This document shows, piece after piece, positions 1 to 64,000 of a stretch of DNA of 64,000 bases; within the stretch, counting starts at the first letter, position 1, and the number at the start of each line of letters is the position of its first letter. Source of the stretch: Candidatus Poribacteria bacterium (lineage in GTDB: Bacteria; Poribacteria; WGA-4E; WGA-3G); NCBI GenBank assembly GCA_028824125.1, contig JAPPES010000136.1:7007-71006 (forward strand), read 5' to 3'. The notes under the pieces were generated by a model. That model saw nothing but the letters and a program-made list of their open reading frames with translations, was not told where the DNA came from and searched no databases. The position numbers were made by a program, and so were the translations under genes.

Positions 1-264
1 GCGCTAAAAACGGGTGCAGCGATATTACCAACTTTTATTGTCCGTCAGTCTGATGGTACACATCGGGCGATAATTGAGCCGCCGTTAGCGTTAAAACGGT
101 ACGATGTAAAAGAGGAAGAACTTGTTATCAATACACAGAAATTCACCAAAATCATTGAAACCTACGTCCGAAAATATCCAGAGCAGTGGATTTGGATGCA
201 TAAACGGTGGAAAACACGCCCTGATACCTGTCCAACTAATAAGAATGCTAACGTTTTGGAATAA
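1..264 (+). CDS. Lipid A late acyltransferase (LpxL/HtrB family), 5'-partial
   Basis: Frame 1 is open from base 1 and reads ALKTGAAILP...YPEQWIWMHKRWKTRP to TAA at 262-264. The PEQW.W.H.RWK C-terminus is typical of the family, and the gene lies upstream of lptC. Not in the ORF track. Confidence 0.85.
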   Translation, partial: ALKTGAAILPTFIVRQSDGTHRAIIEPPLALKRYDVKEEELVINTQKFTKIIETYVRKYPEQWIWMHKRWKTRPDTCPTNKNANVLE

Positions 265-793
265 TACATGTCTTGCTGTTTTTCTAATTCTTTGCCTTGC
301 TGTTATAGGTTGTGAACGGGAGGAAGAAGAAACCCAACCAGTAGAGCCTACACCGACCCAGCAGCTTGAAAAGTTTTCTATGCAGCACAGAGAGGCAGGT
401 GTCTTAAAGTGGACTCTTGAAGGTGAGGCATCTGAGATGAGAAGAAACACAGTGATCGTCCAAAATCCGAAAGTTCAAATATATGAGGAAGGACAAGTTT
501 CTATAACATTGACCGGAAAAACAGGGCAGTATTTCAGTGTTGGAAAGAAAAAAGATAATCTATATCTCAACGGCGAAGTGGTTGGTGTCAACGAAAATGG
601 AACACTATACACAGAAGAACTCCAGTGGCAAAACAAAGATGGAACGCTTTATTCGCCAACTGAAGTTAAGATCGTGCGTGGAGATTCTACATGGTATGGT
701 ACCGAAATGGTGGCTAATCCAGACCTTGAAACCGTAAAGATGTCAAAAAATCGATTTACACTCTATCCTAAAGATGAGGAAATAAATGATTAG
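245..793 (+). CDS. lptC: LPS export protein LptC
   Basis: N-terminal hydrophobic segment ending LAVIGC (lipobox-like), beta-jellyroll motifs (LYTEELQW, G.EM.AN), and position before lptA/lptB. ATG at 245 is preferred over the track start at 122. Confidence 0.8.
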   Translation: MLTFWNNTCLAVFLILCLAVIGCEREEEETQPVEPTPTQQLEKFSMQHREAGVLKWTLEGEASEMRRNTVIVQNPKVQIYEEGQVSITLTGKTGQYFSVGKKKDNLYLNGEVVGVNENGTLYTEELQWQNKDGTLYSPTEVKIVRGDSTWYGTEMVANPDLETVKMSKNRFTLYPKDEEIND

Positions 794-1754
794 AAAGAAA
801 ATTATCCCGAAAATGAATAGTGACATATCATGGAAATTACCACAAGTGGTTAGAAACTTGTTTGTCTTTTTGTGTACAGTAATTTGTTTGATAACATTTT
901 CAGTGGTGGCGGATGAAGCGCCAAATACTGAGAAAAAGGAAGGCGAAGTTGTCCAGCAGAGCGAAGAGAAACCAGCGGACTCTGTTAAATCGGTAGAAAA
1001 CAAGAACGCTAAAAAAGATTCTGATACACCAAGTCCAGATAGCGATGGTACAGCGACCAAACCCACGAAAGAAGTTATTGTAGGTGACTCAGATGAAGCG
1101 GACCGGAATATAAAAACCGGTATCACAATTCTTATCGGAAATGTAAAGACGATAAGACTTAATGAACAGGGCATTGAAATCGGATTTCTAAATGCCGACA
1201 AAGTAACACTCAAGACTGATACAAAAACAGGTCAAACGACAGAAATTATTGCTGTAGGTAATGTAGAGATACGAGATCAAGATATCTTTGCTACCTGTGA
1301 CCACGCTACGATGAACAACCTAACGAACATCATCACGTTAAAAGATAATGTCGTAGTTTTACAAAACAAAGATAGGCTTGAAACGAAACTCTTCACCTTC
1401 AATAGAACAACGGGTGAACAGAAAGGTGTTGGAAACGTTAAATTTAAGGTAACTGTTACACAAGCAACACCAACTGCTACACCAGAGGAATCGGAAGAAG
1501 CCGGTACTGAGAGCAAGGATACCTCCGCAACAACAGATAAAACTGACGAAAAGGCTGCCTCTGAAGAATTAAAAAAAGAGACTGAAAAGAAATCTGATTC
1601 CGAAAAAACTGATAACAAAGAAAAAAATACACCTTCTGAAACAGACTCTGAATCTAAAAAAGATAAAGAGACTGAACCCGCTGAATCTGAAGAGACCGAA
1701 CCGACCAAATCTGAAGAGACTGATGAAACAGAAGGATCCGAGGAGACAGAGTAA
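786..1754 (+). CDS. lptA: LptA/OstA-family LPS transport protein with long acidic low-complexity extensions
   Basis: Signal-like hydrophobic segment, OstA-like repeats (A.GNV.I, ITLKDNVVV.Q), and position between lptC and lptB. Exact start uncertain. Confidence 0.75.
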   Translation: MIRKKIIPKMNSDISWKLPQVVRNLFVFLCTVICLITFSVVADEAPNTEKKEGEVVQQSEEKPADSVKSVENKNAKKDSDTPSPDSDGTATKPTKEVIVGDSDEADRNIKTGITILIGNVKTIRLNEQGIEIGFLNADKVTLKTDTKTGQTTEIIAVGNVEIRDQDIFATCDHATMNNLTNIITLKDNVVVLQNKDRLETKLFTFNRTTGEQKGVGNVKFKVTVTQATPTATPEESEEAGTESKDTSATTDKTDEKAASEELKKETEKKSDSEKTDNKEKNTPSETDSESKKDKETEPAESEETEPTKSEETDETEGSEETE

Positions 1755-1793
1755 CGTCGTTTTTCGCGTTACTCTGTAATGTTTTTTGTAAAT

Positions 1794-2570
1794 ATGGAGA
1801 ACACAGATAGCAGCAACGTGGCAACAGAGTTACAAGCACATAATCTTGTTAAAAGGTATACACGTCGGGGGCCAGTCGTCGTCAACGAAGTGAGTTTATC
1901 GCTAAAGCAAGGTGAGATAGTAGGTTTATTAGGGCCGAACGGTGCTGGAAAATCAACTACATTCTACATGGTGGTTGGTCTTATTCGTCCAAATGCAGGT
2001 CGGATCACTTACGGGGATAGAGATATAACGTTCTTGCCGATGTATAAGCGTGCGCGTCTCGGCATAGGTTATCTTTCACAGGAGACATCAATTTTCCGAA
2101 AATTGACGGTAAAACAGAACATTGAATCGATTTTAGAAGCGCGCGGAATGTCAAAAGATGAGCGAGAAACGCGCATACAGGAATTCACAGATGAACTCGG
2201 CATTTCAAATCTTTTAAATCGTAAAGCATATACGCTTTCAGGGGGTGAATGTCGGCGAGCTGAGATTGCTCGTGCGCTCGCCGCACAACCCGAGTTCATT
2301 TTATTAGATGAGCCACTTTCTGGAATTGACCCAATTGCAGTTGCGGACATAAAACAGCTAATTTTACATTTACGAAGCCGTAGCCTTGGAATTCTAATTA
2401 CAGATCACAATGCTGTTGAAACGCTAAATATTGTTGATCGGGCATATCTTATTGCGGATGGGAAAATTACACTATCAGGCACGCCTGAAGAACTTATCAA
2501 TAGCGAAGTTGCGAGAGAACTCTATTTCGGTCATAACTTTCATTATGCAAAAGAGGAGAACAACTCATAA
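1794..2570 (+). CDS. lptB: LPS export ABC transporter ATPase LptB
   Basis: GEIVGLLGPNGAGKSTTFYM, LSGGE, ILLDEP.SGIDPIAV and ILITDHN motifs; lies upstream of rpoN. Confidence 0.95.
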   Translation: MENTDSSNVATELQAHNLVKRYTRRGPVVVNEVSLSLKQGEIVGLLGPNGAGKSTTFYMVVGLIRPNAGRITYGDRDITFLPMYKRARLGIGYLSQETSIFRKLTVKQNIESILEARGMSKDERETRIQEFTDELGISNLLNRKAYTLSGGECRRAEIARALAAQPEFILLDEPLSGIDPIAVADIKQLILHLRSRSLGILITDHNAVETLNIVDRAYLIADGKITLSGTPEELINSEVARELYFGHNFHYAKEENNS

Positions 2571-2660
2571 GAAGAACTTTAGCATCGGTTATCGCTTGAG
2601 AACTACTTTTTTGAAGGCGTTACAGTCACAAATACGCTAACGTTCTAATAGTGATTTATT

Positions 2661-2759
2661 GGGGTACCGCGTGATGAAAATGCAACCGAAACACTGCTGC
2701 TGAGTACGAACATTACATTGACTGCTGGGGGTACCGCGTGATGAAAATGCAACCGAAAC
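2661..2759 (+). repeat. 32-bp direct duplication of the rpoN translation-start region
   Basis: ggggtaccgcgtgatgaaaatgcaaccgaaac occurs at 2661-2692 and again at 2728-2759. Confidence 0.9.
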
Positions 2760-4525
2760 TTACTCAGACGCCGCAGATGACAAATAAAATTGTCATGACA
2801 CCCAAGTTGCAACAGGCAATTAAGGTACTTATGATGCCGCAGCTTGAGTTAAAGCAATTTATAGAGCAAGAGTTGAACCAAAACCCACTTTTAGAAATTG
2901 AGGAAGAGCCTGAGACAGCCCTGTCTATGGAAGATTATGATCCCGCGCCTGAATGGAACAACCCTGAGGAAAATATTGAGCGTGAGGATACTTCTGTTGA
3001 TATTGACTGGCATGCCGTGTTTGACGACATGCGAACACCTGTGACTCAAGTAAATCAGCTGTATGATGATCCCGATGCTCCAGAACCGGACATCGCTGAA
3101 GCACTATCTCTCCAGAATTATCTATATCAACAACTCCAGTTAGCACCTTTCACCAAGACAGAACGTGCTATCGGAGAATTAATTGTTGGGAATTTAAACG
3201 ATGATGGTCGACTCCTATTGAAACTGTTTTCTCTCCCTCTTGAATTCGTTGGTGACTTTGAAAATGAATGTCTCTCAGAAGAATTACAGAAAACATTATC
3301 AAAAAACCTCAGTACTATAACGAATAATGATAAAAAATCAAAGGAAGAAGTCAAAGAACTCTTATTTGAGGTCAATCCTATCGTAGCAGCGCCAGCAAAT
3401 TCGGAAAGCGAATCTAAGCGTTGGGAAATTGTTGATACCATTAGCAAGAAAACATACACAGTTAAACACGAAGGGAACGAAATAAATCTTTATGAACTTA
3501 CTTTAGAAGATATTGCATTTGAGGCGGGATGTACAGTATCCGAAGCTGAAAAAGTACTGCACATGATACAAGAGACATTTGAACCTGCTGGTATCGCTTA
3601 TCGTGACCTCAAGGAAACACTGAGTATACAGATTCGCCATCATGAAATGCAGCACTATAAGCAAAATGGACTATCCCCATATCATGTGCCGTTTCGACTT
3701 GCTAAAGAGATTGTTGAACATCATTTAGAGGATTTATTGAACAATCGAATGGCCGCTATTTCTGAAGCACTTGAGTTAGGCAAAGACGAGATTCTTAAGG
3801 CTTCACAATGGATTGGCACTTTGTCTCCATATCCGGGGCGTTACTTTTCTGATCCATCTGTCAAAGATTTGGTTAAATCACCAGAGACAATCCAAGGGAT
3901 CACTCCTGATGTGCAGGTAGTAAAAAATGGTGAAGATTATTATATTTTACCGATTGATAATTATATTCCGCGTTTACGTATGAATCCTTACTATATTAAC
4001 TTAATGCGCGATGACAGTAAGACGTTAGATTCAGAGGCAAAAAAATGGATTCAAAAAAAATATAATGATGCCGTAGATATACTCAGCAGTATAGCACAGC
4101 GAGGTCGTACTATTGAACGGGTTACGGAAGCTATCTTTGAAGTCCAATCTGATTTCCTAAAACAAGGCCCACAGAGCATTAAACCTTTGACATTGAGAAC
4201 GATTGCCGATATGGCAGGTGTTCACGAATCAACCGTGAGCCGCGTCACGAGTAACAAATATGTTCAGACACCCCTCGGTACTTATCCGTTGAAGTTCTTT
4301 TTTAGCAATCAATTGGCAACAACTCAAGGCGACTCAGTGTCTCCAGAACAGGTTAAGGCAGCCCTTAAAGATGTGATAAGTAAAGAAAATCCAGCCAAAC
4401 CGCTAAGCGATCAAGCGATAAGTGCATCATTGAAAAAACGCGGGATGGTTGTTGCAAGGCGGACTGTGCAAAAATATCGTGAAGAACTCGGCATCCGCTC
4501 TTCCCGTCAAAGGAAAAAATCTTAA
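2738..4525 (+). CDS. rpoN: RNA polymerase sigma-54 factor
   Basis: Region I TPKLQQAIKVL, HTH HESTVSRVTSNKY, and RpoN box ARRTVQKYRE. Confidence 0.97.
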   Translation: MMKMQPKLTQTPQMTNKIVMTPKLQQAIKVLMMPQLELKQFIEQELNQNPLLEIEEEPETALSMEDYDPAPEWNNPEENIEREDTSVDIDWHAVFDDMRTPVTQVNQLYDDPDAPEPDIAEALSLQNYLYQQLQLAPFTKTERAIGELIVGNLNDDGRLLLKLFSLPLEFVGDFENECLSEELQKTLSKNLSTITNNDKKSKEEVKELLFEVNPIVAAPANSESESKRWEIVDTISKKTYTVKHEGNEINLYELTLEDIAFEAGCTVSEAEKVLHMIQETFEPAGIAYRDLKETLSIQIRHHEMQHYKQNGLSPYHVPFRLAKEIVEHHLEDLLNNRMAAISEALELGKDEILKASQWIGTLSPYPGRYFSDPSVKDLVKSPETIQGITPDVQVVKNGEDYYILPIDNYIPRLRMNPYYINLMRDDSKTLDSEAKKWIQKKYNDAVDILSSIAQRGRTIERVTEAIFEVQSDFLKQGPQSIKPLTLRTIADMAGVHESTVSRVTSNKYVQTPLGTYPLKFFFSNQLATTQGDSVSPEQVKAALKDVISKENPAKPLSDQAISASLKKRGMVVARRTVQKYREELGIRSSRQRKKS

Positions 4526-4630
4526 ATTCGATCCATTGAACATACTTTTCACAATGAAATTATTATGATTTTACTATAATCCGATAGAGAAATATTTTCA
4601 AACTTTAGATACTTATGCAGGAGAGATATT

Positions 4631-5188
4631 ATGAAAATTACATATTCTGGACATAACCTGAAAATTACTGATGATCTTCATGATTATATCCTAAAACGTG
4701 CTGAGAAGATTGAATCTCGTTTTGGAGAGATGCAAGATTTTAATGTTATTCTGAAAGCAGAAAAGCATCGTTTTGAAGCGGAGATAATAGTTTCAGCACC
4801 AAAAGTATCGTTTTACGCAAAGAATAATACCCACGAAATCATATCGGCTATAGACGGTGCTGCAGACAAGGTTATTAGCCAGATTCGTAAACACAAAGAA
4901 CGTGTCAAAGATAAACGGCATAACGTGCCACATCGGGAGGTGGTAGCCCAATTGAATCCGGAGGCATCAGAAATCCCGCCAGATGTGGATTCAACAGATG
5001 CTCCGGTTATTGTCCCAGTTTCGGAGAAATTTGCCGCAAAACCGCTTACATTGAGTGAAGCCGCAGCTGAACTTCATACCTCCGGAGAAACTCTGCTGAT
5101 GTTTTTAAACTCAGATACGCGGCAGGTGAACCTACTTTACCAATCTGATGATGGGGCTTACGGTTGGGTAGAACCATCTTTTACGTAA
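4631..5188 (+). CDS. hpf: Ribosome hibernation promoting factor (long HPF)
   Basis: Follows rpoN; SAID.A.DK...QIRKHKER motif plus C-terminal KPL...EA...YGWVEP domain. Confidence 0.9.
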   Translation: MKITYSGHNLKITDDLHDYILKRAEKIESRFGEMQDFNVILKAEKHRFEAEIIVSAPKVSFYAKNNTHEIISAIDGAADKVISQIRKHKERVKDKRHNVPHREVVAQLNPEASEIPPDVDSTDAPVIVPVSEKFAAKPLTLSEAAAELHTSGETLLMFLNSDTRQVNLLYQSDDGAYGWVEPSFT

Positions 5189-5285
5189 CACTATATGAAT
5201 AGTCTCGGTAGGCGCGATTTCAAATCGCGCCAACTATAGCCCAAAAACGAGTTTAATTAAAATAGAGCTGTTTTCAGGTAATAAT

Positions 5286-7943
5286 ATGACAAGTCTTCCA
5301 AAGATTTACGACCCTCAGGAAATTGAGGGTAAATGGTACCAATTTTGGCAAAGCAACGGCTTCTTTCATGCCGAAGCCATCTCTGACAAGCCTCCCTACG
5401 CAATTGTGATCCCACCGCCAAACATCACTGGTAGCCTACATATCGGACATGCGCTTGATAACACGCTGCAAGATTGCCTTATCCGATGGAAACGCATGCA
5501 GGGTTACAATGTGCTATGGATGCCCGGAACAGACCACGCTGGCATTGTAACCGAGCTCATTATGGAGAGAAAGCTTGTTGAAGAAGGTACAAGTAGAAAC
5601 GCTCTTGGCCGAGAAAAATTTATAGAACGGATGTGGCAATGGAAAGCGGAATCCGCTGGATATATTGTCTCGCAGCTCCAACAACTCGGATGTTCTTGTG
5701 ATTGGGAACGTGAGCGATTTACACTTGATGATGGGCTTTCAAAAGCTGTCCGGACAGCGTTTGTTAAGCTCTACAATCAAGGACTCATCTACCGTGGGAC
5801 CTATATGGTAAATTGGTGCCCACAGTGCAATACTGCAGTGAGTAACCTTGAAGTGGAACCGATTGAAATTGATGGAAACTTTTATCACATCCGTTATCCT
5901 GTAATAGATAGCGATGTTGTGCTTGAAATTGCAACAACGCGTCCCGAAACGATGTTAGGTGATACTGCGGTCGCAGTCCATCCGGATGATGAACGCTACC
6001 AACACCTGATTGGGAAAAAAGTTCTTCTTCCGCTTTGCGATAGAGAAATACCGATTATAGCTGATGACTATGTGGATACAGAATTTGGGACGGGTGCGTT
6101 AAAAGTTACGCCTGCCCACGATGTGAATGACTATGAAATCGGTTTGCGGCACGACCTTGAACAACGTACTATCTTTACCCAAGACGGACATATCAACGAA
6201 AATGCCCCTGAAAAATACTTAGGTCTATCCCGTTGGGAGTGCCGGAAAAAGGTTGTTCAAGATTTAGAGAACGGGGATTTTCTTGTCAAAATTGTGCCGC
6301 ACAGACATGCTGTTGGGCATCATGATAGGTGCAACACTGTAGTAGAACCCGCAATATCGCTGCAATGGTTCATGAATGTTAAGCCCCTTGCACAAAAAGC
6401 TATAGAAGCTACAAAAAAAAGTGAAGTGACATTTATTCCAGAACGCGAAACCGCAAGGTTTTTTCACTGGATGGAGAATATTGAACCGTGGCCAATTTCA
6501 CGCCAAAGATGGTGGGGACACCGACTACCGATATGGTATTGTAGTGCTTGTGAAAAAGTCACTGCAGCAATGGATACACCCAAACAGTGTGAATGTGGTG
6601 CGACTGACTTTCATCAAGATGAAGATGTCCTTGACACATGGTTTAGTTCAGGTTTATGGCCCTTCTCAACTATGGGATGGCCAGAAGAAACGGATGAGTT
6701 AAAAACCTTTTATCCCACATCTGTGCTTGTCACTGGGTGGGATATACTTTTCTTCTGGGTAGCAAGAATGATTATGTTAGGACTCGGATGTATGGATAAA
6801 GTTCCTTTCCGTACGGTGTATCTACACGGTCTTGTCGCCGATGAGAAGGGGCAGAAGATGAGCAAGTCGAAAGGGAATAGCATTGATCCATTGGAGACGA
6901 TTGCTACTTATGGCACAGACGCTTTCCGTTTTGCGCTGGCAAACGCAAGCACACCTATACCTTATGTGCCACTGCCTGAATCTCAAATTGAGGCGGGCAA
7001 AAGATTTGCAAACAAAGTATGGAATGCAGCTCGGTTCATTCTTATGAATTTAGAAAAACACCCTATTCCAACAACAGAGAAGATAGAAGCAGCACAGGAG
7101 CCGTTAGAGATCCAATGGATACGGAGCCGTCTAAGTCACACCATAAAATCAACAACCGATGCGCTCGAAAACTTCAGATTTTACGAAGTCGCGCAAACCC
7201 TTTATGCTTTCCTTTGGCATGAATTCTGTGATTGGTATCTGGAATTTGCGAAACAACGTCTACCTAAAAATGAGCCGCAAGCATTGTGGGTTGCTGCCGA
7301 TGTTTTGGAACAGGTAATGCGTCTCCTACACCCAATTATGCCGTTTTTAACAGAGGAGATTTGGCAGCTACTTCCGCATGGCGGGAATAACTCTGATGTA
7401 GATGGAAACGCATCAGTGACTGTTGCACCTTTGCCGAAGCCAACCGAAGAAAACCCAGACGCAGAAACTACCATGTCAACTCTCATGGGAGTGATTGAAA
7501 ATATCAGAAGTATACGCGGCGAGTTGAACGTGCCGATCGGAGCATCTGTAGAAGTGCACATTCAATCGCCAAATGCTGTAGTTCGAAATCGGCTTGAAAC
7601 ATATCTGGAGCAGTATTTACCTGCTTTTACGAAGGTGTCGGACATTACAATTGCAGCGTCCTTACCGAAACCTCCTGCCTCAGCAGAAGCGGTTATTGGA
7701 GACCTTGCCATCTACATTCCATTGGCAGGCGTAATTGACTTTGAAGCAGAAAAAGCGCGACTAACGAAACGTTACGATCAGATAGTCAAAGACGTTGAAG
7801 CTGCGCAAAAAACATTAGAAAATCCGAATTTTATTGAACGTGCACCCGAAAAAGTTGTTGCACAAAAACGGGAACTACTTGAACGTTTGTTAATTGAACA
7901 GGAGAAGTTGGCACGAAGTCTTACGATGCTTACTTCTTCGTAA
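5286..7943 (+). CDS. valS: Valine--tRNA ligase
   Basis: PPPNITGSLHIGH, GTDHAGI, ATTRPET, ISRQ.WWGH and KMSKS motifs; C-terminal coiled coil NPNF..RAP. Confidence 0.98.
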   Translation: MTSLPKIYDPQEIEGKWYQFWQSNGFFHAEAISDKPPYAIVIPPPNITGSLHIGHALDNTLQDCLIRWKRMQGYNVLWMPGTDHAGIVTELIMERKLVEEGTSRNALGREKFIERMWQWKAESAGYIVSQLQQLGCSCDWERERFTLDDGLSKAVRTAFVKLYNQGLIYRGTYMVNWCPQCNTAVSNLEVEPIEIDGNFYHIRYPVIDSDVVLEIATTRPETMLGDTAVAVHPDDERYQHLIGKKVLLPLCDREIPIIADDYVDTEFGTGALKVTPAHDVNDYEIGLRHDLEQRTIFTQDGHINENAPEKYLGLSRWECRKKVVQDLENGDFLVKIVPHRHAVGHHDRCNTVVEPAISLQWFMNVKPLAQKAIEATKKSEVTFIPERETARFFHWMENIEPWPISRQRWWGHRLPIWYCSACEKVTAAMDTPKQCECGATDFHQDEDVLDTWFSSGLWPFSTMGWPEETDELKTFYPTSVLVTGWDILFFWVARMIMLGLGCMDKVPFRTVYLHGLVADEKGQKMSKSKGNSIDPLETIATYGTDAFRFALANASTPIPYVPLPESQIEAGKRFANKVWNAARFILMNLEKHPIPTTEKIEAAQEPLEIQWIRSRLSHTIKSTTDALENFRFYEVAQTLYAFLWHEFCDWYLEFAKQRLPKNEPQALWVAADVLEQVMRLLHPIMPFLTEEIWQLLPHGGNNSDVDGNASVTVAPLPKPTEENPDAETTMSTLMGVIENIRSIRGELNVPIGASVEVHIQSPNAVVRNRLETYLEQYLPAFTKVSDITIAASLPKPPASAEAVIGDLAIYIPLAGVIDFEAEKARLTKRYDQIVKDVEAAQKTLENPNFIERAPEKVVAQKRELLERLLIEQEKLARSLTMLTSS

Positions 7944-7960
7944 TTATAGCAAGTTTGAAA

Positions 7961-8392
7961 ATGGCAATAGAAAATAACAACCGCTGTTTTGTTTGCGGCA
8001 CAAATAATCCGTATGGCTTGCAAGTGGAACCGGAAATCAGAGATGCAGGTGCTGAAGTCCACATAGAATGCACACCACCTGAACACATGCAAGGATGGGC
8101 AAACATTCTTCACGGTGGTATAATTAGTACCCTATTAGACGAGGCGATAACCCATATTGGCATAGGAACTTTTGATGGCCCCGCGGTTACAGCACAACTT
8201 GAAGTTCGTTTTCGGAAGCCTGCACCAACAGGCGTGAAACTATTTGTTTTTGCAGAACGGACTAAAGTTACACGGCGATTAGTAGAGGCGAAGGCGGAAA
8301 TAAAACTGAGTGATAGCACCCTCATCGCTACTGGTACCGGCAAGGTAATGCCGGTTGATGAAAGTTACACCTCTACGCCTCCGACTCAATAG
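7961..8392 (+). CDS. PaaI-family (hotdog-fold) thioesterase
   Basis: CFVCG..NP.GL and HGGIISTLLDE motifs. Confidence 0.9.
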   Translation: MAIENNNRCFVCGTNNPYGLQVEPEIRDAGAEVHIECTPPEHMQGWANILHGGIISTLLDEAITHIGIGTFDGPAVTAQLEVRFRKPAPTGVKLFVFAERTKVTRRLVEAKAEIKLSDSTLIATGTGKVMPVDESYTSTPPTQ

Positions 8393-8394
8393 AA

Positions 8395-8550
8395 TAACTC
8401 AGATTGCTTCCTATAAGATTTTAGACCTGCAAACACCGTTTTTTATAGAGAATGATCCATTTTTCGTAAGATTCCGTAGCGCAAACTGTGAGTTTGCGTC
8501 TTCACAGGCACAATCTAACAGATTGTGCTACTACGTGGCAACTTAGGTTA
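8395..8550. repeat. Intergenic repeat element with REP-like gtagcgcaaact...gtgctac hairpins
   Basis: About 8391-8485 recurs inverted at about 26082-26178. The ends taactca.../gcaacttaggtta recur at about 17455-17548. Related hairpins lie at about 20719, 35483, 39866 and 44879. Confidence 0.75.
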
Positions 8551-8582
8551 GAATAGGATGCCGAAAGGCTTGCAAAACATAT

Positions 8583-10250
8583 ATGAACACAGAAACAGAT
8601 TCTTCTGTGCTGAATTCAGAAGCGCGTTCAAGTTGGGATACAGATGTGCTTATAGTCGGTAGTGGTGCTGCTGGGCTGCGCGCTGCTCTCGCAGCGAGTG
8701 AAAGTGCGGATGTTACCCTAATTACGAAAACAACTCTCAAAGAGAGCAACACGCTTTATGCACAAGGTGGCATCGCTGTCGCCATGAACGTTGATGATAC
8801 AATAGACCTGCACGTAGAAGATACATGTAGTGCAGGATGCGGTTTATGTGATATAGGTGCTGTTGAAACTATGGTTTCTGAAGGCATTCCGCGCGTAACG
8901 GAACTGTTAGACTGGGGTGCTAATTTTGATTGGGAAGGGACGCTTCCGCGTTTTACCCAAGAGGCAGCACATAGTCGTAGACGTATCGTTCATAAAGGGG
9001 ATGCAACTGGGCGTGAAACAACGGACGTTCTCGTTCAGCGAGTCTTAAACACAGAACGTATTCGTGTCCTATCAGATGCTTTTGCAATAGACCTACTTAC
9101 GGATGCAGAATTAGCACAGGAAAAAGACGGGACCACATGTTACGGTGTTACTACCATTGTGGCGGATGAATTGGTCTGTCTTTACGCTAAAGCAACGATT
9201 CTTGCAACAGGCGGGCTTGGGCGTCTGTATCCTTGCACCTCCAACCCAGAGGTGGCAACTGGCGATGGTTTCGCCGCAGCATGGCGTGCAGGATGCGAGA
9301 TGATAGATATGGAATTTGTTCAGTTCCACCCAACGACACTCTATCTTGACGGTGCCCCAAGTTTCTTAATCTCAGAGGCAGTACGGGGAGAAGGAGGACG
9401 CCTCATCAACATCCGCGGTGAGCGATTTATGGAGAAATATCACGAAAAAGGTGAACTTGCCCCGCGCGATGTTGTCAGCCGAGCGATCCAAAATGAGATG
9501 TACCTAACAGGATTTCCGTGCGTCTATCTTGACGTTACACACAAATCCGCTGATTTTATTCAAGAACGGTTTCCGACGATCTCCGATACGACTAAACATT
9601 ACGGCTTAGATATTAATATTGATTTAATACCAGTTCGTCCCGGTGCGCATTTTATGATGGGAGGGATTCGTACCAACACCGATACAGAAACAAATCTCAA
9701 AGGTCTATATGCATGTGGTGAAGTTGCATGCACTGGCGTGCATGGTGCCAATCGTTTAGCAAGTAATTCGCTATTAGAATGCCTGGTCTTCGGCGTGCGT
9801 GCTGGAAATAACGCTGCATCTTATGCCACATCTCAAACATCGGAGCCTCCACCAAAAATCCTGATACCAAGTCCTCAAGAAAAAACTTCAGGTTTAGATG
9901 AAAATTTAATATCAGCAACAAAGGATGCTATTCGTGAAACGCTTTGGGAGAATGTCGGAATTGAACGTGATGGTGAAGGTTTAGAACAAACACTGAACGA
10001 TTTAGAAGAAATAGGGGCAGTGACTGGTCTCTCCCATTCTTTGCCAACATATCTTCAAACAACCGATGTGGCGTTGTGTGAAACGCTAAATATGCTTAAT
10101 GTGGCGTGGATAATCACACAAGCAGCACTCGCTCGAACGGAGAGCCGTGGTGGCCACTACCGAGCAGATTTCCCTGATCAAGATGATGTTGATTGGCTTC
10201 GACGCATCATCATGAGCAGAGACAATGACCCGGAAATTGTTGAACTATAA
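8583..10250 (+). CDS. nadB: L-aspartate oxidase
   Basis: GSGAAGL FAD motif, YAQGGIA, EFVQFHPT, SEAVRGEG, LAPRDVVSRAI, GVHGANRLASNSLLE and ESRG.HYR. Confidence 0.93.
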   Translation: MNTETDSSVLNSEARSSWDTDVLIVGSGAAGLRAALAASESADVTLITKTTLKESNTLYAQGGIAVAMNVDDTIDLHVEDTCSAGCGLCDIGAVETMVSEGIPRVTELLDWGANFDWEGTLPRFTQEAAHSRRRIVHKGDATGRETTDVLVQRVLNTERIRVLSDAFAIDLLTDAELAQEKDGTTCYGVTTIVADELVCLYAKATILATGGLGRLYPCTSNPEVATGDGFAAAWRAGCEMIDMEFVQFHPTTLYLDGAPSFLISEAVRGEGGRLINIRGERFMEKYHEKGELAPRDVVSRAIQNEMYLTGFPCVYLDVTHKSADFIQERFPTISDTTKHYGLDINIDLIPVRPGAHFMMGGIRTNTDTETNLKGLYACGEVACTGVHGANRLASNSLLECLVFGVRAGNNAASYATSQTSEPPPKILIPSPQEKTSGLDENLISATKDAIRETLWENVGIERDGEGLEQTLNDLEEIGAVTGLSHSLPTYLQTTDVALCETLNMLNVAWIITQAALARTESRGGHYRADFPDQDDVDWLRRIIMSRDNDPEIVEL

Positions 10251-10325
10251 GAAAATAAATTATAAAACAAGCAGGCGCGCTTTAGAAGCGCGCCAATCAA
10301 CGGTGAATCGTTAATTATAAATTAC

Positions 10326-12581
10326 TCATTTACTCAACTGCCCGAGAATAGGAGTCTTGAGTTGCTTTTTCGGAGTATCTAAAGCGGAATTTACTGCTGG
10401 AACTTCTGGCTGCCCATAAATTTCTACATAATTATCATAGCTGTTGATAACTTTTTTGATGTGCAGTCGCGTTTCGCGGATAGTAATCTTTTCTACAAAT
10501 TCATCAAGGTCTTTAATTTTTTTCGATTCTAACCACCGCCGCATGCGTCCTGGACCTCCATTGTAGGCACCAGTTACCAGCATTGCATTCCCATCAAAAA
10601 TTGAGTTGAGATAACCGATATATTTAGTTCCCATTCGGATGTTAATTTCAGGGTCTTTTAGCATTGATGTGCGGAATCGACGGATTTTGAGTTCTCGTGC
10701 AAGTTGTCTGCCTGTCGCGGGCATAATCTGCATCAGACCAATTGCACCTGCCCAACTAATCGCATCTTTGCGGTATCTGCTTTCCTCCAAGATCATCGCG
10801 AAAATTAGGGACGTGTCTACCTTATACTGCTTAGCATATTTCTTAACTAATTGTTCATAGTGCAGCGGATAGAGCCGCTGACGTAGTTTAGTTAAATCGG
10901 TGCTTGCTTGGTTTTCAAATGATGGACTGAGGAGTGCTTTATCTGCTACTTCACGCGCTTTGTCATACATTGACAAATTCTCATAACTTGTGATTAAGGC
11001 GTAGAAACATTCCTTTGCAGCATTTGGTGTTTTGTCAATATAACGGCTTAATTGATACACCGCGTCTTCATAGAGTCTCAGTTTCATCAATATAGGCAGA
11101 TGATCGGGACACGCTTCCAGCGGCGGTAATTTTGCATCTTGTACTGCTTTCGGTTCTAATTCGGAGGTAGTGATTCTGAGAATTGCCTTTGCTCTGGCAC
11201 TGTAGTACCAATAGCGTGCCTTTGCTACTTCGGCGTATATCTCTTGAGCAAGTTGCGGTTTTTTCTGGCGTTCTCTGATTTTCGCCATCCAAAAATGTGC
11301 TCCCATTGCATAACGGTTCCCAGGGAAGTTTTCCTTTAAACCTTCGAACGCTTTGTAACTTTCTTCGTAGCGTTTTTCGTTAAAACGTTGCCATCCGATT
11401 CTCCACCCTGCCCAATCCGCATATTCACCACCGGGGGCAACTTCAATCAACTTTGCGTAAGCCTTGAGTGCTAATTCTGACTTTTCCTGTTTTTCATGAA
11501 TACTTGCAATATCGTATAGTGCTTCGTCTACCAATTTACTCCACGGATAGGTTTTGACAAAACTTTCAAGGCGGTTTACAGCGGTTGTAAGACTTCCCTT
11601 TTTCCTATAACACCGTGCGATTTGGTAGTGTGCACGGGTTAAATAATCTGATTTTGCACCGAGAGCGATTACGCTACTGTATTTTTTAATAGCCGTATTA
11701 TACCACTTCCGCCCTTGATAACTTTGTCCGATATAGTAGAGCGCACGTCCCTTCAGCTTCATGTCTGATCTTGCCGTCAGGCGCTCAAGTTCTGTGATTG
11801 CAGATTTCCAACTTCCATGATAATAATATACTAATCCGCAATTCAAACGATCATTGACTGTCAACACAAGCGATTTATGATCCCGCGCTAACATTTTCAA
11901 TTTTCCCATAGCATCTTCTGCAACGGTGTCTGAATGCTTTTGAGCAATAAGTTTTTGGTGTATTTGAAACGCCTTTGAAAAGTTGCCTAATCCCTCTTCA
12001 CAACGTCCTAACGCATAAGTCGCCTCTCGTACATAACGCTGTTTGTCTATAATTTCAACTAAAAATGTTTTTGCTTCTTTATACTGCTTATATTTTAAGT
12101 GTAGTTGAGCAAGTGTCCATTGTGCCTCAGCGAGATAAGCGCTTGTCGGATAGTCCTGTGCAAGCCGCGTATACCATTTTATCGCCTTTACATCGTTATT
12201 CATACCTTCATATAGCTTTGCAAGACGATACGCTGCACTATCCGCGAGCGGGTAATTACGTGTGATAACCCTTACGTAATGCCGAACTGCTTGTGGACGA
12301 TTTCGTAGTTTTTCGTAGTTATAACCGAGAGCATGGTGTATTTGCAGTTTCTCTGATTCGGATAGACCGGTCTTCAACAAACTTTCTAATTTTGAAACAG
12401 CAAGTTTGCGGTTACCTTTATCTATCCATTGAAGGGCATCCTGTAATGCTGGATTGTGTTCCGCATCTGCAGAAATCACTGATCCATATATGAAGCAGCA
12501 TAAGACAAGAGCAAATAAACCTATTAGGAATTTTTGAATTTTAGCAGTGTGTGTTTTAACAAGAGACTGTACGGTTTCCAT
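10326..12581 (-). CDS. TPR-containing soluble lytic transglycosylase (Slt-like)
   Basis: N-terminal TM/signal, many TPR-like repeats, and a C-terminal SLT domain (EES.Y, GAIGLMQIMPAT, AYNGGPG, ETR). Confidence 0.92.
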   Translation of the reverse strand: METVQSLVKTHTAKIQKFLIGLFALVLCCFIYGSVISADAEHNPALQDALQWIDKGNRKLAVSKLESLLKTGLSESEKLQIHHALGYNYEKLRNRPQAVRHYVRVITRNYPLADSAAYRLAKLYEGMNNDVKAIKWYTRLAQDYPTSAYLAEAQWTLAQLHLKYKQYKEAKTFLVEIIDKQRYVREATYALGRCEEGLGNFSKAFQIHQKLIAQKHSDTVAEDAMGKLKMLARDHKSLVLTVNDRLNCGLVYYYHGSWKSAITELERLTARSDMKLKGRALYYIGQSYQGRKWYNTAIKKYSSVIALGAKSDYLTRAHYQIARCYRKKGSLTTAVNRLESFVKTYPWSKLVDEALYDIASIHEKQEKSELALKAYAKLIEVAPGGEYADWAGWRIGWQRFNEKRYEESYKAFEGLKENFPGNRYAMGAHFWMAKIRERQKKPQLAQEIYAEVAKARYWYYSARAKAILRITTSELEPKAVQDAKLPPLEACPDHLPILMKLRLYEDAVYQLSRYIDKTPNAAKECFYALITSYENLSMYDKAREVADKALLSPSFENQASTDLTKLRQRLYPLHYEQLVKKYAKQYKVDTSLIFAMILEESRYRKDAISWAGAIGLMQIMPATGRQLARELKIRRFRTSMLKDPEINIRMGTKYIGYLNSIFDGNAMLVTGAYNGGPGRMRRWLESKKIKDLDEFVEKITIRETRLHIKKVINSYDNYVEIYGQPEVPAVNSALDTPKKQLKTPILGQLSK

Positions 12582-12883
12582 TTTATAAGCGATAAGCGTT
12601 ATGTACGCTTTTTGTCCTCCTCATTTAAATCCAAATGACTTGAGTCGTAATAGCAAAATTTGGTATAGGAATAGATTTTTCATTATTATAACGTTACTTT
12701 TAAACAAATGACAACAAAAAAATGATAGTTAATGTTGATTGTTGTGGATTTAGCGGACAATTTTTTGATACATAGATTTAAAATGAAGGTCATGCACGTT
12801 ACAACAGGTAACAGATTTTGTTTGCCAGATTTGAAAAAATATGGTATACTTTCTTTAATTTTAAGACAGAGAGGAGAATTGTG

Positions 12884-13657
12884 ATGGAAATTGTAGCACT
12901 TGGGAAAACAGGTTTAGATGTTTCACGGCTCTCAATTGGGACAGGGTCGAACGGTTGGAATGGGCGTTCAAATCAAACAGATTTAGGGTTTGAAGCTTTG
13001 CGGGATTTACTTTTGTTTGCACATGAAAACGGGGTTACTTTTTGGGATTCTGCTGACCAGTATGGCAGCCATCCACATATCAAAGAGGCACTCAAACATG
13101 TGCCCCGAAACAGTGTGACTATTACGACAAAGACGGTATCCCGGACACGCGAGACTGTTGAAGCAGATGTGAAGCGGTTTCTCAAAGAGATCGGTTCTGA
13201 TTATGTAGACATCGTGTTACTGCACTGCTTAACACAAGTAGACTGGCCGAGTCGTTATCCGGATGCGATGGAAGCACTCACGCGCTGTAAAGAACAAGGG
13301 TTGATTCGCGCACACGGTGTATCTTGCCACGATTTCGGTGCGTTCCAAACATCCGCTATGACCGAATGGGTTGAGGTTGTGTTGGCACGGATAAATCATG
13401 CGGGTGTTTCCATGGACGCATCGCCTGCGGATGTTATCCGAACAATGGAACAGATGGCATTTGTTGGGAAAGGCATCTACGGCATGAAAGTCTTGGGCAT
13501 GGGGAAGTTGGCAAAAGATGCAGATGATCAGCGTGAGTCCATCGAATTTGTGATGGGATTACCCTGCGTCCACGCCATGACTATCGGCATGACTTCTCAT
13601 GCTGAAGTGGAAGCAAACGTGGCTGTTGTTAACGAATTGTCGGAGAAGGGCTTATAA
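12884..13657 (+). CDS. Aldo/keto reductase
   Basis: LGKTGLDVSRL, DSADQYG, DYVDIVLLH and GVSCH motifs; gaggag SD before ATG 12884. Confidence 0.9.
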   Translation: MEIVALGKTGLDVSRLSIGTGSNGWNGRSNQTDLGFEALRDLLLFAHENGVTFWDSADQYGSHPHIKEALKHVPRNSVTITTKTVSRTRETVEADVKRFLKEIGSDYVDIVLLHCLTQVDWPSRYPDAMEALTRCKEQGLIRAHGVSCHDFGAFQTSAMTEWVEVVLARINHAGVSMDASPADVIRTMEQMAFVGKGIYGMKVLGMGKLAKDADDQRESIEFVMGLPCVHAMTIGMTSHAEVEANVAVVNELSEKGL

Positions 13658-13749
13658 TAGATTTTTATTTCTTGTAGCGCGAAGTATCCTGCCTTACATT
13701 TCAAGGTCGGATACTCGCGCTGTTTCTTATAGATAGAGCGCAGCTAAAC

Positions 13750-13858
13750 CAGGACTTACGCATTCCCCCTTGATAAGGGGTAGGGGGTTAAAAAGGCGTA
13801 ATTTCAGTTATCTAACCCCCTTATCAAGAGGACTTTAAGAGAAATTGTGTAAGTCCTA
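13750..13858 (+). mobile_element. MITE family A, copy 1
   Basis: TIRs caggacttacgca and tgtgtaagtccta; 5-bp TSD taaac at 13745-13749 and 13859-13863. Confidence 0.85.
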
Positions 13859-13873
13859 TAAACGAGAGAATTC

Positions 13874-15319
13874 ATGAAAAAATACGAAATAGTTATCGGT
13901 TTGGAAATCCACGCAGAATTATGCACAGAGAGTAAGTTATTCTGCAACTGTGCTTATACATTCGGTGCATCTGCCAACGACTGTACATGTCCAATCTGTT
14001 TAGGGATGCCGGGAACGTTGCCAGTTATCAATCAACGCGCGTTGGAGTTCGCTGTGCGTGCAGGCTTAGCGATGAATTGTGAAATCACATCATATAGTAA
14101 GTTTGATCGTAAAAACTATTTCTACCCTGATTTGCCCAAAAACTATCAGATTTCGCAGTATGACCTGCCATTGTGTAAGAATGGTGCGGTAACGTTTGAA
14201 TTTGATGGACAATCCAAGACCGTTGCACTCCGTAGAATTCATCTGGAAGAAGATGCAGGAAAATCTATTCATGCCGAAGTTACAGGCGACCCTACCCGAA
14301 GTTTCATGGACTTCAATCGGGCAGGTGTGCCACTCATGGAAATTGTAAGTGAACCCGAAATTCACTCTCCTGAAGAAGCGATTGCTTACTGCCGCGCTGT
14401 CAAAGAGATTTTAGAATACATTGAGGTGAGTGATTGCAACATGGAAGAGGGCAGCCTGCGTTGTGAACCGAATATATCGTTGCGTCCACGAGGCAGTCAA
14501 GAATTAGGAACGCGTACAGAAATTAAAAACAAAAACTCATTTCAAGAGCTGCTTGATGCAATGGAGTATGAAGTTAAACGACAGGCGCGTATCCTTGATT
14601 CTGGTGGTGAGGTTGTTCAAGAAACCTTGTTGTTTGATGCAAACACAGGAAAAACGGTGGCGATGCGTGGCAAAGAAGAGGCGGACGACTATCGCTATTT
14701 TCCTGAACCCGATCTGGTTCACGTTCAGATAAATGATGAATGGGTTGACGAAATTCAACCGACACTTCCCGAACTCCCCGCTGCCTGCCGCAGAAGGTTT
14801 ATTGCAGACTATGACATCTCCCCTGAAAATGCCGAATTCCTCGCCACTACGCGACAACTTGCGGATTTCTTTGATGAAGCAGCGCAACTCAGCGGTGAAC
14901 CGACGATCTGTGCAAACTGGATTATGGGAGACCTTACTCGCCTGTTGAACACTGCGGAAATTGAGATACAAGATACCAAAGTTACACCTGCACATCTCAG
15001 TGAACTCATTCAGTTGATTGGCAATAATACTATCAGCGGTAAGATTGCCAAATCTGTGTTAGATGATGCTTTTGAAACAGGTAAAATGCCGAAACAGATT
15101 GTTGAAGAAAAGGGGTTGTCCCAAATCACCGACACCTCCGAGATTGAGGCAATTGTGCTACAGGTGGTTGAGGAAAATCCCGGTCCTGCACAAGATTATC
15201 GTGACGGCACGAAGAAAGCCATTGGTTTTCTTGTCGGTCAAGTGATGAAGGCAACCCGTGGAAAGGCAAATCCACAGCTCGTAAATCAGATTTTGACGCG
15301 GGTTTTGTCAGAAAATTAG
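13874..15319 (+). CDS. gatB: Asp/Glu-tRNA amidotransferase subunit B
   Basis: [45 protein letters not shown] and [13 protein letters not shown]. Confidence 0.98.
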
Positions 15320-15336
15320 GGTATCCAAACCGAGAT

Positions 15337-16131
15337 ATGAAACAAGGTGAATGTATGAAAAAATTGCCCCCCACAGATGAAAATATGAGTCTTTTCTCTG
15401 ACACAACGGATGGGACTACAAACAGTGTATTCTCCACTGAGCGGATCGTACAAGCCCCGCCTATAGATTTACCCGATTTTCTGATACCGAATACAAGGTT
15501 AAAGATGGATGGACTGAAGTTTTTATCGCATCTTCCAATGGAATCTGTCCCTGTAGCGTTTCTTGACCCACAGTATAGAGGCGTGCTTGACAAAATGAAT
15601 TACGGTAATGAGGGAAAAAGTAGAGAGAAACGTAGATGTTCATTGAGGCAAATGTCTGAAGAATTGATTAGCGAATTCATTCGAGGTATTGACAATGTGC
15701 TGATTCCCTCTGGGCATCTCTTTCTATGGATGGATAAGTTTCACCTTTGCCAAGGGTTCAAAACATGGTTTGATGACACACAGTTAGACATCGTTGACTT
15801 GATCGTTTGGAATAAAGACAGGTTTGGCATGGGGTACCGCTCCAGACGCGTGAGCGAATTTTGTGTTGTGCTACAGAAGCATCCCAGGAAGGCTAAAGGC
15901 GTTTGGAAAGTCCACAACATTCGCGATGTCTGGCTCGAACGAACAAAAACAAAGGAACATCCTCATCAAAAACCTGTCGGTCTACAGGCTGAACTTATTG
16001 CTGCTGTTAGTAACGAAGGCGATTATGTCCTTGATCCTGCCGCAGGTTCCTTTTCTGTCATGGAAGCAGCGCTCTCAAAGGGACGAAATTTTATTGGATG
16101 TGATCTGATAGAACATAATGGTAAAAATTAG
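15337..16131 (+). CDS. Amino (N4/N6) DNA methyltransferase, beta class
   Basis: Catalytic DPQY precedes HPHQKP and the SAM-binding VLDPAAGS motif. Start may be ATG 15355. Confidence 0.85.
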
Positions 16132-16167
16132 ATGTAGAATCTCAAAGCAACCTTTTGGTGAATACGC

Positions 16168-17421
16168 TTGCAAATAGATGATCTGAAATACAAAGATGAA
16201 TCATGGGACTTCCGAACAGCAGACACAAAGGAGTATACCCACTGCTTCCACACCTATCCAGCAATGATGATTCCGCAGATCGCAAGGAGGCTGCTAAATC
16301 AGTATGGTGTGGAAGGCGAATGGCTCCTTGATCCGTATTGTGGTACCGGCACATCACTCGTTGAGGCATCTCTATTCGGCATGCATAGCGTGGGGTGCGA
16401 CATCAATCCGCTTGTGCGTCTCATAGCAACAGCCAAATTAACACCTGTCCCTTTGAACACATTTGATAGTGAATTGAATAAGTTAGATGATGTTCTTTTT
16501 CAAGTTGAATTCGGAGTGGGAAAAGTACCTGAAGCACCGATTCCGAAAATTCCGAATTTGGGTTACTGGTTTTCTCAAGAAATTATCATAAGTATCGCTT
16601 ACCTATTAGACTGTATTAACAAGATAGAGGATCAAGCAATTCGGAATTTCATAACTGTCGCATTTTCAGAGACGGTGCGCGAGGTATCCTATACCCGTAC
16701 GAGTACATTTAAACTGCATCGAATACCAGCAGAAAAACTTGAAAACTTTAATCCTGATGTTTTTGGGACCTTTCGCAAAAAACTGAATAGAAATAGACAG
16801 GGTTTGGAAGCATATCTTGAAAAACGTAAAAATGTGGAATCATCAATTTGTGATGTCAATACTGTTGATGGAGAATTGCCAATACCACGCCCGCTTGGAG
16901 GCTATAATTTGGTGATTACCTCTCCACCTTATGGCGATTCGCATACCACAGTGGCGTATGGGCAATTTTCTCGATTATCTGCAGAATGGCTCGGTTTGCC
17001 AAATGCACGAAAAGTTGACAGACTTGCAATGGGTGGACATCGTTCAAGTGAAACATTAGCGGATTCCCCTGTCTCGTTTGCTATTGAGAAAATTCGCTCA
17101 ATTGATGAAAAACGTGCGCGTGAGGTTTCCGCTTTTTATATTGATTTAGAACAGAGTATCAATTCAGTGGTCCAGACGCTTTCGCCACATTCCACAGTTT
17201 GCTATGTTGTCGGAAACCGTCGGGTTAAAGATGTTATGTTGCCAACAGACGAATTTGTAGTTTTTGCATTCGGAAAACACGGATTTTCACATAAGGAAAC
17301 TATCGTTAGGAACATTCCCAATAAACGGATGCCTATTAAGAATAGTCCTTCTAATGTTGCAGGGCAAACCTCAACAACGATGCATGAAGAAAATATAGTT
17401 GTTTGTCAGAGAACTGCTTAG
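16168..17421 (+). CDS. N4-cytosine DNA methyltransferase, alpha class
   Basis: TH.FH.YPA.MIPQIA, LDPYCGTGT (motif I), then TSPPY (motif IV); TTG start. Confidence 0.85.
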   Translation: MQIDDLKYKDESWDFRTADTKEYTHCFHTYPAMMIPQIARRLLNQYGVEGEWLLDPYCGTGTSLVEASLFGMHSVGCDINPLVRLIATAKLTPVPLNTFDSELNKLDDVLFQVEFGVGKVPEAPIPKIPNLGYWFSQEIIISIAYLLDCINKIEDQAIRNFITVAFSETVREVSYTRTSTFKLHRIPAEKLENFNPDVFGTFRKKLNRNRQGLEAYLEKRKNVESSICDVNTVDGELPIPRPLGGYNLVITSPPYGDSHTTVAYGQFSRLSAEWLGLPNARKVDRLAMGGHRSSETLADSPVSFAIEKIRSIDEKRAREVSAFYIDLEQSINSVVQTLSPHSTVCYVVGNRRVKDVMLPTDEFVVFAFGKHGFSHKETIVRNIPNKRMPIKNSPSNVAGQTSTTMHEENIVVCQRTA

Positions 17422-17551
17422 ATATGTCCGTAGGTCAAATTATTCTCTCTTATGTAACTCAAGTTTCGCAAGATTTCGTCCCAATTTAGTTTGCGCACTT
17501 GCAGACACAATCTGACAGATTGTGCTACAAGGTGGCAACTTAGGTTAAAAT

Positions 17552-18733
17552 ATGAAAATATCTGAAATACAAACCGCTTTAGCAACATTAGACCTTGATG
17601 CCTGGCTCCTATATGATTTTCGCGGCATCAACCCAATTTCACAGAACGTAGCAGGTTTGACAGGTGCAAACATTACCCGGCGTTGGTTCTGCCTTATTCC
17701 TGTGCGAGGAAAACCCAAATGGCTAATTCATCGGATAGAAACATCAAATTTCACCGATGTGCCGGGAACTATCTCGCTTTACGCAGGATGGCAGGAACTC
17801 AACGAAGAGATGAACGCCTTGCTCGATGGTGTCAAATCGGTTGCAATGGAGTATTCGCCTAACGCCTCAATTCCGTATATTTCACGCGTAGACGCTGGAA
17901 CGTTGGAATGGATTCGTGCTTATGGAATTGAGGTGCATTCTTCAGCGGAACTCGCTCAATATATTGAGGCACGTTTAAGCAAAGCACAGTACGAGGGACA
18001 TCAAAAATCTGCCAATTTAGTCCTGCAAGCAAAAGACTATGCCTTTGCTTGGATCAGTGAACAACTTAAAGCAGTGAATACAATCACTGAATACGACGTT
18101 CAACAGCAGATTCTCAACCAATTTGAGGAAATGGAATTGGTAGCCGATCATCCACCTATCGTCGCTGTTAACGCCAACAGTGGCGACCCACATTACGCAC
18201 CCACCGAAACTCGCACACAGCAGATTAAACCAGGAGACTTTATCTTAATAGATTTATGGGCAAAGCAGAAAGACCGAGATGCTATTTTCGCAGATACAAC
18301 GTGGGTAGCTTACGCGGGGAAAACAGTTCCCGACAAGTATGTTGAAATATTTGAAATCGTGAGGGAAGCACGGGATAGAGCAGTGGCGTTCATCCGTGAA
18401 AAATGGGCAGCAAACGAGCCAATTCCGGGGTACGCTGTAGATGATTGTGTCCGCGGGTATATCACCGAAAAAGGATATGGACAATATTTTATCCACCGTA
18501 CCGGACACAACATCGGCACTGTTATACACGGCAACGGTGTAAATTTGGACAACCTGGAAACACAAGATGCACGGTTACTTATTTCCGGTATCTGTTTCTC
18601 AATAGAACCGGGGATTTATCTTACCGATTTCGGCGTTCGGACTGAAATTGACGTCTATTTAGCCGGAGAAGGGAGAGATGGCGTAATATTGACAACCGCG
18701 CCCGTTCAAAATCAGGTATTGCCTCTGCTGTAA
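17552..18733 (+). CDS. M24 (Xaa-Pro) metallopeptidase
   Basis: DPHY, ILIDLWA, ADTTW, FIHRTGH.IG, FSIEPGIY and GVRTE metal-ligand motifs. Confidence 0.92.
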   Translation: MKISEIQTALATLDLDAWLLYDFRGINPISQNVAGLTGANITRRWFCLIPVRGKPKWLIHRIETSNFTDVPGTISLYAGWQELNEEMNALLDGVKSVAMEYSPNASIPYISRVDAGTLEWIRAYGIEVHSSAELAQYIEARLSKAQYEGHQKSANLVLQAKDYAFAWISEQLKAVNTITEYDVQQQILNQFEEMELVADHPPIVAVNANSGDPHYAPTETRTQQIKPGDFILIDLWAKQKDRDAIFADTTWVAYAGKTVPDKYVEIFEIVREARDRAVAFIREKWAANEPIPGYAVDDCVRGYITEKGYGQYFIHRTGHNIGTVIHGNGVNLDNLETQDARLLISGICFSIEPGIYLTDFGVRTEIDVYLAGEGRDGVILTTAPVQNQVLPLL

Positions 18734-19472
18734 CCTTATAATTTCGCTTTTTCAAATCTTTTAAAATGTGTGCAAAGTATATCCGGGTGTTAAGGATCCA
18801 CTGTTCCGCATACGCCGTGGCAAGAAGTGGCAACGCAATTGTTAAACGCTGGGTATTCAGAAGCCACTGTTCCGCATACGCCGCGAAGTCTGTTTCAACG
18901 AGCCCCGTACAACCGAGCGTATAGATTACATAACGTTTGTCATCACGTTGTGCTTCCCGAACCTCAAGTGGTGTTTTAAGAGACATCCGTCTGTTACTGT
19001 CAATTTCGAACACGCAGAAAAAGTAATCTTCGTTGTGTGCAAGATAACCGATTTCCACTTCAAGTCGATGCGGTGTCTCAGTTGGGATCGGAATTGCCGC
19101 CAAATCGCGCTTGACTAAAACTGGGTACAGCGCAGCGAAAAATATCTGTTCTAATCCGAGCGGCTGTTCTACATGGTTGAGGATTTCCAACAGGATTTGT
19201 TCATCTTGCGGTTGACGCAGTTCAAGACAACTTTTTGAAAAGACTTCATCACGTAAGGTATGCATCTCCGGGGCAGCATTTTCAGCCAGCGGTTTCAGTT
19301 CCCGGACTAATTTAAGGATACGCCGACGTTTCGGCAAAACGCGCCACAATCCCCAACGGACAACTGCTTGCCATGTCTCCTTTTCAATCAATAGGGACGA
19401 AAATGCTTTCACGGCAGTAAAAACCCGTTTGAAGATACTTTCAGATGCAAGCCCTCTTTGTTGGTTCGCCAT
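18621..19472 (-). CDS. Hypothetical protein
   Basis: 283-aa ORF divergent from tRNA-Leu, with an internal repeat AYAEQW(L/I)LNT x2. The 3' end overlaps the M24 gene by 113 bp. Confidence 0.55.
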   Translation of the reverse strand: MANQQRGLASESIFKRVFTAVKAFSSLLIEKETWQAVVRWGLWRVLPKRRRILKLVRELKPLAENAAPEMHTLRDEVFSKSCLELRQPQDEQILLEILNHVEQPLGLEQIFFAALYPVLVKRDLAAIPIPTETPHRLEVEIGYLAHNEDYFFCVFEIDSNRRMSLKTPLEVREAQRDDKRYVIYTLGCTGLVETDFAAYAEQWLLNTQRLTIALPLLATAYAEQWILNTRIYFAHILKDLKKRNYKVTAEAIPDFERARLSILRHLSLLRLNRRQFQSERRNR

Positions 19473-19478
19473 AATTTT

Positions 19479-19507
19479 TTGACTTTTCTCCTGAAATATG
19501 GTATATT
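19479..19507 (+). promoter_or_regulatory. Putative sigma70 promoter of tRNA-Leu
   Basis: TTGACT-17 nt-TATATT with a TG extension, about 25 nt upstream of the tRNA. Confidence 0.55.
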
Positions 19508-19532
19508 TTAATTGTTTTTGTTTATAATAACT

Positions 19533-19617
19533 GCCGGAGTGGTGAAATTGGTAGACGCACTGGACTCAAAATCCAGCGGGCCCTAGGTCCATGTCGGTTC
19601 GAGTCCGACCTCCGGCA
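19533..19617 (+). tRNA. tRNA-Leu(CAA)
   Basis: Acceptor stem gccggag/ctccggc, D-loop ttggta, anticodon arm ctgga-ctCAAaa-tccag, long variable arm and ggttcga T-loop; CCA not encoded. Confidence 0.97.
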
Positions 19618-19619
19618 TA

Positions 19620-19655
19620 AGGCGATGGTTTTGAAAAGCCATCGCCTCTCCTTTT
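19620..19655. terminator. Hairpin terminator between tRNA-Leu and the convergent gene
   Basis: aggcgatggtttt-g-aaaagccatcgcct inverted repeat followed by a pyrimidine run. Confidence 0.7.
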
Positions 19656-19660
19656 AGTCC

Positions 19661-20452
19661 CTACATCGCAACAATTTTGCGCATCCGTTGCGCAAGATCA
19701 ATTTGTGCTTCCCTATCTCCACCAACTTCGTGAACCACGTAACCATCGTAACCGACAGCGCGGAACGCTTCCATAACTGCTGCCCAATCTGTGTCACCAT
19801 CCAATAGGTTTACAAATCGGTGTTGACCACGCGAGAAATCTTTGAAATGCACCCGCTTGATACGATGTCCGAGCTCGCGGATCCAGTGTTCAGGATAGCC
19901 ATACGCCATCATGTTTGCCGTATCAAGATAAGTTCCAACCCAATCATTACCGACTTCATCTACAATCTCGCGCATCTCCTTCGGGCTGAGCAAGAATTTG
20001 TTCCATACATTTTCCAGACCGATGGCAACTTTGTGTGTTTCAGCAGAAGGCGCAAGGTCTTTTAGAATGCCGACAAGGTTATCCCACACCTGTTGGTATG
20101 TACCTTCAACGGAAAGTTGTCCTGGGTGTAGCAAGATTCCACCGACCCCAAGTGCGCCTGCAACTTCTAACCCACGCGCAAGCGATTTTGCACCGTTTTT
20201 ACGCTGCTCTGCATCAGGGCTAAGCAGATTGCCGCGATTTGCATATCCCGCTGTTATGCTCGCGATCTCAATACCAGCAGCTTCACACTTTGCAGCAATA
20301 CCTTTGAGTTCAGCATCGCTCATGTTTATGTCTGTGTCTTTCCCTTCACCAAAAGTAAGTTCAACTGCATCGTAGCCAGCATCTTGGCAGAGCGAGAGGG
20401 TATCATCAAGTGACATATTGCCGAGAATTATTTGGGTAACGCCTATCTTCAT
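19661..20452 (-). CDS. Sugar phosphate isomerase/epimerase (xylose isomerase-like TIM barrel)
   Basis: AGYDAVEL, GLENVWNKFLLSP, YLDTAN and VHFKDF motifs. Confidence 0.92.
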   Translation of the reverse strand: MKIGVTQIILGNMSLDDTLSLCQDAGYDAVELTFGEGKDTDINMSDAELKGIAAKCEAAGIEIASITAGYANRGNLLSPDAEQRKNGAKSLARGLEVAGALGVGGILLHPGQLSVEGTYQQVWDNLVGILKDLAPSAETHKVAIGLENVWNKFLLSPKEMREIVDEVGNDWVGTYLDTANMMAYGYPEHWIRELGHRIKRVHFKDFSRGQHRFVNLLDGDTDWAAVMEAFRAVGYDGYVVHEVGGDREAQIDLAQRMRKIVAM

Positions 20453-20703
20453 TTTTTAGTATCCTTCTCCTTTTCGATATGGAACTGTATAGGTGTCAAT
20501 GCTTGTATGCATAAGTAACGCATTTCAAGACATTGTGGACACCGAAGTTGGATATAATATGCATCGTTAAACACAGCATCAATCCAGTCTGTTAGTTTAT
20601 CCTGAGTTTTTCCTAAAAACTGTTCAAGCACTTCATATTCACGATTACAATCCGGACAGATTTGTAAGTCACGTCCGATCTCAATACTGTCTAACCATCC
20701 CAT
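20449..20703 (-). CDS. Small zinc-ribbon-like protein
   Basis: MGWLDS...CPDC...CPQC; stop overlaps the start of the epimerase gene. ATG 20703 is preferred because the longer start lies in a repeat. Confidence 0.6.
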   Translation of the reverse strand: MGWLDSIEIGRDLQICPDCNREYEVLEQFLGKTQDKLTDWIDAVFNDAYYIQLRCPQCLEMRYLCIQALTPIQFHIEKEKDTKK

Positions 20704-20758
20704 GATTATCACACAATTGTAGCACAAACTGTTAGTTTGTGCATCTGTGGAACGCAAA

Positions 20759-20911
20759 CTAAATCAAGATTAAGAAAATAAATCGGTCCTGTGGCGAGGT
20801 TAAGAAGAAATCAACGGTATGAATGCCATTTAGCCATTCCCCGCCTCGCCAGCAGTGGAGTCTCCGTGCCTCGTGTGGACAAAAAATTACCGAATTAATA
20901 AATTAATCTTC
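20759..20911. mobile_element. MITE-like family C (ends ctaaat(g/c)aagattaa...ttaat(c/t)ttc), carrying an internal mini-element
   Basis: Homologous element at 25916-26083 and a matching right end at about 44845-44880; imperfect TIRs. Confidence 0.6.
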
Positions 20912-20943
20912 GGACAGTTTGCGCTACAAAGACTTTACCGAGC

Positions 20944-22236
20944 TCACGTTCTAATTGTAAATTGCGATACCGATTTGAGATACCGGGTTGGCAGACGTGC
21001 CTTGACATGAACACCATCTTCAGCATATTCTGTGCCTAACACCGTCCCATGCTTATATAGCATGTCTAATGCTTTTCCCTCCGTATAAGGGATACTCAGA
21101 TCGATCATTGTACCGTGCGAAGCAAAACGCTCTGCCAACGCCTCCATTAGTGTTTCAATACCGTCTCCACGTTGTGCCGAAATCGGTATTGCCTCTGGGT
21201 AACGAGCCTTAAGAATATGTAGTAGGTCTTCCTTTTCAAGCTGGTCTATTTTATTGAACGCCATGACCATCGGAATATCAGATGCATCCAACTCCTGCAG
21301 TACCGTATCCACCGCAGCGATTTGTGCTTCTGCTTCTGGATGACTAATATCAACGACATGCAATAATAGGTCAGCTTCTGTAACCTCTTCTAATGTTGCT
21401 TTGAATGCAGCAACAAGTTGATGCGGCAATTTTTTGATAAAACCGACGGTATCGCTTAATAGAATGTTTTGATTTTCTGGTAGATTCACCCGACGCGTAG
21501 TTGAATCTAAGGTAGCAAACAGTTTATCCTCTGCTAAGACGTTTTCACCTGTTAACGTATTAAAGAGAGTTGATTTTCCAGCATTAGTATATCCGACAAG
21601 GGATACTTTGATTTTCTCTGCGCGGTTTCGCCGTTGCACTTGTCGCCGTTTTTCAACCGTTTCTAACGCTTTTTTGACTTGAGAAATTTGCCTGCGAACC
21701 CAGCGACGGTCCATTTCCAGCTGCGTTTCACCAGGACCGCGTAGTGCCCCACTACCGCTACCCCCACTGGTTGCGATCCGCGAAAGGTGTGTCCACATCC
21801 GTGTAAGTCGCGGGAGCGCATATTCCAATTGTGCTAAGGCGACTTGTAACCGCGCTTCACTGGTTAATGCGCGTTGTGCAAACACCTGCAGGATAAGTCC
21901 CGTTCTATCAACGGTCGCAATATCAAGTAGATTTTCAATATTTCGCGTTTGCGCAGGTGATAACTCCTCGTCAAAGATGATAGCATCCGCTTCAAGTTCG
22001 GCAACCACATCCTTTAGCTCTTCAACCTTACCTTCTCCGATAAAATAGGTCGGATTCGGTACATTGCGCGACTGAATTGTTTCACACACGACTTCAATCC
22101 CCGCAGTTTCGGTCAGTTGTCGAAGTTCCTGCAGTGATTCCTCTGTTTCGTGCATTAAGGTATCTCGTAGTTTTACACCAACAAGAATTGCACGAGAGGG
22201 TGGATTTGGTGCTTGTGTATCGTAAAGTTCTTGCAT
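20944..22236 (-). CDS. hflX: GTPase HflX
   Basis: GPGETQLE.DRR, VGYTNAGKSTL, LFATLD, DTVGFI and NKID. Confidence 0.97.
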   Translation of the reverse strand: MQELYDTQAPNPPSRAILVGVKLRDTLMHETEESLQELRQLTETAGIEVVCETIQSRNVPNPTYFIGEGKVEELKDVVAELEADAIIFDEELSPAQTRNIENLLDIATVDRTGLILQVFAQRALTSEARLQVALAQLEYALPRLTRMWTHLSRIATSGGSGSGALRGPGETQLEMDRRWVRRQISQVKKALETVEKRRQVQRRNRAEKIKVSLVGYTNAGKSTLFNTLTGENVLAEDKLFATLDSTTRRVNLPENQNILLSDTVGFIKKLPHQLVAAFKATLEEVTEADLLLHVVDISHPEAEAQIAAVDTVLQELDASDIPMVMAFNKIDQLEKEDLLHILKARYPEAIPISAQRGDGIETLMEALAERFASHGTMIDLSIPYTEGKALDMLYKHGTVLGTEYAEDGVHVKARLPTRYLKSVSQFTIRT

Positions 22237-22591
22237 ATCGCCCCTTTAGCAATTGTGGAATTTGACTATAGTATGTACAGTTTATCAGATTAATATGCGG
22301 TTTTCAACCAAAACTTTGCTAATTAGAATTATGAAAAAATATTGGACTCAATATACCTGATTATGCTTAAATACCCCAAGTTGCTGCGGACAAGATTTTA
22401 GGCATGTAGACACCGTTTTTACTTTACTATTGATCCAGAAGCCTATTTACTGATGTACATTAAGTTAAAAATAATTTAGTTAAGTAACCATTTTCACAAA
22501 ATAGCGTTTATAATAGTATATGAATAGGATTCCTGCGTTTTTGAACCTGGGAATCATGGAAGTTAACAGTTTGAAAAAATTCAGGTTTATC

Positions 22592-22620
22592 TTGACAACG
22601 CTTGAATTTTGTGGTATCAT
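22592..22620 (+). promoter_or_regulatory. Putative sigma70 promoter of the HU gene
   Basis: TTGACA-17 nt-TATCAT with a TG extension. Confidence 0.65.
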
Positions 22621-22811
22621 TATAAACAGAAACTATATTATGTTAACTTTTTCTTGACACTTTATACGTGTGTAAGTTTAATTGCATTTTGATGTAGTTT
22701 CTATCTAATTACCTCCAGTCCGATACCAAAACTCCTCACTTTTGTGATCCCGAATCTGAGTGTGTGAGTTGGATTGACTGAAAAAATAATTTATAATAAG
22801 GAAGTTGAATC

Positions 22812-23096
22812 ATGGCGAAGAAATTAATGAAGGATGACATCATCAATAGCGTCGTAAAAGAAACCGGTCTTAGCAAAAAAGATGCGGGAGCTGCCGTTGA
22901 AGCGTTCACTAAGACTGTGCAAGACGCCCTGAAAAAAGGAAATTCAATTGGGCTTATCGGCTTTGGAACGTTTGAAGTCAGAACCCGCGCTGCGCGAGAA
23001 GGTCGAAACCCACGAACCGGTGAACCGCTTAAGATTGCAAAGAAAAAGGTTCCTGCATTTAAAGCTGGTAAGAAACTTAAAGACGCTGTCTCCTAA
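22812..23096 (+). CDS. hup: DNA-binding protein HU
   Basis: GFGTFEV..RAAR.GRNP.TGE...I and PAFKAGK.LKDAV. Confidence 0.97.
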   Translation: MAKKLMKDDIINSVVKETGLSKKDAGAAVEAFTKTVQDALKKGNSIGLIGFGTFEVRTRAAREGRNPRTGEPLKIAKKKVPAFKAGKKLKDAVS

Positions 23097-23108
23097 ACAT
23101 AGAACTCG

Positions 23109-23176
23109 TCTAAGAGAAAAAACCGTAGAGTACACCTCATTTTGAGTAGTATTTCTACGGTTTTTCTTTTCTTAGA
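23109..23176 (+). terminator. Long hairpin/terminator after HU
   Basis: Inverted repeat tctaagagaaaaaaccgtaga...tctacggtttttcttttcttaga. Confidence 0.7.
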
Positions 23177-23400
23177 AACATTATCTATCTTCCAACATTT
23201 TCCAATTCCTACTCATCCGTGATAAGACGTGTTCTGGACGTACTTTCTTTAAATTCTCCAGAAAAATTAACTGGAAAATACGCTAATACTATGCTATTAT
23301 TATAGGTGATATGTGACTCCAATTTATTATAGCTGAGTGTTCAGTAATATATTGGAGGCAAGAGATATGATAGTAAAGAGTTGATTTCAGGAGAACTTTG

Positions 23401-24453
23401 ATGTTAATCAGGACCAGAGCACCTGTTAGAATCGATTTCGCTGGTGGTTGGAGTGATGTCGCCCTTTTCACAGAAGAGTCCAAGGGACTTGTTGTCAATG
23501 GCGCCATCAATCGATATGCCTATGCAACGCTTGTTTGCGAAAGCCAAACAAATTTCGCTGACTCGGTTGAACTGCAACGCGTTCTGGATAAAAAGATTCG
23601 CATCTATTCCGCTGACTTTGATACATTTGTTGAGGCTGAAGATGTGCGGCAACTTGAATACGATGGTAACATTGACCTCGTAAAAGCAGCTGTCCGTCAA
23701 ATGTCTATCCAAATCGGAGGTTTTGATCTGATCACGCAGTCAAACGCGCCGCCCGGGAGTGGTCTTGGCACCTCCGCAGCAATGGGTGTAACGTTAATCG
23801 GAGTGCTTGGCGCGCTTAAGGATGTGACGTATCTTCCCTATCAGTATGCCGAACTTGCCAGCAGTATTGAACGTCATGAACTGGGTATCCTGGGTGGTAA
23901 GCAGGACCATTATGCAAGTGCTGTTGGTGGTATTCGTTTTATGGAATTTCAGGGCGAAGAGGTAAAAACCTCACCTTTAAAACTGCCGCCGCATATTCGT
24001 TATGAGCTGGAAAAAAATCTTGTACTTTGCTACACCGGACAGCCTCGTCTCTCAGGTAATATTCATCAAAATGTAACGCAAGCATATAAAAGCGGTGAAC
24101 CGGGTGTTCGGAAAGCCTTAGAAAACCTAAAAGCAATTGCTGAGTCTACCAAAACTGCTTTAATTCGGGGGCGTTTAACAGATTTCGGTGAACTCTTAAC
24201 TGAAAATTGGGAAAATCAGAAAAAACTACACTCATCTGTAACAAATGAACAGATAGATAAACTTTTTTACATCGCAAATGAACATGGTGCTATCGGTGGC
24301 AAAGCGTGTGGTGCAGGCGGTGGTGGTTGTCTCCTCTTTTACTGTCAACCGACACGGGAGCATAGCGTGCGACAAAAACTTGAAGAAGCAGGGACTCAAG
24401 TTATTGACTTTAACTTTGATTCTGATGGGCTTCAAGTATGGAGAGCAGAATAG
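23401..24453 (+). CDS. GHMP sugar kinase (HddA/fucokinase-like)
   Basis: RAPVRIDFAGG..D, PPGSGLGTS, GGKQD.YA and GAGGGG. Confidence 0.88.
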   Translation: MLIRTRAPVRIDFAGGWSDVALFTEESKGLVVNGAINRYAYATLVCESQTNFADSVELQRVLDKKIRIYSADFDTFVEAEDVRQLEYDGNIDLVKAAVRQMSIQIGGFDLITQSNAPPGSGLGTSAAMGVTLIGVLGALKDVTYLPYQYAELASSIERHELGILGGKQDHYASAVGGIRFMEFQGEEVKTSPLKLPPHIRYELEKNLVLCYTGQPRLSGNIHQNVTQAYKSGEPGVRKALENLKAIAESTKTALIRGRLTDFGELLTENWENQKKLHSSVTNEQIDKLFYIANEHGAIGGKACGAGGGGCLLFYCQPTREHSVRQKLEEAGTQVIDFNFDSDGLQVWRAE

Positions 24454-24572
24454 GTATACAAGACTGCAGACTCACCGCCCCTACTAAATTATCTGGCACA
24501 TTCTGTGTGCCGTTTCTATTATCAATTTCGTAAATAAAAAGCATCCTCAATATACGACGGAAAGGAAGATTC

Positions 24573-25586
24573 ATGGAAACTACCCCAATTGAAACTGATT
24601 TGGAAGCTGCCGAGTTTTTAAATACGGCTCGTGAAAACATTTTGACTGAACTGAAAAAGCGAATAGTAGGACAAAGTAATGTGATTGATCAACTTCTAAT
24701 TGCCCTCTTTTCACAAGGACATTGCCTACTCGTTGGGGTACCAGGGTTAGCAAAGACGTTGCTTATCAGTACCTTTGCCCAAATTCTTGAACTTCCGTTC
24801 AACCGCATTCAGTTCACGCCGGACCTGATGCCTTCGGATATTATTGGAACAGATATAATTGAAGAGGAAGTGAATACAGGTAAACGTGCATTCCGTTTTA
24901 TTAAGGGGCCGGTTTTTGCCAACATTGTGCTTGCAGATGAAATTAACCGTACGCCTCCGAAAACACAAGCAGCACTTTTGCAAGCAATGCAGGAGTATAA
25001 AGTCACAGCGGGTGGTAATACATACACATTGGAGCTTCCGTTTTTTGTGTTAGCCACACAGAACCCAATTGAACAGGAAGGCACTTATCCATTGCCTGAA
25101 GCACAACTTGACCGCTTTATGTTCAATATCTATATTGATTACCCAGAGAAATCTGAGGAGAAAGAAATTGTTATGACGACTACCTCTGCTTATGATCCCG
25201 ATATAGAACCGGTTATCACAGGTGAAGAGGTGTTACGGTTACAGCAGATTGTGCGGAAGGTGCCGATTGCTGAGGCGATGGTAGATTATGCGGTTGAATT
25301 GAGTCTTAACACGCGCCCGACTCATCCCGACGCTCCCGATTTTATTAAGGATTGGGTGAATTGGGGGGCAGGGCCGCGAGCATCCCAATATCTTGTTTTA
25401 GGTGCAAAGGCGCGCGCAATTATGCACGGGCGTTACCACGTCAGTTATGAGGACATCAGAGCAGTAGCAAAACCGGTTTTGCGTCACCGAATCTTGACCA
25501 ACTTTAATGCTGAAGCGGATGGAATCAGCAGTTTAGATATTATCTCGCAGTTGTTGGAAAAAGTTGAACCGCCAGAGGTCGAGTGA
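24573..25586 (+). CDS. MoxR-family AAA+ ATPase
   Basis: GVPGLAKT, RIQFTPDLMPSD, LADEINRTPPKTQ and ATQNPIEQEGTYPLPEAQLDRF. Confidence 0.95.
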   Translation: METTPIETDLEAAEFLNTARENILTELKKRIVGQSNVIDQLLIALFSQGHCLLVGVPGLAKTLLISTFAQILELPFNRIQFTPDLMPSDIIGTDIIEEEVNTGKRAFRFIKGPVFANIVLADEINRTPPKTQAALLQAMQEYKVTAGGNTYTLELPFFVLATQNPIEQEGTYPLPEAQLDRFMFNIYIDYPEKSEEKEIVMTTTSAYDPDIEPVITGEEVLRLQQIVRKVPIAEAMVDYAVELSLNTRPTHPDAPDFIKDWVNWGAGPRASQYLVLGAKARAIMHGRYHVSYEDIRAVAKPVLRHRILTNFNAEADGISSLDIISQLLEKVEPPEVE

Positions 25587-25773
25587 GTTTTCACTTCAGA
25601 TTCACGCTGCTGTAGGTTCAGTTTCAGCCCGGGCCATAGGTATCAACTTAAGGAATTTTGATTTTTGAGTCCATCTCTTCAGTCCCGTAGGGACGCAATG
25701 TTTATAGACCTGTTATTGGCATCTACATATCGTTCCTACGGAACTCAAGAGGGTGTTGACAGCGTTTTTCTAT

Positions 25774-25897
25774 TAGGACTTACGCAGTTTCTCTTAAAGT
25801 CCCCTTGATAAGGGGGATTTAGGGGGTTAAATCACTGAAATAACGGCTTTTTAATCCCCCTAACCTCCCTTATCAAGAGGGGAATGCGTAAGTCCTG
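25774..25897 (-). mobile_element. MITE family A, copy 2 (inverted, nested in a REP-like unit)
   Basis: Ends taggacttacgca and tgcgtaagtcctg; 5-bp TSD tctat at 25769-25773 and 25898-25902. Confidence 0.85.
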
Positions 25898-25915
25898 TCT
25901 ATAAACATATTGTCC

Positions 25916-26083
25916 CTAATGAAGATTAAAAAATAAATTGGGTAATTTGGCGAGGTTAGGAAGAAATCAACGGTATGAATGCCATACGTGCATTCGTCTT
26001 TAGGCATTCCCCGCCTTGCCAGCAGAGGTGTACACTTGCATTGGACAGAAAATTACCGAATGAATAAATTAATTTTCATTTAG
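25916..26083. mobile_element. MITE-like family C, copy 2
   Basis: Imperfect TIRs atgaagattaa...ggtaattt and aaattacc...ttaattttcat; homologous to 20759-20911. Confidence 0.6.
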
Positions 26084-26408
26084 ATTGCGCTACGGCATCT
26101 TCCGAAAAATGGATCATTCTCTATAAAAAACAGTGTTTGCAGGCCTAAAATCTTATAGGTAGCAATTTGAGTTATATTAAGGCAATAGACAGAATATATT
26201 TCCGCAATAACTGATTTTTTAACTTGCATGCATTTGCGAAGTATGTTAAACTAATGGCAATTGTCAAAGTTGAGTCAATTTTTTAGCAAATCTGCCAAAA
26301 ATCAAGAATTATGATATTTGGTAACATAGACGGTAAATTCGCAAATTAGTTAGAAATGTGGTAAACTCTATCGTAAAGTCACCCTTTTTGTCTGAGGAGA
26401 CGTTCAAA

Positions 26409-28307
26409 ATGGACGATAAAGAGAAATATAGCAACGAAAAAGAAAAGTTCGGTGAGACTGGCGGGAACCGTTACGATCATAAATCTTTTGAAGACGAGGA
26501 TGAGTTGGAACTGGATGAGGATATTGAAGATGAGGCAAGTTCCAACTATTCCCATCGATTTAGCAACTCACACCAGAACCATTATGATCGTAGGTCTTTT
26601 GAGGACGAGGATGAGTTGGAACTGGATGAGGATATTGAAGATGAGGCAAGTTCTGGCTATTCCTTGCGGCTAATCCATCATATTATCTCAGAAACACCTG
26701 TGGAAGACCGTAGACGGCGTTTTTTAATTGAATTACGTCGCTCAATCATCAATGATGAAGGCGAATTTCGGCAGAGAGTTCAAGCCATTGAACAGGAAGC
26801 TGTCCGTATACATGCTGAGATGACCGAACAAATTGATAAACTGACGGCGCCAGCAAATCGCATCGGTACACTCCTCGCGATCCCCGAAGACGACACAGCA
26901 CGCGTTACTGTTGGGGGTTCTGAATACTATGCTAATATTGACCCGCAATTAGACGCAGAAAACCTTAAAAAAGGCATGAGTGTACTTTTAAACGAAGCTT
27001 TTGTCGTTGTTGGTGAACTCGGTTATACTGAATCAGGGCCAATTGCCAAAATTGCCGATGTGCTTCCTGATGGCAGGCTTCGCGTTGGGTCTGAACCGAG
27101 TCTCCAATCTGTTATTATTGAACGTGCTACAGACTTGGCAGATGCCAAACTAAAGTCCGGTGACGAAGTCCGTCTTGATGCCAATTTAAAAGTTGCCATT
27201 GAACGGATCGCCTCAAAAGAGCAGAAAGATTATGCACTTGAAGCAGTACCGCAAATTCCATGGACGAAAGTTGGCGGGCTTGACGAAACTATTCAGCGGA
27301 TTAAGGACACTATTGAACAACCGATTTTGCACCCTGAACTCTTCAAGCGGTTTCAATATACTGTACCGAAAGGATTTCTTCTCCACGGTCCCCCCGGTTG
27401 TGGCAAAACACTTATCGGGAAAGCAACCGCTTACAACTTAACCGAACGCCTCAAAACAGAAACAGGTGCAGAGGTTGAAGGTACTTTCCTTCATATTAAG
27501 GGTCCTGAAATACTCAATATGTGGCTCGGTGAGTCGGAGCGGAAAGTCAGAGAAATCTTTCAGATGGCACGCGAGAAGCGTGATGAGGGCAAACTTGCTT
27601 TCGTCTTTATTGATGAAGCTGAATCTATTTTGGGAACTCGTCGGGCTATGCGCTCACATAGCATCTCTAATACACTGGTGCCGATGTTCTGTGCAGAAAT
27701 GGACGGAATTGAACCTTTGCAAGAGGTCGTTATCATTTTGGCTACTAATCGTCCTGACTTAATTGACCCAGCTATTCTCCGACCAGGACGGATTGATAGA
27801 AAGATCAAAGTGATACGCCCAAATAAAGAGGCTGCCAAAGATATTTTCAGCATCTATCTAACCCCGGAACTTCCGATTGAAACAGAACCTGGTGAAACTG
27901 CCGATAAAGAAATCGTTGACGGTTTAATTGTACAAGTTGTTGACGAAATGTTTCGCGAAACATCTGAAAACCGCTTCCTTGAAGTTGCTCTTCGTAGTGG
28001 TAGGCGCGACATTCTTTATCGTGGTCATCTCTGTAGTGGCGCGATTATTGAGTCTATTGTTCAGAGAGCGAAAGAATCTGCCATGAAACGGGCCATCGCA
28101 GCGCCTGAAACAGAGACAGGCATTTCGTTAGACGATCTATTAAACGCACTCAGCGCAGAATATAGCGAAAACGACATTTTCCCGCCGACCGAGGCGACTG
28201 AGGATTGGCTTAAACTTCTTGACTATGATCCCGTGAATGTTGTAAAAGTTACGCCTATTCAGGCCGAAAAGAAAGAGTCTCAAAAAACACCAAGTCCGGT
28301 GATTTAA
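26409..28307 (+). CDS. arc: Proteasome-associated AAA ATPase (ARC/Mpa family)
   Basis: Coiled coil plus OB region, LLHGPPGCGKTLI, IKGPEILN.W.GESER, FIDEAE, EMDG and ILRPGRIDRKI; heads the proteasome operon; gaggag SD before ATG 26409. Confidence 0.92.
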   Translation: MDDKEKYSNEKEKFGETGGNRYDHKSFEDEDELELDEDIEDEASSNYSHRFSNSHQNHYDRRSFEDEDELELDEDIEDEASSGYSLRLIHHIISETPVEDRRRRFLIELRRSIINDEGEFRQRVQAIEQEAVRIHAEMTEQIDKLTAPANRIGTLLAIPEDDTARVTVGGSEYYANIDPQLDAENLKKGMSVLLNEAFVVVGELGYTESGPIAKIADVLPDGRLRVGSEPSLQSVIIERATDLADAKLKSGDEVRLDANLKVAIERIASKEQKDYALEAVPQIPWTKVGGLDETIQRIKDTIEQPILHPELFKRFQYTVPKGFLLHGPPGCGKTLIGKATAYNLTERLKTETGAEVEGTFLHIKGPEILNMWLGESERKVREIFQMAREKRDEGKLAFVFIDEAESILGTRRAMRSHSISNTLVPMFCAEMDGIEPLQEVVIILATNRPDLIDPAILRPGRIDRKIKVIRPNKEAAKDIFSIYLTPELPIETEPGETADKEIVDGLIVQVVDEMFRETSENRFLEVALRSGRRDILYRGHLCSGAIIESIVQRAKESAMKRAIAAPETETGISLDDLLNALSAEYSENDIFPPTEATEDWLKLLDYDPVNVVKVTPIQAEKKESQKTPSPVI

Positions 28308-28365
28308 CGCTTACCTTCCATCGTGAAGTTAACACATATTGCCGAAACCATAGAAAGACGTAATA

Positions 28366-29883
28366 ATGCACAGACTTTTTGGAATCGAAACCGAATACGG
28401 CATTACACTCGAAAGCGCGGAACAAATTGATCCGGTCAAGGAATCCATTGAACTGATCAAGAATTATCGGCGCGACCCGTTTTTACCGCTTTGGGATTAC
28501 AACGGTGAAGACCCATTTCGCGATGAACGCGGTTTCCGAGCGAAACACCTCAATAACCATCCGGATGAAGTGGAGGAAGAAAAAAAGGATCAGGAGCGGT
28601 TTGCCAAGCAACCAGGACGTTCTTTCCGAGAGATAAAAAGTGATCGTATTCTTATTAATGGTGCGCGGCTTTACAATGACCACGCGCACCCGGAATATTC
28701 GACACCGGAGTGTCAGAATCTGTTTGATCTTGTCGCACACGATAAAGCTGGAGAGAGAATCCTCCAAAAATGTGCTGAAAGACGTAGCCAAGAACTTGGT
28801 GAACGCGTTATCTTATATAAAAACAATACCGATTTTTACGGACATAGTTACGGATGTCACGATAATTACCTTATGGCTCGCGAGGTGCCTTTTGATTACC
28901 TTAAAACTTGCATTCTTCCGTTTTTCGTTACACGCCAAATTTTCGCAGGAGCAGGTAAAATAGGCATTGAAACGGAAGCAGGGCTTGCAACGCCTGGACA
29001 TTTTCAGCTCACACAGCGTTCCGACTTTTTTCACGTTGAAGCAAGTGTAGATACAATGCACAAACGGCCTATCGTCAACACACGAGACGAACCGCATGCT
29101 GATCCCGCTACATATCGCCGGCTTCACGGTATTGTCGGGGACGCGAACATGTCTGAATATGCAACAGCACTCAAGATCGGGACAACTGCTCTTGTTATTG
29201 ACCTGATTGAACAACGGCTTGTTCCTACAGCATTCGCAATTGCAAATCCGATTGATACTATCAAAACGATTTCACATGACCAAACATACCGATGGATGCT
29301 ACAGAAAATTGACGGGAAAATGATCAGTGCGATTGACCATCAACGTGAATACCTTGCACTTGCACAAAAACATCTTGCACATCAAAATAGTGACACCGAT
29401 TGGGTCTTGACACAGTGGGAGGAGACGCTTGACGCACTTGAAAATGACCCGATGACACTTATAGATCGCCTCGATTGGGTTGCGAAAAAATGGTTGTTGG
29501 AAACTTTTGTTGAATCAGAAAATATTGAATGGGAGGATCCTTGGCTGCAAAGCATTGATTTAGAGTACCATAACATTGACCTTGAAGAGGGGTTATTCTA
29601 CGGATTACAGATGCAACGGGTTGTGACGGATGAACAGATTCGGACCGCTATACACACGCCCCCATTGGACACGCGCGCTTATTTCCGTGGCACATCCCTT
29701 AACAGATTTGAAGACGCTATAAAAACTGTCCAATGGGATAGTATCACTTTTGATATTAAAGGTAAACCCGTTACTGTTAACATGAATTCGCTCGCAAACC
29801 CTGAACTTGCGCGAAAATATAATGAAGCTCTTGACCGATCACCAAACCCACAAACCCTTGTTGAAAAACTTGGTTTACACTAA
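28366..29883 (+). CDS. dop: Dop/PafA2-like depupylase-deamidase
   Basis: GIETEYGI, NGARLYNDHAHPEYSTPE, KNNTD..G.SYGCH.NY and RPIVNTRDEPHAD...YRRLH.IVGDAN; directly upstream of ubact. Confidence 0.85.
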   Translation: MHRLFGIETEYGITLESAEQIDPVKESIELIKNYRRDPFLPLWDYNGEDPFRDERGFRAKHLNNHPDEVEEEKKDQERFAKQPGRSFREIKSDRILINGARLYNDHAHPEYSTPECQNLFDLVAHDKAGERILQKCAERRSQELGERVILYKNNTDFYGHSYGCHDNYLMAREVPFDYLKTCILPFFVTRQIFAGAGKIGIETEAGLATPGHFQLTQRSDFFHVEASVDTMHKRPIVNTRDEPHADPATYRRLHGIVGDANMSEYATALKIGTTALVIDLIEQRLVPTAFAIANPIDTIKTISHDQTYRWMLQKIDGKMISAIDHQREYLALAQKHLAHQNSDTDWVLTQWEETLDALENDPMTLIDRLDWVAKKWLLETFVESENIEWEDPWLQSIDLEYHNIDLEEGLFYGLQMQRVVTDEQIRTAIHTPPLDTRAYFRGTSLNRFEDAIKTVQWDSITFDIKGKPVTVNMNSLANPELARKYNEALDRSPNPQTLVEKLGLH

Positions 29884-29948
29884 CCCAGCTTGTTAGCGGG
29901 TTATAATCCAAAAACTGCTTTCACGAAGCAATTAAGGAGATTTTTCCG

Positions 29949-30146
29949 ATGAGAGACAAGATTGCCTATTTTCCCGAACGCAAACAGAGACCAGTAAAAC
30001 CGATGGAACCCGGTGACGGCGGAGACGATAATAACGCTCCCAAACGTCCCGACGTTAATAGACCGGACACGCAAGAACTCCTCAAACGTATGCGCCGTGT
30101 TGACAAAGACCAATCCCGGCGGTATCGTCAAAGAACGGGGGAATGA
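29949..30146 (+). CDS. ubact: UBact ubiquitin-like (Pup-analogous) modifier
   Basis: 65-aa disordered protein ending LLKRMRRVD..Q.RRYRQRTGE, matching the R[ST]G[EQ] signature; lies between dop and prcB; aggag SD. Confidence 0.93.
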   Translation: MRDKIAYFPERKQRPVKPMEPGDGGDDNNAPKRPDVNRPDTQELLKRMRRVDKDQSRRYRQRTGE

Positions 30147-30988
30147 TGAACCATAAAGGCGACTTTCTTAGCCTTTTAAAAAACGCAGACACTTTGCAAG
30201 TTGATAGTGAAACGCGTCGTGAATCTAATCCAAAAGCGTTAATTCACGATGCATTTCAGTTGCCATTCGACAGAAAAGCTTCCTACGGGACAACGTTAGA
30301 GATACCGGAAGCCACAACGGTTGTCGCTATGCGTTACAAAGAAGGCATTATTATTGCAGGCGACCGGCGTGCCACTGCTGGTACCGCCGTTGTTCATGAC
30401 CGTGCTGAGAAAGTCCTTCCTATTGACACACATTCTGTTCTTGCTATCTCTGGCGCACCAGCGATGGCTTATGAGATAGCGCGTGTCTTAAAACATTCAT
30501 TTCAATATTTTCGGCGCAGCCAACTCCAAGAACTCAGTGTCCAAGGAAAACTGCGAACGCTTTCACGGCTTATTCGTGATAATCTGCCCATGGCAATGCA
30601 AGGTATCGGTGCGGTTATCCCGATCTTTGCTTTGTACGCGCCGCAAACTGACGAATCAGAAAATGGTGGTAAAATTTTCTTCTACGATGCACTCGGTGCG
30701 CACTTTGAGAACGTGGATTTTGCAACTACTGGTTCCGGTTCAGTTTGGATACGTGGGGTGTTACGTTACCTTGACCGATGGGGTGGAACCCGTTTGGAAG
30801 AGATGGATCAACAACAAGCAACCGTTACTATTTTAAGGTTACTTGACACCGCAAGTGAATATGACGCAGCAACCAGTGGATACAACGCAAAAGCCGAAAT
30901 TTTTCCCACTCTCAAAATTATTACGCGGCAAGGGATAGAAACACTCACTGACCAATACTTATCGGAATGTTATACGGAGGTTACTTGA
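30143..30988 (+). CDS. prcB: 20S proteasome beta subunit
   Basis: Propeptide followed by TTVVA, AGDRRAT, GSGS and D.ATSG motifs. Confidence 0.92.
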   Translation: MMNHKGDFLSLLKNADTLQVDSETRRESNPKALIHDAFQLPFDRKASYGTTLEIPEATTVVAMRYKEGIIIAGDRRATAGTAVVHDRAEKVLPIDTHSVLAISGAPAMAYEIARVLKHSFQYFRRSQLQELSVQGKLRTLSRLIRDNLPMAMQGIGAVIPIFALYAPQTDESENGGKIFFYDALGAHFENVDFATTGSGSVWIRGVLRYLDRWGGTRLEEMDQQQATVTILRLLDTASEYDAATSGYNAKAEIFPTLKIITRQGIETLTDQYLSECYTEVT

Positions 30989-31758
30989 TGCGCGATCTGC
31001 CATACCGTTGGATTGAAGCAATTCAGGACCGGCGCGATTACATAGAAGACCAACTCAGGCTCGGAAGTCCCGTTGTTGGACTACCTTACGCACAAGGCAG
31101 CCTCCTATTGACCGTGAGTAAAGGTGCACAGAAAATCTTTGAAGTCCATGATAGAATTGCACTCTCTGCGATTGGGCATCCCGCTGATATTGAACGTCTC
31201 CGAATGCTTGTGACGGATACTGCAAGCGTCCAAGCCTTTCAAAGCGCGACTGAAGATGTAAACCTGCACCGATTAACCCATTATGTTTTAGCACATACCT
31301 TTAAACAAGCGTTTGAAGCAATAGTTGGTGAAGCCTACATTATAAAAATGCTCCTTGTTGAAATCGGAAATGGTGATACCCCAACGCAATTTACGCATAT
31401 CAACTATGACGGTAACGTTAAAGTTCAGCACGAATCGGCAGTAATTGGCGGCACGACAGAAATCGAAAACGCTATGCAAGATTATCTCACTGCCGCACAA
31501 ACCGATGCGAAACCTGATCTTCCCACTGCACTTCAGTTAGCACTCAAAACGTGGGCAGTCGGTAGAGGATTAAGCCAACGTTTTGAAGATGCGGATGACA
31601 ATACCGAAGTAACGGATGAACAGGTAAACGACATCATCAAAACGGAATTAGCGGATAGAGAAATTGAGGTAGGCGTGCTGGATTCTACCTTATCTGGAGA
31701 TACTAAATTCCGTCTCTTAACTCAGGACGAAATTCAGGTGGCGCGCGAAACTACATAA
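30988..31758 (+). CDS. prcA: 20S proteasome alpha subunit
   Basis: DR.DYI...L..GSPVV, KIFEVHDRIA..AIG...D.E.LR and E.EVGVLD; ATG overlaps the prcB stop. Confidence 0.88.
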   Translation: MRDLPYRWIEAIQDRRDYIEDQLRLGSPVVGLPYAQGSLLLTVSKGAQKIFEVHDRIALSAIGHPADIERLRMLVTDTASVQAFQSATEDVNLHRLTHYVLAHTFKQAFEAIVGEAYIIKMLLVEIGNGDTPTQFTHINYDGNVKVQHESAVIGGTTEIENAMQDYLTAAQTDAKPDLPTALQLALKTWAVGRGLSQRFEDADDNTEVTDEQVNDIIKTELADREIEVGVLDSTLSGDTKFRLLTQDEIQVARETT

Positions 31759-31819
31759 TAACTTCTCATAAGACTGGCAACCGATTGCTGATAGCCGACA
31801 ACTAATCAAGGAACACACC

Positions 31820-33280
31820 GTGACACACAGAATAATGGGAATCGAAACTGAATTCGGATGCATGATTCAGTCTCAGGCGATACAGACACAGCGCATCAAA
31901 GTATCACCGGAAGGTGTTGCCGCGCGCGTTAGGGATTATGTTTTCAAAACGCTTGAACTCGGCATCCCTGATCTTCACTATCGCGATTGGGGTGAACCCC
32001 CTGGCAACGGTGGTTTTCTCTTCAATGGCGGCAGACTCTACATTGATATGGGACACCTTGAATATGCGACGCCGGAATGCGCAAATCTCTTTGACCTCAT
32101 CGCTTATGATAAAGCGATTGAACACGTCATTACAGCGATTTTACACGACACCGGTCTTGCATCACACGTTGCATTTTACAAAAACAACATAGACCATTTC
32201 ACAGGTGCAACTTTCGGATGCCATGAGAACTTTCAGGCACGCCGCGATGTCCCGTTCTATAAAATTATTATTCCAACCTTGCTCCCTTTCTTTGTGACAC
32301 GACAGATATATGCGGGTGCTGGTAGGGTCGGTGGGTATGATGACATCCTTGAATTTGGAGATGGGCAATACAGCGTTGATGATTTTCTCGGATACCAAAT
32401 CTCCCAACGGGCTGACCACATCGTCACTGAAATCTATGAATGGATTCAGTTTAGTCGCGCAATTATCAATACTCGTGACGAACCGCTTAGCGACTATACG
32501 AAATATCGCAGACTCCATCTCCTTGTCGGAGACTCTAACATGTCGGAGTATGCGACTGCACTGAAGGTTGGAACAACTGCACTTATCCTTGATGCTATTG
32601 AACGGCACTACGAAATTCATGGCGTAAAACTTCCGATCCCGAACCTTGACCTTGCAGACCCTATCGCGACTATCAGACATATCTCAAGAGACACCTCTTT
32701 TAAATGGGAGGTGGATTTGCAGAACGGTAGCACTGTTTCTGCCATTGACATTCAACGCGAATACCTCAACTTTGTGCAGAACGTGTTAACGGAACTTGAT
32801 GAAACGGCTAAGTGGGTCCTCACAGAATGGGAAACGGTACTCAACGACCTTGAAGCAGATTGGACACGACTCACAACGCGACTTGATTGGGCAGCGAAAA
32901 AGTGGTTTCTTGATGCCTTAATCGCCGAAGAGGCATTGAGTTGGGATGACCCATGGCTCAAAAGTCTTGATTTAGAGTATCATAATATTGATCCTGAAAA
33001 CGGCATCTTCTACGCGCTGCAAAGCGAAGGATGTATGAGACGGGTCATTACAGACCAACAAATTAGCCACGCCATCAGCAACGCACCTATTGACACACGC
33101 GCAAGGGTGCGCGGATACCTTATGCGAAACCTGAAAAAACAGAAAATGCCGTGTATTGTTGACTGGCACCATATTTATGCGGGGCAAACCGAATGTTTTG
33201 AGATGAAAGAACCCCTTGATACAAGTATACCTAAAGCACAAAAATGGCTCCAAATCCTTAAACTTCGACAGAGAATGTAG
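31820..33280 (+). CDS. pafA: PafA-like modifier-protein ligase
   Basis: RIMGIETEFG, NGGRLYID.GH.EYATPEC, KNN.D....TFGCHENF and IINTRDEP...YRRLH..VGDSNMSE. Confidence 0.85.
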   Translation: MTHRIMGIETEFGCMIQSQAIQTQRIKVSPEGVAARVRDYVFKTLELGIPDLHYRDWGEPPGNGGFLFNGGRLYIDMGHLEYATPECANLFDLIAYDKAIEHVITAILHDTGLASHVAFYKNNIDHFTGATFGCHENFQARRDVPFYKIIIPTLLPFFVTRQIYAGAGRVGGYDDILEFGDGQYSVDDFLGYQISQRADHIVTEIYEWIQFSRAIINTRDEPLSDYTKYRRLHLLVGDSNMSEYATALKVGTTALILDAIERHYEIHGVKLPIPNLDLADPIATIRHISRDTSFKWEVDLQNGSTVSAIDIQREYLNFVQNVLTELDETAKWVLTEWETVLNDLEADWTRLTTRLDWAAKKWFLDALIAEEALSWDDPWLKSLDLEYHNIDPENGIFYALQSEGCMRRVITDQQISHAISNAPIDTRARVRGYLMRNLKKQKMPCIVDWHHIYAGQTECFEMKEPLDTSIPKAQKWLQILKLRQRM

Positions 33281-33318
33281 ACAATCTTGACAACAAAATG
33301 ATGAGGTTCCAAATTTCA

Positions 33319-34251
33319 ATGAAGCAGATAAAAATTCCCGGAGTCGACCAAGAAATTTCACAACTGATTCTGGGAACTATGATGTATTCACCTGCCAGTT
33401 TCGACCACAGCACCGAAATGCTTGACACATTCTTTGAAGCGGGTGGAAATGCTTTGGACACCGCACATATCTATGGCGGCGGGAATAGTGAAAAGTTAAT
33501 TGGGCTTTGGATGAAGGAACGTGGCAATCGGGACAAGGTGTTTCTGATAGATAAAGGGGGACACCCACAAGGTGGTGTGCCACGCCGTGTTTCCCCAGAG
33601 TACGTTAAACAGGACCTTAATGAAAATCTTGACCGTCTCCAGACCGATTATATTGATCTTTATATGCTCCACAGAGACGATGTAGAAATTCCAGTTAGCA
33701 CGATAATTGATTATTTGAATGAAGAGATAACTGCAGGACGTATCCGAGCTATTGCCGCTTCTAATTGGGAACCTCAGCGCATTATTAAGGCAAATACTTA
33801 TGCCGAAGAAAACGGGTTAAGCGGTTTTGTTGCTTGTAGCAATAACATTAGTCTTGCAGTACCAATGGAGCCGATGTGGGGTGGTTGTGTTTGTGTTGAT
33901 GATGATGCACGCCGTTGGCATGTGGAGAGCCAATTTCCGTTAATGCCGTGGTCATCTCAAGCACGGGGTTTCTTTAGTGGTGCTTTTACTCCTGAAAACC
34001 GAGACAATGGAGATATGGTACGTGTCTATTACAACGATGAAAACTTTGAAAGGCTTACACGTGCCAAACAATTGGGTGAGAAATACGGTTTTTCCGCTAT
34101 TCAGGTCTCGCTTGCATACTGCGTTAATCTGCCCTTCCCTATTTTTCCGATTGTTGGTCCGGCTAACTTAGTAGAGATGGCATCTTCCTTGGGCGCATTG
34201 AAACTTCATCTCTCTGATGATGAAATAGCCTGGCTAAACCTTGAAACATAA
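33319..34251 (+). CDS. Aldo/keto reductase
   Basis: GGNALDTAHIYG, KGGHP, LQTDYIDLYMLHRDD, SNW and WSSQARGFF. Confidence 0.9.
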   Translation: MKQIKIPGVDQEISQLILGTMMYSPASFDHSTEMLDTFFEAGGNALDTAHIYGGGNSEKLIGLWMKERGNRDKVFLIDKGGHPQGGVPRRVSPEYVKQDLNENLDRLQTDYIDLYMLHRDDVEIPVSTIIDYLNEEITAGRIRAIAASNWEPQRIIKANTYAEENGLSGFVACSNNISLAVPMEPMWGGCVCVDDDARRWHVESQFPLMPWSSQARGFFSGAFTPENRDNGDMVRVYYNDENFERLTRAKQLGEKYGFSAIQVSLAYCVNLPFPIFPIVGPANLVEMASSLGALKLHLSDDEIAWLNLET

Positions 34252-34329
34252 TAAAAAACAGACACACATCCGACGAATGCCACACACGTAATCGTTGTTG
34301 ATTTTGCGTGCTGCTAAATAGGGAATTAT

Positions 34330-35439
34330 ATGAATACGCAAATTTTTAAAGCAATACTTACCTTTCAGCTTCTTTTATTTTTCTTTAGTATCATAGGCAG
34401 TGCTTTTGCGCAAGAAAGCTGAGGCGCGTGAAGCAATCCCGCAATCCCACGTGGTGGGTTGGGTGAAGTCAGTTTGGCTTCAGAATCTAAAAAATTTCAA
34501 GTCTCTTTCAGCACGATGCGATGGTTTGATGCGCAAGGTGGGCACTTTGAAGATGAAGGGGTTTTTATTGATCCAAGTGGAAACCGAACAATAGACGCAG
34601 TTCCACAACACCGACATCGTGTTACTTTAAATGTATATCGCGTTGATGTAGGGTTAAAATATCAACTCGGATCTCAATGGTCGTTGGAAGCCAACCTCCC
34701 TTATGAATCCAGAGTTCAAGAAGCAAGTATTGAGAAGCTTGACAGTGTGGAGTATACTGAAGTGCAATGGGATGCGATTGAAGAAAATGGGCGTATTCAT
34801 CATCGTAATGAGACCTATACCGGTTTAACAGATTCGGAAGTTTTTCTTGGACATTATAGACTGGGTGTTTTCACAGAGGGTGATTTTTTAATGGGGCGTA
34901 TCGGAACGTCAATTCCATTTGGAAAGACTGAGGAGGACCCGTGGGAACTTGGGGCTGCTGGTCTTGAGCATCTACATCTCCAATTTGGAACTGGGACGTT
35001 TAACCCTATAGTTGATCTGCATTACAATCTGCCTATATACAAAGGGTTTGCAGCGCGTACCAATCTCCGCGCAAAATTACCTTTCTACGAGAACAGCAAG
35101 ACCTATCGTGGTTCCAGAGAACTTACATACACTGCGGGGTTGAACTATCGTCTGAATAAATGGTTTTCTTTCCAAGCAGGCTACCTTGGAATTTATCAAT
35201 CCTATGCGTATTGGGATGGAGAAATAGACAAAAATACGGGTCTCCTTTTCGGTCTGGCATCACTCGGTACATCTATTAGAACACCATTCAATGTTCCGTT
35301 ATCCGTTACGCTGATGCTCCCATTGCATCAAAAAACACTTTATGATGACAGCGAGACTTTGGCTGATAACAAATATGAAGAAAGCGATGCGTTTGAATTT
35401 GGTCCACTTGTCTCCTTAACAGTTTTATACCATTTCTAA
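34330..35439 (+). CDS. Predicted selenoprotein outer-membrane beta-barrel transporter with an N-terminal UxxU motif (Sec31, Sec34)
   Basis: ATG 34330 gives MNTQIFKAILTFQLLLFFFSIIGSAFA|QES-TGA-GA-TGA-SNPAIPRGGL, in frame with the track ORF at 34459. Amphipathic beta strands, a G.SIPFG...LQFGTG motif and C-terminal Phe; SECIS-like hairpin downstream. Confidence 0.75.
34442..34461 (+). promoter_or_regulatory. Bacterial SECIS-like hairpin
   Basis: CAA-(U bulge)-CCCAC-GUG-GUGGG-UUG. The bulged U is at +17 and the loop GU at +23/+24 from the second UGA, as in E. coli fdhF. Confidence 0.65.
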
Positions 35440-35603
35440 AATAATTTCTCACTACTGAATTTCATGAATTGCGATATTGGAAGGCACAAACTAACAGTTT
35501 GTGCTACATAAGAGAGAAGCATTATCAGAAATGGTTTTATATTCATTTTAGGCTTTTCACAGCGATAATCAACAAAAGCACAAGAGGGTTTTAGAAAAAA
35601 TAA

Positions 35604-36038
35604 ATGATAGCACACAGCAGAGGAGTCCAAATCTTCCAGGGCATAATTAGTATTATCTTAGGTGTTGTTAGCATCTTATTGGCTATCGTGTTACGACAAT
35701 CCATATATCCAACCATGACTCTCACTGCCTTTTTTATAATTGGCTTGACTCTCATTCTTTCTGGTGATTACCTCATTAACCCTTTTGGTATGCCTGTAGA
35801 TCCCTTCAAACAACAACTTCTCAGTGAGATGTGTCTTATTGCTTACGGTGCGTTTTATGTTAATATTGGCGGATCTCAGTTGTTACAACCACTCACAAAG
35901 TTCAACATTGCACACTACTTAGACCCAGTGTGGATACGACGGGGTATAAGCACTATCGGTATACTTTTAATTATTGGTGGGCTTTACGGAATTTATCAAT
36001 TGCGGCACGCGGAACTGCCTGAACCCCCATCAGAATAA
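35604..36038 (+). CDS. Hypothetical four-TM membrane protein
   Basis: 144 aa with four hydrophobic segments. Confidence 0.7.
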   Translation: MIAHSRGVQIFQGIISIILGVVSILLAIVLRQSIYPTMTLTAFFIIGLTLILSGDYLINPFGMPVDPFKQQLLSEMCLIAYGAFYVNIGGSQLLQPLTKFNIAHYLDPVWIRRGISTIGILLIIGGLYGIYQLRHAELPEPPSE

Positions 36039-36099
36039 CGTATGTTTTGTTGTGGTACGTGACGTTTCGTTCAAGCACTGACCAGGAAGCACATGAGAT

Positions 36100-36405
36100 T
36101 CAGCGCGCGATGATTACTGCGTAGCGCAGTGGTGTCTCTCCTACGTTTCGTATACCGTGTAACACTTGACAATCAACATGCACGGCTTCGTTGTCACGGA
36201 CGCGGTGTTTGTGTTCTCCGAATAAGACTTCGCCTTCCCCAGAAAAAACATAAAAAATTTCTTGCCCGTCATGTGTATGGGGTGGATGTGCGCGTTGCCC
36301 CGGCCCAACTTCGGAGATGTGTAGATGGAGTTGTTCTTGATCTGCCCCTACTTCAAAAATGAACCGATCTATACCTTTGATGTCAGTTCTTACTGTTTCT
36401 GCCAT
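36100..36405 (-). CDS. Cupin-domain protein
   Basis: PGQRAHPPHTH..QEIFYV..GEG and HGIRNVG; aggagg SD. Confidence 0.9.
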   Translation of the reverse strand: MAETVRTDIKGIDRFIFEVGADQEQLHLHISEVGPGQRAHPPHTHDGQEIFYVFSGEGEVLFGEHKHRVRDNEAVHVDCQVLHGIRNVGETPLRYAVIIAR

Positions 36406-36514
36406 TGCGAACCTCCTTTCTTTGCACTATTCTACCACACGCCTTAAAACCTTTCCAGAGGAAAAAGAAAACAGGAGTGTGTCCAGTTTTTCGCATGTGT
36501 TGTCTGAATCGCTG

Positions 36515-36800
36515 TGGACACAGAGAACTCGGAGGACGTGGATTATTGCTATCCTGTCTGAATCGCGGATTACACGGATTACGCGGAAAACGCGGATTTT
36601 TGACTGGAGGTGCTACATCGGTTTTCATGTGCTCGCTGCCGTTTACCTATACGCTTGTATAGCAAGCACCGTTACACCTGTCAAAACAACGCATCTTCCC
36701 CAACACCATAATCCGCGTTCTCCGCGCAATCCGTGTAATCCGCGATTCAGACGGAGAGCAGGCATAATTCGCGCAATCTGCGATAATCCGTGATTCAGAA
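36515..36800. repeat. Inverted clusters of short repeats (aatcgcggattacacggattacgcgg / aatccgcg...)
   Basis: tgtctgaatcgcggattacacggattacgcgg at about 36555 with its inverse at about 36710-36752; a related cluster lies at about 39900-40040. Confidence 0.75.
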
Positions 36801-36939
36801 AATTGAACGCTACACACAAGAGTCTATCTAAAATCGGAGGGTAGTTGGTGGAAATTTCGGGGTGTGAACAATAAATATCCAATAAAAACGTACTTTTTCC
36901 GAAAAAAACATTAAAATTTCAAAATTTCTGCTTTTTTTC

Positions 36940-36969
36940 TTGACATCTGTTTACACAGTACTGTATAAT
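36940..36969 (+). promoter_or_regulatory. Consensus sigma70 promoter
   Basis: TTGACA-18 nt-TATAAT with an AT-rich upstream region. Confidence 0.75.
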
Positions 36970-36975
36970 TGCATG

Positions 36976-37155
36976 TAGACGTTAGGAAATTCGCGTCCGC
37001 GCGGATTGCGTCTGAGGTGCTTTCAATGCACCGACAGTGTAAATTCAGCTTAACACTGCCGATGCGGAGCACTGCCAGATACACCCTGACAGGCTGGTTC
37101 TATTTTATCAAGACCTGATGGTAAGGTCAAAGCATATCATAGGGACCAGCCCTCT
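36976..37155 (+). ncRNA. Candidate structured leader RNA
   Basis: Successive stems gacg/cgtc, ggtgc/gcacc, cagtgt/acactg and ggctggttct/gggaccagcc directly after the promoter; no family recognised. Confidence 0.35.
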
Positions 37156-37301
37156 ATAGAAATAGATAAAACAGGACAAATACCTAATCAACGGTATGAA
37201 TCATGGTGAATGCCATACGCGCATTCGTCTTTAGGCATTCCCCGCCTATTTCTGTAGTCTGTCATGAACAATTAACCTACTCTCTAAAGAGGAGGCACAA
37301 G

Positions 37302-37544
37302 ATGAGACGAGACTACACAGTTCTTCTCACCACACTTATTGTTTTCACATTCGTGATTAGCGGTTTCTTGCTGTTTGGCACACTTGATGCTATGCAAGCA
37401 GACACGCTTGATTGTGAAGAAAGATTTAAACGAGAATGCCCGATAAAAGAAGTACCGAAACCGGGCCTAATTTGTCCTACTCCGAGACAGCACTGCCCGC
37501 TGGAGGAGACAGGGACAGGTACACCTATGAGTAAAGGAGATTGA
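37302..37544 (+). CDS. Small secreted four-Cys protein
   Basis: aggagg SD and ATG 37302; signal-like N-terminus; four Cys in the mature part. Confidence 0.65.
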   Translation: MRRDYTVLLTTLIVFTFVISGFLLFGTLDAMQADTLDCEERFKRECPIKEVPKPGLICPTPRQHCPLEETGTGTPMSKGD

Positions 37545-37545
37545 C

Positions 37546-38193
37546 ATGTCAAAGAAAATGTTTTGGGGGCTTGGTGCCCTAATTGTTTTTGTGATTGCTG
37601 CCGGTGGGTTTATGTATTGGCAGTGGTCAGAAATGCAGCAGCTCAAAAAAGAGGCTGCGGCAGTAGAAAAAATGTGGGAAGAGCATGAGAAGGCGAAACA
37701 ATCGGCACAACCGCCGATAGATTACAGCAAACCGCCGCCGGGCAAAACGTTTGCGAACGGTGGACACTGGCATAACGGTGAATGGCACGACGGGCCGCAC
37801 AAGACACCTGTTGTCGTAGAGGATGTGCCAAAGACCGAACCTGTGCAAATGGAAAGTGTCGTCATTGAAGGCGTTGGCGATTTGAAAGAATGGCTGACAT
37901 TCTTTGAATCCTTCGGTGATGACCCGCCTTTGGAAAAAAAATATGAGTTCGGCCCAAAAAGAAATCAATTCTATGAGTCGTTACGAGACTTTGATTACAA
38001 AAACGCTTCGCCAGAGGTGTTAGCATTGTTAGCTCAAATTCGGGAAAAAAACACTGCGTTAGGGTACGTCTTTGGAAAGAAATCCGCAATAGAGCGTGCT
38101 GAGGCGGATGCCCGCCGTGCTGAATGGGCCCGGAGGTATCCGCGTCCCGAACAGATTTCGGTAGGTTTTGATGGCGAAGGAGGTGGCGAATAA
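37546..38193 (+). CDS. Membrane-anchored protein with a GHWHNGEWH motif
   Basis: aaggag SD; single N-terminal TM, coiled coil and a Pro-rich then His/Trp motif. Confidence 0.8.
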   Translation: MSKKMFWGLGALIVFVIAAGGFMYWQWSEMQQLKKEAAAVEKMWEEHEKAKQSAQPPIDYSKPPPGKTFANGGHWHNGEWHDGPHKTPVVVEDVPKTEPVQMESVVIEGVGDLKEWLTFFESFGDDPPLEKKYEFGPKRNQFYESLRDFDYKNASPEVLALLAQIREKNTALGYVFGKKSAIERAEADARRAEWARRYPRPEQISVGFDGEGGGE

Positions 38194-39770
38194 TGTTGTA
38201 TTTCAAACGTTCACTTATCAAACGTTCACTTATCACACTTCTTGCGATTTGTGCAATTGCGCTGCCCCTCTGTATTTTCACCGTGGCTGCGGACACCACA
38301 CCGAATTGTGATGTTTGCACGAGTGGGTGTTCTGCGTGTCCGCCAGTTGTAGAAACCAGCGATGGCAGAACAGTCGTTCTCACCGATGTTGGTCAAGCAC
38401 ATGATGAATGGACCGCAGCCGAAGGATACTTGGATGATGCCCTTGATCAGATGCATGATCTGAAACACGATCTGGAAGCTATTGACAAGGCGATTGCTGG
38501 GGACACGTCGGGGTTGGAAGACCTTCTCACAAGTATGACGGCGCTTGCCATTGCGGGCAGACGCCCTGATATTGGTGCGACTGTGTTGCTTATTAAAACG
38601 CTTCTCACAGATATTGAGGCAGGGCGCAAAAAATACGATCTGGAACTTCAGCGGATAGACAAGTATGCGGAGATAAAGTCAAAGAATCAGGAAATCACCG
38701 ACAAGTATTCGGATCGTGACAAGTTTCATTCTGCGCTTTCGCAGTTGGAAGGCTTTACGCGTAATAAGCAGAACACGGGCGAATTGAATGACATGTTGGT
38801 CGCTGTTCCGCAAATATCGGTAGCGTGTATAGGGTGCGGTGATTGGTATTATGACAATAATCATTTTGAGTTTTTCTCTGGGCAAATTCATAATTTCAAA
38901 CGCGGCATAGGCGTTCCGCTCTCTGCGTTAACTTCTAAGGCGACCTCGCACAAGGTGTCGTGTTTAGGGTGCGGGGATGAGTACTATTCGTGTCGTCCGA
39001 AGGAAGTTGAAGAGCATCAGGTGTTATATTGTCAGAAGGAAATCGTGTATGGCGGGCTCCTCAACAAAGTGTTGATAAACGTCTGTGGCAATCCGTATCG
39101 GAACTGCGATGATCCGCCCAAAAAGCAGATACATTGGTGGTTCCCGGTTTATTCTTATGGCGTGAGCTCTGGGGGCTTTTATGTTTCTTGGATTTCAGGG
39201 TATACAGGCACGCCGACCAAATGCGGAAAAGGGGCAACGGAACCGCCGAATGTTTCTGTTTTTGGTCCCAATGGTGTCGGTTGGCACGAGAGTGATATAG
39301 ACGCAACACCGAATTGCGATCAGTGCCTGGATGGGAGTGAAGATTGTCCGGGGGCCGACACGAACCATAATAACTTTAATGGCGGTACTAACGGGAACAA
39401 TGGGGCTAATACTTACACGCCCGAACCCACACCCGCGCCGACACCTACACCGACGCCTCCCTCTGTGAGTCTTGCGCCTAGCTCGTCTAGTCCGACCTAT
39501 TATAGTGCGACTGCGGGAGATAACCACAATGCAAATTTGACGTTGGGGGCTGCCGCGAGTTCTGTCAGCTGGTATGTTCAGGCGCCGGGGCAGGCGTCGC
39601 CGCAGTTGATATGGAGTGGTAGTGTGTCGAAGACATCGGATCTGAGTTACTGGTTTCCCACGGGTGTGACTGGGGATTATGTGATTTCGGTGTCGGGTAC
39701 GTGGGCTTCGGATAGTTCTACGTTTACGGACAGTTACACGGTGAACGTCGGTAGTCCTCCCCCCGAATAG
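38193..39770 (+). CDS. Secreted Cys-rich protein with a Pro/Thr linker and C-terminal beta-sandwich
   Basis: aggagg SD; signal peptide; TPNCD.C..G...CP x2 and C.GCGD.YY x2; PTP linker; Ser/Thr-rich beta domain. Confidence 0.8.
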   Translation: MLYFKRSLIKRSLITLLAICAIALPLCIFTVAADTTPNCDVCTSGCSACPPVVETSDGRTVVLTDVGQAHDEWTAAEGYLDDALDQMHDLKHDLEAIDKAIAGDTSGLEDLLTSMTALAIAGRRPDIGATVLLIKTLLTDIEAGRKKYDLELQRIDKYAEIKSKNQEITDKYSDRDKFHSALSQLEGFTRNKQNTGELNDMLVAVPQISVACIGCGDWYYDNNHFEFFSGQIHNFKRGIGVPLSALTSKATSHKVSCLGCGDEYYSCRPKEVEEHQVLYCQKEIVYGGLLNKVLINVCGNPYRNCDDPPKKQIHWWFPVYSYGVSSGGFYVSWISGYTGTPTKCGKGATEPPNVSVFGPNGVGWHESDIDATPNCDQCLDGSEDCPGADTNHNNFNGGTNGNNGANTYTPEPTPAPTPTPTPPSVSLAPSSSSPTYYSATAGDNHNANLTLGAAASSVSWYVQAPGQASPQLIWSGSVSKTSDLSYWFPTGVTGDYVISVSGTWASDSSTFTDSYTVNVGSPPPE

Positions 39771-39792
39771 TCGTGATGACGATACATTTTTA

Positions 39793-39830
39793 CAGGCAGG
39801 TATCCTTTTGGGTATCTGCCTTTTCTTTTC
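39793..39830 (+). terminator. Intrinsic terminator
   Basis: aggcaggtatcc-tttt-gggtatctgcct followed by tttctttt. Confidence 0.75.
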
Positions 39831-40190
39831 TCTTTTGTACTGCAAACTTTTAGTTCGCGTTTTTTGGCACAAACTGGAAAGTTTGTGCTACATTTTTTAT
39901 TGTTTGAATCGCGGAGGACACGGAGAACGCGGATTACGCGGAGAGGGGTTTGGCAAAATAAGATCCTTTTCAAACGATTGGGCATACTTTGAATAGGCGT
40001 TTGGGAGTTCCGAAGTCACTAATCCGCGTTCTCCACGTTCAAGTGTGGCGGGGTTAGGAAACCTCGCCAGCATTACGATGTGCGGATTGTTCATTAAAAC
40101 GTGAACATATTTTCGATTTTACTATAAACAGTTGATTTATTAATCAATTTATGATATAAAATCAGTAATGTCTATAAAAGGGGAGTACTT

Positions 40191-41141
40191 GTGAAACTCG
40201 TTACATTCAAAAAGTCATCGTTAGATGAACATTCCCGACTCGGCGCATGGTTTGATGAAGCTCAAATTGTCGATCTCAACTTAGACGACTTAGATATGAT
40301 CCAATTCTTTGAACAGAATTGCATTGCAGATGCGCAAAAACGTATTGACTCTGTTCAACAGCAACTCAGTGATGGGGTAGACTTGTCCGATGTTGTTTTC
40401 TCTGTGTCTGATGTTCAATTACTTGCTCCATTTCCGCGTCCGGCGAGTTTACGTGATTTCGGGGTATTCAAAACACATATGGATGCCGCCGCGCGTATCA
40501 CGGGAAAAGAAATATCGCCTGAATGGTTCAAACTACCTAACTACTATCGCGGCAGCACGAGTCCCGCCTCCATTGCTGGACACGAAGCTGTAGTGACCTG
40601 GCCTAACTACACGGAAAAACTTGATTTTGAACTGGAATGGGGCATTTACATCGGTAAAACAGGCAAAAACATATCAATAGAGGAAGCCCCTGAATACATT
40701 GCTGGATATACGATTTATAACGACATCAGCGCACGTGATATTCAATTCCGACACATGACATTGTCACTCGGTCCTGCAAAAGGTAAGGATTTTGACAATA
40801 GCAATATTATGGGACCGTGTCTGGTTACGCCTGATGAAATTGGCGATCCGTCCAATCTAAAAATGATTGCGAAAGTGAATGGCGAAGTTTGGGCAGAAGG
40901 GAACACCTCAGATATGTATTACTCCTTCGCAGAAATGATCTCGTTTGTTTCGCAGTCTGAGACTCTTTTTCCGGGTGAATTTTTAGGTTCAGGCACTGTC
41001 GGAAAGGGGTGCGGTTGGGAACTCGACCGATGGATTCAACCGGGGGATGTAATTGAACTTGAAGTAGAAAACATCGGTGTGTTGAGGAATCAAATCGGTG
41101 AACCAGTACAAAACCCTGCAGCATGGAAGGAAAAAGTATAA
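40191..41141 (+). CDS. Fumarylacetoacetate hydrolase family protein
   Basis: LRDF..F..H, LDFELE, GYTIYNDISARDIQ, AKGKDF and GSGTVG.GCG.E. Confidence 0.92.
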   Translation: MKLVTFKKSSLDEHSRLGAWFDEAQIVDLNLDDLDMIQFFEQNCIADAQKRIDSVQQQLSDGVDLSDVVFSVSDVQLLAPFPRPASLRDFGVFKTHMDAAARITGKEISPEWFKLPNYYRGSTSPASIAGHEAVVTWPNYTEKLDFELEWGIYIGKTGKNISIEEAPEYIAGYTIYNDISARDIQFRHMTLSLGPAKGKDFDNSNIMGPCLVTPDEIGDPSNLKMIAKVNGEVWAEGNTSDMYYSFAEMISFVSQSETLFPGEFLGSGTVGKGCGWELDRWIQPGDVIELEVENIGVLRNQIGEPVQNPAAWKEKV

Positions 41142-41143
41142 CT

Positions 41144-41893
41144 GTGCGGCTTAAAGATAAGGTTGCGATTATTACAGGTGCTGCTTCTGGGATTGGCAAA
41201 GCCACCGCAAAACTCTTTGCAGAACACGGCGCAAAGGTCGTTGTAGCCGACATTGATAAAGACGGTGGGAATCAAACTGTAGCCAATATTCACAATGCTG
41301 GCAATGAAGCAATTTATGTTCAGACCGATGTGACGATCAAAGCAGACACAGAACAGATGGTAGCCCAGACCGTAAAAACTTACGGCAAACTTGATATTCT
41401 TTTCAATAACGCTGGCATTGCAATGCGCCTACCTGTTGCTGAGCTGTCGGAAGATGACTGGCATCGTTGTTTAAATGTCAATCTTACCGGTGTTTTTCTT
41501 TGCGCGAAAGCCGCAATTCCAGCTATGCAGCAAAACGGCGGCGGAACAATTATCAATATGTCCTCCATTTTCGGTATTGTCGGTGCGGATGTGCGTGCCG
41601 CGTATGTTGCATCCAAAGGTGCTGTCACAAACTTGACACGCGGCATGGCACTTGATTACGCGCAAGATAATATCCGTGTCAACTGCATCTGTCCGGGCTT
41701 CGTAGAGACACCTTTAGTTGCCGGAGTTGTCAGAACACCGGAAGAATATCAGAAACTTGCGGATAAGCATCCACTGCGCAGGCTGGGTCAACCTGAAGAA
41801 ATTGCTTATGGAGCGTTATACCTTGCCTCCGATGAATCCGCGTTCGTTACGGGAATTGCCTTGCCGATTGATGGCGGCTATACGGCAGGATGA
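41144..41893 (+). CDS. Short-chain dehydrogenase/reductase
   Basis: TGAASGIG, NNAGI, YVASK and IDGG; GTG start. Confidence 0.93.
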   Translation: MRLKDKVAIITGAASGIGKATAKLFAEHGAKVVVADIDKDGGNQTVANIHNAGNEAIYVQTDVTIKADTEQMVAQTVKTYGKLDILFNNAGIAMRLPVAELSEDDWHRCLNVNLTGVFLCAKAAIPAMQQNGGGTIINMSSIFGIVGADVRAAYVASKGAVTNLTRGMALDYAQDNIRVNCICPGFVETPLVAGVVRTPEEYQKLADKHPLRRLGQPEEIAYGALYLASDESAFVTGIALPIDGGYTAG

Positions 41894-41927
41894 TGTCAGA
41901 TACCTTAGCCTTTTATTAGGTGAATTT

Positions 41928-44588
41928 ATGCGTAAATTATCTTTAGTGGTTTTTCTTATATTGCTCATAAACAGTGCATATCTATTTAGTTTCGGTGAAC
42001 CGACACTCTTCTATATTTCCAATGTCTTGTTCCACTTAGCACTTGGAACTATATTAATAATCCCGTTTGGTGTCTACCTTTATCATAAATTCAAAAACAT
42101 CTCACCTGTAGGACGTATTGGTATTTTTGGGTTGATAGTCGGAATCGCTACTGGTGGTTATCTGATGGTGGTCGGTGCTACCACTCCTTATCGTTGGCTG
42201 CTCATTACACACATCATCAGCATAAGCATAGGGAGTCTTCTCTTTTGTATTCACCTATTGCAGCACAGCACCAGTCTTTCGTCAAGTCTCAAAAAAGTAA
42301 TAGTTGGAACATTAATTGCTGTCCTATTTTTCCCAATTGGTGCTAAACTTTCTCAACACTATTTCCCAAATGAGAATTATCTTGTCAAAAACCCCGCGCT
42401 GCCACCTACAAGTATGTACGAAGAAGGCGGCGGAACAACGGGTCATTTTTTTCCTGCATCCGTTGAAACAGAGACAGGTAACCTAATTCCGACAGACTTC
42501 TTTCTTACATCGGAGACCTGTGCTGCGAAGGGATGTCATCCCGATATTTTCAAACAGTGGAACGAATCTGCTCATCATTTCTCTTCTTTCAATAACCAGT
42601 GGTATCGTAAGTCAATCGTTTATATGCAGGAGGTAAATGGGATTGAAGCTTCTAAATGGTGCGGCGGATGCCATGATCCTGCGATTTTACTCAACGGTAT
42701 TATGGATAGACCGATTCAGGAAAATCTACACACCCCTGCAGCACAGGCAGGGTTAGCATGCACTGCGTGCCACTCTATTGAAAGGGTGAAAGATACGATG
42801 GGGAACAGCGGATATGTGATTAAATATCCGCCTCTGCATGATATAGCATCAAGCGATAATCGTTTCGTCCGAAGTTTACATAACTATCTGATACGTTTAG
42901 ACCCAGAACCGCATAAAAAGAGTTTTCTTAAACCTTTTCACCGCGATAATACAGCTGAATTCTGTTCAACATGCCATAAAGTACATCTGGATTTTCCTGT
43001 CAATAATTTTAAATGGGTACGCGGTTTCAACGACTATGACCAATGGCAAAAAAGCGGTATTTCCCAACAAGGCGCGCTTTCTTTTTACTACCCTGAAAAG
43101 GCTAAGAAATGTGCAGATTGCCACATGCCGCTCGTGGACTCTAAGGATGCGGGCAATATCAACGGTAAGGTTCATAGTCATCGTTTTCCTGCTGCAAACA
43201 CTGCGCTCCCCTTTGTAAATCAACACGAAGAGCAACTCCAAGCTGTAATAGACTTTTTGCAGAATGATGTGGTAACATTGGATTTGTTTGCCAACGGCAT
43301 GCCGATTCCAAAAAGTGGCATTGAAGTAACACAAGGCGAAGCCCCTCTCATTGAGGTTGTCGTCCGCACGCGAGGTGTCGGTCATCAATTCCCTGCTGGC
43401 ACTATTGATGCGTTTGACATCTGGCTTGAGGTGAAAGCCACAGATGAAAACGGAAAAATCGTGTTCTGGAACGGCAGGATTGAAGAACCTGACGGAAATG
43501 GACCTGTTGATCCGAGTGCACATTTTTATCGCGCTTATATGTTGGACGCGCATGGAAACCTGATCAATAAACGGAATGCGTGGGCGATGCGGACAGTATT
43601 ATACTCACGTACTATTCCGCCGGGGGCTGCAGATACCGTTCGATATCGTCTTGAAATTCCAGACGATTGTGGAGACATTCTTTCCTTGGAAGCGAAACTC
43701 AATTACAGAAAATTTAATTGGTGGCATACGCAATGGGCTTATGCAGGTGTCCGCGATCCTAAAGATACAAATTTTCAGGTGGATAAAGGTTACGACGATG
43801 GAAAGTGGGTTTGGACAGGTGATACATCAGATGTCGCGGGAAAAATCAAGGCGATTCCGAACCTTCCAATTACCGTGATAGCAGAGGCAAAAGCAACGCT
43901 CCATGTGAAACTGGTATCGCAGCACACACCTAAACGAAAAACAGAAATAGCAAATGCACGTGAACGTTGGAACGACTACGGCATTGGGCTTCTCCTGCAA
44001 GGTGATCTGAGAGCCGCACAAAACGCTTTTAGGAAGGTAACCGAAATTGAACCCGCCTACATGGACGGATGGGTGAATATCGCACGATGTCGTATCAAAG
44101 AGGGAGATATGCGGGGTGCTGAAGATATGCTTAATAAAGCGTTTGAGATTCAGAAAACATTGCCTACTGAAAACTTACATCGTGCAAAGGTTCATTACTT
44201 TTACGCTCTGGTTCAAGAATCTTATGGGAACTATGACGCAGCGATTCAGCATCTTCAACAAGCTGCCTTGCAATTTCCGCGCGATACCCGTGTTCGCAAC
44301 GAATTGGGACGGATGCACTTCCTAAAACGCGAATATGAAACGGCTTTAGCGCAGTTCCAAAAAACGCTTGCGGTTGATCCTGAAGATTTGGATGCGCATT
44401 ACAATATGATGCGATGTTATCGCGCACTTAAAAATCGTCCTATGTCTGAGAAATTCGAAAAACTGTATTTACGGTTTAAGGCAGATGAGTCTGTTGATGC
44501 GATTACAGGCATTGCGCGCCGCGCTGACCCGCATGCGAATCGGGAACGTCAGCAAATTCATGAACATGTAAATAGTTATGGACAGTGA
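41928..44588 (+). CDS. Membrane-anchored multiheme c-type cytochrome (c554-like) with C-terminal TPRs
   Basis: About five N-terminal TMs; CAAKGCH, CGGCH, CTACH, CSTCH and CADCH heme motifs; C-terminal TPRs; aggtga SD before ATG 41928. Confidence 0.85.
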   Translation: MRKLSLVVFLILLINSAYLFSFGEPTLFYISNVLFHLALGTILIIPFGVYLYHKFKNISPVGRIGIFGLIVGIATGGYLMVVGATTPYRWLLITHIISISIGSLLFCIHLLQHSTSLSSSLKKVIVGTLIAVLFFPIGAKLSQHYFPNENYLVKNPALPPTSMYEEGGGTTGHFFPASVETETGNLIPTDFFLTSETCAAKGCHPDIFKQWNESAHHFSSFNNQWYRKSIVYMQEVNGIEASKWCGGCHDPAILLNGIMDRPIQENLHTPAAQAGLACTACHSIERVKDTMGNSGYVIKYPPLHDIASSDNRFVRSLHNYLIRLDPEPHKKSFLKPFHRDNTAEFCSTCHKVHLDFPVNNFKWVRGFNDYDQWQKSGISQQGALSFYYPEKAKKCADCHMPLVDSKDAGNINGKVHSHRFPAANTALPFVNQHEEQLQAVIDFLQNDVVTLDLFANGMPIPKSGIEVTQGEAPLIEVVVRTRGVGHQFPAGTIDAFDIWLEVKATDENGKIVFWNGRIEEPDGNGPVDPSAHFYRAYMLDAHGNLINKRNAWAMRTVLYSRTIPPGAADTVRYRLEIPDDCGDILSLEAKLNYRKFNWWHTQWAYAGVRDPKDTNFQVDKGYDDGKWVWTGDTSDVAGKIKAIPNLPITVIAEAKATLHVKLVSQHTPKRKTEIANARERWNDYGIGLLLQGDLRAAQNAFRKVTEIEPAYMDGWVNIARCRIKEGDMRGAEDMLNKAFEIQKTLPTENLHRAKVHYFYALVQESYGNYDAAIQHLQQAALQFPRDTRVRNELGRMHFLKREYETALAQFQKTLAVDPEDLDAHYNMMRCYRALKNRPMSEKFEKLYLRFKADESVDAITGIARRADPHANRERQQIHEHVNSYGQ

Positions 44589-44679
44589 TTATACCAAATT
44601 AACGCGATTGAAATTCAGTGCGTTTAGCAAACCGCACCATAGGCGTCAATTTAAGGATTTTGATTTGTATTATGCGGTA

Positions 44680-44842
44680 TCTTTAGTCCCGTAGGGACGC
44701 AATGTTTATAGAAAAATGCTGTCCCTCCCCTCTTGAGTTCCGTAGGAACGGCATAAAAAGATAAACATATCGTCCCTACGGGACTAAGAGATGAGGTTGT
44801 CCGCGCTGCTATAAACATATCGTCCCTACGGGACTGAAGAAT
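44680..44842. repeat. REP-like gtccc-tac-gggac palindrome cluster
   Basis: Copies of aacatatcgtccctacgggact in both orientations; also at about 25680-25750, 51001-51129 and 58685-58762. Confidence 0.85.
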
Positions 44843-45000
44843 GAAAAATTACCGAATTAATAACTTAATCTTCATTTAGGTTGTGTTCCGTTTCTGCACA
44901 ACCTAACAGGTTGTGCTACAGTGTCTGCGGTAGTTTCGGTTTTCTGACCGAACCGATCCCGATGTCCAATTAATTTTAAAGTTTACTATATAGAAATTGG

Positions 45001-45030
45001 TTGACACTTTATTCCTGAAGATGTTATAAT
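45001..45030 (+). promoter_or_regulatory. sigma70 promoter of the TonB-dependent receptor
   Basis: TTGACA-18 nt-TATAAT with a TG extension. Confidence 0.75.
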
Positions 45031-45069
45031 TCACATGACCCTTACAAATCAGAAGAGTGAGGCTGCATA

Positions 45070-47124
45070 ATGTCCAACACCAAATTGTACGTCATTAGGT
45101 TTCTCCTTTTCCACATTCTTTTTTTGTCTTTCGCTCATTTTCTTACGGTTCAAGCCCAAGAAAACCAAAAACCGATAGAACTTGAGAAAATTGTTGTAAC
45201 GCCTGGCCGATTTATGATTTATGATGGCGCGACCCCGCAGCTTTCACTTTCCAAGAAAGAGATAGAAAGGTTTCCATTAATCGACAATGATATAATGCGT
45301 TCAGGACATATTTTACCGGGTGTTACTGCAAATGATTATAGCGCACGTTTCAGCGTCCGAGGGGGCGAAAAGGATGGCGTCTCAGTGAGATTGGACGGAA
45401 TGGAACTCTACAATCCGTATCATCTGCAGGATTTTGGCGGGGCTGTATCGTTGGTCGGGCTGGGTTTAATCCAACGGGCTGATCTGCTGATGGGCGGATT
45501 CCCCGCAGAATATGGACAAAAAATGTCGGGTGTGTTTGACATGACAACCAAGCCACCGAATACAGAAAAGGTCTCAGCAAATTTCGGGATAGACCTTATC
45601 AATGCAACCGCTATGGTGGAGGGACCTCTAACTGAAAAAGGCGGATGGATGCTGTCAGCACGCCGCGGTTACGTTGACTTAATCCTTGCACTCATAGATC
45701 TTGACGAGGAATATAAACCACAATATGCCGATGTCTACGGAAAACTGATGTATCAGATAACAGAAGCAGATACACTCACGCTTAACGGGTTGTACGGTTG
45801 GGATAAAAATCTGATACGTGTAGACGATATAGATAACAACTTGGATTCCCTATACGACAATTCAACTGTTTGGCTAAAATGGCGACATACGTTTGGCACT
45901 TCGTATTGGACAGATGTTTTTGTTTTTGGTGGCGCATCAAGCCAAGAAAGAACAACTGGAAAAAGCCAAGAGAGAACAATTGGAAAATCGGATTTTGACA
46001 ATCGCGATTTTCGATTTTTAGGCACAAAAGCAGAACTCACAGTAAACGCATTTGAAAAACACACGTTTCGTACGGGTGTTGAGTGGCGTTGGTCGACTGC
46101 CCAATACGATTACGACGTTCAAGAACGGCAGGCAGGCATAAACGAATATAAGCTGATTCGCGCAAATATTGACGACAGCGGAAGTGACATCAAATTATTT
46201 CTACAAGATGAGTGGCAGATTCATCCAAAATTTGCTCTTAATGTAGGTGGGCGCTATGTCGTTCAGAACTATCGGAATTCAGATGTTCAAAACTATGAAA
46301 TTGGGCCTCGTGTGGCGTTCGCGGTAAGTCCGAAGAAAAATTTAGTATTCCGAGGTGCCTGGGGTGTCTATCATCAACCTGTCGATTTGATGTCAGTGCC
46401 TGTTGAAGATAATATAAAGACCGTCGGACGCGCCGAACAAGCAATGCATTATATCCTCGGCTGTGAATATACGCGTGGCAACAATTTTTTGATTCGCCTT
46501 GAAGGATACTACAAAAAATTTGATAATTTGGTAGGGAGACTGAGAGAATTTGGACGGCAAATGCAGATTTTTACACCCCCAGAATCCGCTGATGCAAGGG
46601 GATTTGATCTATTCGCGACACAAGCTGTTTCATCACGTTTGACATGGGGACTTGGTTACGCTTACGGCATCGCAAAAGAAACATCGGATAACAGGACAAT
46701 CTTTCGGCAATATGATAGACGGCATTCACTTTTTCTAAGTAGTAGTCATCAGATTTCGTCAACATGGCATCTCTATCTCAGCTGGCGTTTTCATACGGGC
46801 GATCCGAGAACACCTTTGACTCATGAAAAGGTTCAATTAACAGAAGGTAGTATTGCTTGTAATCGGCAATTTGGCGAAACACATTCGGAGCGATTGCCAG
46901 CTTACCATAGTCTCGATTTTCGGATTACAAAGCGTAGCCCATATAAACGATGGGCACTTACATGGTATTTTCAAATTTTAAACTTATATAACCACACCAA
47001 TTTAGATCAGTATGCGTTCAGTGAAGTACGTGATGAAGTAACAGGTGCTATTACCGACTGCGTAATTGAGGAAGAACCGCAGTTACCAATTATTCCTACG
47101 TTAGGCATGACGATTACATTTTAA
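45070..47124 (+). CDS. TonB-dependent receptor
   Basis: Signal peptide, TonB-box-like EKIVVT, plug motifs SVRGG...LDG.ELYNPYH and GGFPAEYG..MSGV, RLPAYH.LD, C-terminal Phe. Confidence 0.92.
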   Translation: MSNTKLYVIRFLLFHILFLSFAHFLTVQAQENQKPIELEKIVVTPGRFMIYDGATPQLSLSKKEIERFPLIDNDIMRSGHILPGVTANDYSARFSVRGGEKDGVSVRLDGMELYNPYHLQDFGGAVSLVGLGLIQRADLLMGGFPAEYGQKMSGVFDMTTKPPNTEKVSANFGIDLINATAMVEGPLTEKGGWMLSARRGYVDLILALIDLDEEYKPQYADVYGKLMYQITEADTLTLNGLYGWDKNLIRVDDIDNNLDSLYDNSTVWLKWRHTFGTSYWTDVFVFGGASSQERTTGKSQERTIGKSDFDNRDFRFLGTKAELTVNAFEKHTFRTGVEWRWSTAQYDYDVQERQAGINEYKLIRANIDDSGSDIKLFLQDEWQIHPKFALNVGGRYVVQNYRNSDVQNYEIGPRVAFAVSPKKNLVFRGAWGVYHQPVDLMSVPVEDNIKTVGRAEQAMHYILGCEYTRGNNFLIRLEGYYKKFDNLVGRLREFGRQMQIFTPPESADARGFDLFATQAVSSRLTWGLGYAYGIAKETSDNRTIFRQYDRRHSLFLSSSHQISSTWHLYLSWRFHTGDPRTPLTHEKVQLTEGSIACNRQFGETHSERLPAYHSLDFRITKRSPYKRWALTWYFQILNLYNHTNLDQYAFSEVRDEVTGAITDCVIEEEPQLPIIPTLGMTITF

Positions 47125-47149
47125 TCGCGTGTTTTACTTTAGGTGAAGC

Positions 47150-47596
47150 GTGAAAATGTTTAAACGTATCAGAAACTTATTATACCAAATCTGGGATTCC
47201 GCCAGAACCTCACGCGACAACTTTCTACCACGGGTAGCCCCCAGCGTAGAAGAGGCGATCTTACCTTATGACCCCGAAGAAAACGCTATCTTGCCAAGTG
47301 AACTTAAACAGATGATGAATGCTGGCAGAGATTTCGTTTTGCTTGACGTGAGGGAGGTATGGGAGTACCAACTTGTTCATATTGAGGGGGCAGTGTCTAT
47401 CCCGCTTGGCGAACTGCCAAGACGATCTCGCGAACTTTTACCGGTAGATGAAATTGTTGTTTACTGTCATCATGGAATGCGGAGTCTTGATGCCGCATAT
47501 CTGCTACAACAACTCGGATTCAAATCGGTCCTCAGCGTTGCTGGCGGGATTGATAGGTGGGCAAAAGAGATTGAACCGGACATGCAGCGTTATTAG
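47150..47596 (+). CDS. Rhodanese-domain sulfurtransferase
   Basis: LLDVRE.WE, YCHHGMRS and GGIDRWA..I.P...RY (MoeZ-type rhodanese). Confidence 0.9.
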   Translation: MKMFKRIRNLLYQIWDSARTSRDNFLPRVAPSVEEAILPYDPEENAILPSELKQMMNAGRDFVLLDVREVWEYQLVHIEGAVSIPLGELPRRSRELLPVDEIVVYCHHGMRSLDAAYLLQQLGFKSVLSVAGGIDRWAKEIEPDMQRY

Positions 47597-47635
47597 ATCG
47601 TAGTTACTCATCTGATTTGAAGGGAGATTTTCACT

Positions 47636-48352
47636 GTGTCATTGAAAATCGGCATCACTTGCAAAAAAAATGTTCGCATGGAAAACTATACCGATGCAAT
47701 TGTAAATTTTGGAGGAGATCCGATCATATTTGCATCGCTGGAAAAATCGATTCCTGAACATTTGGCATCTATACCTAAATATGTTGAGAAAATTGACGGG
47801 CTTCTACTGCCAGGCGGTGGCGATATTGATTCGACCCATTTTTTTCAGGAACGACATCCTGAAGTTAATAATGTGAGCAGATCTCGTGACGCTTTAGAAC
47901 TACGGTTGTGTCAAAAGGCTTTGAAAGCCAATATTCCTGTTTTCGGAATTTGTCGTGGTGTCCAGGTGATGAGTGTTGCAATGGGGGGAAGTCTCTATCA
48001 AGATATAGAAGCAGTATATTCAAGAGAGGCACTTGATCATAAAGTAGATGAATATGGAGAGGATTCTCAACATCAAATTGAGATTAAACCCTATAGCCGA
48101 TTAAGCGAAATTGTAAATGAGCATCAAACCTTAGTGAACTCAGCCCATCATCAAGCAGTAGACGCGATTGGCGAAGAGTTTGTTGTGACAGCGCGTTCAG
48201 AGGATGGCATCATTGAGGCAATAGAAAACCCTTCAAAGCGGTTTGTGATAGGTGTGCAATATCATCCTGAACGGATGCTTAAAAAGCCAGAACTTCGTCA
48301 ACATGCAGAAAAGTTATTTGAGGCGTTTATTCATGCCGCTAAACAACGATAG
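47636..48352 (+). CDS. Gamma-glutamyl-gamma-aminobutyrate hydrolase family (peptidase C26)
   Basis: LLLPGGGD, GICRG.Q, VNSAHHQAV and GVQYHPE. Confidence 0.92.
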   Translation: MSLKIGITCKKNVRMENYTDAIVNFGGDPIIFASLEKSIPEHLASIPKYVEKIDGLLLPGGGDIDSTHFFQERHPEVNNVSRSRDALELRLCQKALKANIPVFGICRGVQVMSVAMGGSLYQDIEAVYSREALDHKVDEYGEDSQHQIEIKPYSRLSEIVNEHQTLVNSAHHQAVDAIGEEFVVTARSEDGIIEAIENPSKRFVIGVQYHPERMLKKPELRQHAEKLFEAFIHAAKQR

Positions 48353-48371
48353 CCCGAAAACGGGTCTATTA

Positions 48372-49301
48372 CTAAAAAGTAGCGATCAAAGAAAATCGGT
48401 GTGTTAGCCCCAAATCACCGAACGGTATCAAGGCATAATCAATTTGGAATCTTCGGAGCGTCAGTCCAAAACCGCCTCTAAGCCCTGAAGTTGCCCCTAA
48501 GTCGTTGCCACCGAATTTGTAATTATAACCTGTCCGTAGTTGCAATACGTTTCCTATTGTGTAAGCCCCTCCTATCCCGATAGAATTATCGTTGTCGGTG
48601 GGACGAATGAAATCCATTGTCATAACAACAGCATCGTTCCATAATCGATACGCTGTTCCTAATCTGAACGTGAAAGGGAGTTCAAACGCATCCTCAACGT
48701 ACTGCACTCGTGGTCCGATATGTTGTGCGTTAAAACCGAGTGAAAGAGGAACGTTAGCAAAAGCATATAACCCGCCAAGATCAAATGCTATCCCGCTACC
48801 ACTATCATCGGCAATCTGTTCCCGTAGGAGTTTGGCATTTGCACCAAAAGCCAACGTTTTCCCGATACTCCGCGCATAAGAGAGAACTATTGCTAAATCG
48901 TAAGGTCGGAAAAGGGTTGTTTCATTTCCCTCTTGATCGCGTCCTTGCAATTCACCAAAGGATAAGAAATTAGCACTTGCCCCAACAGTATTTTTTCCAA
49001 TCGGAAGCGCAAATCCTACAAACTCATGATTGATTCCCGCAAACCATTCGTTATGCATCAGCGCAAGTTGCGGTTTTTGTAGCCTTGTGAGACCTGCTGG
49101 ATTCCAAAACGATGCATAGAGGTCATCTGTTGCAGCGACTTGAGACTCTCCCATTCCCATTGCTTTCGCACCAACACCTATCTTGAGAAATGTCATCGCG
49201 CGAGTGCCTGCGTTCTCGTGGATGTCTGTGCTATCGGCTGCAACAGGTATACACATGAGGATTGAAATAATGATAAGAATATAAGTAAAGACGTAATTCA
49301 T
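48372..49301 (-). CDS. PorV/PorQ-like outer-membrane beta-barrel
   Basis: FLKIGVGAKAMGMG, FWNPAGL, and C-terminal DYA..PFGDLG.THRFSL...F. Confidence 0.85.
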   Translation of the reverse strand: MNYVFTYILIIISILMCIPVAADSTDIHENAGTRAMTFLKIGVGAKAMGMGESQVAATDDLYASFWNPAGLTRLQKPQLALMHNEWFAGINHEFVGFALPIGKNTVGASANFLSFGELQGRDQEGNETTLFRPYDLAIVLSYARSIGKTLAFGANAKLLREQIADDSGSGIAFDLGGLYAFANVPLSLGFNAQHIGPRVQYVEDAFELPFTFRLGTAYRLWNDAVVMTMDFIRPTDNDNSIGIGGAYTIGNVLQLRTGYNYKFGGNDLGATSGLRGGFGLTLRRFQIDYALIPFGDLGLTHRFSLIATF

Positions 49302-49409
49302 AAAGTGTTTTTAACTATCAACAAGGTTTACCAAGTTTCTGAATTTGTTCCTAAATAGTATGTGGATATTATAACCTAAGGTTGGATTATATTATCTGCA
49401 TTAAACATC

Positions 49410-50315
49410 CTACCAATTCTTTAGTGTTTCGCTAATTTCACGTTCTAAATATGTATTCAATGCATTTCTTGACAGAACTAATGCCTGTTCGAGATCTTGT
49501 CTTCCTTCTTTGACACGTCCTATCATTTTCTTTGTTATTCCGCGATCATAATATGCTTGAGCATTATCTTTTTGAAGACGAGTTACTACATCAAAGTCAG
49601 CGATAGCATTATCATAATGCCTTATTTCTCTATACGCAGTCGCGCGGTTATAGTATGCTTGAGCATAACCCGGTGAAATGCTTATAGCTTTACTAAAATC
49701 TAATATAGCATCTTCAGGGTGACCTAAGTTGCCTTTCGCACATCCTCTGCTGTAGTAGGCGAGAACGTGATCAGATTTCAGGCGAATTACCTTATTGAAA
49801 TCCGAGATGGAGTTAAAATATTGTCCAAGATCTCGTTTTAGAATTCCTCTTTGATAATATGCTTCAACATAATTTTTGTTTATTTTTATAGCCATATCAC
49901 AGTCTTTAATAGCCTCTTCCAATTTGTTGAGTCTACGTTTTGAAATACTGCGCCTATAATACGCAAGGACAAAGGCAGAATCTAATTGTATCGCTATGTT
50001 AAAATCTAATATAGCATCTTCAGGGTGACCTAAGTTATCTTTTGCAAGACCTCTGTTATAATATGGAAGGGCATTCCTTTCATTTAACTCAATACATTCG
50101 TCATAATCTGCTATAGCATCAAAATATCGTCCTAAAGCATTTTTCGCCAATCCTCGGTTATTATATGCGTCTGAATAATTAGGATTTATTTGAATTGCCT
50201 TATCAAACTCAAATATTGCCTCTTGATAACTTCCTTGATAATATAAAGTGTTACCTGTTTGATAGTGTCCTGTTGCAGTTTGTGTTTCTTCTATGGGTAA
50301 GTTGGCGTTTTCCAT
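49410..50315 (-). CDS. Tetratricopeptide repeat protein
   Basis: About eight 34-aa AY.NRG..K..LG....AI.DF repeats; exact 37-bp duplication at 49694-49730 and 50000-50036. Confidence 0.93.
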   Translation of the reverse strand: MENANLPIEETQTATGHYQTGNTLYYQGSYQEAIFEFDKAIQINPNYSDAYNNRGLAKNALGRYFDAIADYDECIELNERNALPYYNRGLAKDNLGHPEDAILDFNIAIQLDSAFVLAYYRRSISKRRLNKLEEAIKDCDMAIKINKNYVEAYYQRGILKRDLGQYFNSISDFNKVIRLKSDHVLAYYSRGCAKGNLGHPEDAILDFSKAISISPGYAQAYYNRATAYREIRHYDNAIADFDVVTRLQKDNAQAYYDRGITKKMIGRVKEGRQDLEQALVLSRNALNTYLEREISETLKNW

Positions 50316-50794
50316 TAGGCTGCTTCTCCCATATTTTCTTTTAAATCAGTCTGTGTATCATCTGTATACTTTTCAGAGCTACCATGATCTTTTGCCGATT
50401 CAGAAACATCTTGTTTTGGAATATTAGACTTTTTTAAAAAGAAATGTTGAATCAAATACCACCCTATATTTAGGATTATAACTCCGATTACTCCTCTCCA
50501 AATCCAAGATAAGGTTCCTTGTAACTCTTTTATATCGTCATTCATTAACTCTATTTGTTTGCCATTTACTGCGACCTCTTTCCCAAGGGCAGTTATAGTC
50601 TTATTTTGTTCAGTAAATTTCTTATTTTGTTCAGTAAATTTTTTATCAATATAATCCCTGAGCCTATTTTCCAATTCGTGCATTTTTTCAATGATAATTA
50701 TTGTTTGTGATTCAGGAATCTTTTCTTGTCCGTACGCAATAGGGGTAAGGCAAAGCACAAAGATCACCATGAAAGTATCCCATTTGTTACGCAT
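50315..50794 (-). CDS. Hypothetical protein (signal peptide, coiled coil, TM)
   Basis: N-terminal signal, KKFTEQN tandem repeat and one TM; translationally coupled to the TPR gene. Confidence 0.75.
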   Translation of the reverse strand: MRNKWDTFMVIFVLCLTPIAYGQEKIPESQTIIIIEKMHELENRLRDYIDKKFTEQNKKFTEQNKTITALGKEVAVNGKQIELMNDDIKELQGTLSWIWRGVIGVIILNIGWYLIQHFFLKKSNIPKQDVSESAKDHGSSEKYTDDTQTDLKENMGEAA

Positions 50795-50937
50795 TTAGAT
50801 TCACCTTTTATCACACAATACTATTTTCATTATCAAACTCACGTTATTATATCATATAGGTTTGTTGAAGTCAACTTCCATTTTATTCAAGTTACAAACG
50901 TTTTGACTTCGTATCTCTCTAATGATATACTAATTAT

Positions 50938-51211
50938 ACGACTTGTGCCAGTTAACTAAATGTTTTTGTTATTTTCACAGATATCAGGGATTGTTCTATA
51001 ACATATCGTCCCTACGGGACTAAAGATAGGGTATTCAACGTTTTTCTATAAACATATCGTCCCTACGGGACTAAAGATAGGGTATTCAACGTTTTTCTAT
51101 AAACATATCGTCCCTACGGGACTAAAGATCGTTCCAAATGTGAGAATTACTTATAATAATTCCTGCTTATGTGAAAAAATATATTATAAATAGTTATTTA
51201 GCACAACTCGT
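50938..51211 (+). mobile_element. MITE family B, copy 1, carrying 51-bp tandem REP-like repeats
   Basis: Imperfect 21-bp TIRs acgacttgtgccagttaacta and tagttatttagcacaactcgt; flanking direct repeat taattat at 50931-50937 and 51212-51218. Confidence 0.8.
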
Positions 51212-51242
51212 TAATTATAAGTATTCTTTCCTACGATCAAAT

Positions 51243-52958
51243 ATGAATCTTGATAAAAACCAAGAGAAAGCTGTTAATCATTTTGCGGGCCCTGCCATCG
51301 TTGTTGCGGGACCAGGGAGCGGGAAAACCAGAGTCGTAACAGAACGTATTCTCAGTCTCATTCAAACCCACAATATCCCTCCTTCTAAAATCCTCGCCAT
51401 AGCATTCAATAGAAAAGCGGTTGAAGAGATGGAAAATCGGATTGTTGCAGGGCTAAAGTCAAAAGGCACTTTACCTGTCATCCGTACACTCCACGCCTTT
51501 GGGAAAGATATTGTGACCGCGAACCATAGGCATGCGGGATTTGAACATCATCCCGAAATTTGGTCAGGGGAGATAGACAAAATCATTGCACAAGAAAGGG
51601 GACAGATTGATCAGGCAGCCTCATCCACAACTGTTTCCATCTATAAAATTGAAAATAAACTGACAGGCAAGTGTTATATAGGGCAGTCCACAAACCCGGA
51701 ACGGCGCAGACGTGAACATTTTGACCACTCGTCAAATGATCGACTACGTCAAGCCATTCGTGCAGAAGGAGAAACGCAGTTTGTCTTTAAAGTGTTGGAA
51801 CAGGTTGGAGGAAGAGAGGCAAACGGACGCGAAGCATATTGGATTAGACATCACAGAAACTGTGGCGAAGTGTTCAACCGCGCAGACCCAATGCGCGAAC
51901 AATTTAGCAATCAAGTTATGCTCGAGATGTTCTGCCAACATTTTAACATTCAATACACGGATCATTTGGATAGAGACCCCGATTTTGAAAATCTTCGTGA
52001 CCGTTTCTACGATATAAAAGATATAGTGATGCGTGCAAAACGACAAGTTGAAACCGGACTCTTTGATCCTAATTCGTTGAAAGACCCTGTTGCGCGTGAA
52101 TTCGCAAAGAAATATGAAGACCAAAAATCAACCGCGAATGCTGTTGATTTTGAAGATATGATTATCTACGCAGCACATTTATTAGAGACCCGCTCAGATA
52201 TCCGGCAAAAATACATAGACAGATACCCTTATGTGCTTGTTGATGAGTTCCAAGATATTGCCCCAATTGACTATCGACTTATTTCTCAACTGTCCGAAAA
52301 TCTATTTGCTGTAGGAGACGATGACCAGGCTATTTATAGCTTTCGGGGCGGTGATTCCCAGATTATGCAGAAATTCTCTAACCGATCAGATGTAAAAAAA
52401 TATGAGATTACGCGCAATTATCGTTCTACGTCAACAATTGTGGAGCATGCAAGAGCCATTATTGAACGAAACAAACCTCGGATTCGGAAAAACCTACGTT
52501 CTCATAATCCGATAAAAAATGAAATAGACATCATAGAGACGACACCTGAAACCATCAAAAAACATCTTCTACAAGAATTATCCGATAATATTGAGACAGC
52601 TATCCTTGTGAGAACTAATTATGAGATTGATCGAATTGAGGAGGTCCTTTCAAGTGAATCTTTATCTTTTCCGGTAGAGGTGACGACAATACATAAAGCA
52701 AAAGGACAGGAATGGGAGAGAGTAATTCTTATTCATAATACGTTGGATCGGAGGTTTCCCCGCAAGGATACCATACTTGAAGAAGAACGGCGCGTCTTTT
52801 ATGTGGCAATGACGCGGGCAAAGGGGCAGTTGGTTGTTCTCGGTGGGACGTGCCAATTTGTGCCGGAGTTTAAGAACATTCCTAAGAATATAGGGTATTA
52901 TTATCGGCAGTTTGCGTATTGGCGCGCAAGAAGGAAACTGAAAAAACTTGAGACTTGA
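51243..52958 (+). CDS. UvrD-like SF1 helicase with an inserted GIY-YIG nuclease domain
   Basis: AGPGSGKT, VDEFQD, VGDDDQAIY.FRG, NYRS, TIHKAKG.EW and EERR.FYVA.TRA; insert SIYKI...CYIGQSTNPERR..EH...E...FN. The track start at 51171 lies inside the MITE. Confidence 0.9.
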   Translation: MNLDKNQEKAVNHFAGPAIVVAGPGSGKTRVVTERILSLIQTHNIPPSKILAIAFNRKAVEEMENRIVAGLKSKGTLPVIRTLHAFGKDIVTANHRHAGFEHHPEIWSGEIDKIIAQERGQIDQAASSTTVSIYKIENKLTGKCYIGQSTNPERRRREHFDHSSNDRLRQAIRAEGETQFVFKVLEQVGGREANGREAYWIRHHRNCGEVFNRADPMREQFSNQVMLEMFCQHFNIQYTDHLDRDPDFENLRDRFYDIKDIVMRAKRQVETGLFDPNSLKDPVAREFAKKYEDQKSTANAVDFEDMIIYAAHLLETRSDIRQKYIDRYPYVLVDEFQDIAPIDYRLISQLSENLFAVGDDDQAIYSFRGGDSQIMQKFSNRSDVKKYEITRNYRSTSTIVEHARAIIERNKPRIRKNLRSHNPIKNEIDIIETTPETIKKHLLQELSDNIETAILVRTNYEIDRIEEVLSSESLSFPVEVTTIHKAKGQEWERVILIHNTLDRRFPRKDTILEEERRVFYVAMTRAKGQLVVLGGTCQFVPEFKNIPKNIGYYYRQFAYWRARRKLKKLET

Positions 52959-53055
52959 ATTAGGGATTGTGGTATAATCGCTATTTATGTGTCTATCTTG
53001 GAATTCCATATCTAACTAATTCCTATTTATGCTTTAATATCTACGAGAATATTCT

Positions 53056-56000
53056 GTGGAAGTTAAATTAGACGAACATCAATTGAAGGCAGTTAAACAC
53101 TTTGAAGGTCCTGCTCTTGTGGTAGCCGGACCTGGAAGTGGAAAAACTACTGTTATCATAGAGCGAATTTTGAATCTAATACATGAACATAACGTAGACC
53201 CCGCACAGATTCTTGCAATAGCTTTCACCAATGCTGCTGTAGATGAAATGAAAACAAGACTGAGTTGTGAAGCCGCTCTACCTAAAATCTGTACACTACA
53301 TGTTTTTGGAAAAGAACTAATTACAGATCATTATGACTTGTTAGGATTCAGCAAAGAACCTGAAACGTGGGGAGCAGAAGATATTAGGGAAAAAATATAT
53401 GAGGAAAGGTATTGGCTAAAAAGAGCAACCGATACAACACGCGTTGCAATCTATAAAATGGAGGGCAAAAGGACTCATCGATGTTATATCGGCCAGACTA
53501 CAGATCCAGAACGTCGCAAACAAGAACACCGCACGTATTCATCAAATCGAGGACTTCGTGAGGCACTACAGAGAGGCAATGAGGAATTTGAATTCGAAAT
53601 AATTAGAAAGCCAATGGGCAAAAATGCGGACTATGAAGAAACTGAAGAGATTAATAATCACAGAAACCGTGCTGCTGTTATTTTAGAAGAGGTACGAGAA
53701 GAAATAGTAAATGAAAATCCGGATATTGGCATAACTCTTTATAAAATTAAATCTAAGTCGACAGTCACTTGTTATTTTGGACTATCCACAGATCTAGAGC
53801 AGAGCAAAGAATTACACTTCACAGAGTCCCCAAATGATTCATTTCGTGAAGCAATTGAAAACGAAGAAATTGATATATCCTCATTTGAGGTTATGGCAGA
53901 AGGAATGTCCTGGGTAGACGCATCTACACACCTTGAAGGAGAAGTTAGGTCTTACAAAAAATGGGCAGTGTTTAACGACGAAGACCCATTACACGCACGA
54001 GATAGTACTCGACGACGAATTGAGGTATTCTGTAAATATTTTAATGTTCCCTACGATGAAGTCCTTGAACATACTCAGAAGTTTGAACATGAGATGCAAA
54101 AATTTGACAATCTGATAGATGACATTGAAAAACAGAAACGACAAGTAAAAAGTGGTAAGTTTCAACCTCATAAAATTGTGGATCCAATTCTTCGAGCATT
54201 TGCCACAAGGTATGAAGAAAGAAAGGATGAAGCCAATGCAATTGATTTATTTGATATGCTAATCTGTTCAGCAGATATGCTTGAGGAAAAACCTGAACTT
54301 CTAGACGGATATCGCGAAAAATATCGTTATGTATTTGTTGATGAATTTCAAGACATATCACCAACGGATTTTCGCTTGATAAAACTATTTCCAGATAACC
54401 TTTTTGCCGTAGGCGATGACGATCAGGCAATTTATGGATTCCGCGGCGGGGATTCCAACATTATGCAAAAGGACTTTGGCAACTGGGAAAATGTAGAAAA
54501 ATATGAAGTGACATGCAATTATCGTTCTACCTCAAGCATTGTTATGCATGCAAAGGCACTGATTAAACACAATAAGGCCCGAATCAGTAAAGATCTTCGT
54601 GCTGAAAAATTTTCATTGAATCAAGTAAAAATCTTGAATTCTACACAGAAGAATGTGAAAGAGGCATTGTTAAGCGAGATATCAAACATACTATCGAGTA
54701 ATTACCAAAATTTCGGAATCTTGGCTCGCAATTGGAAGGGTGAAATTAATGCGATACAAAAAATACTTGACTGCGACGAAATTAAGAAGCAAGGATTTGA
54801 TATTGAATGGGAAGGATTTGAAGATTCATCAGAAGATTTTGAAAACGAAGATGAAGAAAAAAGAAGGAAAATGTACCTACGTCATGGGTCAAAGGAAATA
54901 GAAATAATTAACATTCACAAAGCCAAAGGTAGGGAATGGGACAAAGTTATCCTTCTTGTGAATACAATGTATAATAGTTTTCCCGATGATAGAAATGATC
55001 TAGCTGAAGAAAGACGACTTTTCTACGTCGCGGTAACTCGTGCTAAACATGAATTACTCATTTTGGATGCAGGAAAATGTCAATTCACGTCTGAATTCCA
55101 GGATATACCACTTTCAGAACATAAACAGCAATTGAAAAAAGCCCAAAGTGTTTTATTATCTGCATTTGGAAAGCGTTTGACTGATGCTAAAGAACAACTG
55201 ACTGATGCTGAAGAGCAATTACAAATAGCTTCTGAAATTTTACCAACGGCATTAATGTCACAACGCGAAAGACTGATAGAATCGTCAGCAAAAGCTATTC
55301 GTAAGCAATACAAAATTGAACTTGAACATAGACGAAATGCTATCAATCGAACCGAGAGTACTACGAAAAAAATAAAAACAAACCTGCCTCAGCAACTAAA
55401 GAAATCTGAAGAGAACTTCCTTCCAAAGTTAATTCCAGTATTGGATCAGTTGGAATCTGTAATTAAAAATGTTACAGAGACAATTGAGACGAATATTTTA
55501 TCCGATGAATTAGCAACATTCTGCGAAGATATTCTTTCCACACAAGAACAGTTCCTTGATCTTCTTAAAAACTATGGAATCAAACCATTTGAAACCATTG
55601 GGACATCACTTAATCTCCAGCTACATGAAGTTATTCAACCCGCTTTGTACTCGGATAAAGTGCCGCAAGGAAAAATTGTCAAAGAATTTCAACGTGGATA
55701 TCTATTGCATGATCAGGTGATTCAGAAAGCAAAAGTTGCAATTTCTAAAGGACCAAATCCTTGGACAACTGAGAGATTAGAGCAAGTTGTGGAAATATAT
55801 TTGGACCGCCTAATTTCTGCATTTCAAACAAAATATCAATTTACCAATTTTGAAAAGCCGCGTGTTATAGAAAAAATGGTAAAATATCTGTTGGAATTAG
55901 AGGATGAATCTATAAAGGAAATTGGTTTGTTTTCCTCAAAAAGTACTGCAGAGGCTATTGAGGTAAAACGCTATGCCGACTATTGTGCCGGCCCTGAGAA

Positions 56001-57072
56001 AATACACTTGTGTACCAGCGTGTTTCAAGACTTCTGGAATAAAATGTGGGAAATAATTATATCTGATATAGAAAAAGATAATAAACAGGCAGATGTACTT
56101 TTGAGTCAAGATTTTACACAGCCGGTAAGGTTCATAACATATTCAGGCATTCGAGACCTTACGAACATAAAAACATTTCAGGATCACATTGTAGGAATTG
56201 ATACACAAGGTTCAAAGGTAAATTTGGAAACACACACCATCCTGTTTGCGTTTCCCAAAGAGAACATGGATGTACTAAAACCGAATGTCAAAACAAGACG
56301 AGCTATTACAGATCAAAAATTGCAACCGGTCCAAAACATGTCTGAAAGGTTCCATGTTGCAGATGATAGTTTCAAGACAATTCTTATTAATCAGGACACA
56401 GGAGAAATTTGTAATCAAAAATCTGGTGTCCAACTTGTTACCCGATCTGGTCATGTTCTAAAGGGTTATCTTTGGGACTTCAACTTTAATTTCCTATTTA
56501 TGCAAATCAATGGGACTGATGTGGTTGTTTATCGGCATGGGTTATTAGAATTCAAATATTTGGATTGGGATGAAATTGTTAATGCCTACAAAAGCGGAAT
56601 TCCCATTTATGGAAAGGTTTCTGAGGAAATTAAAGGCGGTCTGAAAATAAAATACGGATCCTTATATGGATTTCTTCCCGCATCAGAAATAGAATTAAGA
56701 TCAACTTACAAACTGGATTCATATATTGGAAAAGCATTTGAAATGAAAATAATTAAACTCAACAAACAGCGGAAAAATTTTGTTTTATCGCGACGTGCCT
56801 GGCTTAAGGAAAAAAGAAATGAGTTTTTTAAAACCCTTAAGATTGGACAACAGGTTACAGGCATTGTGAAAAACATTACAACTTTTGGTGCGTTTGTTGA
56901 TCTCGGGTACGTTGATGGATTAATTCACATAACGGAGTTAGCTTTGAAACGTATAGGTCACCCATCCGAAGTCATTTCAATTGGTGATGAAGTTGAAGTA
57001 AAAGTTATCAAATTTAATCGAGAAGATGGAAAGATATGGTTGAGTCTAAAACAAATGAAAAGCGCCCCTTAG
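53056..57072 (+). CDS. Multidomain UvrD-like helicase with two GIY-YIG inserts and GrpE-like, Hfq/Sm-like and S1 domains
   Basis: All SF1 motifs present; GrpE-like LIPVLDQLE...HE...QRGYLL...VI..AKV.IS; YRHGL Sm2-like motif; RpsA-like GIVKNITTFGAFVDLG.VDGLIHITEL. Confidence 0.85.
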   Translation: MEVKLDEHQLKAVKHFEGPALVVAGPGSGKTTVIIERILNLIHEHNVDPAQILAIAFTNAAVDEMKTRLSCEAALPKICTLHVFGKELITDHYDLLGFSKEPETWGAEDIREKIYEERYWLKRATDTTRVAIYKMEGKRTHRCYIGQTTDPERRKQEHRTYSSNRGLREALQRGNEEFEFEIIRKPMGKNADYEETEEINNHRNRAAVILEEVREEIVNENPDIGITLYKIKSKSTVTCYFGLSTDLEQSKELHFTESPNDSFREAIENEEIDISSFEVMAEGMSWVDASTHLEGEVRSYKKWAVFNDEDPLHARDSTRRRIEVFCKYFNVPYDEVLEHTQKFEHEMQKFDNLIDDIEKQKRQVKSGKFQPHKIVDPILRAFATRYEERKDEANAIDLFDMLICSADMLEEKPELLDGYREKYRYVFVDEFQDISPTDFRLIKLFPDNLFAVGDDDQAIYGFRGGDSNIMQKDFGNWENVEKYEVTCNYRSTSSIVMHAKALIKHNKARISKDLRAEKFSLNQVKILNSTQKNVKEALLSEISNILSSNYQNFGILARNWKGEINAIQKILDCDEIKKQGFDIEWEGFEDSSEDFENEDEEKRRKMYLRHGSKEIEIINIHKAKGREWDKVILLVNTMYNSFPDDRNDLAEERRLFYVAVTRAKHELLILDAGKCQFTSEFQDIPLSEHKQQLKKAQSVLLSAFGKRLTDAKEQLTDAEEQLQIASEILPTALMSQRERLIESSAKAIRKQYKIELEHRRNAINRTESTTKKIKTNLPQQLKKSEENFLPKLIPVLDQLESVIKNVTETIETNILSDELATFCEDILSTQEQFLDLLKNYGIKPFETIGTSLNLQLHEVIQPALYSDKVPQGKIVKEFQRGYLLHDQVIQKAKVAISKGPNPWTTERLEQVVEIYLDRLISAFQTKYQFTNFEKPRVIEKMVKYLLELEDESIKEIGLFSSKSTAEAIEVKRYADYCAGPEKIHLCTSVFQDFWNKMWEIIISDIEKDNKQADVLLSQDFTQPVRFITYSGIRDLTNIKTFQDHIVGIDTQGSKVNLETHTILFAFPKENMDVLKPNVKTRRAITDQKLQPVQNMSERFHVADDSFKTILINQDTGEICNQKSGVQLVTRSGHVLKGYLWDFNFNFLFMQINGTDVVVYRHGLLEFKYLDWDEIVNAYKSGIPIYGKVSEEIKGGLKIKYGSLYGFLPASEIELRSTYKLDSYIGKAFEMKIIKLNKQRKNFVLSRRAWLKEKRNEFFKTLKIGQQVTGIVKNITTFGAFVDLGYVDGLIHITELALKRIGHPSEVISIGDEVEVKVIKFNREDGKIWLSLKQMKSAP

Positions 57073-57368
57073 GAAGATGTTGAAGTGAAATATCCAATTA
57101 GTTCAACAGTTCAAGGAGTTGTGTAAATATCGTTGACTATGAAACGTTTCTACAGCTTGAAGAAGGAGTCGAAGGACTGCTTCATATTTCAGAGATGTCA
57201 AGCGTCGCCGGTGATAAGAGTCCGATAAATCTTCTTAATGAGGGCGATGAAGTTGTTGTTCTTGAAATATCCAAAAATTCTAAGCGAATTTCGCTCAGTA
57301 TGAAACAAACCCAAGAGAACTTATTAAAACTCTTATTAGAAAAGTATTCAGATAAATCAAAAAGCTAA
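57073..57368 (+). pseudogene. Inactivated additional S1 repeat at the helicase 3' end
   Basis: TAG sits where RpsA has Trp (P-W-E..E.KYP). After a 1-nt frameshift at about 57122 the sequence reads VNIVDYETFLQLEEGVEGLLHISEMS...RISLSMKQ. Confidence 0.8.
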
Positions 57369-57372
57369 CCTA

Positions 57373-58605
57373 ATGGAAAACAATCGAAAAAACACGAATT
57401 CATCCACACGCAATCAGTTTTTCTTCCTCACATTCACACATACCATCCTTGATTCTTACGCCAACCTATTTCCACATTTACAACCGCGTTTATTAGCTAA
57501 CCTTGCTTCCGCAACGACGCGAAATAGTTTTGCGGGTATTCTCATCTCAGTCTATAGTCTTTTCAGTTCTCTTGGACAGGTTTTCTTTGGATGGTTGTCG
57601 GATAGGGTAAGGACAGTCCATTTCATTACATTCGGAGTAGCATTCACGGTAATCGGTTTAGGCCTGGTGAGTCTTATCCCTTCAACAACTATTGTAATTG
57701 TGTTATTAGCTATCGGTGGTACGGGTATTGCAGCATTTCATCCACAAGCGACAACTTATGCAGGGGCACTTGCAGCTGAAACAAGAGGTATGGGAATTTC
57801 CATTTTTCTCACAGGTGGTAATATTGGACGCGCTATTGGTCCAGTAGTCCTACTTTTGATACCCTACCGTCTCGGATACGGACATTTAATTTGGGAAATG
57901 ATACCGGGTTTACTTGTAGCGTTATCGGTACCTATCATATTAAAATTTGAACATGAACTTGACCTGACCGCGTCTACTCGTGTACTATCACATGGAGGAA
58001 AGACACAACGAGAATCCTTTTGGATTGTTGTCCAACCTCACCTGTTTCCACTAATTGTATTGTTTGTTATTGCCTCGTTTCGAACGGTCACTGGGATAGG
58101 ATTAGAGAACTTTCTCTCCATCTACTTTAATGATCTGAATTATTCAGATCAGATGCGTTCTTTAGTTGTTGCACTCTATATCTTTGCGGGTTCTATGGGT
58201 ATTATGGGAAGTGGCTGGGTATTAAGTCGTGTACACACACTTATTTTACTGTTGTTCTCACTCGTTGTTGCACCGCCACTGCTCTATATTGCACTTCACA
58301 CTCAGGGTATCACTGCACTGGTATTTCTGTTTTTGGGTAACGTAGTTCTATCAAGTTCAATTACGTTAAACATTATCGTAGCACAGATTATTTTGCGAGG
58401 GCATGAGAACATCGCATCAAGTTTTATGATGGGTGCATCGTGGGGTGTGGGCGGATTATTAAATTTGGTTGTCGGTGCTTTGGCAGATAAGTACGGATTA
58501 CCTATTGTGCTGGATTGGTTAGTAATGGTGCCGTTGATGGTGTCTCCACTGGTGATATTCCTCAGGAGTCAACCAGATTTATCCAAACCAAAATCAGAAA
58601 ACTAA
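57373..58605 (+). CDS. MFS transporter (Fsr-like)
   Basis: About 12 TMs; H..LDSY, FGWLSDR, G.AAFHP and GGN.G.A.GP. Confidence 0.9.
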   Translation: MENNRKNTNSSTRNQFFFLTFTHTILDSYANLFPHLQPRLLANLASATTRNSFAGILISVYSLFSSLGQVFFGWLSDRVRTVHFITFGVAFTVIGLGLVSLIPSTTIVIVLLAIGGTGIAAFHPQATTYAGALAAETRGMGISIFLTGGNIGRAIGPVVLLLIPYRLGYGHLIWEMIPGLLVALSVPIILKFEHELDLTASTRVLSHGGKTQRESFWIVVQPHLFPLIVLFVIASFRTVTGIGLENFLSIYFNDLNYSDQMRSLVVALYIFAGSMGIMGSGWVLSRVHTLILLLFSLVVAPPLLYIALHTQGITALVFLFLGNVVLSSSITLNIIVAQIILRGHENIASSFMMGASWGVGGLLNLVVGALADKYGLPIVLDWLVMVPLMVSPLVIFLRSQPDLSKPKSEN

Positions 58606-58622
58606 TACCATTAAGGGACTTA

Positions 58623-58846
58623 ACGACTTGTACCAGTTAACTAATTGTTTTTGTTATTTTCACAGATATTAGGTGTTGTCATATAAACATATCGTCCCTA
58701 CGGGACTAAAGAGGGCGTTTATTTCGTTTTTTTATAAACATATCGTCCCTGCGGGACTAAAGAGCATATCAACAATAGGAAATACGGACAAAACGTTCTG
58801 TTTATGTGAAATAATATTTTTCCAAAAGTTATTTAGCACAACTCGT
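58623..58846 (+). mobile_element. MITE family B, copy 2
   Basis: Same ends as 50938-51211 with two internal REP-like units; flanking direct repeat gactta at 58617-58622 and 58847-58852. Confidence 0.8.
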
Positions 58847-59001
58847 GACTTAATGAATTTTGCAGCTCATCTTACGTTGAATGTAAGAGACGCAATAAAT
58901 TGCGCGACTACAAACGCGTATTTTATTAGTGCGGAGTTATCATTCAGGAATGGTATAACATGGCAGTAATTGCAGAACTTTAAATGTAGATGGGATTCTG
59001 A

Positions 59002-60081
59002 CTAAAAAGCCCATAATACACTTAAAAAATGGGTGTTAATCAGATCGCCAATGAGCAGTGCGTAATCAAGCCGAAACTGTTTGAGTTGGATACCGACCCC
59101 ACTTGTCAACCGAGTATCGCGGTAACCAATGCGCAGTGCTAACGGAGGACTGAGATGATATTCTATGCCGAGATGTGTTTGCCCACCGTAACGCTGTTGC
59201 CATTGATAGGATAGAATTAATTCGCGGTTAAAAAGCAGTTTTGTGAAATAGGCGAGACCTATATTCAGATTTGCTGGAATTGACTCTTTGAGTGCAGGCA
59301 CGGTATTCCATGTCAAAGTTGTTTGGGATATATCCTGTAGGTTTACACCGAAAGCAAACCCACCTGCATCTTCAAGACCAAAAAGGGCGTTCATGTCTGG
59401 CATACGCATTAGCACACCCGCATCAAAGCCGTATCCGCGACTCCCGTAAGTAGAAAACACGGAAGTAATCTCATCAAGATCGCCTGCCCCGTTGAAATTC
59501 TGAAAGATACCTTTCATATTTACACCGAATAGAAATTCAGGTGGGACAGAATCCCTACCGAAGTTATCCCACCACGATTGACTAATGGCAACGCGTGTTG
59601 CAAGTGATAGCACAAAAGCGTTTTCACTATCGTTAAGGTAACCTGAAGGCGTAAAGTCTTCTTCGCGTGGTCGATATTTCGGGTCATTTTTGCGTTGGTC
59701 AGCACTAATTGCGGGATCAAACGCTGGCACATCGTAATAGATAGGGATGTCGTCAATACCAGCGCGAATCCATGAGAGTCCGAGCGTCAGTTGTGGTAAG
59801 ATTTTTCCGATGCCACTGACATAACTAAATGCCCCTAATCCTGAGCGGCGTGTCGCATGCATCATACAAACTTGATACTTTTGCGAAACGCCTGCTATTC
59901 CTGCAGGATTCCAGTAAGTCGCAGTGGCATCGTCTGCTATGCTAACATACGCGCCGCCGAGTCCAAGGGCGCGTGCGCCGATACCGTTCGTTAAAAAATC
60001 ACCAGTATAGTTTTCTGCGGATGCGGACAAAACGATGAGAAAACAGCATCCGATAAGTGCCAAGTGTTTTAGTTTACGCAA
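59002..60081 (-). CDS. PorV/PorQ-like outer-membrane beta-barrel
   Basis: FL..GIGARALGLGGAY...ADDATA.YWNPAG; C-terminal LDYA...L..TH..S...F. Confidence 0.85.
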   Translation of the reverse strand: MRKLKHLALIGCCFLIVLSASAENYTGDFLTNGIGARALGLGGAYVSIADDATATYWNPAGIAGVSQKYQVCMMHATRRSGLGAFSYVSGIGKILPQLTLGLSWIRAGIDDIPIYYDVPAFDPAISADQRKNDPKYRPREEDFTPSGYLNDSENAFVLSLATRVAISQSWWDNFGRDSVPPEFLFGVNMKGIFQNFNGAGDLDEITSVFSTYGSRGYGFDAGVLMRMPDMNALFGLEDAGGFAFGVNLQDISQTTLTWNTVPALKESIPANLNIGLAYFTKLLFNRELILSYQWQQRYGGQTHLGIEYHLSPPLALRIGYRDTRLTSGVGIQLKQFRLDYALLIGDLINTHFLSVLWAF

Positions 60082-60125
60082 TGATTCCTATTTCCTTTTA
60101 GATTCCGTCATAACAGTGTATTATT

Positions 60126-60947
60126 TTAGGGTTTAACATCTTGCACACATCTAAATCCAACATCGCTGCTCAAAAGCGAAGGTTTCTCACCCATGCGGTT
60201 TGCAACACGAACGCTTTTTGCATTGAAACTCCACGAACCTCCACGTACAACACGGCGTGTCTTTATATTTTGCAAGTTATCAATAATCTGATTGAGGTTT
60301 TCTGCTCCAGCGATGGGATTGCGTTGAGGCGAATTAGCATAGAAATTTTTCTGATACGCATCAAGGCACCACTCCGACACATTACCGACCATATCAAATA
60401 AGTCGTAATCATTGGCAGGATATTTTCCGGCAGGCGTTGTTTGCTCCTCATGTGTGCCAGATTTTGTGTTCTTGTTGTAGTTCGCTTTTCTTATATCAAT
60501 TGTATCACCCCACGGATATTTCTTTCCAATTAAGCCGCCGCGCGCTGCTTTCTCCCATTCTGCTTCGGTCGGTAGACGTTTGCCTGCCCACTGTGCATAC
60601 GCCATTGCATCGTGCCAACTGACACCGACAACAGGGTGCTGGTCGGTAGGCGAACACCGAAAGACAGAATCGGATAGTGCGCGATGTTTAGTGGCATTGA
60701 TGAATTTTTTGTAATCTCCCACTGTTACCTCATGTTTATCTATGTAAAAAGCATCAAGATGAACAGTGTGGATAGGCTTTTCGTCACGATCACCGTTTGT
60801 GCTTCCCATCTGAAATTCCCCTGCGGGAATCAATACCATACCCGTTGGAACAGACACTTTTTTAATGTTGTTATGACCTTCCGAGAACAAACCTGTTGTA
60901 ACGCAGAAAGGACTAAACAGTAGCAAAATCAATATACATTTCATCAA
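60126..60947 (-). CDS. Formylglycine-generating enzyme (FGE/SUMF1)-domain protein
   Basis: IPAGEFQMGS, HPVVGVSW.DA, RLPTEAEWEKAARGG, DM.GNV.EW, RGGSW and GFRC. Confidence 0.93.
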   Translation of the reverse strand: MMKCILILLLFSPFCVTTGLFSEGHNNIKKVSVPTGMVLIPAGEFQMGSTNGDRDEKPIHTVHLDAFYIDKHEVTVGDYKKFINATKHRALSDSVFRCSPTDQHPVVGVSWHDAMAYAQWAGKRLPTEAEWEKAARGGLIGKKYPWGDTIDIRKANYNKNTKSGTHEEQTTPAGKYPANDYDLFDMVGNVSEWCLDAYQKNFYANSPQRNPIAGAENLNQIIDNLQNIKTRRVVRGGSWSFNAKSVRVANRMGEKPSLLSSDVGFRCVQDVKP

Positions 60948-61017
60948 TTATTACACCCAATTAAGATCAGAGGCGTTCTGTAATGTCGCGACCAGGAGGT
61001 CGCTCCTACAGAAGAGT

Positions 61018-61881
61018 TTACGCCCGATTGAGATCAAAAGCGTTCCAATAATATTGATATTTAGAAGATTGCCATCCGTTGTAAATGTCATCCCAGGGCA
61101 TCCGATTGAAATGAGGTAAAAGTGAGCCTTCTGTGACAGGTTTAGAACAACCTTGATAGCGATAATCCACTGAAAGACGAATGCGATCAGGTGACTGATT
61201 TGGCAATGCTTTGTGAACGGTGTGGCTGTGAAAGAAAATCGCATCACCTATCTCGTAATCTCCGCCAACCCAATGCAATCCGTCCGCTTCTAACGGATCA
61301 GTGTCAATACCGAGTCCTCCTGCTCCTAATGCTGGCTTCACGGGAAAAATGCCAAACCGATGCGATCCAGCCAAAACAGATAATCCACCCATATATTCAG
61401 GACATGCCCCCAACGGAATCCAACCTGTATAGGTTTCCTCAGTGCCACGAATATGGATAAAATCTTGATGTGCGGGGGTTGTATACTTTGTGTTTTCTGG
61501 GAACATGATTCTTCCGATATTCCGCGGATGCACCAGCGTTTTTTCGCCAAACAATTTGTCACACATACCCAAAATTGCCGGATGATGCGCAAATGCATGG
61601 AATGATTCAAGAGATTGGAATTCGTCTAACACGGGCCAATATCCATCATCACCTTCCATGAAAGGTCCGCCTGTGCGAATTCCGTCCATCAGTGCTTCAT
61701 CGCCTTGTGCCCATCCGTGCCGATGACAAATCTCCAAAAAATCCCGACGTAAGCCGTAAATGGATTCAGCATCAATTAATCCACGAAAATAGAGATAACC
61801 ATCCTGTTTTGCTCGTTCGCGGAGTTTTTCAGGTTGATCTAACAGTTCATTTGACACAAAAAAAGGTTCAATTTTTGCCAT
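61018..61881 (-). CDS. Phytanoyl-CoA dioxygenase (PhyH) family protein
   Basis: HQD facial-triad motif, WIPLG, GSH, H.ALPN and RLSVDYRYQ; ggagg SD before ATG 61881. Confidence 0.9.
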   Translation of the reverse strand: MAKIEPFFVSNELLDQPEKLRERAKQDGYLYFRGLIDAESIYGLRRDFLEICHRHGWAQGDEALMDGIRTGGPFMEGDDGYWPVLDEFQSLESFHAFAHHPAILGMCDKLFGEKTLVHPRNIGRIMFPENTKYTTPAHQDFIHIRGTEETYTGWIPLGACPEYMGGLSVLAGSHRFGIFPVKPALGAGGLGIDTDPLEADGLHWVGGDYEIGDAIFFHSHTVHKALPNQSPDRIRLSVDYRYQGCSKPVTEGSLLPHFNRMPWDDIYNGWQSSKYQYYWNAFDLNRA

Positions 61882-62165
61882 AGTGTTCCTCGCCTCCAAG
61901 AAAATATTGCATAGTGGATATATTCTTGATATTATACCAACAAACAGGAGGCGTGTCAAATGATATAGATAGAACAATTGTAGACAAAGTTTCAGGGCTA
62001 CGTAGTGTCTTACTACGAACTTACCATTTTACTGGTTTGTTGATACGTGCTCCTATTTTCTTCAAAGAATTATAAAACTTGTAATCTCTAAATCGGATAT
62101 TTCTTAACCGATTATTTTGAGAATATGCTACAATTCAGAACAATCTAAACATTAGGAGGCGCAAC

Positions 62166-63347
62166 ATGCTTAGCATCAAACATCTTGAAACAATAACGCT
62201 GAATGTTCCATTCTACTGCGACCGTGTCAGTCGGCACATGCACCGTGCAGCAACGCACGGTGAACGGGTTTACGTTTATCGTGTTGAACTTAGTAACGGA
62301 GTTATAGGGTATGGCGAAAATTTATATGATGAATCGGGTAATATTGAACGATTGGTAGGACAAAATCCATTTGCATGTATGAACGATGATAGTGTCGGGT
62401 TTGGCATTCAGATGTCACTTTATGATGCTGTCGGTAAAACGGTTGGTGTCCCTGCATCTGGCCTGATTGGTCCGAAGGTGCGTGAGAGTTGCCCTATTTC
62501 ATGGTGGGACATTGACATGCCACCAGAGGATTGGGTCGCGGAAGTGCAGGAATCGGTCAAAAGAGGTTATACATCTGCCAAACTCAAAGCGAGACCTTGG
62601 CGAGACATCTTCGCACAAGTTGATGCAGTTGGCAACGCAGTACCAGCGGACTACAAACTTGATATTGACTTCAACGGCTTCCTACGAACAGCGGATAACG
62701 CTATTCCCGTATTACAGAAGTTAGATGAACATCCGAATGTTGCGATCTACGAAAGTCCGTTCTACCTCGGAACAGATATTGAAGGTGCGGCAAGGTTGCA
62801 AGAGGCTGTTCAAAAACGTATCGTCGAGCATTACAATGAATCCTGTTTGCATGCGCGTTGTTGTGGTGGGTTTGTTGTCGGAGGTAGTGTCAACTCACTG
62901 CTGCGTACAAACGCACTCTGCTCTTCATTTGAACAACCGTTCTGGCTACAGATGGTCGGTACTGGTATTACAACGGCATATTGTGTGCATCTTGGTGCTG
63001 TGCTTTCGCAAGCCGAATTACCAGCAATTACGTGCCATGAGTTGTGGGAATCGGATCTGCTTGAAACACGACTTGAAGTCCTTGATGGGACGATCAACGT
63101 TCCTGACTTACCTGGATTGGGCGTTTCAGTGGATGAAGATGCATTGGCAGCATATCGCGTTGAAAAATCTGCACCCACACCGCAGCAGCTGTTCCACCAA
63201 ACTGATTATACGTGCAGAGTACATATTCCCAATGCGGATGGCGGAGAGACAATCCACGATTTCAGCGGAGAGGGTGAATATTATCCTGCATTTAGTGAAG
63301 GAAAGTATCCGGGGTTTGTGCCTGGGGTTTGGATGGAAGTGGTTTGA
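62166..63347 (+). CDS. Mandelate racemase/muconate lactonizing enzyme (enolase superfamily)
   Basis: G..GYGE, GY.SAKLK, DFN, YESP and VPDLPGLGV.VDE. Confidence 0.88.
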   Translation: MLSIKHLETITLNVPFYCDRVSRHMHRAATHGERVYVYRVELSNGVIGYGENLYDESGNIERLVGQNPFACMNDDSVGFGIQMSLYDAVGKTVGVPASGLIGPKVRESCPISWWDIDMPPEDWVAEVQESVKRGYTSAKLKARPWRDIFAQVDAVGNAVPADYKLDIDFNGFLRTADNAIPVLQKLDEHPNVAIYESPFYLGTDIEGAARLQEAVQKRIVEHYNESCLHARCCGGFVVGGSVNSLLRTNALCSSFEQPFWLQMVGTGITTAYCVHLGAVLSQAELPAITCHELWESDLLETRLEVLDGTINVPDLPGLGVSVDEDALAAYRVEKSAPTPQQLFHQTDYTCRVHIPNADGGETIHDFSGEGEYYPAFSEGKYPGFVPGVWMEVV

Positions 63348-63397
63348 GAGTCCGCATGTAATTCGGCAATGCTCTGGTTGTTTTGACTGGAGCATTT

Positions 63398-64000
63398 TTA
63401 TTCTGTTTCTGCAAAATAGTCGGAATCTACCCGTTTGATTTCGTAAGTTTTGGTTGTGGAAACACCAACATCATGTTCAATCATAAACTGCGCGAGTTGT
63501 TGTCCATCAATAAGTATAATTTTGGAGTCAATTGATTTGACATACTCTACGCATCCTTTGGTAAACTCTGATGTTGTAATGAAAATTCCTTTACGTGCGC
63601 GTTGTCCTTGTAAAGCACCTGCAAATTTTTGAATCTCAGGGCGACTTACACTTCCTTCCCACTGTTTTGCTTGAACATAAACTACATCAAGACCAAGCCT
63701 ATCTTCGTTGATAATACCGTCAATACCCTCATCACCACCGCCTCCGACTGCTTTTCCTGCATCTTCATGTGAACCACCATAACCCATTGCAACAAGTAGA
63801 TCAATAACGAGTTTTTCGAAAAATGCTGGAGGCTTCTTTTTTATTTCTTCTAAAAGTTCCTCCGCCAATTCTTTGTGAACTTTTTCGTAAATGTCTTCAA
63901 TGTCCTCAACGGTAGGCGCTACCTCTTCTTGTTTTTCCTCTTCCTTTATATCTTCTTGTTCTTCCTCTTGAACAAGGAAATAAGGTGTCCTTTTTCCACC
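63398..64000 (-). CDS. mrr: Mrr-family (type IV) restriction endonuclease, 5'-partial
   Basis: FFEKLVIDLL.AMGYGG, DEGIDGII.EDRLGLD..YVQAK and KGIFITTS; the frame stays open to the window edge. Confidence 0.92.
   Translation of the reverse strand, partial: GGKRTPYFLVQEEEQEDIKEEEKQEEVAPTVEDIEDIYEKVHKELAEELLEEIKKKPPAFFEKLVIDLLVAMGYGGSHEDAGKAVGGGGDEGIDGIINEDRLGLDVVYVQAKQWEGSVSRPEIQKFAGALQGQRARKGIFITTSEFTKGCVEYVKSIDSKIILIDGQQLAQFMIEHDVGVSTTKTYEIKRVDSDYFAETE

What the first reader, a model, noticed from the sequence alone, without database searches (positions are those of the whole stretch)
51243..57072. Tandem paralogous UvrD-like helicases with GIY-YIG nucleases inserted in the motor: candidate new helicase-nuclease system
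Seen: both proteins keep SF1 motifs Q and I-VI, have very short sequence where the 2B subdomain normally lies, and carry GIY-YIG inserts between motifs Ib and II (the 1B position). Gene 1 has one apparently intact copy (SIY...YIG, R, H, E, N). Gene 2 has one near-intact copy (AIY...YIG, R, H, E) and one degenerate copy (TLY...YFG, lacking the Arg). No intein splice motifs are visible. The region is AT-rich, and gene 2 has its own TGgTATAAT. Established: paired SF1 helicase-nucleases (AddAB, AdnAB) use C-terminal RecB-type nucleases, and UvrD helicases occur in defence systems such as Gabija. I do not recognise this architecture. Inference: a heterodimeric unwinding-and-cutting machine for anti-phage/anti-plasmid defence or repair.
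Basis: partly seen in the sequence, partly recalled or inferred. Interest (0 to 1): 0.85.

Follow-up and report, generated by a model that had tools for sequence, protein, structure and literature searches.

The report
Helicase with a built-in GIY-YIG nuclease
Two neighbouring genes of a sponge-associated Poribacteria genome encode DNA-unwinding motors with a homing-endonuclease-type cutting domain built into the motor; one is a core gene of its bacterial family, and the other is an optional, fast-evolving copy that has also acquired chaperone-cofactor and RNA-binding parts, an arrangement I found in no paper or defence catalogue searched.

Summary
Gene 1 (51243-52958) and gene 2 (53056-57072) are paralogous SF1A UvrD/Rep-type helicases, 40-46% identical. 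Both lack the 2B domain and carry GIY-YIG modules inside domain 1B. The gene 1 insert models as an I-TevI-type catalytic domain (Z 12.9, 1.9 A), and its catalytic residues are conserved in at least 98% of 121 sequences.

Gene 2 has one intact copy and one copy that has lost the catalytic Arg and Glu.

The "obligate heterodimeric defence system" reading is only partly supported. Gene 1 is a vertically inherited, single-copy, syntenic core gene, present in 80 of 81 other genomes of the family and in 0 of 39 genomes of sister families. Gene 2 is present in 13 of 82 family genomes. It is always directly downstream of gene 1, evolves faster, has low GC and has a modular C-terminus.

Best reading: a lineage-specific single-chain helicase-nuclease, plus an accessory paralog directed to RNA or RNP. 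Whether that paralog acts in defence is open. I rate it a new variant of a known kind.

The parts
51243..52958 (+). Gene 1: a compact 571-aa UvrD/Rep-type SF1A helicase without a 2B domain and with a GIY-YIG nuclease in domain 1B. It is a core gene of the family.
   Evidence: Present in 80 of 81 other family genomes.
51309..51329 (+). Gene 1 Walker A (motif I), residues 47-53 of the GTG-start translation P0001.
   Evidence: Read. Nearly invariant in the 61-row alignment.
51630..51887 (+). Gene 1 GIY-YIG catalytic domain (model residues 130-215). The catalytic residues Y134, Y145, R155, H159, E197 and N212 (ATG numbering) are intact.
   Evidence: Pfam 36.6 bits. The residues are conserved in at least 98% of 121 sequences. 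Match to I-TevI 1ln0 at Z 12.9.
52969..52977 (+). TGGTATAAT, an extended -10-like sequence in the 97-bp spacer before gene 2.
   Evidence: Read. The scan does not list it as a full -35/-10 promoter, and no + strand terminator-like site lies between the genes.
53056..57072 (+). Gene 2 (the 'LONG' paralog), 1338 aa. It comprises the helicase-nuclease core, a long helix with GrpE, a helical linker, an Sm/Hfq-like module and two S1 domains. It is an accessory gene.
   Evidence: Present in 13 of 82 family genomes.
53434..53679 (+). Gene 2 GIY-YIG copy 1 (aa 127-208), with the catalytic residues intact.
   Evidence: Own HMM E 4.3e-25. Tyr, Tyr-Ile-Gly, Arg, His and Glu are kept in 107-108 of 109 relatives.
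53731..53988 (+). Gene 2 GIY-YIG copy 2 (aa 226-311). It is degenerate: Arg and Glu are lost, while the Tyr/Gly/Asn scaffold is kept.
   Evidence: Own HMM E 2.1e-13. Arg is present in 0 of 74 relatives, Glu in 1 of 74 and Asn in 73 of 74.
55126..55749 (+). Helix of about 120 residues followed by a GrpE-like domain (aa 691-898).
   Evidence: Pfam GrpE E 3.5e-23. The model matches E. coli GrpE 1dkg_B at Z 13.8 over 151 residues.
55750..56061 (+). Helical linker of low model confidence and no family match (aa 899-1002).
   Evidence: No Pfam hit. pLDDT 46-63.
56062..56553 (+). Module of two five-stranded barrels (aa 1003-1166). The second barrel is Hfq-like.
   Evidence: Three relatives of the module reach Pfam Hfq at 28-40 bits against a cut-off of 27. 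The profile A3 hits Hfq 1kq1 at E 2.1e-6. Strands and pLDDT of about 90. The window's own copy gave no Pfam hit.
56563..57069 (+). Two S1 domains (aa 1170-1338), most similar to domains 2-3 of ribosomal protein S1.
   Evidence: Pfam S1 E 6.4e-26. NCBIfam rpsA models, positions 122-293. 61% identity to the genome's own rpsA frame on contig C78. Match to 7a05 at Z 15.9.

Best explanation
Gene 1 is a lineage-specific single-chain helicase-nuclease. It is a compact UvrD/Rep-type SF1A motor that has lost the 2B domain. Into domain 1B it has taken up the catalytic domain of an I-TevI-type GIY-YIG endonuclease, without that enzyme's DNA-binding tail.

Shown:
- Both active sites, the helicase motifs and the GIY-YIG Tyr/Tyr/Arg/His/Glu/Asn, are conserved.
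- The gene is a vertically inherited, single-copy, syntenic core gene of one Poribacteria family.

Inferred:
- ATP-driven 3'-5' translocation brings the strand that runs past 1B to the single GIY-YIG site. The enzyme therefore unwinds and nicks as one unit, as RecBCD, AddAB and AdnAB do with a different nuclease placed differently.
- It serves chromosome maintenance (repair, recombination or fork/R-loop processing) rather than acting as a mobile defence gene.

Gene 2 is an old, optional tandem paralog that always lies directly downstream of gene 1. It duplicated the nuclease module, keeping one live and one dead copy. It also accreted host-derived modules: GrpE with a helix of about 120 residues, an Sm/Hfq-like module and S1 domains 2-3. 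I infer that these dimerise it and tether it to RNA, RNP or DnaK. The two genes are not an obligate pair.
For: Architecture:
- Pfam and NCBIfam hits.
- The insert maps to 1B and 2B is missing.
- The model has pLDDT 87.9 and matches Rep at Z 37.5 and I-TevI at Z 12.9.

Live sites:
- GIY-YIG residues are conserved in at least 98% of 121 sequences.
- Helicase motifs are nearly invariant in the alignments.

Core status of gene 1:
- It is found in 80 of 81 other family genomes across 5 genera, and in 0 of 39 genomes of seven sister families at E <= 1e-60. The result is the same with the insert alone as query.
- Five sister-family genomes show only 739-756-aa PcrA-type best hits.
- The gene 1 clade has SH-aLRT 99 and its topology follows the genera.
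- GC is 0.423 and GC3 0.381, like the neighbours.
- Synteny is conserved as purL/purQ-like, gene 1, then MFS.
- The genome keeps a canonical 747-aa UvrD/PcrA frame and a canonical GrpE.

Accessory status of gene 2:
- It is found in 13 of 82 family genomes.
- It is a clean presence/absence polymorphism at the junction after gene 1. The gap is 60-115 bp in 11 genomes of the same genus without it and 3.9-5.6 kb in those with it. The same holds in a second genus with a different downstream neighbour.
- Its branches are 2-5 times longer and its lineages mix genera.
- GC is 0.365 and GC3 0.29.
- Copy 2 is dead in all relatives.
- The C-terminus is modular: among 119 relatives GrpE occurs in 98, S1 in 72 and Sm/Hfq in 60.
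Against: - No biochemical or expression data exist, and no RNA run is listed. The substrate (DNA, RNA or hybrid) and the biological role are inferred.
- One complete genome (G053, 96% complete) lacks gene 1, so it is dispensable.
- Gene 1 hits PADLOC GajB profiles strongly (E 3.2e-64).
- In both sampled genomes of another genus gene 1 is followed directly by an NsnB/AriA-like ABC ATPase (E 3e-44). That arrangement resembles two-gene defence systems.
- Gene 2 always lies next to gene 1, which is compatible with functional coupling.
- I had no model coordinates, so I could not measure the position of the nuclease relative to the DNA path.
- The 121 sequences used for conservation are all at least 70% identical to the query.
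Confidence: 0.55

Rival explanations
1. Gene 2, alone or using gene 1 as a partner, is an anti-phage or anti-plasmid immune protein. The helicase-nuclease is the effector and the variable C-terminal modules are the sensing or targeting part.
For: - Patchy distribution, 13 of 82 family genomes.
- Long branches and lineages that mix genera.
- Low GC and GC3.
- Modular C-termini, including TPR and FGE-sulfatase variants.
- The same slot holds an NsnB-like ATPase in a sister genus.
- Compact UvrD-like helicases occur in Gabija (PADLOC hits; GajB structures).
Against: - There is no defence-island context in this window.
- No PADLOC family matches beyond the generic helicase hits.
- No related architecture was found in the phage or plasmid collections.
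- The gene is never seen away from gene 1, which fits tandem duplication with differential loss as well as it fits mobility.
- Nothing was tested experimentally.
Confidence: 0.25
2. One reading: the two paralogs form an obligate AddAB/AdnAB-like heterodimer that unwinds and cuts DNA.
For: - The arrangement is tandem and on the same strand in all 11 genomes where contiguity is shown.
- No + strand terminator-like site lies between the genes.
- The subunits are paralogous, as in AddAB and AdnAB, and one nuclease copy is degenerate.
Against: - Gene 1 occurs without gene 2 in 68 of 81 family genomes that carry it. Its motifs are fully conserved there, so it must work alone or as a homo-oligomer.
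- The two genes evolve at very different rates and differ in composition.
- In one relative gene 2 is split over three frames while gene 1 stays intact.
Confidence: 0.1
3. Gene 2 acts on RNA or RNA:DNA hybrids. It would be a co-transcriptional or ribosome-associated surveillance enzyme for R-loop or stalled-complex clearance, with the S1 and Hfq-like modules binding RNA and the GrpE module docking DnaK.
For: - Three independent RNA or chaperone modules are present.
- The S1 part corresponds to rpsA domains 2-3 and is 61% identical to the genome's own rpsA.
- HelD, an RNA-polymerase-binding relative, is among the structural matches of the motor at Z 25.9.
Against: - GIY-YIG enzymes are known as DNA endonucleases (recalled).
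- No call shows RNA binding or any RNA-polymerase or ribosome contact.
- The modules are variable among relatives.
Confidence: 0.15
4. The GIY-YIG inserts are selfish homing-endonuclease insertions with no role for the host protein.
For: The closest relatives of the insert are the homing-endonuclease class: NCBIfam group I intron endonuclease E 1.1e-12, I-TevI at Z 12.9 and a weak SegE_GIY-YIG hit in one relative.
Against: - No insert-free allele was found. The insert is present in 80 of the 80 gene 1 copies found among the 81 other family genomes.
- Its catalytic residues are conserved across five genera.
- No Hint/intein family or NUMOD-type DNA-binding tail appeared in the Pfam scan.
- It is in frame and structurally integrated between the 1B helices.
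Confidence: 0.02

Closest known systems
UvrD / PcrA / Rep (SF1A helicases)
   Same: The 1A/2A RecA-like motor and all helicase motifs. Best sequence and structure matches are D. radiodurans UvrD at E 1.4e-39 and Rep 1uaa at Z 37.5 over 416 residues.
   Different: There is no 2B domain: 56 residues stand where UvrD has 246. An 86-residue GIY-YIG domain sits inside 1B. There is no C-terminal Tudor-like tail. The genome also keeps a canonical 747-aa copy.
I-TevI-type GIY-YIG homing endonuclease catalytic domain (PDB 1ln0)
   Same: Same fold and catalytic residues: Z 12.9, rmsd 1.9 A, 83 of 92 residues, 29% identity. NCBIfam TIGR01453 E 1.1e-12.
   Different: The score of 48.4 bits is below that family's cut-off of 56.05. 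There is no linker or DNA-binding domain. The domain is not in an intron or intein; it is embedded in a helicase and vertically inherited.
AddAB / AdnAB / RecBCD helicase-nucleases
   Same: An SF1 motor coupled to a nuclease in one machine. In AddAB and AdnAB the subunits are paralogous and partly degenerate. They are among the structural matches at Z 22-25.
   Different: Those use a C-terminal RecB-type PD-(D/E)xK nuclease, and no such family appeared. Here a GIY-YIG sits in 1B. Gene 1 mostly occurs without its paralog.
Gabija GajB (compact UvrD-like helicase of a defence system)
   Same: A compact UvrD-like helicase. PADLOC GajB profiles hit at E 3.2e-64, and GajB structures match at Z 18.4.
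   Different: The hits cover only generic helicase regions. GajB has no nuclease insert. No GajA-type ATPase-TOPRIM gene lies nearby in this window.
Tlr8p and HsdR proteins with GIY-YIG (Dunin-Horkawicz et al. 2006, PMC1564403; passages read)
   Same: Earlier cases of a GIY-YIG domain in one polypeptide with an SF1 helicase (Tlr8p), or inserted into a motor subunit (HsdR, at about position 800).
   Different: In Tlr8p the GIY-YIG is C-terminal, in a eukaryotic mobile element. HsdR is an SF2 restriction subunit. Neither is a UvrD-type helicase with the nuclease in 1B.
GrpE, Hfq and ribosomal protein S1 (the C-terminal modules of gene 2)
   Same: GrpE at Pfam E 3.5e-23 and Z 13.8 to 1dkg. Hfq profile match at E 2.1e-6. 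S1 at E 6.4e-26 with 61% identity to the genome's own rpsA.
   Different: All three are fused behind a helicase-nuclease. The genome keeps separate canonical GrpE and rpsA genes. Binding to DnaK or RNA was not tested.

Membership tests
UvrD/Rep SF1A helicase family | PF00580 and PF13361 above the curated cut-offs, and the helicase motifs | tested here: met
   Gene 1 scores 211.3 and 88.4 bits, gene 2 188.7 and 66.9 bits. The motif columns are nearly invariant.
UvrD/Rep SF1A helicase family | Four-subdomain layout that includes a 2B domain | tested here: not met
   Query residues 445-500 stand against UvrD 318-563. In the model, everything between motifs IV and V belongs to the 2A fold.
PcrA / UvrD / Rep equivalogs (NCBIfam) | Score above the equivalog cut-off | tested here: not met
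   219.5 bits against 911.2 for pcrA, and 187.6 against 1144.45 for uvrD.
GIY-YIG nuclease superfamily (gene 1 insert) | Pfam PF01541 above the cut-off, Tyr/Tyr/Arg/His/Glu/Asn present, and the beta-beta-alpha-alpha-beta-alpha fold | tested here: met
   36.6 bits against 22.6. Residues conserved in at least 98% of 121 sequences. Match to 1ln0 at Z 12.9.
GIY-YIG nuclease superfamily (gene 2 copy 1) | The same features | tested here: inconclusive
   Pfam gives 19.0 bits, below the 22.6 cut-off. However, the copy lies in a block 46% identical to gene 1, and the catalytic residues are kept in 107-108 of 109 relatives. The fold was not modelled.
GIY-YIG nuclease superfamily (gene 2 copy 2), as an active enzyme | Catalytic Arg and Glu | tested here: not met
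   Arg in 0 of 74 and Glu in 1 of 74 aligned copies. It is homologous to the gene 1 domain (own HMM E 2.1e-13).
Gabija | A GajA (ATPase-TOPRIM) partner next to the GajB helicase | tested here: not met
   None of the ten neighbouring ORFs has an AAA_15/21 or TOPRIM family.
AddAB/AdnAB/RecBCD | A RecB-type PD-(D/E)xK nuclease domain | tested here: not met
   No such family at E <= 0.1 in either protein.
Intein or mobile homing-endonuclease insertion | Hint splicing domain, and alleles with and without the insert | tested here: not met
   No Hint family. The insert is present in 80 of the 80 gene 1 copies found among the 81 other family genomes.
GrpE | PF01025 above the cut-off and the GrpE fold | tested here: met
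   82.5 bits against 25.8. Match to 1dkg_B at Z 13.8, 151 residues aligned but rmsd 13.9 A because of the long helix.
GrpE | Binds DnaK and acts as nucleotide-exchange factor; is a homodimer | not testable with these tools
The one complex job gave no verdict (see Tried and rejected).
Hfq / Sm-like | PF17209 above the cut-off | tested here: inconclusive
   The window's own module gave no Pfam hit. Three relatives of the module reach 28.2-40.1 bits against a cut-off of 27, and the profile hits Hfq structures at E 2.1e-6.
S1 RNA-binding domain | PF00575 above the cut-off | tested here: met
   91 bits in two stretches. Match to 7a05 at Z 15.9.

The most novel reading that the evidence does not exclude
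Gene 2 is an immune sensor-effector built on the 'integrated decoy' principle. GrpE, Hfq and ribosomal protein S1 are three host factors that phages classically hijack: lambda replication needs GrpE, and Qbeta replicase uses S1 and Hfq (all recalled, from no call). Copies of exactly these three are fused behind a helicase-nuclease. A phage protein that grabs one of the baits would then switch on or localise unwinding and cutting. Gene 1 would be the housekeeping ancestor from which this weapon was built.
Probability: 0.08. Interest if true: 0.9.

Novelty: new variant of a known kind. Interest (0 to 1): 0.6.

Why it matters
Helicase-nuclease machines such as RecBCD, AddAB, AdnAB, Dna2 and the defence proteins Nhi and Hna (the last three recalled) all place a PD-(D/E)xK-type nuclease at one end of the motor. 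Here a homing-endonuclease catalytic domain has been domesticated inside domain 1B of a UvrD-type motor that has shed its 2B domain, which is regulatory in Rep/UvrD (recalled). The result became a core gene of a whole family of sponge-associated bacteria.

- It is a clean natural example of a selfish-element nuclease turned into a host enzyme.
- It is a compact (571-aa) candidate for an ATP-driven nicking translocase.
- Its optional paralog shows stepwise neo-functionalisation: duplication of the nuclease module, loss of catalysis in one copy, and capture of the host's own GrpE, Hfq-like and S1 modules.
- If the paralog proves to be a defence protein, the fused host-factor modules would be a new kind of sensor.

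Tried and rejected
- Defence catalogue. PADLOC gave only generic GajB/RTasHel helicase hits for both proteins. It gave nothing for the two window neighbours tested.
- Defence island. The ten neighbouring ORFs are TonB receptor, rhodanese, peptidase C26, PorV-like, TPR, XhlA-like, MFS, FGE-sulfatase, PhyH and one unknown.
- Rfam. There are no matches near the genes or in the long spacers upstream of gene 1 in three relatives. The only hit is a tRNA at 19533-19617.
- Expression. No RNA holder is listed for the 5.8-kb stretch. Only DNA runs from sponge or marine metagenomes are listed, and one of them may be the source.
- GrpE-module homodimer. One complex-prediction job was sent with two copies of residues 1-212 of alignment A2. 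The verdict was 'no answer' (score 0.02 against a mark of 0.42), which is no evidence either way. A gene 1 + gene 2 job was not sent, because the two helicase cores exceed the 1000-residue limit.
- ESM Atlas. The nearest clusters are plain compact UvrD-like helicases of Bacillota, Saccharimonadota, Actinomycetota and phages. None is listed with GIY-YIG.
- Representative library. Among the best 150 clusters, my own GIY-YIG HMM found the insert only in close relatives of genes 1 and 2. The next relatives, including 2,000-6,500-aa proteins, have no GIY-YIG: 7 of 7 scanned with Pfam had none. More distant helicases with an unrelated GIY-YIG could rank below the 150 and would be missed.
- Phage and plasmid collections. 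No phage record of 180 covers 80% or more of gene 1. Two of 2167 plasmid records do, at 23-26% identity, over spans of 418-470 aa, too short to hold the insert. I did not examine them further.
- Literature. Five full-text searches were run, and I read passages of PMC1564403, PMC3384342, PMC10952713, bioRxiv 10.1101/2024.10.26.620412, PMC3444138 and PMC7641849. None describes a UvrD-type helicase with GIY-YIG in 1B or a helicase-GrpE-Hfq-S1 fusion. All other papers were seen as search listings only. Supplementary files were not opened, and the domain-architecture tables of PMC1564403 might list further fusions.
- Tree caveat. One outgroup row (P0263, a long branch) fell among the LONG rows, so the order of branching between the LONG lineages and the gene 1 clade is unresolved. 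Only 20 of the fetched loci plus the window went into the tree.

Full report
WHAT IS THERE

The stretch holds two same-strand ORFs. Gene 1 runs from 51243 to 52958. The list shows a GTG at 51171, but relatives start at the ATG, and matches upstream of it run into stop codons. Gene 2 runs from 53056 to 57072 and encodes 1338 aa. The named homologues are from Candidatus Poribacteria, with one from a sponge assembly. The window lies on contig C139 of a 5.59-Mb genome of 162 contigs that is 94% complete.

THE HELICASE-NUCLEASE CORE

Both proteins score far above the Pfam cut-offs for UvrD-helicase and UvrD_C, and far below the NCBIfam equivalog cut-offs for PcrA, UvrD and Rep. They are 40-46% identical to each other.

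Against D. radiodurans UvrD, gene 1 residues 27-134 (GTG numbering) align with UvrD 13-119, and residues 306-444 with UvrD 175-317. About 115 extra residues therefore sit inside domain 1B, between the TxH motif and DEFQD. Residues 445-500 stand where UvrD has 318-563, so the 2B domain is missing.

The AlphaFold2 model of gene 1 was built on 61 sequences and has pLDDT 87.9 and pTM 0.80. It matches Rep at Z 37.5 over 416 residues. Its residues 130-215 match the I-TevI catalytic domain 1ln0 at Z 12.9, rmsd 1.9 A, 83 of 92 residues and 29% identity. Foldseek ranks UvrD and PcrA first.

In an alignment of gene 1 with 120 homologues, all at least 70% identical to it, the GIY-YIG Tyr, Tyr-Ile-Gly, Arg, His, Glu and Asn are each conserved in at least 98% of sequences.

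Gene 2 has two GIY-YIG modules in tandem. My HMM of the gene 1 domain finds two in 92 of 120 gene-2-type proteins, one in 11, three in 6 and none in 11, some of which are fragments. I kept matches that cover at least 60 HMM positions within the first 420 residues. Among these:
- Copy 1 keeps Tyr, Tyr-Ile-Gly, Arg, His and Glu in 107-108 of 109.
- Copy 2 has Arg in 0 of 74 and Glu in 1 of 74. It keeps the scaffold: Tyr in 67, Gly in 62 and Asn in 73 of 74.

Residues 691-1338 of gene 2 are not helicase. The evidence for each module is as follows.
- GrpE. Pfam finds GrpE at 742-898 with E 3.5e-23.
- S1. Pfam finds two S1 domains at about 1170-1338 with E 6.4e-26. NCBIfam aligns them to positions 122-293 of rpsA models.
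- Model of the C-terminal half. The model has pLDDT 77.2. It shows a helix of about 120 residues and then a GrpE fold, which matches 1dkg_B at Z 13.8 over 151 residues. A low-confidence helical linker follows, then two five-stranded barrels at pLDDT of about 90, and then two S1 domains that match 7a05 at Z 15.9.
- Hfq-like barrel. The barrel module itself gave no Pfam hit. It is 43-47% identical to the C-termini of 248-, 279- and 1243-aa proteins in related genomes. Those reach Pfam Hfq at 28-40 bits against a cut-off of 27. A profile of 19 such modules hits Hfq structures, the best being 1kq1 at E 2.1e-6 over the whole Sm fold.
- Relation to the genome's own genes. The S1 part is 61% identical to the genome's own rpsA frame on contig C78. 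The GrpE part is 33-39% identical to canonical GrpE frames of related genomes. The genome also keeps a separate GrpE and a 747-aa UvrD/PcrA-type frame.

DISTRIBUTION

With gene 1 as query at E <= 1e-60, 80 of 81 other genomes of the same family (five genera) have it at 62-96% identity. None of 39 genomes of seven sister families in the phylum does. The insert region alone gives the same 80 of 81. Outside the family there are only four weak hits, in 128-339-aa frames. Five sister-family genomes show only 739-756-aa PcrA-type frames as best hits, at E of about 1e-21 to 1e-24. One complete genome of the family, G053, lacks gene 1.

A second, gene-2-type match occurs in 13 of 82 family genomes, G000 included. 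In 11 of them it is shown on the same contig, directly downstream of gene 1 and on the same strand.

In the window's genus the gap between gene 1 and the MFS gene is 60-115 bp in 11 genomes without gene 2. It is 3.9-5.6 kb in four genomes with it. In a second genus the downstream neighbour is a 641-aa ORF. The corresponding 656-aa ORF of G049 is a DUF6785/DUF6784 protein. There too gene 2 is either absent, with a 63-bp gap in two genomes, or lies exactly between the two genes in three genomes. In a third genus both sampled genomes carry an NsnB/AriA-like ABC ATPase in that slot, at PADLOC E 3e-44, with full-length coverage in one of the two genomes.

Upstream of gene 1, purL-like and purQ-like genes are conserved in other genera. 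In this window the upstream side has been rearranged.

EVOLUTION

A tree was built from 21 gene 1 rows, 11 gene-2-type rows and 5 compact helicases as outgroup. All gene 1 rows fall in one clade with SH-aLRT 99, and its topology follows the genera. The gene-2-type rows fall outside it in two or three lineages that mix genera, with end branches 2-5 times longer. One long-branch outgroup row fell among them, so the deep order is unresolved.

Gene 1 has the composition of its surroundings: GC 0.423 and GC3 0.381, against 0.428 for the window. Gene 2 is an outlier at GC 0.365 and GC3 0.29.

The C-terminus of gene-2-type proteins is modular. Among 119 proteins the GrpE part is found in 98, S1 in 72 and the Sm/Hfq module in 60, in many combinations. 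Some carry TPR or FGE-sulfatase domains instead. In one relative the S1 part is a separate ORF. In another the N-terminus is split over three frames.

INTERPRETATION

Shown:
- A family-restricted helicase carries an intact, conserved I-TevI-type nuclease domain in 1B and has no 2B.
- Gene 1 is core and vertically inherited.
- Gene 2 is an accessory paralog with one live and one dead nuclease module and captured GrpE, Hfq-like and S1 modules.

Inferred:
- In UvrD-DNA complexes the tracked 3' strand leaves the motor along 1A/1B (recalled). A nuclease in 1B could therefore nick the strand that the motor threads.
- Loss of 2B, which is autoinhibitory in Rep (recalled), suggests a constitutively active monomeric motor.
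- The long GrpE helix could dimerise gene 2, bringing two live sites together. The one complex job gave no verdict.

The role of gene 1 is most economically genome maintenance. That of gene 2 is open between RNA or R-loop-linked surveillance and defence. The obligate heterodimer is unlikely, because gene 1 stands alone in 68 of the 81 family genomes that carry it.

COMPARISON WITH WHAT IS KNOWN

The motor is UvrD/Rep-like but fails the 2B criterion and the equivalog cut-offs. The nuclease is a GIY-YIG of the homing-endonuclease class without its DNA-binding part. RecBCD, AddAB and AdnAB work similarly but use a RecB-type nuclease at the C-terminus. Gabija's GajB is a compact UvrD-like helicase without a nuclease and needs GajA, which is absent here.

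Earlier GIY-YIG-plus-motor fusions in print are Tlr8p, with a C-terminal GIY-YIG, and an HsdR with an insert (PMC1564403, passages read). I found no description of this architecture in five literature searches, in PADLOC, or in the phage and plasmid collections.

VERDICT

The feature is real and well defined. It is a new variant of the helicase-nuclease theme. Interest is 0.6.

Noticed in passing
window 50994-51129: A 51-bp unit is repeated 2.7 times just upstream of gene 1, and each copy holds a short GC-rich hairpin. It belongs to a dispersed repeat family with 62 matches across the genome, often in inverted pairs, in the manner of REP or MITE elements.
   Followed up: partly
L019:5867-6706, L020:6260-7006, L021:2617-6348: Related genomes encode stand-alone 248-279-aa proteins, and a 1243-aa sacsin-domain protein, that end in the same two-barrel Sm/Hfq-like module as gene 2. 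This genome showed no stand-alone copy at E <= 1e-15.
   Followed up: partly
L016:8302-9672 and L068:12449-13771: In both sampled genomes of another genus an NsnB/AriA-like ABC ATPase (PADLOC E 3e-44) lies directly downstream of the gene 1 orthologue, in the slot that gene 2 occupies here. L016 also has a 461-aa S1-domain ORF there.
   Followed up: partly
L022:9681-10580; G035:C1:4355467-4356464: In one relative the S1 part of the gene-2-type protein is a separate 299-aa ORF with three S1 stretches that overlaps the end of the main ORF. In another the N-terminal part is spread over three reading frames, so it is a possible pseudogene or a sequencing error.
   Followed up: no
proteins P0256, P0258, P0259, P0260 and others: The nearest helicase relatives outside the gene 1 / gene 2 group are compact 2B-less cores embedded in proteins of 2,000-6,500 aa, at 41-45% identity over about 285 residues. 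One carries a Trypsin_2 domain. Their organisms could not be looked up.
   Followed up: partly
G000:C78:15784-16299: The genome's own ribosomal protein S1 gene is 61% identical to the S1 part of gene 2. rpsA frames of all 101 family genomes searched, G000 included, match it at 53-62%. This suggests capture of an rpsA fragment within the lineage.
   Followed up: partly
window 19533-19617: A tRNA gene is the only Rfam match above the gathering score in the window.
   Followed up: no

Follow-up and report, generated by a model that had tools for sequence, protein, structure and literature searches.

The window analysed here, a stretch of 64,000 nucleotides from a member of the Poribacteria, which are sponge symbionts, carries on its forward strand a helicase-nuclease gene with a long C-terminal tail. 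This gene is the fast-diversifying second member of a tandem GIY-YIG/UvrD pair in one Poribacteria family. We read it, with a probability a little short of even, as an accessory helicase-nuclease directed against foreign DNA, whose tail would dimerise the enzyme and bind single-stranded RNA or DNA.

Gene pair and distribution

The long gene (53056..57072) is a single uninterrupted frame of 1338 aa, with a GTG start and a stop at 57070–57072, and the identical protein was already recorded in the protein collection (P0003). Just upstream lies a tail-less paralogue (51243..52958), a UvrD-type helicase with one complete GIY-YIG insert. It has 571 aa from the ATG at 51243; the mechanical ORF started at GTG 51171, and the homologues begin at the equivalent of M25. 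Pfam recognized UvrD-helicase (211 bits) and GIY-YIG (36.6 bits, cut-off 22.6) in the paralogue, and every GIY-YIG motif was kept. Upstream of the pair there was a promoter-like site (TTGACT-17-TATACT, with TG before the -10; 50903..50931), a consensus match only, and such sites were no richer in the region than in shuffles (21 found vs 22.4 expected).

The short paralogue was detected in 107 of the 111 genomes of one Poribacteria family and in 1 of 64 elsewhere in the phylum. The long gene was patchy, with a full core (E ≤ 1e-100) in 18 of 176 genomes, and in about 20 when counting G112 and G139, found via their tails. The short paralogue belongs to the core genes of the family, and the tailed gene is an accessory second member of the pair. 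In 16 of the 18 loci examined the short paralogue lay upstream, on the same strand. The long gene was broken in two loci, into three ORFs in G105 and between the Sm domains in G080. The pair had purL/purQ as neighbours in 10 of 13 loci, and MFS, FGE-sulfatase, PhyH and enolase-like genes followed downstream within the genus. The locus occupied a syntenic position, as vertical inheritance would give. No defence island was recognisable at the locus and no partner nuclease gene adjoined it. The search of viral contigs found no relative, and thus no sign of mobility.

A pair so placed could be a lineage-specific system for nucleic-acid repair or quality control, a housekeeping role that we consider rather unlikely. 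Through its S1 and Sm domains the tailed paralogue would be recruited to complexes engaged in transcription or translation, and through its GrpE-like domain to DnaK. Under stress it might remove R-loops, arrested transcription-translation complexes or damaged DNA. Accessory C-terminal domains that make contact with the transcription machinery are an established feature of some UvrD-family helicases. The family-core short gene with its fixed place adjoining purL/purQ, the lack of mobile-element or defence-island signals, and the resemblance of the same genome's cold-shock domain (CSD)-fused and stand-alone double-Sm proteins to ordinary RNA chaperones all agree with this role. However, most genomes with the short gene lack the long one, which is also broken in two of 18 loci and has its tail swapped between lineages; all three traits are unusual for a housekeeping factor. 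In addition, the commonest partners of double-Sm modules are restriction endonucleases.

Helicase core and GIY-YIG inserts

By Pfam and motifs, residues 1–680 of the long protein (53056..55095) are an SF1A (UvrD/PcrA-like) helicase core. UvrD-helicase matched residues 5–472 with 188.7 bits and UvrD_C residues 609–669, and from the translation we read Walker A GPGSGKT, motif II DEFQD, motif III GDDDQAIYGFRGG and motif VI VAVTRAK. In the family alignment, the first GIY-YIG insert (residues 126–215; 53431..53700) had IYK, CYIGQT, ERRKQEH and E, with the Y/Y/R/H/E residues all intact; its Pfam score was 19 bits, under the cut-off of 22.6. The second insert (residues 216–310; 53701..53985) was degenerate in the same alignment: the window copy has other residues in place of the Arg/His stretch, and the family consensus has a gap there. 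Judged by these motifs, both the helicase motor (SF1A) and GIY-YIG insert 1 appear catalytically intact.

The long protein resembles UvrD, PcrA and Rep in matching both Pfam families and in having all motor motifs, but it scored far under the equivalog cut-offs (PcrA 213 vs 911 bits). It differs from them by a foreign tail of 650 residues, by one or two GIY-YIG domains inserted before motif II, and by coming, in Poribacteria, as a tandem paralogue pair. PADLOC gave only generic helicase matches (GajB, RTasHel). The best of these, GajB of the Gabija system (E 1e-58), matched the generic helicase core alone. GajB is likewise a UvrD-type motor working with a nuclease, whereas the nuclease here is a GIY-YIG domain within the helicase, and no GajA (OLD-type nuclease) gene adjoins.

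Domains of the C-terminal tail

After motif VI comes a helical linker (residues 681–741; 55096..55278), recognized from the sequence and the homologue alignment, with the repeat LTDAKEQLTDAEEQL and presumed to be a coiled coil. The GrpE-like domain that comes next (residues 742–898; 55279..55749) matched PF01025 over model positions 17–165 of 165 (82.5 bits, cut-off 25.8, E 3.5e-23) and, in a phmmer search of solved structures, E. coli GrpE 1dkg (E 3e-9). The first-pass annotation had proposed this domain from peptides which we located at 55429 (LIPVLDQLE), 55576 (GIKPFETIG) and 55675 (IVKEFQRGYLL), and the profile searches bear it out. The domain was 36% identical to the GrpE of its own genome, and its C-terminal signature was very close to that of Poribacteria host GrpE. 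It had lost F86 (E. coli numbering, from the 1dkg alignment) and a helix motif of the AxFENxRKR type; the genome's own GrpE keeps both, and both are functional contacts of GrpE. GrpE of E. coli (1dkg) and G. kaustophilus (4ani) is a free protein of ~200 aa, whereas here it is fused inside a helicase, in a genome that also holds a separate grpE of its own.

Next is mid1 (residues 901–1015; 55756..56100), a conserved domain of ~115 aa and of unknown family, delimited by homologue alignment. Its invariant residues include Y15, L16, R18, C86, T87, F93, W94 and W98 (segment numbering). Neither a Pfam nor a PDB sequence search gave a match, and the best atlas score (0.88), for RsbRD_N, is a lead only.

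The two stretches initially described as Hfq-like contain PVRFITYSG (56122) and HTILFAFP (56233), and VQLVTRSGH (56428) and VVVYRHGL (56521), respectively. Both modelled as Sm folds, with different support for their relation to Hfq. The first domain (residues 1013–1097; 56092..56346) had no match in sequence searches. When folded alone with AF2 it gave a helix and five strands (pLDDT 83.2), and in a structure search of 48,161 chains the five best matches were all Hfq or Hfq-like (Z 6.8–7.5), with 3hfo at Z 7.5 and rmsd 1.9 over 56 aa; 3hfo was also the best Foldseek match (E 2.2e-2). Support that the first domain is Sm/Hfq-like is thus at the level of the predicted fold, and a Z below 8 is middling. 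For the second domain (residues 1101–1170; 56356..56565), the window copy alone had no Pfam match even at E ≤ 10. For a profile from 23 homologous modules, the best 35 PDB matches were all Hfq (1kq1 first, E 1.6e-6), and 21 of the 23 members matched Pfam Hfq. Its AF2 model superposed on Hfq with Z 7.1 and rmsd 1.5 Å over 61 residues, the top seven matches all being Hfq. By family profile and predicted fold, the second domain is an Hfq homologue. It retains the Sm2 motif YRH, and A and N stand in place of Q8 and Y/F42, functional contacts of Hfq.

Together the two domains make up a fixed unit of ~140 aa, which is found by itself, in arrays with as many as five copies, or C-terminally on large enzymes, and which forms a separate family with 324 cluster representatives. 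It shares homology with Hfq through the profile, fold and YRH of the second domain, and the fold through the first, and differs in having two Sm domains in tandem per chain; Sun, Zhulin and Wartell reportedly described a tandem Hfq within a single ORF of Novosphingobium in 2002. In the source genome the double-Sm module is also found joined to a cold-shock domain, and small genes encode it on its own. Because the stand-alone form was patchy (24 of 176 genomes) and no canonical Hfq scored above cut-off in the source genome, the double-Sm module does not copy a core Hfq of the host.

The protein ends with S1 repeats, as the first reading of the sequence had it; there are two. Repeat a (residues 1171–1255; 56566..56820) was recognized by Pfam and NCBIfam RpsA models, and repeat b (residues 1261–1332; 56836..57051) covers positions 2–74 of 74 of the Pfam S1 profile and bears the canonical motif G.V...FGAFVDL...GL.H. 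PF00575 matched the tail in two stretches (91 bits vs a cut-off of 22). NCBIfam RpsA models matched residues 1170–1338 with E 1e-54, far under the equivalog cut-offs (184 vs 524 bits). In a tree, all tail S1 pairs grouped with Poribacteria RpsA in one clade that excluded the other phyla; within it RpsA branched among the tails, and the tail of P0048 adjoined RpsA P0060/63/65. The tail thus holds two consecutive central repeats of the RpsA type. It differs from RpsA in their number, two here and 0–4 in relatives vs six or so, and the tailed protein is not ribosomal.

Mosaic tails and their modules on other enzymes

We surveyed the tails of 18 Poribacteria loci (the window and 17 others) and of 55 database relatives, the latter being the tail-fused homologues among the 119 proteins listed. 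In the 18 loci we found GrpE in 12, mid1 and double-Sm in eight each, and S1 in ten (one to four repeats); three had no known module. In the 55 relatives, GrpE was present in 53, mid1 in 25, double-Sm in 41 and S1 in 52. The order was constant: GrpE, mid1, double-Sm, S1 and an acidic end. Compared with G100, the window protein was 66–69% identical in the core and 30–34% in the linker, GrpE and Sm; compared with G108, the values were 55–62% for the core, 55% for GrpE and 80% for S1 repeat b. The core and GrpE trees were in conflict on G090 and G100/G086. Variable tails had been named at the outset as a sign that would favour the initial interpretation, and these comparisons show them: the tail is a mosaic, its modules reshuffled among relatives.

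The recurrence of the junctions in the 55 related proteins, in the 17 further loci and in contigs of other runs also speaks against an assembly chimera or sequencing artefact, fusing a helicase with grpE, hfq and rpsA fragments, a caveat raised in the first reading. The source genome is a 162-contig assembly, and we found no positive support for such an artefact. The same architecture occurred in single-contig genomes (e.g., G100, G108, G090 and G068), a second study's contig was identical over 56466–56894, crossing the Hfq-to-S1 junction, and a ~93% identical contig from another sample (run X4, of the same study as the likely source run) covered 55623–56174, from GrpE through mid1 to Sm. Separate grpE, rpsA and dnaK genes were present elsewhere in the genome. 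We regard an artefact as having a negligible probability.

It is also highly improbable that the tail is functionless debris that recombination attached to a duplicated gene at its 3' end. Such neutral accretion would explain why the copy in the window is more degenerate in several motifs than any other, why tails differ so much, why three loci lack a known module and why some copies are broken. Against it, 16 of 18 loci had stop-free long frames, the module order was constant and the same modules recurred on unrelated enzymes. In every tail domain of the closely related G100 and G086, non-synonymous differences (pN 0.03–0.07) were at or below synonymous ones (pS 0.04–0.13), with small counts.

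Among 25 fused double-Sm representatives scanned, 15 carried GmrSD, four UvrD and GrpE, three a Sacsin-like and one an RNase H-like domain, and two had no further family. Nine of the 15 GmrSD fusions also had CSD and one had five S1 repeats. In Poribacteria, GmrSD with double-Sm and CSD (G167, G110) was adjoined by a second, tail-less GmrSD paralogue, and in G170 a GmrSD with five double-Sm modules adjoined a 757-aa GmrSD paralogue with one Hfq-like stretch. GmrSD/type IV restriction endonucleases thus resemble the long protein in their C-terminal double-Sm with CSD or S1 arrays and, in Poribacteria, in adjoining another paralogue; they differ in the catalytic part (DUF262/DUF1524-type), and a GrpE-like domain was on none of the 15 fusions scanned. 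Because double-Sm, S1 and CSD modules also form the tails of these restriction enzymes, a role in conflict or defence becomes more likely, and the sharing hints at action against foreign DNA.

The initial interpretation had been that the tail consists of copies of host factors that could serve as integrated decoys or sensors, or could target the enzyme to RNA or ribosomes, and it is partly supported. Judged from their sequences, the S1 and GrpE modules descend from rpsA and grpE of the same lineage; the double-Sm module, not being a core host Hfq, falls outside this description. As decoys, the GrpE-like, S1 and Sm domains would imitate phage-targeted host factors, and binding or modification of the bait would release or activate the helicase-nuclease. 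We consider this unlikely. In its favour, GrpE is no nucleic-acid binder and so fits a bait better than RNA targeting, and the same baits occur on different effectors (UvrD/GIY-YIG, GmrSD, Sacsin-like) with mosaic tails and a patchy distribution. Plant NLR receptors carry host-derived integrated decoys fused to an immune sensor or effector and varying between alleles, a likeness at the level of concept and an analogy only. No Poribacteria phage is known to target GrpE, S1 or Hfq-like factors, which counts against decoys; two T4 cases speak for them. Phage T4 ModB links ADP-ribose/RNA to ribosomal protein S1, according to PMC10468400. Structure entry 9lu5 has, by its title, Hfq assembled with T4 neck proteins. 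However, the window S1 pair clustered with other tails, away from its own genome's rpsA (61% identity to the latter, 58–80% to the G108 tail). Since it is no closer to its own rpsA than to other tails, there is no sign of a bait tracking its model. The double-Sm is no copy of a core host protein, and, apart from GrpE and mid1, the modules are ordinary binders of single strands, for which targeting is the simpler explanation.

Proposed mode of action

On the preferred reading of an accessory enzyme against foreign DNA, the protein would act, with its predicted nuclease, on foreign or aberrant nucleic acid, most likely in partnership with the short core paralogue whose gene lies directly upstream. 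The tail would be the targeting or regulating part. GrpE forms dimers, and it is in dimeric form that UvrD-type helicases unwind best. We therefore propose that the helical linker and the GrpE-like domain dimerise the enzyme; the latter may also touch DnaK. In mycobacteria, homodimerisation of UvrD1 gives a highly active helicase, as stated in the abstract of PMC11975281. Mere dimerisation needs no GrpE domain, so the presence of GrpE in 53 of 55 tails is not really accounted for. The four small beta-barrels (two Sm, two S1) would bind single-stranded RNA or DNA, and thereby hold or activate the enzyme on an invader's transcripts, R-loops or single-stranded intermediates.

The proposal is favoured by the intact helicase and GIY-YIG motifs, the paired genes, the patchy distribution of the long gene, the mosaic tails and the modules shared with GmrSD, and also by the canonical motif of S1 repeat b and the YRH of the Hfq-like domain. 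Several observations count against it: there is no recognisable defence island, PADLOC matches are generic and no sign of mobility was seen, and the Hfq-like copy has the A/N substitutions and the GrpE-like one its motif losses.

The gene pair and its distribution

Two helicase-nuclease genes lie in the same direction: a short, tail-less one (51171–52958, or from 51243; 595 or 571 aa) and a long one (53056–57072; 1338 aa) with a tail of 650 residues. By Pfam, both products are SF1A helicases of the UvrD type, interrupted ahead of motif II by a GIY-YIG nuclease. The SF1A helicase domains and motifs were present in the long gene (PF00580, 188.7 bits; PF13361, 66.9 bits). Orthology with PcrA, UvrD or Rep was not found for it at the equivalog cut-offs (213 vs 911, 179 vs 1144 and 182 vs 951 bits, respectively), and both members of the pair scored far under them. 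The GIY-YIG profile PF01541 (cut-off 22.6 bits) gave 36.6 bits in the short paralogue and a sub-threshold 19.0 bits in the long gene. All GIY-YIG motifs were kept in the short gene. The long gene kept the catalytic Y, Y, R, H and E in its first insert (IYK, CYIGQT, ERRKQEH, E) and had lost the R/H stretch in its second.

The mechanical ORF of the short gene begins at GTG 51171. Because homologues align only from about residue 20–25, and relatives have stops further upstream (window 51171–51242), ATG 51243 is the likelier start.

The short gene was found in 107 of 111 genomes of one Poribacteria family and in 1 of 64 elsewhere in the phylum, this sole genome having 15% contamination. It mostly lay directly downstream of purL/purQ, and its sources annotate it merely as "UvrD-helicase domain-containing protein" or "hypothetical". 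The long gene was patchy, with a full core match (E ≤ 1e-100) in 18 of 176 Poribacteria genomes; two further genomes (G112 and G139) were located via their tails. Upstream of the long gene, on the same strand, a tail-less paralogue of ~570–605 aa was present in 16 of the 18 loci. Damaged copies of the long gene were seen in G105 (three ORFs) and in G080 (split between the two Sm domains).

Domains of the tail

The first-pass annotation had read the tail as GrpE-like, two Hfq/Sm-like and S1 domains. The peptides it quoted were all found where it had placed them, and its GrpE and S1 assignments held. The GrpE-like domain (residues 742–898) matched PF01025 at 82.5 bits (cut-off 25.8) over profile positions 17–165 of 165, and the E. 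coli GrpE structure 1dkg at E 3e-9. Two S1 repeats make up the final 168 residues (PF00575, 91 bits vs 22, in two stretches). RpsA models matched the two repeats at E 1e-54; a full-length RpsA was not found, the score being 184 vs 524 bits (NF004952) over model positions 122–293 only.

In GrpE, the N-terminal helix signature (AxFENxRKR-type) and F86 contact DnaK. Aligned with 1dkg, the GrpE-like domain had neither (R73>T, R74>K, K82>Q, F86>K, R104>S) and showed a 4-residue gap within the signature. The family consensus of the tail GrpE domains varies at the signature positions, and the genome's own GrpE retains AEAENSKRR and the F. Unlike the free co-chaperone of ~200 aa, the GrpE-like domain is internal to a 1338-aa protein, and a separate canonical grpE (149 bits) is present in the genome. 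Complex prediction for two linker plus GrpE copies with the nucleotide-binding domain of the genome's DnaK scored 0.00 in a run without controls, which is no evidence either way.

Residues 901–1170, searched alone, gave no Pfam match even at E ≤ 10. When the phylum's genomes were searched in six frames, residues ~1006–1170 came up as one recurring unit, carried by small ORFs or placed at the ends of further large proteins. A 23-row alignment of this unit was used as a profile against solved structures, and the best 35 matches were all Hfq (top E 1.6e-6). The Pfam Hfq profile (PF17209) was matched by 21 of the 23 members, the best at 2.1e-10. The window copy was one of the two that failed, with no PF17209 match at E ≤ 10 or E ≤ 1. 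Given this miss and the Hfq matches of the homologous modules, we regard it as a diverged homologue and not as a scoring member.

In an AF2 model (pLDDT 72.5), residues 96–165 of the unit superposed on Hfq with Z 7.1 and an rmsd of 1.5 Å over 61 of 63 residues of 6gwk. The first Sm domain, folded alone from a 61-row alignment (pLDDT 83.2), was modelled as a helix and five strands. Its top five matches among 48,161 chains were all Hfq or Hfq-like (Z 6.8–7.5), including 3hfo (Z 7.5, rmsd 1.9 Å, 56 of 65 residues); the structure-comparison tool's own note rates Z values below 8 as middling. With Foldseek alone, neither Sm model had a match at E ≤ 1e-3, though Hfq ranked best. In these models, both domains have the Sm fold of an N-terminal helix and five bent strands. 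The proposed segments are thus a tandem Sm pair (hereafter double-Sm), in which the second is a true Hfq homologue and the first is Sm by fold only.

The proximal uridine pocket of Hfq consists of Q8, F/Y42, K56 and H57. The full set was not found at these positions, which hold A, N, R and H in the window copy and D, Y, R and H in the module family. The "Hfq" of Borrelia, FlgV, is unrelated; PMC11607428 describes it as a two-transmembrane protein.

Between the GrpE-like and Sm domains lies mid1 (residues 901–1015), which is conserved but without a known family. Mid1 had no Pfam match at E ≤ 10, and among PDB sequences a 7-row profile matched nothing below E 0.5. The best Atlas value was 0.88, under the tool's 0.9 line, in clusters partly annotated as RsbRD_N.

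Assembly integrity and origin of the modules

The first-pass annotation had raised the worry of a chimeric assembly. The same architecture was found in 55 proteins of the family and in single-contig genomes, which answers it. Contigs of another study were identical across the Hfq-to-S1 junction, and a contig of ~93% identity from a different sample (sequencing run X4, which belongs to the study of the likely source run) covered GrpE, mid1 and Sm. The genome's own grpE, rpsA and dnaK were located elsewhere. The chance that misassembly joined a helicase to pieces of grpE, hfq and rpsA is negligible.

The tail S1 pair shared 61% identity with the rpsA of its genome. In the S1 tree, tail S1 pairs and Poribacteria RpsA formed one clade apart from other phyla, with RpsA nested among the tails. 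One tail (P0048) adjoined RpsA sequences; the window's pair clustered with other tails and not with its own rpsA. This tree, like the core and GrpE trees below, was made with FastTree and midpoint roots, without a formal topology test. At its C-terminal side, the tail GrpE-like domain carries the signature of the lineage's GrpE, with Q where E. coli has R183. Poribacteria RpsA proteins, at 795–919 aa, are longer than usual (P0049–P0083; an 848-aa frame in the window's own genome, L035 on contig C78), with an N-terminal extension of 170–290 residues before the recognisable S1 repeats.

The double-Sm module is a distinct family, with 324 cluster representatives at E ≤ 1e-3. Outside the long gene, the genome encodes it in two small stand-alone genes of 172 and 156 aa (L041:1459–1977(−) and L042:210–680(−)) and in a 327-aa protein with an N-terminal cold-shock domain (CSD), a long polar linker and double-Sm (L043:982–1965, contig C2). 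No canonical Hfq scored above the cut-off in this genome. We rejected the stand-alone type as the core Hfq of the phylum, because it was present in merely 24 of 176 genomes. Across 185,579 species' genomes, all 28 loci with the tail-type module were titled Candidatus Poribacteria; the search patterns are specific to the tail-type subfamily and set no bound on the wider family. Viral contigs gave no relative of the double-Sm module and none of residues 1–900.

Further double-Sm copies lie at two other loci (L011:1141–1980, 2248–3459; L014:1489–3456). A 279-aa protein carries the module after ~60 N-terminal residues that repeat the N-terminus of a neighbouring SNF2-like helicase. The linker of this protein (…APPETIEQIESLLQS…) recurs in a large protein upstream of another double-Sm copy without a start codon of its own. 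The arrangement suggests that 3′ gene ends are shuffled in the manner of cassettes.

Variation and exchange of tails

Variable tails in homologues had been named as support for the first-pass reading, and they were found. Over the 18 loci, GrpE occurred in 12 tails, mid1 in 8, double-Sm in 8 and S1 in 10 (1–4 repeats), and three had no known module; the module order was constant. The tailed family made up 55 of the 119 non-self proteins listed in the homologue search (53 with GrpE, 41 with double-Sm, 52 with S1). Per-domain identity formed a mosaic. Against G100, the window protein was 66–69% identical in the core and only 30–34% in the linker, GrpE and Sm domains; against G108, the values were 55–62% for the core, 55% for GrpE and 80% for the second S1 repeat. 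Core and GrpE trees disagreed on the placing of G090 and of G100/G086. On sequence comparison, the tail of the long gene is modular and exchanged. The G100/G086 tail domains appear "not obviously decaying", with per-domain pN/pS values that come from few changes and carry no further claim on selection; that the tail grew by neutral accretion is, in our judgement, very unlikely.

An acidic, low-complexity C-terminal extension was found in 35 relatives (L046:8108–8782(−), L048:353–1273(−), L052:8127–8768(−) and 32 database proteins) and is absent from the window protein. These ends are 180–330 residues long, rich in Pro, Glu, Ser and Thr, and close with a conserved basic motif (KKGFGYYL..GGRFVREKIK). 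Three of them were tried against Pfam and gave no match.

The modules on other enzymes

Among 25 fused double-Sm representatives scanned, 15 were GmrSD-type (type IV) restriction endonucleases, of which nine additionally have cold-shock domains and one has five S1 repeats. The remainder were UvrD plus GrpE (4), Sacsin-like (3), RNase H-like (1) and without further family (2). In G167 and G110, GmrSD with double-Sm and CSD (L130:2962–5604(−) and L131:2220–4877(+)) adjoins a tail-less GmrSD paralogue. A GmrSD with five tandem double-Sm modules in G170 (L129:2173–6069(−)) neighbours a 757-aa GmrSD with one Hfq-like stretch. GmrSD enzymes have a known anti-phage role. The design of one plain and one tailed paralogue thus recurs on a class with such a role. 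Sacsin-domain proteins of ~1200 aa have double-Sm at their end (L051:6617–10348, L055:9777–13403(−), L053).

Potential function

The anatomy, distribution and associations of the tailed gene are direct observations; its activities we infer. Our preferred reading, held with somewhat less than even confidence, is an accessory helicase-nuclease directed against foreign or aberrant nucleic acid, with a tail that dimerises and binds single-stranded RNA or DNA. The linker and GrpE-like part would dimerise the enzyme, the four small beta-barrels would hold the single strand, and the tailed enzyme probably works with the core short paralogue. The degenerate pocket residues of the window's Hfq-like domain count against this reading, as does a GrpE domain that exceeds what dimerisation requires. 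It is further weakened by the setting, as the locus is syntenic and not in a recognisable defence island. A housekeeping role in repair or at R-loops is a rather unlikely alternative.

PADLOC gave no system-level match, which also counts against the preferred reading, and matched only the GajB and RTasHel helicases. By Pfam, the long gene has as neighbours a second helicase, an XhlA-like ORF, a TPR protein, a PorV-like protein and an MFS transporter. No GajA (OLD-family ATPase-nuclease) adjoined the long gene, and a Gabija-like system was rejected on this ground.

The tail modules could instead be integrated decoys, acting as bait. GrpE, which is no nucleic-acid binder, speaks for this, as does S1, a known phage target (PMC10468400). 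However, the window's bait does not follow the host copy, nor is the Sm module a core protein of the host, and we consider bait unlikely here. Equally doubtful is the wider form, in which several unrelated Poribacteria immune enzymes (the GIY-YIG/UvrD helicase-nuclease, GmrSD and Sacsin-like ATPases) bear fused copies of host factors exploited by phages (GrpE, S1, cold-shock and Hfq-like). A phage protein binding or modifying the bait would then switch the enzyme on, and modules would be swapped between loci as cassettes. If true, the Poribacteria tails would be a bacterial counterpart of the integrated decoys of plant NLRs.

Every part is a member or a derivative of a known family, and the combination is absent from print as far as searched. 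The literature searched, which covered few subscription journals, held no combination of GIY-YIG, UvrD and GrpE, nothing related to a GrpE domain with a helicase, and nothing pertinent on tandem Sm or on GmrSD combined with CSD, S1 and Hfq. GrpE is unexpected as a domain of a helicase-nuclease, and so are RNA-chaperone-type arrays (Sm, S1, CSD) both on such an enzyme and on type IV restriction enzymes. Tails that act as sensors or baits would give bacterial immunity a new means of reading infection; tails that act as RNA tethers would link DNA-cutting enzymes to transcripts. Defined under either reading are the tandem-Sm family of 324 clusters, the recurrent design of tail-less and tailed paralogues, and natural domain swaps that are testable in a laboratory host, Poribacteria themselves being uncultured. 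The tandem-Sm family and the RNA-chaperone-type tails on restriction enzymes are by-products of wider interest.

Intergenic features

In the window, the palindrome GTCCCGTAGGGAC occurs three times with 51-base spacing (51008–51122), after a promoter-like site and before the first helicase gene. An extended −10-like box, TGTGGTATAAT (52966–52980), lies in the 97 bases that separate the helicase genes, so that the long gene may have a promoter of its own. A search for RNA evidence on the stretch listed none. In G100, a 286-aa ORF lies in opposite orientation between the short and long genes (L088:6717–7577(−)); G086 has the same arrangement, with an equal 1.4-kb gap. Directly upstream of the window's pair, a 159-aa ORF (50315–50794(−)) had a sub-threshold XhlA match (28.6 bits vs a cut-off of 34.7) and adjoins the TPR protein and the PorV-like outer-membrane protein.
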